Source of the DNA: Nanobdellota archaeon
GTDB taxonomy: Archaea > Nanobdellota > Nanobdellia > Pacearchaeales > GW2011-AR1
Direction of reading: 5' to 3'
NCBI GenBank assembly: GCA_038046005.1
Contig: JBBSXB010000002.1
Span: 1 to 17,899 of the forward strand
DNA: 17,899 nt
The position numbers and the translations under genes were made by a program. Below the pieces are notes generated by a model. It worked only from the letters and a program-made list of their open reading frames with translations. It did no database searches and was not told the origin of the DNA. This document shows, piece after piece, positions 1-17,899 of this stretch. Within the stretch, counting starts at the first letter, position 1; each line of letters begins with the position of its first letter.

Positions 1-22
1 TAATAGATTTTCTTTAGCTTTC

Positions 23-46
23 ACCCTACAGCAAGCTGTAGGGTAT
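23..46. repeat. REP/PATE-like palindrome, copy 1 (ACCCTACAGC-AA-GCTGTAGGGT-AT)
   Basis: Perfect 10-bp inverted arms at 23-32 and 35-44. Related copy at 17857-17879. Confidence 0.8.
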
Positions 47-256
47 AACGATTAAATCAATTATTGTTCCCACAGCTGTTTCTGACAATCCTGAATCTTT
101 GCTTAATCCCCAAACATTTCTCCAGTCTATTTTATCTAAATCATCAGAAACATTGAAAGTTCCTGCTACTATAGAAAATGCTTCTCGGTCGCTTTCGTCA
201 AGCTTTACTTCTGGTTTTGTTTCTCTTCCAAAAAGTTTCTTTAAAAGGTCTTTCAT
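26..256 (-). CDS. Hypothetical protein (76 aa), possibly 3'-truncated by the palindromic element
   Basis: ATG at 256 (MKDLLKKLFG...). The last codons (IPYSLL*) are read from the palindrome itself. Confidence 0.5.
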   Translation of the reverse strand: MKDLLKKLFGRETKPEVKLDESDREAFSIVAGTFNVSDDLDKIDWRNVWGLSKDSGLSETAVGTIIDLIVIPYSLL

Positions 257-325
257 TGCGTAAAAAATAAAGATTGAGGATTTTTGAGATAGGTTTAAAA
301 AGTTGAAATTTCTCTTGATAAAATG

Positions 326-515
326 GCTATTAAAACTTGGAGTTATCGGCACGAGTAAAGATTTTAATAGCAACGCTTCTATATTTAAATTAATTAAATC
401 ACTAATGAAAAGGGGAGTTAACCCGATGTATGTTCAACTGGTTACTCCTTCCGCTTTTGGAGCAGAGCGACAAAAGAGGTTAGCGGAATTTGATAAAATT
501 CCAGCCTCCGCTTTG
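326..515 (+). ncRNA. Candidate structured leader or ncRNA (three hairpins)
   Basis: TATA-like TTTAAAAA at 294-301. Stems at 326-335/362-371, 412-423/440-450 and 464-491/496-514. G-U pairs favour the + strand. Confidence 0.4.
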
Positions 516-532
516 ATATATAAGGGTGAAAA

Positions 533-952
533 ATGAAAAAAACAAATATTCTCTTTATATGCAAATATAACAGATTTAGAAGCAGGATAGCTGAAACTTA
601 TTTTAAAAAAATAAACAAAAATAAGAATGTTCAAGTCAAAAGCGCCGGCTTGATTAAAGGGAGTTCTGTTGGCGGTGAAGGAGCTGAAATAGCCAAGAAA
701 AAATGCGGTTTGAATATATACGGAAGAACAAATGGGCTCATAAGCAAAGTTTTAGCATGGCAAAACATAACTGTAGTTGTTGCAGATGACGTTCCGTTAC
801 AAGTTTTTAACAGGAATAAAAAATATGGAAAAAAGGTAATTTCTTGGAAAATAAAAGATGTTGACACAAAAAATGGAAGAACTCCTGAAAAAGTCATAGA
901 GGAAATAATTAAAAAAGTAAATGACTTTGTTAAAGAGTTGGAGAGAAGATGA
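533..952 (+). CDS. Low-molecular-weight protein tyrosine phosphatase / ArsC-fold protein
   Basis: N-terminal ILFICKYNRFRSRIAE (C-X5-R-S P-loop) and V-K-S-A-G motif. SD-like GGGTGA upstream. Confidence 0.85.
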   Translation: MKKTNILFICKYNRFRSRIAETYFKKINKNKNVQVKSAGLIKGSSVGGEGAEIAKKKCGLNIYGRTNGLISKVLAWQNITVVVADDVPLQVFNRNKKYGKKVISWKIKDVDTKNGRTPEKVIEEIIKKVNDFVKELERR

Positions 953-1383
953 AAATTGAATTGAGGAAGTTTAAAGCAATAGATAACTTTAGATTTTTAA
1001 TGCTAACATTAAATTCTGATAGTGCTAAAGGATTAAATAGAAGTTTCTTTGATTTTATTTTAAAGGGAGTTAAAGATTTATTTTCAAAACCAAATCTAAA
1101 CAAATTCGTAATATTAGTTGATGGAAAATTTGCTGGATCTATTGGCATCTTTAAAGTAGATAAATTTAATGAAATTGGTTTTTACATCTCACCTGAATTT
1201 AGAAGAAAGGGTATCGGCACAAAGGCACTTAAAGAAATGCTTGTTTACTATAAAATAAATCTTAAAGCTGTAACAACTCCGGATAATTTAGCAACAGTTA
1301 AAGTATTAAAGAATAATGAGTTTAAGTTATTAAAAGCAAATAAAAGAGAAAATGAACTTATATTTGAAAGGAGATTAAACTAA
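949..1383 (+). CDS. GNAT N-acetyltransferase (RimJ/RimL-like)
   Basis: EIGFYISPEFRRKGIGT acetyl-CoA-binding motif A and N-x-A-T-x-K-V-L-K-N-N-E-F motif. Confidence 0.85.
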   Translation: MKIELRKFKAIDNFRFLMLTLNSDSAKGLNRSFFDFILKGVKDLFSKPNLNKFVILVDGKFAGSIGIFKVDKFNEIGFYISPEFRRKGIGTKALKEMLVYYKINLKAVTTPDNLATVKVLKNNEFKLLKANKRENELIFERRLN

Positions 1384-1385
1384 AA

Positions 1386-2516
1386 ATGGATCCAGTAAAG
1401 GGTTTTAGAGATTATATCGGAGAAGAAGCTGAGAAAAGAGAAGAGATAAGGAAAATCATAGTCGCAGCATTTGAAAGGTACGGATTTGAACCTGCCGAAA
1501 CCCCTATAATTGAATTTGAAGAATTTGTTAAAGGAGACAATCAAAATGACGAGGCTGTTTCAGACATATTTAAGTTAAAAGATAAAGGGGAAAGAAATCT
1601 TGCTTTAAGATATGAATTTACATTCCAGCTAAAAAGAATTGCAAAAAACAAGAAGCTTCCTTATAAAAGATACCAAATTGGCCAAGTTTTTAGAGATGAA
1701 CCCATATCTTCAAACAGGTTCAGGCAGTTTACACAATGTGATGTTGATACAATTGGCTCAACAACAAAAGATGAGGCTGAAATCTTGACTTTGACTTACG
1801 AGATATTGAATGAATTGGGAATAAAGCCAATTGTTTTAATAAACAGCAGAAAACTTTTGAATGAGATTTTAGATGACAACAAAATTTCTGAAAAAAACAA
1901 AAGTCAAGTTTTAAGAGAGATAGACAAATATGACAAGCTTTCTGAAAAAGAAGTCAAAGATAATCTAAAAAAACTTGGGGCTGAAAAAGTTGTTGATTCT
2001 TTGAAGAAAGGAGAGAAATATTTTTCAAAGTTTGATGGATATAAAGACGTGATTTCTTTAATGGAATACTGCAAGACCTATGGAATAAAAGTTGTTTTCT
2101 CTCCTACGATTGTTAGAGGATTATCATACTACAACGGAAATGTTTTTGAAATAAAAACAGAAGGAATCAAGGAAACAATTGTTGGGGGTGGCTCTTATAT
2201 GATAGAAGGATTTCAGTCCACAGGATTATCATTTGGATTGGAGAGGCTTTGTGTGCTTGCAAAGCTAAAAGAGGAAAAAGAAAAATATCTTGTTGTTTCT
2301 TTGGAACAGGACAGAGAAGCAATAAAACTTACACAAAAACTTCGTGAAAAAAATCTGCAAGTTTCCATTTGTTATGGGAAGCCCTCAAAAGCCTTGGAGT
2401 ATGCAAATTCCTACAAAATAAACAAAGTTATTTTTGTTGGTTCGCAAGAAGTTAAATCAAAGAAATTCAAAGTTAAGGACATGAAAACGGGAAAAGAAAG
2501 TGTGCTAAAGATTTAA
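1386..2516 (+). CDS. hisS: Histidine--tRNA ligase
   Basis: KGFRD, ALRYEFT, motif 2 FRDE...RFRQFTQCDVD, RGLSYY, motif 3 FGLERL, and a C-terminal class IIa anticodon-binding domain. Confidence 0.93.
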   Translation: MDPVKGFRDYIGEEAEKREEIRKIIVAAFERYGFEPAETPIIEFEEFVKGDNQNDEAVSDIFKLKDKGERNLALRYEFTFQLKRIAKNKKLPYKRYQIGQVFRDEPISSNRFRQFTQCDVDTIGSTTKDEAEILTLTYEILNELGIKPIVLINSRKLLNEILDDNKISEKNKSQVLREIDKYDKLSEKEVKDNLKKLGAEKVVDSLKKGEKYFSKFDGYKDVISLMEYCKTYGIKVVFSPTIVRGLSYYNGNVFEIKTEGIKETIVGGGSYMIEGFQSTGLSFGLERLCVLAKLKEEKEKYLVVSLEQDREAIKLTQKLREKNLQVSICYGKPSKALEYANSYKINKVIFVGSQEVKSKKFKVKDMKTGKESVLKI

Positions 2517-2759
2517 TTATCTTCTCCAATCGACATATCTATGTTCGTTAACTTTTCTTTCATGCCATCTTTCAATTATCCTAGCAATAAGCAATGTCAA
2601 GAAAACCATTACCGAGGCTGGGAACATCCATAATAGCAATGTGTCCATGACTTTTGTAAATCCGTAAACAGTTGTTATGTAAAAGCCCGAAAGAATCATG
2701 AATAATAAAGTTGCAATCAATTCCGCATCTAACTCTTTTTCCCACAAAGTTTTTAACAT
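2517..2759 (-). CDS. Small membrane protein (two predicted TM helices)
   Basis: Two hydrophobic stretches and a basic C-terminus. TATA-like sequence about 22 nt upstream. Confidence 0.65.
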   Translation of the reverse strand: MLKTLWEKELDAELIATLLFMILSGFYITTVYGFTKVMDTLLLWMFPASVMVFLTLLIARIIERWHERKVNEHRYVDWRR

Positions 2760-2818
2760 GACTATTTAATAAAATCAAAATTTAAAAAGCTATTGATGTT
2801 GAAGTAATTGTCATTCGT

Positions 2819-2890
2819 GGGCCTGTCGTATAGTGGCCATTATACATGGCTGGCAGTCATGGGATCGGAGTTCGACTCTCCGCAGGTCCA
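2819..2890 (+). tRNA. tRNA-Ala(GGC)
   Basis: Acceptor stem GGGCCTG/CAGGTCC with the G3-U70 Ala identity pair. Anticodon arm CATGG-CTGGCAG-TCATG. T arm CGGAG-TTCGACT-CTCCG. Discriminator A; CCA not encoded. Confidence 0.95.
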
Positions 2891-2891
2891 T

Positions 2892-3113
2892 TTATCTTTT
2901 CTTTTTCAATTCAACATATTTCTCATTCTTTGGCTGTAAGAAATATATGTAAATTATTTCAAGAATTCCCAGAGTGTTTACAATTAGAAGAACAATGAAC
3001 CAAGGCAATTGGTTGTGTCTTCCTGCCTTCCACAAAGCAATTCCTTTCCAGGCTATACTCCAAGCTAATATTGGAATAATCCAAGGCGAACTAAGGAATG
3101 ATGCTAATGTCAT
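2892..3113 (-). CDS. DUF5652-like small membrane protein
   Basis: WKGIALWKAG.....WFIVLLIVNTLGILEIIY pattern recalled for this CPR/DPANN family. Confidence 0.8.
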   Translation of the reverse strand: MTLASFLSSPWIIPILAWSIAWKGIALWKAGRHNQLPWFIVLLIVNTLGILEIIYIYFLQPKNEKYVELKKKR

Positions 3114-3165
3114 AAATAATAAAGCGTGAAGAAGTATTTAAATTTTATTGAAATTCAAGTTCATT

Positions 3166-3816
3166 TTATTCTTTCCCATCCCACTCCCTATAAAATTCTT
3201 CTAAAAATTGTTCCATGAACTTGTGCCTCTTTTCGGCAAGTTCTTTTCCAGTTTGAGTATTCATTTTATCTTTCAGCAACAAGAGTTTTTCATAAAAATG
3301 GTTTATCGTTGGAGAATCTTCTTTTTTGTATTCTTCCATGCTTATATTTTTGTGAGGTTTTATTTCTGGGTCATAGATTTTTTTATTTTTATAACCCCCA
3401 TAATGGAATGCTCTTGTTATGCCTATAGCTCCCATTGCATCCAACCTGTCAGCATCCTGTACAATATCAAGTTCTTTAGATTTAAACTTTTGGTCAAAAC
3501 TTTTTCTAAAAGATATATTTTCAATAATCTTTACTATATGATCTGTTAAGCTAGAATCTAAATTTATATTATCTAAGAAATTCTTAGCTATTTTCGGCCC
3601 GATCTCTTCATCTCCACCCTGAAATTTAGGATCAGCTATGTCATGAAGCAAAGCACCCATTTCTACGACAAACAAATTAGCGTTCTCTTTTTTAGCAATT
3701 GTTTTTGATAAAAGTAATACTCTGTTAATGTGACCCCAATCATGTCCTTTTTCAGTGTTAGTCAGTGTTTTCTTAACAAATTCTGTTGTTTTTTCTATTA
3801 TTTCTTGCTCTTTCAT
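3166..3816 (-). CDS. HD-domain phosphohydrolase (YedJ-like)
   Basis: GHDWGH..RV, ALLHDIAD, VQDADRLDAMGAIG and HFYEKLL motifs. Confidence 0.92.
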   Translation of the reverse strand: MKEQEIIEKTTEFVKKTLTNTEKGHDWGHINRVLLLSKTIAKKENANLFVVEMGALLHDIADPKFQGGDEEIGPKIAKNFLDNINLDSSLTDHIVKIIENISFRKSFDQKFKSKELDIVQDADRLDAMGAIGITRAFHYGGYKNKKIYDPEIKPHKNISMEEYKKEDSPTINHFYEKLLLLKDKMNTQTGKELAEKRHKFMEQFLEEFYREWDGKE

Positions 3817-4478
3817 ACTTCAATCTCCATCCTCCAAGAATTTCCATCACCAGAATATTTTTTATTTTTTATTTTAAGTTCTTTTTTGAATAAAGGGCAG
3901 TTCAAAACAAAAGATTCGAACTCTCCCCCCTCGCCCGCAGGATGAATTTTGTATTTATCTTTTAGAAACTTGACTTCTTCGATAAATTTTTTGTCTATTT
4001 TTCTTCCAAGCCAATTTTCATCTAAAGGATAGGCAGCAACAGCAGTTATTATAACTTTGAATTTATATTTTATTAGATCACTAAGATATTCAATCTCGTC
4101 CTTTTGCCATAATGGATTAAGACATTTGAGGTTTAATTTGTTACATATGTTTTGTATTCTTGAAGCTTGGTAGACGCTTTTCAAAGCTCCTGTAACAATT
4201 CCTTCAATCTTGTATTTTTCTTTTGCATCTTTAATTGCATTTTCAAGATCTGTTAACTCTTCTTCTTTTTTCCCCTTTGTTTTTTGAATTAACAAGGGAA
4301 TGTTCATTGATTTTGCCTGCTCTTCAACTCTTGTTATTGAAGGTGTGTGAAACATGTAAGAATCTTTGTTCTCTGAGAAAATTGAAATTAAGCAAGCCAA
4401 CTCATGACCTTCTTTTTTTGCAAGCCATGCTGCGTAGCAAGAATCTTTGCCTCCTGAAAATAAAACTCCTAGTTTCAT
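3813..4478 (-). CDS. dph6: Diphthine--ammonia ligase / PP-loop ATPase (Dph6 family)
   Basis: PP-loop SGGKDS, SYMFHTP, YQ..R, PLW and GEGGEFES motifs. Confidence 0.88.
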   Translation of the reverse strand: MKLGVLFSGGKDSCYAAWLAKKEGHELACLISIFSENKDSYMFHTPSITRVEEQAKSMNIPLLIQKTKGKKEEELTDLENAIKDAKEKYKIEGIVTGALKSVYQASRIQNICNKLNLKCLNPLWQKDEIEYLSDLIKYKFKVIITAVAAYPLDENWLGRKIDKKFIEEVKFLKDKYKIHPAGEGGEFESFVLNCPLFKKELKIKNKKYSGDGNSWRMEIEV

Positions 4479-4517
4479 TGAAAAAAGAATAATGGAGTAT
4501 ATTTAAGGGTTTTTGAA

Positions 4518-4739
4518 CTATCCCACAAGTTTTTTTAAAGAAATATACTCTCTTTTGAATCTCTCTGAAGCACTATAAGATTGATTCATATCAGCTGTTC
4601 TTTCACAAAAAGCAGCCGCATAACCAAACTCCATGGCAATTCTTATAATCTCTTCTTGTTCAATGGTTAATTTCACTTTAGAAAGTTTATCTTTTAAAGT
4701 TCTGCTTTTCTCATCAAATTCATCATTCATATCTCCCAT
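4518..4739 (-). CDS. Hypothetical protein (73 aa)
   Basis: Fills the gap between genes. TATA-like sequence about 23 nt upstream of the ATG. Confidence 0.6.
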   Translation of the reverse strand: MGDMNDEFDEKSRTLKDKLSKVKLTIEQEEIIRIAMEFGYAAAFCERTADMNQSYSASERFKREYISLKKLVG

Positions 4740-4793
4740 TATCCTAAAAGAAAAAATTACTTTATAAGAATTGTTGGTTTTGAAAGATATGTT

Positions 4794-5690
4794 TCAATCA
4801 AACAGACTAGCTAAAGGATTTTCGAAATCCTTGTTGGCTTCTTCAAGTCTTCTTCTGCCTTCATCATCAAGACCTTTCATCTCTCCATCAAGTTTATCCT
4901 TAAGATCTGCAAATGGATCTGGGTTGTGTTTAAAGTAAACTTCCTTAAGCCATATGTAAATTTCTTCAAAGTGTGTTTCTTGCTCAAGCCAGACTTTTTT
5001 TTGGTTTTCCAGATGTAACAACGGAGAGAATGAAACTATTTTTTCCTCTTTGTTATTTCCCAAAAGTTCTGAGAAGCCGATTTTTTTTGATTCTTTGTTT
5101 GAGTCAAAATGAGTAGTCAGTTTAGAGTAGACTTCTTTTATTTTGTCAGTTATGTTTATTTTTCTTTTTGGAAGTGAAATTCCTGCCTCTCTTAAAGCGT
5201 TTTTGTTGACAATTTCTTTGCTTATTCTTCTTGTTTCCGTTTTTATTGCTTTGTTCAAAGATTCTATAAGTTCCTGGAGAGTCACTTTTTTGAATCTTGG
5301 GATTGGGCTTCTTGGAATAAGCTCTGGAATTTCTTCATCAAGCTCTATCCTCTCCAACACAGATCTTTTGATCTCTTTATTACCAAACAGGATTTCATCA
5401 ATGCTTTTTATGTACTTGTTAAGCAAAATTTCTGATTTGATTCTTAACAAAAGTGAAGCTGCCAGAAGGACTTTGCTTGACACAAAAAAATCCGCTTCCT
5501 CTAAAAATTGGATTTTTTCCAAGTATTTGTTAGTTAAGACTGAAAGATCAATGTCCCAAGGATCAAGCTGTTCCGTGTTTATCAAATCGTAGATTATTTC
5601 CTGCCATCCGACCTCTCTGTTAAAAAGCAAAGTATGAATTTGATCCTGTTGCACACTTCTTTTACCCTCATTGTTATCGGCTTCTTCCAT
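4794..5690 (-). CDS. scpA: Segregation/condensation protein A (SMC kleisin)
   Basis: LDPWDIDL...LT..YL, ASLLLRIKS..L, VTLQELIESL and C-terminal F..LLHL......LEQ...FEEI motifs. Start at 5690 is preferred over 5705 from TATA spacing. Confidence 0.9.
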   Translation of the reverse strand: MEEADNNEGKRSVQQDQIHTLLFNREVGWQEIIYDLINTEQLDPWDIDLSVLTNKYLEKIQFLEEADFFVSSKVLLAASLLLRIKSEILLNKYIKSIDEILFGNKEIKRSVLERIELDEEIPELIPRSPIPRFKKVTLQELIESLNKAIKTETRRISKEIVNKNALREAGISLPKRKINITDKIKEVYSKLTTHFDSNKESKKIGFSELLGNNKEEKIVSFSPLLHLENQKKVWLEQETHFEEIYIWLKEVYFKHNPDPFADLKDKLDGEMKGLDDEGRRRLEEANKDFENPLASLFD

Positions 5691-5738
5691 AAGACTTAAA
5701 AACATCTATATTTTATAAATTGTTTGAGTAGTTTTTAT

Positions 5739-5776
5739 TTGGTAGTGCCTAAAAAGTAATATTGGTAGTGCCTAAA
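5739..5776. repeat. 15-bp direct repeat TTGGTAGTGCCTAAA x2 (23-bp period)
   Basis: Exact copies at 5739-5753 and 5762-5776. Partial inverted copies at 5793-5799 and 6348-6358. Confidence 0.85.
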
Positions 5777-5902
5777 TATGGATTCAACGACCTTAGGCAT
5801 ATGTCATTCTCAAGAGAGTTGACACTACTACAAGTGAAAAACCATCTGTCATTTTTTAAGAGTAACAAAAACGAAAGGTTTAAATACTGCAACAAGTTGG
5901 TA

Positions 5903-5980
5903 TATAATCACCTCTTTTTCCCCAGGATAGAGGTCTTGGGACTCTATTTGATTTCTCAGGACATCTATCCCAGGGTTATA
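5903..5980 (+). ncRNA. Candidate structured 5' leader or small RNA
   Basis: BRE/TATA-like CGAAAGG-TTTAAATA at 5872-5886. Stem 5925-5941/5954-5970 pairs 16 of 17 positions, including two G-U. Confidence 0.4.
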
Positions 5981-6016
5981 ATCAAAATAAATGGAACGAA
6001 GGACAATAAAAATAAA

Positions 6017-6307
6017 ATGAGAGTATTAAAAATTGAAGGAGAAAGAACAGTAGAAGTGTCCCACCCTATAGATGGATCTGGATATTTATATCCTAAAGAC
6101 ACAGTAAGAGTTGTATCTAAGTATTATTTTTTCCCCCATACAATAAATAATGAAACAAGAATAGGAAGACAAACATTAGAACAAAGAGCAAATATTAGTT
6201 CCATATGTGCAGATATAGATTTAGGTCCTGTTTTTTACAATTGTTGGCACGATCAAAAATTTGTTGATTTACCTGCTTTGCCTGTTGCAGCGCAGCATCC
6301 CATATAA
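6017..6307 (+). CDS. Hypothetical protein (96 aa)
   Basis: ATG at 6017 (MRVLKIEG...). The longer 5762 start runs through repeats and a promoter and is unlikely. Confidence 0.5.
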   Translation: MRVLKIEGERTVEVSHPIDGSGYLYPKDTVRVVSKYYFFPHTINNETRIGRQTLEQRANISSICADIDLGPVFYNCWHDQKFVDLPALPVAAQHPI

Positions 6308-6382
6308 AAATTTAATAAGCTTTATAATCAAAACCTTTAAATAGGAAAGGCACTAACATATTATATTAAAAAAGAGATTTAT

Positions 6383-6564
6383 GTGAGCTTATTAAGATTA
6401 GTTCTTGCTCACTTGATATTCATTTATTGAAAAGTCGTGGGATACAGTGATTTATTCTTTAGTAAACATCCCCACGCAACATATTCATATTAATTTAAAA
6501 AATTATTTATTTGCGGGCTTAATAAGCATCAGTCTTTGTTATTGATGCTTGCCCAAACATATTC
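6383..6564 (+). ncRNA. Candidate ncRNA array of three bulged hairpins
   Basis: TATA at 6336-6343. Hairpins at 6383-6412, 6436-6476 and 6515-6554, each followed within a few nt by ATATTC. Confidence 0.5.
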
Positions 6565-6609
6565 TAAGATTATATAAATTTTTATAAAGTTAACAACCTA
6601 AGAAATCCT

Positions 6610-6849
6610 ATGAGCCAAGATGTATACAGCGTATTTATTAAATTTGAAAGTTTAGGTAATACTGAGATAGCTTTATCCCATGAAGGAGCACCATGGAACG
6701 CAAGAGAGTTTGCACTTAAAATTTACGGAGAAATTAGAAAAAATTATACAAAACCCGAAAATGTATCTTTAGTTAGATATGTAGATGGTAAACCAAGAAA
6801 AGTAGTATTATCTGATTTAGAAAAAGAAGCTCTTGGAATTAAAGATTAA
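6610..6849 (+). CDS. Hypothetical protein (79 aa)
   Basis: TTTATAAA at 6581-6588 followed by a leaderless ATG. Globular amino-acid composition. Confidence 0.65.
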   Translation: MSQDVYSVFIKFESLGNTEIALSHEGAPWNAREFALKIYGEIRKNYTKPENVSLVRYVDGKPRKVVLSDLEKEALGIKD

Positions 6850-6865
6850 AATATTCTCTAAAAAA

Positions 6866-7075
6866 TCAATTCTTACTCTCAAACTCACTATAATGACACT
6901 TTCCGCAATACACTCTGTCTTTTGCAATCATCAAAAATACTCCGGGACCACATCTAGGACAAAATTTAGCCCGTGTAACCTTGTCGCCGCTTAAAGTGTA
7001 TTTAGAATATTTCTTGCTGGTTGGTTTGTTCTTGTGTGGCTTCTTACCTTTTTTTCCGCCTTTTTTATCTGCCAT
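6866..7075 (-). CDS. rps27ae: 30S ribosomal protein S27ae (eS31)
   Basis: CPRCGPGVF...DRVYCGKC zinc ribbon. Start corrected to MADKK at 7075. Confidence 0.95.
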   Translation of the reverse strand: MADKKGGKKGKKPHKNKPTSKKYSKYTLSGDKVTRAKFCPRCGPGVFLMIAKDRVYCGKCHYSEFESKN

Positions 7076-7079
7076 TTTA

Positions 7080-7391
7080 TTATTGCACAACCTCTGCAAC
7101 AGGTGCAAGAAGTTTGGCTATTTTTTCTTTTTCTTTTTTTGAAAATGACTCTGTTTCATCCATATCTTTTCTTGAATGATAAATAAATGCGAAAACTTTG
7201 AAATGTTTTGTTCCCGATTTTCCCACTATTTTTTTTATTAAGACAAGTTCCGGAGTTTTAGAGAATTTTTTGCATAGAGCGTCTGTTGCTTCTTTTTTTG
7301 AAGGAGTTCTCTCTTCAGAGATTTCAAACTCTATCTCTTTTCTCTTGAATAAATGATTCTCAAATTCTTTAGAAATGTGTTTTATTTCCAT
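7080..7391 (-). CDS. rps24e: 30S ribosomal protein S24e (eS24)
   Basis: N.LFKRKEI.F...TPSK.E...I....G.......IY pattern and its position before rps27ae. Confidence 0.9.
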   Translation of the reverse strand: MEIKHISKEFENHLFKRKEIEFEISEERTPSKKEATDALCKKFSKTPELVLIKKIVGKSGTKHFKVFAFIYHSRKDMDETESFSKKEKEKIAKLLAPVAEVVQ

Positions 7392-7392
7392 T

Positions 7393-7584
7393 TTATCTTG
7401 TTTTTATAGCGAACTCACCTTTATCTCTTAATTTTAATTTTTTGGCGATTTCTGATTTTTCCAAATCTCTGACTATTATCCTGCCTTTAAACCCTTCTGT
7501 AGACTCTTTAGAGCCACATCTGGGGCATTTGTCTCCTGTTTCATATATTGTGTTGCAAATTCTGCAAGCTTTTTGTTTAGCCAT
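7393..7584 (-). CDS. spt4: Transcription elongation factor Spt4 (RpoE2)
   Basis: KACRIC...CPRCGS...G.IIV.D...SEIAKKL.....G.FAI. Start corrected to 7584. Confidence 0.95.
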   Translation of the reverse strand: MAKQKACRICNTIYETGDKCPRCGSKESTEGFKGRIIVRDLEKSEIAKKLKLRDKGEFAIKTR

Positions 7585-7588
7585 TTTA

Positions 7589-7888
7589 TTAAGCGAGTCT
7601 CCTTTTAACTGATATATATACATCACAATTTGCATAATTATCACAATGAGTTTTAGTTTGATCAGAGATCTCGTCCTCTTTGGCTATTGTACATGTTCCT
7701 GAAACGCGGTCAATAGGAAAATAATGCCTGCATTTAGCATGCCTAGTAACCATTTGTGGCTCTTCTAAAACATCTGTAGGATGCAAATCTCTGCTCGTGT
7801 GAGGCATATTGTCTCCGAAAAATTTTCCGTGTTCAAAAACAGGAAATCCCATTAGACCAAAATTTGGGCCATCAATTCCTTCCATCAT
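7589..7888 (-). CDS. Hypothetical Cys/His-containing protein inserted between rpoE and spt4
   Basis: Fills the gap exactly, with an ATGA overlap on the rpoE stop and 4 nt to the spt4 start. Four Cys in the C-terminal half. Confidence 0.65.
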   Translation of the reverse strand: MMEGIDGPNFGLMGFPVFEHGKFFGDNMPHTSRDLHPTDVLEEPQMVTRHAKCRHYFPIDRVSGTCTIAKEDEISDQTKTHCDNYANCDVYISVKRRLA

Positions 7889-8499
7889 TTCTTCTTTCCC
7901 CCTTTACTCTTACCCTTAACTGCTTTTTCTTCTGATCTTGCCATTTTCTCTTCTGATTTTTGTTTTTTAGTCTGATCTTCATTTATCCAATCTAATTTTC
8001 CCAATCCAGGTTGCCTCATTGTCAATCCTATTTTTGGTTCATCGCCTTTATGGGAAATTGCGACAATTCTTGCCAAGCATAAATCTCCAGGTTTTAAAAC
8101 TCTCTTTGAAGCTTTTCCAGTAAGAGTATTTGATTTTGAGAAACTGACATAATCATCCATTGTCTGACCAATATGAATCATTCCTTTCATTGAACCCATA
8201 TTAATGAATGCACCGAAGTTTGTTATTTCGGAAACTTCTCCATAAACTAATTCGTGCAGTTCTGGCTTCCAAACCAATAGTTTAAATTTTGAAGCGTAAT
8301 AAGCTGCACCATCTTCGGGAATTAAGACACCTTCTCCAACTTCAAGAATCTCTATAACACTTAGAACCTTTCCAAGTTCCTCCTCGTAGTAGTCAGAATA
8401 TGTTTCTTTGAGCTGTTTTTCAACGGCCTCTACAGTAGGCAATCCAAAAAGTTTTGGGTCTACCCTAATGTAATCATCAACTTCTGTAATATAGAACAT
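7885..8499 (-). CDS. rpoE: DNA-directed RNA polymerase subunit Rpo7 (RpoE1)
   Basis: D.IRV.P..FG, S1 domain FGAFINMG...G.IHI.Q..DD, and KIGLTMRQPGLGKLDWI. Confidence 0.96.
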   Translation of the reverse strand: MFYITEVDDYIRVDPKLFGLPTVEAVEKQLKETYSDYYEEELGKVLSVIEILEVGEGVLIPEDGAAYYASKFKLLVWKPELHELVYGEVSEITNFGAFINMGSMKGMIHIGQTMDDYVSFSKSNTLTGKASKRVLKPGDLCLARIVAISHKGDEPKIGLTMRQPGLGKLDWINEDQTKKQKSEEKMARSEEKAVKGKSKGGKKK

Positions 8500-8549
8500 T
8501 TTATGAAAATTAAAGTAAAAATTGGTTTAAAAAGGTTATGATATGAAAG

Positions 8550-8909
8550 TCAAACAACTTCCAGCTTCTTTTTTCCCATTATGACCAATTTTCTATTTAA
8601 TATTGAAGCTTTAAGCTCTTTGTCAAGGGTTGCCACAATGACTTCCCTGTGTGATTTTGCATAATTTATTATCCCTTTGTCGGCACTTCCTCTCTCCAAA
8701 GCAAGGAGTTCGAAATTATTAGATTCTAAGATTTTAAGCGCGGTTCTTGCGTCCTGCAAATTTTCCTCATATCCAAGCTTTTCAAGCTCTTCAATAACCT
8801 GTTCAGAAATCAAGATTCTAAATCCCATTAATTTTATTTCTTCAAAAAAATCTATTTTTTGCTTGATACAAGTCACTATAAAATTCGTGTCCAGTATTAC
8901 GTCTGTCAT
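8550..8909 (-). CDS. PIN-domain protein (Fcf1/Utp24-like)
   Basis: VILDTNF, V..EL..L, AD..I and VATLDKELK motifs. Conserved archaeal position upstream of rpoE. Confidence 0.9.
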   Translation of the reverse strand: MTDVILDTNFIVTCIKQKIDFFEEIKLMGFRILISEQVIEELEKLGYEENLQDARTALKILESNNFELLALERGSADKGIINYAKSHREVIVATLDKELKASILNRKLVIMGKKKLEVV

Positions 8910-8988
8910 AATATGGAAAAGAAATAATGGTATAAAAAACTAATGTTGTGCATTAAATTTATTAACATCAAAATCCACTTGTTTTTAG

Positions 8989-9558
8989 GTGATTAAAATT
9001 CAAGAAAAAGATAACGTTCTGAGGATTTTTGTAGAAACAAAAGAGGCAATAACAAAAGAAGATGCCATGAAGTTGAACGAATTGAGCAATCAGACAATAC
9101 ACTCTGCCTCAATAACACAGGATCCGGACAACATTGCAGTTGCGGTGATAATCTATTCCCTTAGCAAGATAATTGAGAGAAAAAATTACAGAGGGTATAA
9201 TGGATGGGGAAAATTTTACAGAAAGATTGTTGACTGCATAGACCATTCTACAAAAGCGCTTGAGGACAATGATGATGACGAGTTAAGAGTCCACATCAAA
9301 TCTTTAAGAAATTCTATAGATAATCTTTCCGGAAAATTAAAAATTTATATCCATGATGTTTTCAGGAAGGCCTCTATAAACAAAGCATCTAGAATTTATG
9401 AACATGGTATTTCTTTGGAAAAGACTGCGGGTTTGTTAGGAATAACATTATATGAATTAGCAAGCTATGCCGGGGGAACGGGAATTCCGGATGTTTCGTT
9501 GAGCAAGACAATGGATGTGAAAAACAGAATTAAAATCGCTATGGAATTTTTCGAATGA
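8989..9558 (+). CDS. Conserved hypothetical helical protein with a possible C-terminal HTH
   Basis: Long ORF with GTG start. The segment GISLEKTAGLLGITLYEL is HTH-like. Confidence 0.75.
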   Translation: MIKIQEKDNVLRIFVETKEAITKEDAMKLNELSNQTIHSASITQDPDNIAVAVIIYSLSKIIERKNYRGYNGWGKFYRKIVDCIDHSTKALEDNDDDELRVHIKSLRNSIDNLSGKLKIYIHDVFRKASINKASRIYEHGISLEKTAGLLGITLYELASYAGGTGIPDVSLSKTMDVKNRIKIAMEFFE

Positions 9559-9604
9559 AAAATTCGGTTTTCGCCCAAGCGTGGTCGAATCTGGAGATGT
9601 TTGG

Positions 9605-10072
9605 ATGATTGACAAAAGAGTAGTTAATTTTATTTGTAAAGCAAAAAAACAAGCTTATGCATCAACAGACTCTAAACCAAAAAAAACAAAAGATGGAGGA
9701 GAGACTTATTCTATCAAAGAAGGAGATTTGTTGTATACAGACACTTATTTTGGAAGTGTGGTTGATTGCGGACAAGAAAGAGTTTATTGTAAAGGAAAAG
9801 TTATTTGGATTATGGCTTATAGGGGAGGAATATTTGAAAAGCATCAACACTTGCATCGAGAAGCATTTAGTTTTTTAAAAAAATGTATCAGTAAAATTCC
9901 AAAAAATTTTCCTGCAAGAGGCCCGAAATCACTTAAAATTGGAAAATTTAGATATGAAAATAAATGGATCGGTAACATAGAAGGATTTGTTGGGGAAGAA
10001 AATATTTATTATGACGGAAATAAAATTTGTTTTAGAAACTATATTGGGGGTTTAATCAAAAACAGAAAATGA
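9605..10072 (+). CDS. DUF5680-like protein
   Basis: AKK..YA, Y.DTYFG....GQE.V, W.M.Y.G, P.RGP and G.E.I pattern. ATG at 9605 is preferred over GTG at 9581. Confidence 0.75.
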   Translation: MIDKRVVNFICKAKKQAYASTDSKPKKTKDGGETYSIKEGDLLYTDTYFGSVVDCGQERVYCKGKVIWIMAYRGGIFEKHQHLHREAFSFLKKCISKIPKNFPARGPKSLKIGKFRYENKWIGNIEGFVGEENIYYDGNKICFRNYIGGLIKNRK

Positions 10073-10758
10073 CACAAAAAGCAATCATATTCGACTCAAG
10101 CACACTCATAAGCATGTCAATGAACGGACTGTTTGATGAATTAAGAAATCTAAAAAAGATTTTTGGTGGAAGTTTTTTTATAACCCAAGATGTGAAGAGG
10201 GAGATTATTGACAAACCTTTGACAATAAAAAAATTTGAATTGGAAGCCTTGAAGCTTAAGGAACTGCTGGAAGAGGGAGTTTTGGAAATACCATCTGCTT
10301 TGGGGGTAAATGAAAAAGATCTCTATAAAGATATTGAAAAGCTGAAAAATATTGCAAACACGACATACAAGTCAAAAAGAAATGACATATATATAATTGA
10401 TTCTGGCGAAACATCTTGTTTAGTCCTGAGCAAAGCATTGACTGAGAAAGGGATAAAAAATGTGGTTGCCGTCGATGAAAGGACAATAAGAATGCTTTGT
10501 GAAAAGCCGGATAACTTAAAAAAACTGCTTGCGAAAAAACTTCACACGCCAATTTCTGCATTAGACGAAAATTTCAAATATTTTAAAGGATTCAAATTTA
10601 TCAGGTCTTCAGAACTTCTTTATGTTTCATACAAAAAAGGTCTCGTAAAACTTAAAGGCCCAATGGTTCTTGATGCCTTGCTTTACGCCGTGAAGTTTAA
10701 AGGCTGTGCAATTTCCGACGATGAGATAAAAGAAATTGAAAAAATAAGAGGATATTAA
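10069..10758 (+). CDS. PIN-like domain protein
   Basis: IIFDSSTLI, V..EII, IDSGE.S.L.L and VAVDERT.R acidic PIN motifs. Confidence 0.8.
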   Translation: MTQKAIIFDSSTLISMSMNGLFDELRNLKKIFGGSFFITQDVKREIIDKPLTIKKFELEALKLKELLEEGVLEIPSALGVNEKDLYKDIEKLKNIANTTYKSKRNDIYIIDSGETSCLVLSKALTEKGIKNVVAVDERTIRMLCEKPDNLKKLLAKKLHTPISALDENFKYFKGFKFIRSSELLYVSYKKGLVKLKGPMVLDALLYAVKFKGCAISDDEIKEIEKIRGY

Positions 10759-10766
10759 CAAAAACA

Positions 10767-10795
10767 TTTATAAACATATGAAATTTTTTTCATAT
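10767..10795 (+). promoter_or_regulatory. TATA box plus palindromic operator ATATGAAA-N4-TTTCATAT upstream of the DoxX gene
   Basis: TTTATAAA at 10767-10774. Perfect 8-bp inverted arms at 10776-10783 and 10788-10795. Confidence 0.5.
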
Positions 10796-10825
10796 AATTC
10801 TTATATAGTTATAAGGGAGGAAAAG

Positions 10826-11206
10826 ATGAAAAAGATTTTTGAAAAAAGTTCAGAACGGCTTTGGGTTGTATTTAGGGTATTAGTAGGAATACTCTTCTTT
10901 ACTCATGGCGGACAAAAGTTGCTAGGATGGTTCGGAAGCAAAGGAACTGTGAAGCTTTTCTCGCTGATGGGTTTAGCCGGAATAATAGAGATTTGCGTCG
11001 GTGTTCTTTTAATACTGGGATTATTTGCCAGATATACTGCTTTATTTGGAACAATGGACATGATTGGAGCATATTTCTATGTGCATATAAAGAGTGCTGC
11101 TTTCCCTTGGCAAAACGGCGGGGAACTCGCATTATTATATCTCGTAGCGTTCCTTGCAATAATGGCCAAAGGACCTGGGATGTTATCCTTAGACCGGAAT
11201 AAATAG
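10826..11206 (+). CDS. DoxX family membrane protein
   Basis: R...G.LF..HG.QKL.G, E...G.L...GLF.R and NGGELA..Y......GPG..SLD motifs. GGAGG SD before the ATG at 10826. Confidence 0.9.
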   Translation: MKKIFEKSSERLWVVFRVLVGILFFTHGGQKLLGWFGSKGTVKLFSLMGLAGIIEICVGVLLILGLFARYTALFGTMDMIGAYFYVHIKSAAFPWQNGGELALLYLVAFLAIMAKGPGMLSLDRNK

Positions 11207-11243
11207 ATACATTTTTATTTTAATTTTATTTTATATTTTTACA

Positions 11244-12284
11244 ATGAATAGTCAAAAAAAAATAATCATAATCGGCGGAGGATTTACAGGAGCTTATTGT
11301 GCCAAAAGACTTCAGAATGATTTTGATGTGATTTTGATAGACAGCAAGGAATATTTTGAATTTACACCCTCAATTCTTAAAGCATTAGTCAGCATGAAAA
11401 GTTTAGACAAGATACAGGTGAAGCACAGCAGTTATTTAAAAAACGGGAAATTTATAATGGGAAAGGCAAGTGAGGTCGGAAAAGATTATGTTATTATTAA
11501 TTCTAAAAGACTGAATTTTGATTATCTAATAATTTCTTCAGGGTCATCATACGACAGGCCTATAAAAGAACAAAATGTTTTTATTGTACAAAGAGGTAAA
11601 CATATTCTAGACTATAGAGAAAAAATAAAAAATTCAGATAAAATTCTTATTATTGGGGGAGGATTGGTAGGAGTTGAACTTTCTGCAGAAATAATTGAAA
11701 AATATCCTTGGAAAAAAGTGACCATAATCGAGTTTAACAAAAGTCTGATTTCAAGGAACAATGAGGCATCAAAAGAATATACTAAAAAACATATGAAAAA
11801 AAATGGCGTAAAGGTCATATTTGAAGAAAAAGTGGTCAAGAATAATAAAAATTATTTTATTACTGATAAAGGCAGAAAATTAAAAGTTGATTTGGCTTTT
11901 TTCTGTGCAGGCATTATGTGCAATTCTGAGTTCATGAAAAGAAATTTTAAACAAAAAATAAACAACAGGGGGCAAATAGAAACTAACAAGTTTCTGCAAT
12001 TAGACGGGCATGAAAACATTTTTGTTGGAGGGGATGTTTCTTCTATACCTGAAGAAAAAACGGCGCAGAATTCTGAAGAGCATGCTAAAATTATTATTGA
12101 AAACATAAAAAGGATTGAAAAAAATTCTGAATTAAAAGAATATAAAACAAAAACCAGAGCTTTTGTGATTTCTTTGGGAGAGAAAAAGGGAATTTACGAA
12201 TATGGAAAGTTCTCTTTCTATGGGGTTATTCCTGCCTTAATGAAGAAAATTATTGAAACCAAAACAATGTGGAGATATAGATAA
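11244..12284 (+). CDS. FAD-dependent pyridine nucleotide oxidoreductase (NDH-2 / AIFM2-FSP1-like)
   Basis: Two Rossmann motifs (IIGGGFTG and IIGGGLVGVELSAE), FDYLIISSGS, and IFVGGD. Confidence 0.88.
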   Translation: MNSQKKIIIIGGGFTGAYCAKRLQNDFDVILIDSKEYFEFTPSILKALVSMKSLDKIQVKHSSYLKNGKFIMGKASEVGKDYVIINSKRLNFDYLIISSGSSYDRPIKEQNVFIVQRGKHILDYREKIKNSDKILIIGGGLVGVELSAEIIEKYPWKKVTIIEFNKSLISRNNEASKEYTKKHMKKNGVKVIFEEKVVKNNKNYFITDKGRKLKVDLAFFCAGIMCNSEFMKRNFKQKINNRGQIETNKFLQLDGHENIFVGGDVSSIPEEKTAQNSEEHAKIIIENIKRIEKNSELKEYKTKTRAFVISLGEKKGIYEYGKFSFYGVIPALMKKIIETKTMWRYR

Positions 12285-12360
12285 GGTTAAAATGTTCTAT
12301 TTGTATCACACCTTTAAAATAGGTACGATGTCTTAAATACTATTAGATAACTTGTTTATT

Positions 12361-12837
12361 ATGAAGTGGAAAAAAGAAGAAGTAGATTTATTAAAAGAAA
12401 GCTATCCAAAAAGAGTTACATTAAAGGAAATTTCTAATAAACTTGGAAAAAGTATCAAATCTGTAAAACACAAAGCTGCAAGAATAGGTATTCATAGACC
12501 AAGATTTCGACCTGACAAAATTAATCAAAAAGAGCCCAGGTGGGTTATCGATAAAAGATATTATGAAAATAACAAAGAAAAAGTTTATTTGAGAAAAATG
12601 AACAGAAGAAAAAGGCTTAAAGAGGAAGTTGTTAATATGTTAGGGAACAAATGTAGACTTTGTGGCTATAATAAATCCTACGCTGCCTTTGATTTCCATC
12701 ATGATAAGGGAGAAAAAGAAGAGAATATAAGTTATTTGATAAAAAATGAATCACGACAAAAGCTTTTAAAAGAGGTGGAAAAGTGTATATTACTATGTTC
12801 TAATTGCCATAGGGAACTACATAATAAGGGTCCATAG
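12361..12837 (+). CDS. HTH (Myb/SANT-like) plus zinc-binding HNH endonuclease
   Basis: N-terminal W..EE..LL...Y......I...LG.S..SV..KA. C-terminal CRLCG....AFDFHH ... CILLCSNCHRELH. Confidence 0.85.
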   Translation: MKWKKEEVDLLKESYPKRVTLKEISNKLGKSIKSVKHKAARIGIHRPRFRPDKINQKEPRWVIDKRYYENNKEKVYLRKMNRRKRLKEEVVNMLGNKCRLCGYNKSYAAFDFHHDKGEKEENISYLIKNESRQKLLKEVEKCILLCSNCHRELHNKGP

Positions 12838-12917
12838 GCTAGTGGTAGACTACCTGGCTCCAGTGTTAGAAATAATGGAGAGCCCAGGAGGTGGGAGTTC
12901 GATTCTCTCTGGGCCCA
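12828..12917 (+). tRNA. tRNA-Trp(CCA) with a 19-nt canonical intron (12864-12882)
   Basis: Acceptor stem GGGTCCA/TGGGCCC. Anticodon stem CCTGG/CCAGG with CT-CCA-G. BHB motif: central helix CTCC/GGAG, bulges AGT and AGC, intron hairpin GTTA-GAAA-TAAT. T arm GGGAG-TTCGATT-CTCTC. Confidence 0.93.
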
Positions 12918-12964
12918 TTTTGTAGTATAACAATATTTAAATAATAATTTAAATCTTTTTGTAA

Positions 12965-13303
12965 ATGGGAGAAGACGATTCACCTCGTAAAATACATTTA
13001 GGTTTTGATCCAAAAGAAACTTCTGATGAAGGAGTTAAACGAATTTTTGAAAATAGATTGGCAAGAATTCTTTGGGCAGGAATTAAAAGCACTGCTTTAA
13101 CAGACGAAAGATTTCCTGCTAACTGTTTAGGGGCTGCGGAATATATGGAAAATAAAGGGGTTCCAAAGGATGTTCAGAAGGCTAGATTTATAATGAAGCG
13201 TTTTTTTGGTTTAGAATATGTAGATATGGCTGAAAAGATCTTACCTTATTTAACTGGTGAAAAGGAAATGGAATTTTATGTCAAAGCTAAATTCCCAAAT
13301 TAA
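12965..13303 (+). CDS. Hypothetical protein (112 aa)
   Basis: TATA-like TTTAAATA about 28 nt upstream of a leaderless ATG. No recognised motif. Confidence 0.65.
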   Translation: MGEDDSPRKIHLGFDPKETSDEGVKRIFENRLARILWAGIKSTALTDERFPANCLGAAEYMENKGVPKDVQKARFIMKRFFGLEYVDMAEKILPYLTGEKEMEFYVKAKFPN

Positions 13304-13349
13304 TTTTTGTGATGGGAAGATTTAATAGTGATTTTTGACAGATATATAA

Positions 13350-13901
13350 ATGCCAAAAGAGAAGCAAAAAAAGAGCAAAAAGTGGGTTATCTTGTTTATA
13401 ATATTAGCTGTTATTTTGCTATTAGTGGGAGGCATTTATTCTTATGATAAATATTTCAAAAAAGAGGCGCCAAAAAAACAATCAGCTGCTTCACAAAGTT
13501 CTGGCACTTCCAACAGCAAGCCAATAGTCTACAGAGTTGCGACGCAGGAAGATTATAAAAATTTTGAAGAAATCTTGCAAAAAAATGATTTAATAAATAA
13601 ACTGCCAGATGATGCTAAAATTGTTCTAGCATTCTATAATTTTTACACTAGAGAAAGGGTATGGGAAGCATCATATCTTTTAAGCAAAGGAAAAGTGGAA
13701 AAAGGAACACTGGACGATTATGACATAAAATTAATGATGCACTCAAAATATATAACCATTTTAAATGAAAATAATCTGTGCAGCATCATTCAATTGGCGC
13801 AGAGAAACGGAGATTTTGGTAGCGAAACGCAAGCTTCAAAATTAAGTCTGGCTTGGAAGTATAAATCGATAATGAGTTACAAAGATTGTTTAGGATTGTG
13901 A
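13350..13901 (+). CDS. Membrane-anchored protein with a Ser-rich linker and a possible SCP2-like domain
   Basis: Basic N-terminus followed by a TM helix (WVILFIILAVILLLVGGIY) and an S/T linker. The SCP2-like assignment of the C-terminal domain is tentative. Confidence 0.7.
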   Translation: MPKEKQKKSKKWVILFIILAVILLLVGGIYSYDKYFKKEAPKKQSAASQSSGTSNSKPIVYRVATQEDYKNFEEILQKNDLINKLPDDAKIVLAFYNFYTRERVWEASYLLSKGKVEKGTLDDYDIKLMMHSKYITILNENNLCSIIQLAQRNGDFGSETQASKLSLAWKYKSIMSYKDCLGL

Positions 13902-13907
13902 TTAAAA

Positions 13908-14770
13908 CTAATTTTTTCTTTTAGATTCTTTTCTCTTCTTTATCTTTTTCCTAACATAAAAAAAAGCCAGAGGGATTAACAAGCCTATAACAAAAGTCCA
14001 GAAAGCTGAAATTCCCTTGCTTTGAGATAATGTTTTATTAAAATAACTGGGGTCAAAATAAACTACTTTTTCAATTTGTCTTCTTTCATTTATTTGGTCC
14101 GTATAACTTATATTGAGTATGATCCCCCCTGCTTTAAGTCTGCATCAAATGTTGCAATATCATCTTGATTCGCATCCAGGTTACCAATTATGATTTTGTT
14201 TGTTCCGTAAACGTTTGCATTATCTTGTTTAGGCAACTCAAGAGTCAAGGCCTCTACATTTTTTGGGCCAATGTTTAAGATGTCCAAAGTTAGTTTTTTA
14301 GTTGCTAAAGAATAATCTTTTATATTGACCTCAAAATCACTTCTTGAATCTTCAACAGTTATATTGAATTTTTTTTCAATCACGGCTTCGTTACCTCCTA
14401 CGGTGTATTTGACTGTTATTTCGTTTTCTCCATCTAATGCCGCCTTATCCACTCTTAATTTGTAAGGAATCAGGAAAAAATCTTTGTAATCTTTTGCATA
14501 TGTCCCGCTTTTCATTGTTACTTCCCTTTCTGAACCGGGATCAAGAGAAAATGGGAAAAAGTCATCAAACCAGAATTTTACACTGCTACATTCTGATCCC
14601 GAGATACCGCTTACCTGGAATATAACTTTAACATAGTCCCCAGGCATTGCCGGGTAAGGATCCTGGTTGACTAATACTGTATTTATGGTGCAAGTTGCAG
14701 CCGTGAAACTCAGTAATAACAGTGCTGAAAATAAAATGATTGCTTTGTTCATGTTTACTCCAATATTCAT
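13908..14770 (-). pseudogene. Secreted S-layer/COG1361-like protein, frameshifted at a G6 run
   Basis: Signal peptide and QDPYPA.PG.YVK..FQ motif. The ORF stops at 14108, but another frame (14123-13908) continues IILNISYTDQINERR... with a TM helix and basic tail. Confidence 0.8.
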
Positions 14771-14806
14771 ACAAAATAATATCTATATTTAAAGCTTTTT
14801 GGTAGC

Positions 14807-15538
14807 TTAAGGCAGGTCTTTGACGCTGCCAAACTCATAAACTTGATCTTCACCTATTACATGGACTTTGAATTTCAATAATGATTTTTTAGGAATTATT
14901 GAAAAATAATCTTCATAATCATCTTTGTAGTCATTTACAGGAGAACCTTCTATAAAATCAAGGAAACTTGGGAGAATAATTATTTTTTTACCTTCGAAAT
15001 TTCCCTCAAGAAAACATTTGTATGTCTCTTTTTTGACACCATCTTCTTCTTTTAGCACAACAGAAGGATGTATGTGGCCCATAACAATTGTTTTTATTTT
15101 TTTGTCAAATGTCTCTTTAATTGGTTCATCTCCATGGATAAAGACTATTTCATCTTCAATGTAAAAATCTTTCATGAAACCTTCAAAAGTGTAGTCCATT
15201 GTATCATGATTTCCTTTTAGCAGGATTATGTTTTCAGCAGGGAATTTTTCTCCTAGAAATTCAAGAACTTCCTGGAACTCGTTCCTCTCTTCGCTTTCAA
15301 AGCCAAAAGCGTGTTTTATGTCTCCTAGAAAGACAATTTTTTTTATATTTTGTTTTCTATCTTTTTCTATGGCATCAAATATTTTTTTCAGCTCATTAAT
15401 CAAATCTTTTATCTGTCTTTTTGGTATAAGAACTCCTGACTGTCTTAATCTTGATTCATAACCGATGTGCAAATCTCCAATTACGAGAATTCCTTTTTTT
15501 GGAAAGAATAGGGATTTTGAGAGGAAAGTGTAGTCCAT
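14807..15538 (-). CDS. Calcineurin-like metallophosphoesterase (COG1407-like)
   Basis: GDLHIG, LGDIKH, GNHD, HG, GH.HP and LPSF motifs. Confidence 0.92.
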   Translation of the reverse strand: MDYTFLSKSLFFPKKGILVIGDLHIGYESRLRQSGVLIPKRQIKDLINELKKIFDAIEKDRKQNIKKIVFLGDIKHAFGFESEERNEFQEVLEFLGEKFPAENIILLKGNHDTMDYTFEGFMKDFYIEDEIVFIHGDEPIKETFDKKIKTIVMGHIHPSVVLKEEDGVKKETYKCFLEGNFEGKKIIILPSFLDFIEGSPVNDYKDDYEDYFSIIPKKSLLKFKVHVIGEDQVYEFGSVKDLP

Positions 15539-15580
15539 GAAAAAAGAATTTAGAAGAAGTTTATAAGAGTTTTGTGAGAA

Positions 15581-15781
15581 TTAAGCTACTCTTTTTATCC
15601 TGCCTGATTTTGCGTCTTCAACGCCTTTCTTAAACTGGCTTATCAAACTTAAGTTAGTTTTCATAGAAGCGGAATCTATTTTGTTTTTAACAACTTCGTG
15701 CGAAATAAACTTATTACTCCTTGCTCTCTCTTTTAATTCTTTTTTGACACTTTCTTTTAATTCAATTTTTTCTTGTTTCAT
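15581..15781 (-). CDS. Small antitoxin-like hypothetical protein
   Basis: Highly charged 66-aa protein. SD-like GGAG not evident on this strand. Segments resemble archaeal antitoxin tails. Confidence 0.5.
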   Translation of the reverse strand: MKQEKIELKESVKKELKERARSNKFISHEVVKNKIDSASMKTNLSLISQFKKGVEDAKSGRIKRVA

Positions 15782-15800
15782 GTTAAAGGAGTTTGCTTTT

Positions 15801-16325
15801 TTATTTTTGCATTAGTATCAATTCAACTTTATTTATGAAATCATAAGCATCTTTTTTAATTTTTTCAGCTATGTTCTTTGTAGTCTCTTTTGTTATACTA
15901 TACTGGGCAATTTCCCTTTTGTGTCTTGCATCTGAAAGTTTCTCCACTTCTTCTTTTTGAAATTGCGCATTTCTTATTAATGACAAATCAGTTTCATTCA
16001 AATGTTTCTTTTTAACAAAATACTCTTCAAGAATGATAAGAGTTGCTGTGTGGTTTTTGCTCCTAAAACCTATTTTTGCCAGTAAAGCCAAAGACGCAGA
16101 GTACATTGCATAGTATCCAGCAATAACAACCCATTCATTAGGATCATAATCTTTTGGAAGTTTCAGCATTTTCTTTAGCTCCTGGCTATCGCCAATTTTG
16201 TAAATTGCTTGCATAGTAAGAAGATTTCTCTTGGATTTTTCTAGATATTTCTGTGCTAAAGGCACTATATTTTTATCTACAACTACTTGTCCTTTAGCCA
16301 AATAAAATTTTATTTTGTCTTTCAT
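15801..16325 (-). CDS. HEPN domain protein
   Basis: YL.KS..NL, W.....YYAMY....ALL...G..SKNH.AT and R-X4-Y (REIAQY) motifs. Confidence 0.9.
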   Translation of the reverse strand: MKDKIKFYLAKGQVVVDKNIVPLAQKYLEKSKRNLLTMQAIYKIGDSQELKKMLKLPKDYDPNEWVVIAGYYAMYSASLALLAKIGFRSKNHTATLIILEEYFVKKKHLNETDLSLIRNAQFQKEEVEKLSDARHKREIAQYSITKETTKNIAEKIKKDAYDFINKVELILMQK

Positions 16326-16906
16326 TTTAAGTATGCTTCAGAGTAAAACAATTCATATCCTTTAAAAATTATACCAAATTTAACCAAATCATTCCAAAAT
16401 ACATCATTTTCTTTCTTTATTTTCTTAAATTCTGATTTGGGTAAAACAACAGGATTAAACTCCAAATTAGTCAAAGAACTTAAGCTTCTCAGTTCTTGCT
16501 CATCATCTTTTTTATTTAAGCTTACACAAATGATGTCCACATCACTTTCCTTTGTGGGGTTTCCTTTTGCATAACTGCCAAAAATTGCCAAAAAATCCAT
16601 GTTTTCTTTATCTATCTTTGACAAAGCATTAAAAATTGTTTTATATTTATTAGAGAGTTCTTTTAATCTGTCCTTTGCGTAAAAAAAGAATGCAATTTTT
16701 GCTTCTTCTTTTTCAAAATTTAATGAGTAAACAAGTGTCTTACCAAATTTCATGGAAGAAATTATTTTTTCTCTTTCCAACTCTCTAATGTTCCTGTAGA
16801 CTGGCTCGTAACTCAAGCTGGTTCTTTCCATGACTTTCTTTAAGGTTATTTCTTTCCCTTCAGGAAAAAAGCTGCTCAATATTTTCAATTCAGTTTCTTT
16901 CAGCAT
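16322..16906 (-). CDS. HTH-MNT minimal nucleotidyltransferase (antitoxin of an MNT-HEPN pair)
   Basis: FGSYAKG.....SDVDI motif and an N-terminal winged HTH. ATGA overlap with the HEPN gene. Confidence 0.92.
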   Translation of the reverse strand: MLKETELKILSSFFPEGKEITLKKVMERTSLSYEPVYRNIRELEREKIISSMKFGKTLVYSLNFEKEEAKIAFFFYAKDRLKELSNKYKTIFNALSKIDKENMDFLAIFGSYAKGNPTKESDVDIICVSLNKKDDEQELRSLSSLTNLEFNPVVLPKSEFKKIKKENDVFWNDLVKFGIIFKGYELFYSEAYLK

Positions 16907-16923
16907 TTTAATAGTATTTTATC

Positions 16924-16959
16924 TATTGTTTAAACAATAATATTATTGGATTACCAATA
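16924..16959. promoter_or_regulatory. Tandem palindromic operators TATTG-N6-CAATA x2
   Basis: TATTGTTTAAACAATA (16924-16939) and TATTGGATTACCAATA (16944-16959), between a minus-strand TATA (16958-16965) and the MNT start. Confidence 0.7.
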
Positions 16960-16982
16960 TTTAAATGTTTTGTTCTAAGAAA

Positions 16983-17354
16983 TTATATTCTACCATTAAA
17001 CTCCCAGAAATTTAAATTTCCTTTAGCAGGAATTGGTTTTTCAAGTCTTTTTGGGCTTTCAAGAATAAAACCAAAGTCCCCCCAGAAACTGGATGCCAAG
17101 TGTTTGTCATTATCTGCTTTATGCTCTAATTCATTTTTATAGTGCTTGACACCAACTAAATTTACTTTGCCAACTATTGCTCCACAGGGCAAATCAGCAA
17201 AATTAAATTCTTTCATGACTTTCTCGTCTGGTGTTTTTGAGGCATGAATCAAGAATTCTCCCCTGAAATTAGTGTTCCACTTTCTAAGCTCAATTTTCTT
17301 CTTTCCTTCTAAGATAAGCTCGGCAAAAGGCTGTTTTATTGAAAGTGCTTTCAT
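16983..17354 (-). CDS. ASCH domain protein
   Basis: ALSIKQPFA.LI..GKK.IE.R.W....RG..LIHAS and KG.L.FW motifs. Confidence 0.92.
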   Translation of the reverse strand: MKALSIKQPFAELILEGKKKIELRKWNTNFRGEFLIHASKTPDEKVMKEFNFADLPCGAIVGKVNLVGVKHYKNELEHKADNDKHLASSFWGDFGFILESPKRLEKPIPAKGNLNFWEFNGRI

Positions 17355-17402
17355 GTTTTTCTGAAAGAAATAGGGTTTATAGGGGTTTTGGGATAAGAAA
17401 TT

Positions 17403-17819
17403 TTATGCTAGTCTGGCTAAATTTTCAAGATCAGACATTAATGCTCTTATATCTTTAACCTTAACAGTTCTTTCTTGGGGAATATTCCCGAAAATGTCAT
17501 TCATGAAATCTGATTCATCAAATCTGTTGTAGCCATCAATAAGATCAATGGATTTTACGATGATCCTATAATATGATAGAGAGGGATTTATTTTGATATT
17601 GAGAGGATTTCCAACTCCTTGTATCCAATATTCACAACCAATCGCTGTTGTCCCATGCTCTGAGTTGGCTCGTCTTATGACTATAGATTTCTGAGTGTCG
17701 AAAAAATATGTGTGGCCAAACATTCCATTAAAACTTGATGGACTAACTATATTGTGTTCTTCAAAAAAGCCAAGTGTTTCCTTAGCTGTTTTGCCAATGT
17801 CTGCTTTTCTAAGTTTCAT
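17403..17819 (-). CDS. Hypothetical protein (138 aa)
   Basis: ATG at 17819 with a TATA about 22 nt upstream. The longer 17879 start reads through the palindrome. Confidence 0.6.
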   Translation of the reverse strand: MKLRKADIGKTAKETLGFFEEHNIVSPSSFNGMFGHTYFFDTQKSIVIRRANSEHGTTAIGCEYWIQGVGNPLNIKINPSLSYYRIIVKSIDLIDGYNRFDESDFMNDIFGNIPQERTVKVKDIRALMSDLENLARLA

Positions 17820-17856
17820 GAAACAGAATAATGTAGGGGGTTTAAAAAGTGAACCT

Positions 17857-17879
17857 CTCCGTAGCAAGCTACGGAGCAT
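17857..17879. repeat. REP/PATE-like palindrome, copy 2 (CTCCGTAGC-AA-GCTACGGAG-CAT)
   Basis: Perfect 9-bp arms at 17857-17865 and 17868-17876. Same AGCAAGCT core and orientation as copy 1. Confidence 0.8.
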
Positions 17880-17899
17880 CTAGATAAACTCGAATAATT

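Follow-up and report, generated by a model that had tools for sequence, protein, structure and literature searches.

What are the three bulged hairpins that stand in a row between a strain-variable open reading frame and the convergent gene for ribosomal protein S27ae in this Nanobdellota archaeon? The window (the whole 17,899-nucleotide stretch analysed here) also carries, upstream of the hairpins, a putative small RNA gene that we call element A. The original prediction saw in the hairpins a candidate new noncoding RNA system with one shared architecture, preceded by a TATA box and reminiscent of H/ACA guides. This is partly supported: a conserved structured RNA with a repeated tail and no match in Rfam is what we find, while the H/ACA likeness and the single family did not survive, and the array is probably not driven from that TATA as a unit of its own.

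Three hairpins with a repeated tail

All 3 hairpins lie on the plus strand and fold where they had been predicted. H1 (6383-6412) pairs as GUGAGC-[UUAUU]-AAGA..UCUU-GCUCAC and, with its tail UUGAUAUUC at 6413-6421, forms a unit of 6383..6421. The H2 unit (6429..6486) consists of the leader GAAAAGU (6429-6435), a hairpin at 6436-6476 that pairs as CGUGGG-[AUACA]-GUG.A.UUUAUU..AGUAAA-CAU-[C]-CCCACG, and the tail CAACAUAUUC (6477-6486). The H3 unit (6513..6564) reads GCGGGC-UUAAU-AAG...CUU-GCCC at 6513-6554 and ends in the tail AAACAUAUUC (6555-6564); its pairing in the window is GGGC-[UUAAU]-AAGCAUCAGU..AUUGAUGCUU-GCCC (6515-6554), and the stem is longer in relatives (GYGGGC/GCCCRC). The hairpins are about 25 nt apart, with no cassettes between them. 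Folded alone and compared with dinucleotide shuffles, H1 has a z-score of −2.5 (5 of 200 shuffles fold as well), H2 of −2.0 (7 of 200), and H3 of −3.6 (1 of 200). The fold of the entire 302-nt spacer is not exceptional against shuffles (z −1.75 for the plus and −1.69 for the minus strand).

The repeated tail is also borne out, with (A)CATATTC or GATATTC following each hairpin: GATATTC at 6415-6421 after H1, and AACATATTC at 6478-6486 and 6556-6564 after H2 and H3. The motif AACATATT occurs additionally at 6355-6362, ahead of H1. Across the 874,611 nt of the genome, AACATATTC has 14 plus-strand and 12 minus-strand occurrences, close to the number expected from composition, so the significance of the tail rests on its position and conservation.

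A possible fourth unit, H4-like, lies at 6334..6357 on the plus strand (CCUUU-AAAUAGG-AAAGG, then CACUAAC). Its bases are paired in the centroid fold, and the TATA at 6336-6343 falls in the loop of this possible hairpin (6334-6350). A strict H4 motif (stem-CUARAA-stem-GCACK) occurs downstream of element A in 7 of 109 loci and in none on the opposite strand. Because the loop of the window copy diverges, we assign it to this family only tentatively. A hairpin at 464-514, proposed earlier as a relative of the array, was rejected as a family member, being matched by neither of the covariance models described below even at E ≤ 10 with filters off.

Two families of conserved plus-strand hairpins

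Covariance models were built for the H2-type (R1) and for the H1/H3-type (R2), and the search of DPANN genomes that had been proposed did return relatives: each model matches in 18 of 150 genomes, other genera included. In the window, H2 scores 73.4 bits with R1, and H3 and H1 score 71.7 and 53.2 bits (the latter with E 4e-10) with R2; these scores are partly by construction, since all 3 hairpins are among the training sequences. H1 and H3 do share an architecture, as predicted, but H2 belongs to a separate family, making two families rather than one. An H1 orthologue with the same tail adjoins an H2-type hairpin in genome G129, and some family members are as short as about 35 nt.

Pairing in both families is supported by covariation. 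H2-type hairpins have compensatory changes at 13 of 14 pairs, with 88% of cells paired versus 70% in shuffles, and H3-type hairpins at 4 of 8 pairs, with 99.6% of cells paired; the observed covariation score was reached by 0 of 500 shuffles for either type. In the H3-type family, GGGCUUANUAA varies little or not at all, in contrast to the covarying upper stem, and each family has single-stranded motifs of its own: the bulge UUANU+AAG in H3, the loop AUUUAUUUUUUAGUA in H2, and the loop UCUAAAAU in H4.

The hairpins occur as single copies that have been conserved vertically at a single syntenic location. BLAST and motif scans of the 0.87-Mb genome found no further copy of the spacer or of any hairpin, and relatives have 1 to 2 model matches per genome. 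A dispersed repeat of the REP/MITE type was rejected because the hairpins are single-copy; their orientations are not mixed either. Among 80 loci examined of at least 119 matches to an H3 pattern in metagenome contigs, 7 were genuine and the others chance. The features by which we recognise a new family, namely a model match, covarying stems, plus polarity, and a position downstream of element A, are all found in the window hairpins. The array is a real, evolutionarily conserved, plus-strand structured-RNA feature.

Element A and its 3′ modules

Element A (5907..5983, plus strand) would encode a small RNA of about 77 nt, with a 5′ tail AUCACCUCUUUUU (5907-5919) that is invariant, a long hairpin at 5921-5975, and a tail UUAUAAUC at 5976-5983. 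It is present in 128 of 151 genomes of the order (about 85%), its hairpin has compensatory changes at 10 of 14 pairs, and its fold has a z-score of −3.9. A UAUAWUC-type motif, the same as in the array tails, follows its own hairpin. Upstream lies a promoter module (5847..5886, plus strand) composed of a box TGTCATTTTTTAAGAGTAACA at 5847-5867, a BRE-like CGAAAGG at 5872-5878, and a TATA box TTTAAATA at 5879-5886, conserved in relatives with a fixed spacing to ATCACC; we presume the BRE and TATA assignments from the archaeal consensus. The accessible part of the literature on DPANN noncoding RNA, Pacearchaeota small RNA, and DPANN integration sites holds no account of this RNA. Judged from its sequence, element A is a conserved hairpin RNA gene with a predicted promoter, previously undescribed.

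The hairpins are linked to this gene. In an independent sample of 80 species chosen solely for carrying element A, 17 of 17 R2 matches and 14 of 15 R1 matches lie downstream of A on the same strand. The gap between A and the first hairpin in relatives is often just 20 to 40 nt and contains no T-run. The original prediction had placed the array behind the TATA at 6336. In relatives, however, the array directly follows element A with no room for a promoter, and a related strain that lacks the 346-nt segment carrying ORF96 joins A directly to the array. The array is thus probably not an autonomous unit driven by that TATA.

We tentatively favour, at somewhat short of an even chance, the explanation that the array consists of co-transcribed, modular 3′ stem-loops of the element A unit that serve in 3′-end formation, processing, or protein binding. 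H1, H2, H3, and possibly the H4-like unit at 6334-6357 would be plus-strand modules in the 3′ trailer of A, each made of an A-rich leader (often with AAAAAGAG), a GC-clamped basal stem, a family-specific bulge or loop, and a UAUAWUC-type tail. RNA polymerase would start at the promoter of A and, in the ancestral layout, run straight into the modules, as suggested by the lack of a T-run between the two. The modules would act as autonomous, interchangeable 3′ elements that mark and shield RNA 3′ ends or are processing sites for a sequence-specific factor, besides keeping the A unit apart from the convergent S27ae operon. Co-transcription with A, the 3′-end or processing function, and recognition of the modules by a protein are all predictions of this model.

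Interchangeability is consistent with the variation in module number, type, and order among relatives: H1 precedes H2 in G129, H3 precedes H2 in G249, H2 precedes H3 in G168 and at locus L393, and G236 has at least 3 H2-like units. Several observations weigh against this explanation. The bulge nucleotides (GGGCUUANUAA), being invariant, call for a specific partner. The modules are missing from most A-bearing genomes (H3-type in about 16 and H2-type in 9 to 10 of the 80), which makes them dispensable for A. In G110 an 8-kb element splits A from H2, and in the window the ORF96 segment separates A from the array, so that co-transcription here would need read-through of a 346-nt insert. The signals flanking the hairpins, considered next, are a further difficulty.

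Strand preference and the convergent operon

The earlier claim that G-U pairs favour the plus strand holds across both families. Minimum-energy folds contain 25 G-U pairs on the plus strand versus 1 on the minus strand for H3-type copies and 41 versus 15 for H2-type copies, and the plus-strand fold is the more stable in 29 of 33 H3-type and 21 of 28 H2-type copies. The G-U asymmetry indicates selection on a plus-strand RNA.

The flanks are less one-sided with respect to the mark of an intrinsic terminator, a stable hairpin with a U-run right behind it on the transcribed strand. A T-run of at least 5 within 30 nt 3′ of the hairpin on the plus strand is only weakly enriched (11 of 29 H3-type and 4 of 20 H2-type copies versus a background of 20%). 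The flanks are most strongly marked by A-runs 5′ of the hairpins, equivalent to T-runs behind them when the minus strand is read: runs of at least 5 A within 30 nt precede 23 of 29 H3-type and 13 of 20 H2-type hairpins versus 14% of background, and runs of at least 4 A precede 26 of 29 and 19 of 20 versus 31%. The A-rich leader reads CTCTTTTTT on the minus strand, so that a T-run follows each reverse-complement hairpin.

This signal fits a different function, namely that the hairpins are terminators or insulators of the convergent minus-strand operon (S27ae-S24e-Spt4 onward), with tandem copies blocking antisense read-through into A. The S27ae gene (6866..7108, minus strand; Pfam Ribosomal_S27, E 1e-13) converges on the array and is the usual downstream neighbour of A and the hairpins in syntenic relatives, so that most loci set the hairpins against its 3′ end. 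The few copies away from A are found mostly at gene 3′ ends; of 9 examined, 5 have a convergent gene opposite and 1 lies behind a co-oriented gene. The reverse complements also still fold, with z-scores of −3.1, −1.25, and −3.6 for H1, H2, and H3. The upper stem of H2, however, collapses on the minus strand, the G-U asymmetry points to the plus-strand RNA, and invariant bulge and loop sequences are unexpected for terminators. Hairpins also persist without a convergent neighbour, as at locus L058, where one lies between co-oriented ORFs. Archaeal terminators are reported to be hairpin-independent, and termination in archaea is not generally considered to depend on hairpins, which counts against minus-strand terminators as it does against 3′-end formation on the A transcript. 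On balance, a role as terminators or insulators of the convergent operon seems distinctly unlikely.

Of the systems that we compared, 3′ stem-loop or terminator modules behind stable RNA genes resemble the array in having tandem stem-loops behind a strongly promoted small RNA gene (the promoter here being a predicted one) and in its placement at the border with a convergent operon; they differ in that U-runs 3′ of the array hairpins are weak.

Comparison with known RNA classes

Could the array belong to a known class? The candidates were multi-hairpin H/ACA guides, C/D sRNAs, riboswitches, REP/MITE repeats, and fragments of a reduced RNase P RNA or SRP RNA. The absence of a known Rfam family was anticipated, and no match near a gathering score appeared in the window, the spacer, the A region, or the relatives' loci. 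In a scan of the window with Rfam 15, two tRNA matches alone reach the gathering threshold, and sub-threshold matches in 6250-6650 have at most 24 bits against thresholds of 50 to 100 bits. Scans of the relatives' loci, including the A region, matched no family at the array or at A.

H/ACA guides are characterised by a two-sided pseudouridylation pocket, a K-turn or K-loop, and an ACA box. Archaeal multi-hairpin H/ACA guide sRNAs are like the array in being tandem hairpins on one strand, each with a short conserved 3′ box, and in the window ACA follows H2 and H3 (counting AUA too, two or three stems have such a triplet behind them). The original prediction had remarked on this resemblance while noting that no K-turn or two-sided pocket was visible. 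The latter part stands: each hairpin, and likewise its homologues, has a bulge of 3 to 5 nt on the 5′ side only (plus a 1-nt 3′ bulge in H2), and no GA/AG tandem is placed opposite in the 3 hairpins or the family consensus. The resemblance itself fails. The letters after the stem in homologues are CAUUAU, AAUUAU, GUGAU, and similar, so ACA is not conserved; the conserved box is UAUAWUC, the loop is one-sided without a K-turn or K-loop, members can be as small as noted above, and Rfam gives no H/ACA match. C/D sRNAs were rejected for want of C and D boxes.

The Rfam models for RNase P RNA and SRP RNA have no significant match in this genome, and the H2 leader and the H3 5′ half seem to us loosely like the CR-I and CR-V motifs of RNase P. 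The long-range CR-I/CR-V pairing of the P4 type is excluded, though, because both strands are occupied by covariation-supported local hairpins. The best match to RF00373 (E 2.1) lies at another locus, and a search for RNase P proteins in the genome did not find Pop5, Rpp21, or Rpp29 and gave an Rpp30-like match of 32 bits, below the 35-bit cut-off. For SRP RNA, relatives' homologues of the edge of contig C6 match Archaea_SRP with 79 to 86 bits (E 1e-16 to 1e-18), which places the SRP RNA at a different locus, truncated in this assembly by the end of a contig. Membership in a known class is by now largely refuted and extremely improbable, and the hairpins are neither H/ACA guides nor guide RNAs of any known class.

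Leaders, tails, and pairing with element A

The flanking motifs of the units are conserved beyond the window. An ATATTC or ATAATC tail follows 13 of 30 H3-type copies versus 3.1% of background windows, and an AAAGAG leader precedes 12 of 30 versus 3.6%. In the window, the purine leader AAAAAAGAG ahead of H1 (6368..6376, plus strand) is complementary to the CUCUUUUU stretch of the element A 5′ tail, and 13 of 98 loci carry AAAAAGAG downstream of A, against an expectation of 1.6. Perfect complements of at least 8 nt to the A 5′ tail were found downstream in 22 of 106 loci, versus 6 of 106 on the opposite strand and 10 of 106 with a shuffled tail. A terminal helix between the two is enriched but not universal and is therefore a lead only. 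Some clades have a perfect 9- to 10-nt complement of the A 5′ end after the hairpins, and at locus L042 such a complement, identified by eye, is followed by a T6 run; we count this in favour of a single longer RNA in those clades.

In line with the original prediction, these same motifs could belong to separate small RNAs, cut at the leaders and tails from a polycistronic precursor (A-H4-H1-H2-H3) and acting in trans through the bulge or loop. Such a reading would account for the conserved flanks and family-specific single-stranded motifs of each unit, for the variable number and order of units and the few that occur away from A, and for the complementarity of the leader AAAAAGAG to the invariant A 5′ tail. 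However, some units are just the 35 nt or so mentioned above, no target complementarity was found for them, a genome-wide search with the A 5′ tail gave no convincing target, and no position in A was found to covary with the centre of the H3 bulge. The 3′ region of the 16S rRNA did not turn up in this assembly. We consider trans-acting small RNAs unlikely.

A further variant has element A itself as guide-like: its 5′ tail CUCUUUUU may pair with the leader AAAAAGAG, which in some clades may extend to ..GGUGAUAA, and so position an endonuclease at the UAUAWUC tails, with the tails doubling as crossover cores. This may be an archaeal counterpart of histone-mRNA 3′-end processing, in which a stem-loop and a downstream element are recognised with the U7 guide (U7 snRNA) and cut by a CPSF73-type nuclease, and the locus may then combine an RNA-processing array with a hotspot at which integrases and small cassettes insert. 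The likeness lies in a purine AAAAAGAG near stem-loops that complements the pyrimidine 5′ tail of A; the difference is that the purine element is present in a minority of loci, the 13 of 98 given above. We regard this guide-like role as speculative and very improbable.

Tails at the edges of variable gene segments

Whatever the modules do in RNA, the edges of small gene indels fall at the UAUAWUC tails. At the tail of element A, a 12-nt direct repeat TTATAATCAAAA (5976..5987 on the left, 6322..6333 on the right) flanks a segment carrying ORF96 (96 amino acids; 6017..6307, plus strand), which lies between A and the array and has no Pfam match. In a contig of a related strain, 5975 is followed immediately by 6322, 9 letters at the junction being compatible with either side, and ORF96 is absent from this strain. 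Weak homologues with a common YFLFP motif occur in 3 of 150 other genomes. ORF96 was rejected as a hairpin-linked protein, since just 4 of 151 genomes carry it and its surroundings in G005 are different. After the H3 tail, the direct repeat ATATTCT (6559..6565 on the left, 6851..6857 on the right) bounds a variable segment with ORF79 (6610..6849, plus strand), an orphan of 79 amino acids without a Pfam match and present in 1 of 151 genomes, this one only. This site has 3 alleles bounded by ATATTCT: ORF79, empty, and 277 other letters. The ORF79 segment is absent in G001 and in contigs of runs X1 and X7, and a relative in run X9 has the 277 other letters.

Larger elements use the locus as well. 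In G110, the 3′ end of A is the attachment core (with TCTCCCAGGGTTATA duplicated) of the 8-kb element, which carries a tyrosine integrase. On one metagenome contig, two H3-type units enclose a 249-aa gene, and a partial duplicate of the A 3′ end lies ahead of the second unit; element A is also found on two proviral-type contigs. On these sequence comparisons, the locus appears to be a spot of repeated mobile-DNA insertion. The resemblance to tRNA-gene attachment sites lies in the small RNA gene 3′ end duplicated at both ends of an integrase-bearing element, and the difference in a target that is not a tRNA.

Might the hairpins, with their UAUAWUC core, then be DNA-level recombination sites, either secondary attachment sites or attC-like sites for cassette swaps beside A? 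All of the insertions just described, from the ORF96 segment and the 3 alleles after H3 to the G110 element, the 249-aa gene, and the proviral-type contigs, speak for this. Integrons, which are reportedly found in archaea (Ghaly et al. 2022), have attC sites that resemble the array in their bulged hairpins, variable centres, conserved flanks, and location at the edges of small variable gene segments. An attC identity was nevertheless rejected: the array hairpins lack R/L boxes, with no R″/R′ core (GTTRRRY) at their bases, sit side by side at their 25-nt spacing without cassettes, and show RNA-type, plus-strand-only G-U pairing, and no integrase was found among the genes of the window. Integron-like co-orientation of downstream ORFs was likewise rejected, since among 93 classifiable loci 22 are co-oriented versus 64 convergent. 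The vertical inheritance of single-copy hairpins at one syntenic site also argues against mobile sites, as does a scan of viral contigs in which no true H3-type copy appeared among 80 loci examined of 120 matches to the H3 pattern. Moreover, repeats of 7 to 12 nt at indel edges can also come from microhomology-mediated deletion. That the hairpins act as DNA-level recombination sites is improbable.

Implications for DPANN archaea

If the co-transcribed module explanation is true, DPANN archaea of the Pacearchaeota/Woesearchaeota type would carry an unannotated small RNA locus whose core, A, is present in about 85% of the genomes sampled from the order, with interchangeable stem-loop modules behind it. 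Should the modules prove to be ordinary terminators, their conserved sequence and dependence on a hairpin would still make them uncommon in archaea. Element A would also serve integrative elements as an attachment site, a role that to our knowledge falls almost always to tRNA genes in archaea. Annotation pipelines would gain two or three new RNA families, and the locus would provide a marker for integrated elements and strain-variable cassettes in DPANN metagenome-assembled genomes, as well as a tractable case for how archaeal small RNAs gain their 3′ ends.

The hairpin array and its surroundings

The window is one entire contig of a 0.87-Mb archaeal genome with 33% G+C. A 302-nt spacer at 6308-6609 separates a 96-aa ORF (ORF96, 6017-6307, plus strand) from a 79-aa ORF (ORF79, 6610-6849, plus strand), and within it lie three bulged plus-strand hairpins, H1 (6383-6412), H2 (6436-6476), and H3 (6515-6554), convergent with the ribosomal protein S27ae gene (6866-7108). 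Inspection of sequence and fold bore out exactly the coordinates and description of these hairpins and their ATATTC-type tails in the original prediction. Each hairpin folds better than its shuffles (z of −2.5 for H1, −2.0 for H2, and −3.6 for H3); the entire spacer, with z near −1.7 for each strand, does not. A TATA initially taken for the promoter lies instead inside the loop of a possible H4-like unit at 6334-6357, a diverged candidate whose assignment to the H4 type is tentative.

The Rfam scan of the array returned zero family matches, and it is scarcely conceivable that the hairpins represent a known RNA class. The host genome contains nothing resembling the array at any other site. Genome-wide, the 9-mer AACATATTC shows no enrichment, with 14 plus 12 copies in all, so chance is not judgeable from this genome alone.

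Elsewhere in the window, a 90-nt tRNA gene (12828-12917; Rfam, 49.8 bits) probably contains an intron; ARAGORN gives it an odd four-letter anticodon. A HEPN-domain gene (15801-16325, minus strand) adjoins a nucleotidyltransferase gene (16322-16906, minus strand), a gene order typical of HEPN-MNT toxin-antitoxin pairs.

Two hairpin families with a plus-strand fold

The array is retained at 96% identity in G001, a genome of the same genus, and BLAST matched H3 alone in two further genera. These H3 relatives read GYGGGC-UUAWU-AAG...CUU-GCCCRC and keep the pairing in wholly different upper stems, which across H3-type hairpins change completely from genus to genus. At additional loci we found H2-like hairpins reading AAGU-CGWGG...CCWCG-CA. 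The covariance-model search called for at the outset was run on 150 genomes of the family, one per genus, at E <= 0.01. R1, the H2-type model trained on 6 sequences, and R2, the H1/H3-type model trained on 9, each matched 18 of the 150, counts that strict search filters make lower bounds and that, like all counts over relatives here, are phylogenetically non-independent; most matched genomes hold a single copy. R2 recognises H1 (53 bits) and H3 (72 bits), and H2 is found only by R1. The array therefore comprises two families rather than one. A further proposed relative at 464-514, just 5′ of a phosphatase-like gene (533-952), is stable and bulged (−17.6 kcal/mol, z −3.45) and is matched by neither model.

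Compensatory changes affect 13 of the 14 pairs in the H2-type alignment (88.4% of cells paired versus 69.7% in shuffles) and 4 of the 8 in the H3-type alignment (99.6% versus 86.5%). The observed covariation score was reached by 0 of 500 shuffles and slid registers collapse, with the caveat that these figures overstate independence because the alignments are model-fitted and the sequences related.

The claim that G-U pairs favour the plus strand holds across the families. In minimum-energy folds of every distinct hairpin on both strands, H3-type hairpins have 25 G-U pairs on the plus strand versus 1 on the minus strand, and H2-type hairpins 41 versus 15. The more stable fold is that of the plus strand in 29 of 33 H3-type and 21 of 28 H2-type copies, and in the H3 of G001 an A-to-G change replaces a plus-strand A-U pair with G-U. 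Together, this asymmetry in G-U pairs and stability points to selection on a plus-strand single-stranded fold, which would most simply be RNA.

Element A and its linkage to the hairpins

Upstream of the array lies element A (5907-5983, plus strand), predicted from its sequence to be a promoter-driven hairpin RNA of ~77 nt, in which an invariant tail at the 5′ end, AUCACCUCUUUUU, is followed by a ~55-nt hairpin and a tail UUAUAAUC. Its promoter-like module (5847-5886), whose spacing from the 5′ tail is fixed, combines a conserved box, a BRE-like CGAAAGG, and TTTAAATA. Across relatives' loci, element A is far more widely conserved than the trailing hairpins: BLAST detects it in 128 of the 151 genomes searched from the order and 100 of the 105 from the family, and compensatory changes affect 10 of the 14 pairs predicted for its hairpin (59 sequences). 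Neither the window copy nor the relatives' loci match Rfam. The 5′ tail seems to resemble the end of 16S rRNA that carries the anti-Shine-Dalgarno sequence; no 16S 3′ region turned up in this assembly. Between scpA and the promoter, a direct repeat TGGTAGTGCCTAAA occurs in two copies (5740-5777), and 2-4 copies of similar TGTAGTGNNTA boxes occupy the same place in three relatives (L110, L207, and L220); these boxes may be regulator binding sites.

Two familiar RNAs were considered as identities for element A. SRP RNA was ruled out, its gene being at another locus at the edge of contig C6; relatives' homologues of that edge match Archaea_SRP (E 1e-16 to 1e-18), so the gene is merely truncated in this assembly. 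Its 3′ part, cut by the contig end, occupies C6:1-110 (L217). In relatives, the full-length homologues reach 79-86 bits, under the Rfam gathering score of 96.5, and the host genome has SRP54, with SRP19 not found. RNase P RNA is an unlikely identity, as the best RF00373 match (E 2.1) is at another locus. Searches of the whole host genome found neither RNase P RNA nor Pop5, Rpp21, or Rpp29, and gave an Rpp30-like match below cut-off at C8:61861-62178; tRNA 5′ ends may be processed by some other route in this lineage.

The hairpins of relatives lie 20-190 nt 3′ of element A. In an independent sample of 80 species among the matches listed, chosen only for carrying element A, 17 of 17 R2 matches and 14 of 15 R1 matches are downstream of it on the same strand, H3-type hairpins being present in about 16 of these species and H2-type in 9-10. 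Other hairpin types take the same position in other genomes; an H4-type hairpin follows element A at 7 of 109 loci, never on the opposite strand. Very probably, the hairpins are selected plus-strand RNA structures that come in modular families and have a physical link to the 3′ side of element A.

The flanks are also shared. The tail motif first noticed in the window is real, with ATATTC/ATAATC 3′ of 13 of 30 H3-type copies versus 3.1% of background windows and ATAWTY 3′ of 20 of 30 H3-type and 13 of 20 H2-type copies (background 9.6%); the hairpin of element A is followed by the same motif, as UUAUAAUC or UUAUAUUC. AAAGAG lies 5′ of 12 of 30 H3-type copies (background 3.6%), and a run of at least five A within 30 nt 5′ of 23 of 29 H3-type and 13 of 20 H2-type hairpins (background 14%). 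The A-run/T-run data agree with the hairpins being minus-strand terminators for the S27ae operon, but the G-U asymmetry disagrees, and we regard this explanation as improbable.

Some loci contain complements of element A. AAAAAGAG, the complement of CUCUUUUU in its 5′ tail, occurs downstream at 13 of 98 loci versus 1.6 expected. Within a single clade, a perfect complement (9-10 nt) of its extreme 5′ end lies 3′ of the hairpins, and at locus L042 a complement of the 5′ end, seen by eye, precedes a T6 run. In that clade at least, element A and the hairpins behind it give the impression of a single ~180-nt RNA closed by a terminal helix. Complements consistent with such a helix occur at 22 of 106 loci versus 6 and 10 in controls, modest overall statistics that make it a lead only.

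An insertion hotspot at the locus

In G110, a relative's genome, an integrated element of ~8 kb (L207, G110:C9:16400-25300) sits between a complete element A and a 15-nt duplicate of part of its 3′ end, TCTCCCAGGGTTATA, which is followed by H2. The pattern is that of tRNA-gene attachment sites, and the inserted segment encodes a tyrosine integrase (7216-8376 of L207, minus strand; Pfam E 2e-24), an AAA_25 protein, HTH proteins, and a DUF4145 protein. Among the matches listed, at least two proviral-type contigs carry element A, and on one metagenome contig two H3-type units enclose a 249-aa gene, with a duplicated CTCCCAGGGTTC ahead of the second unit.

Smaller indels flank the array itself. 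Copies of TTATAATCAAAA at 5976-5987 and 6322-6333 bracket ORF96, and in a related-strain contig 5975 is joined directly to 6322, indicating an ancestral state in which the array immediately followed element A. ORF96 is a member of a small protein family (~96 aa; window 6017-6307; L218, 656-943; L216, 1459-1749) that lacks Pfam matches and shares the motifs M.LKTL, YFLFP, and Y.N.WE; in two genera such a gene separates the hairpin array from element A's 3′ end. After the H3 tail, ATATTCT repeats (6559-6565 and 6851-6857) bound a site with three alleles: ORF79, in the window only (1 of 151 genomes); an empty site, in G001 and sequencing runs X1 and X7; and 277 other letters, in run X9. The assembly of G129, another relative, breaks exactly between GGGTTATA of element A and the following TGATATTC tail (L220/L219, at the end of C45 and start of C44), which fits strain heterogeneity or repeats at the hotspot.

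By the positions of insertions, repeats, and this break, the tails coincide with recombination edges. It is quite improbable that the hairpins act as DNA-level attachment or attC-like sites. ORFs downstream have no co-orientation bias: of 93 loci that a crude classification could assign, 22 are co-oriented and 64 convergent. This does not support an integron-like expression platform.

Possible roles of the hairpins

Our leading reading, held at slightly less than even confidence, is that the hairpins could be co-transcribed, interchangeable 3′ stem-loop modules bordering the convergent S27ae operon. Such modules would set or protect the 3′ ends of RNA, or else act as sites of processing or protein binding. 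Several features argue for this: in most genomes there is neither promoter room nor a T-run between element A and the first module, module number and order vary, the tail is common to element A and the modules, and copies away from element A are mostly at gene 3′ ends (5 of 9 examined face a convergent gene). Against it, U-runs 3′ of the hairpins on the plus strand are barely enriched, most genomes with element A have no modules, and the bulge nucleotides are invariant. This invariance implies a partner, and none was found. It seems unlikely that the hairpins are trans-acting processed sRNAs.

The hairpin array is a real and conserved RNA feature that had not been annotated before. The literature that was searched contains nothing on this RNA, and prior publication is possible. 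The original prediction had likened the hairpins to H/ACA guides; their context, an element A that is near-universal in the order and also an integration target, is more interesting than that idea.
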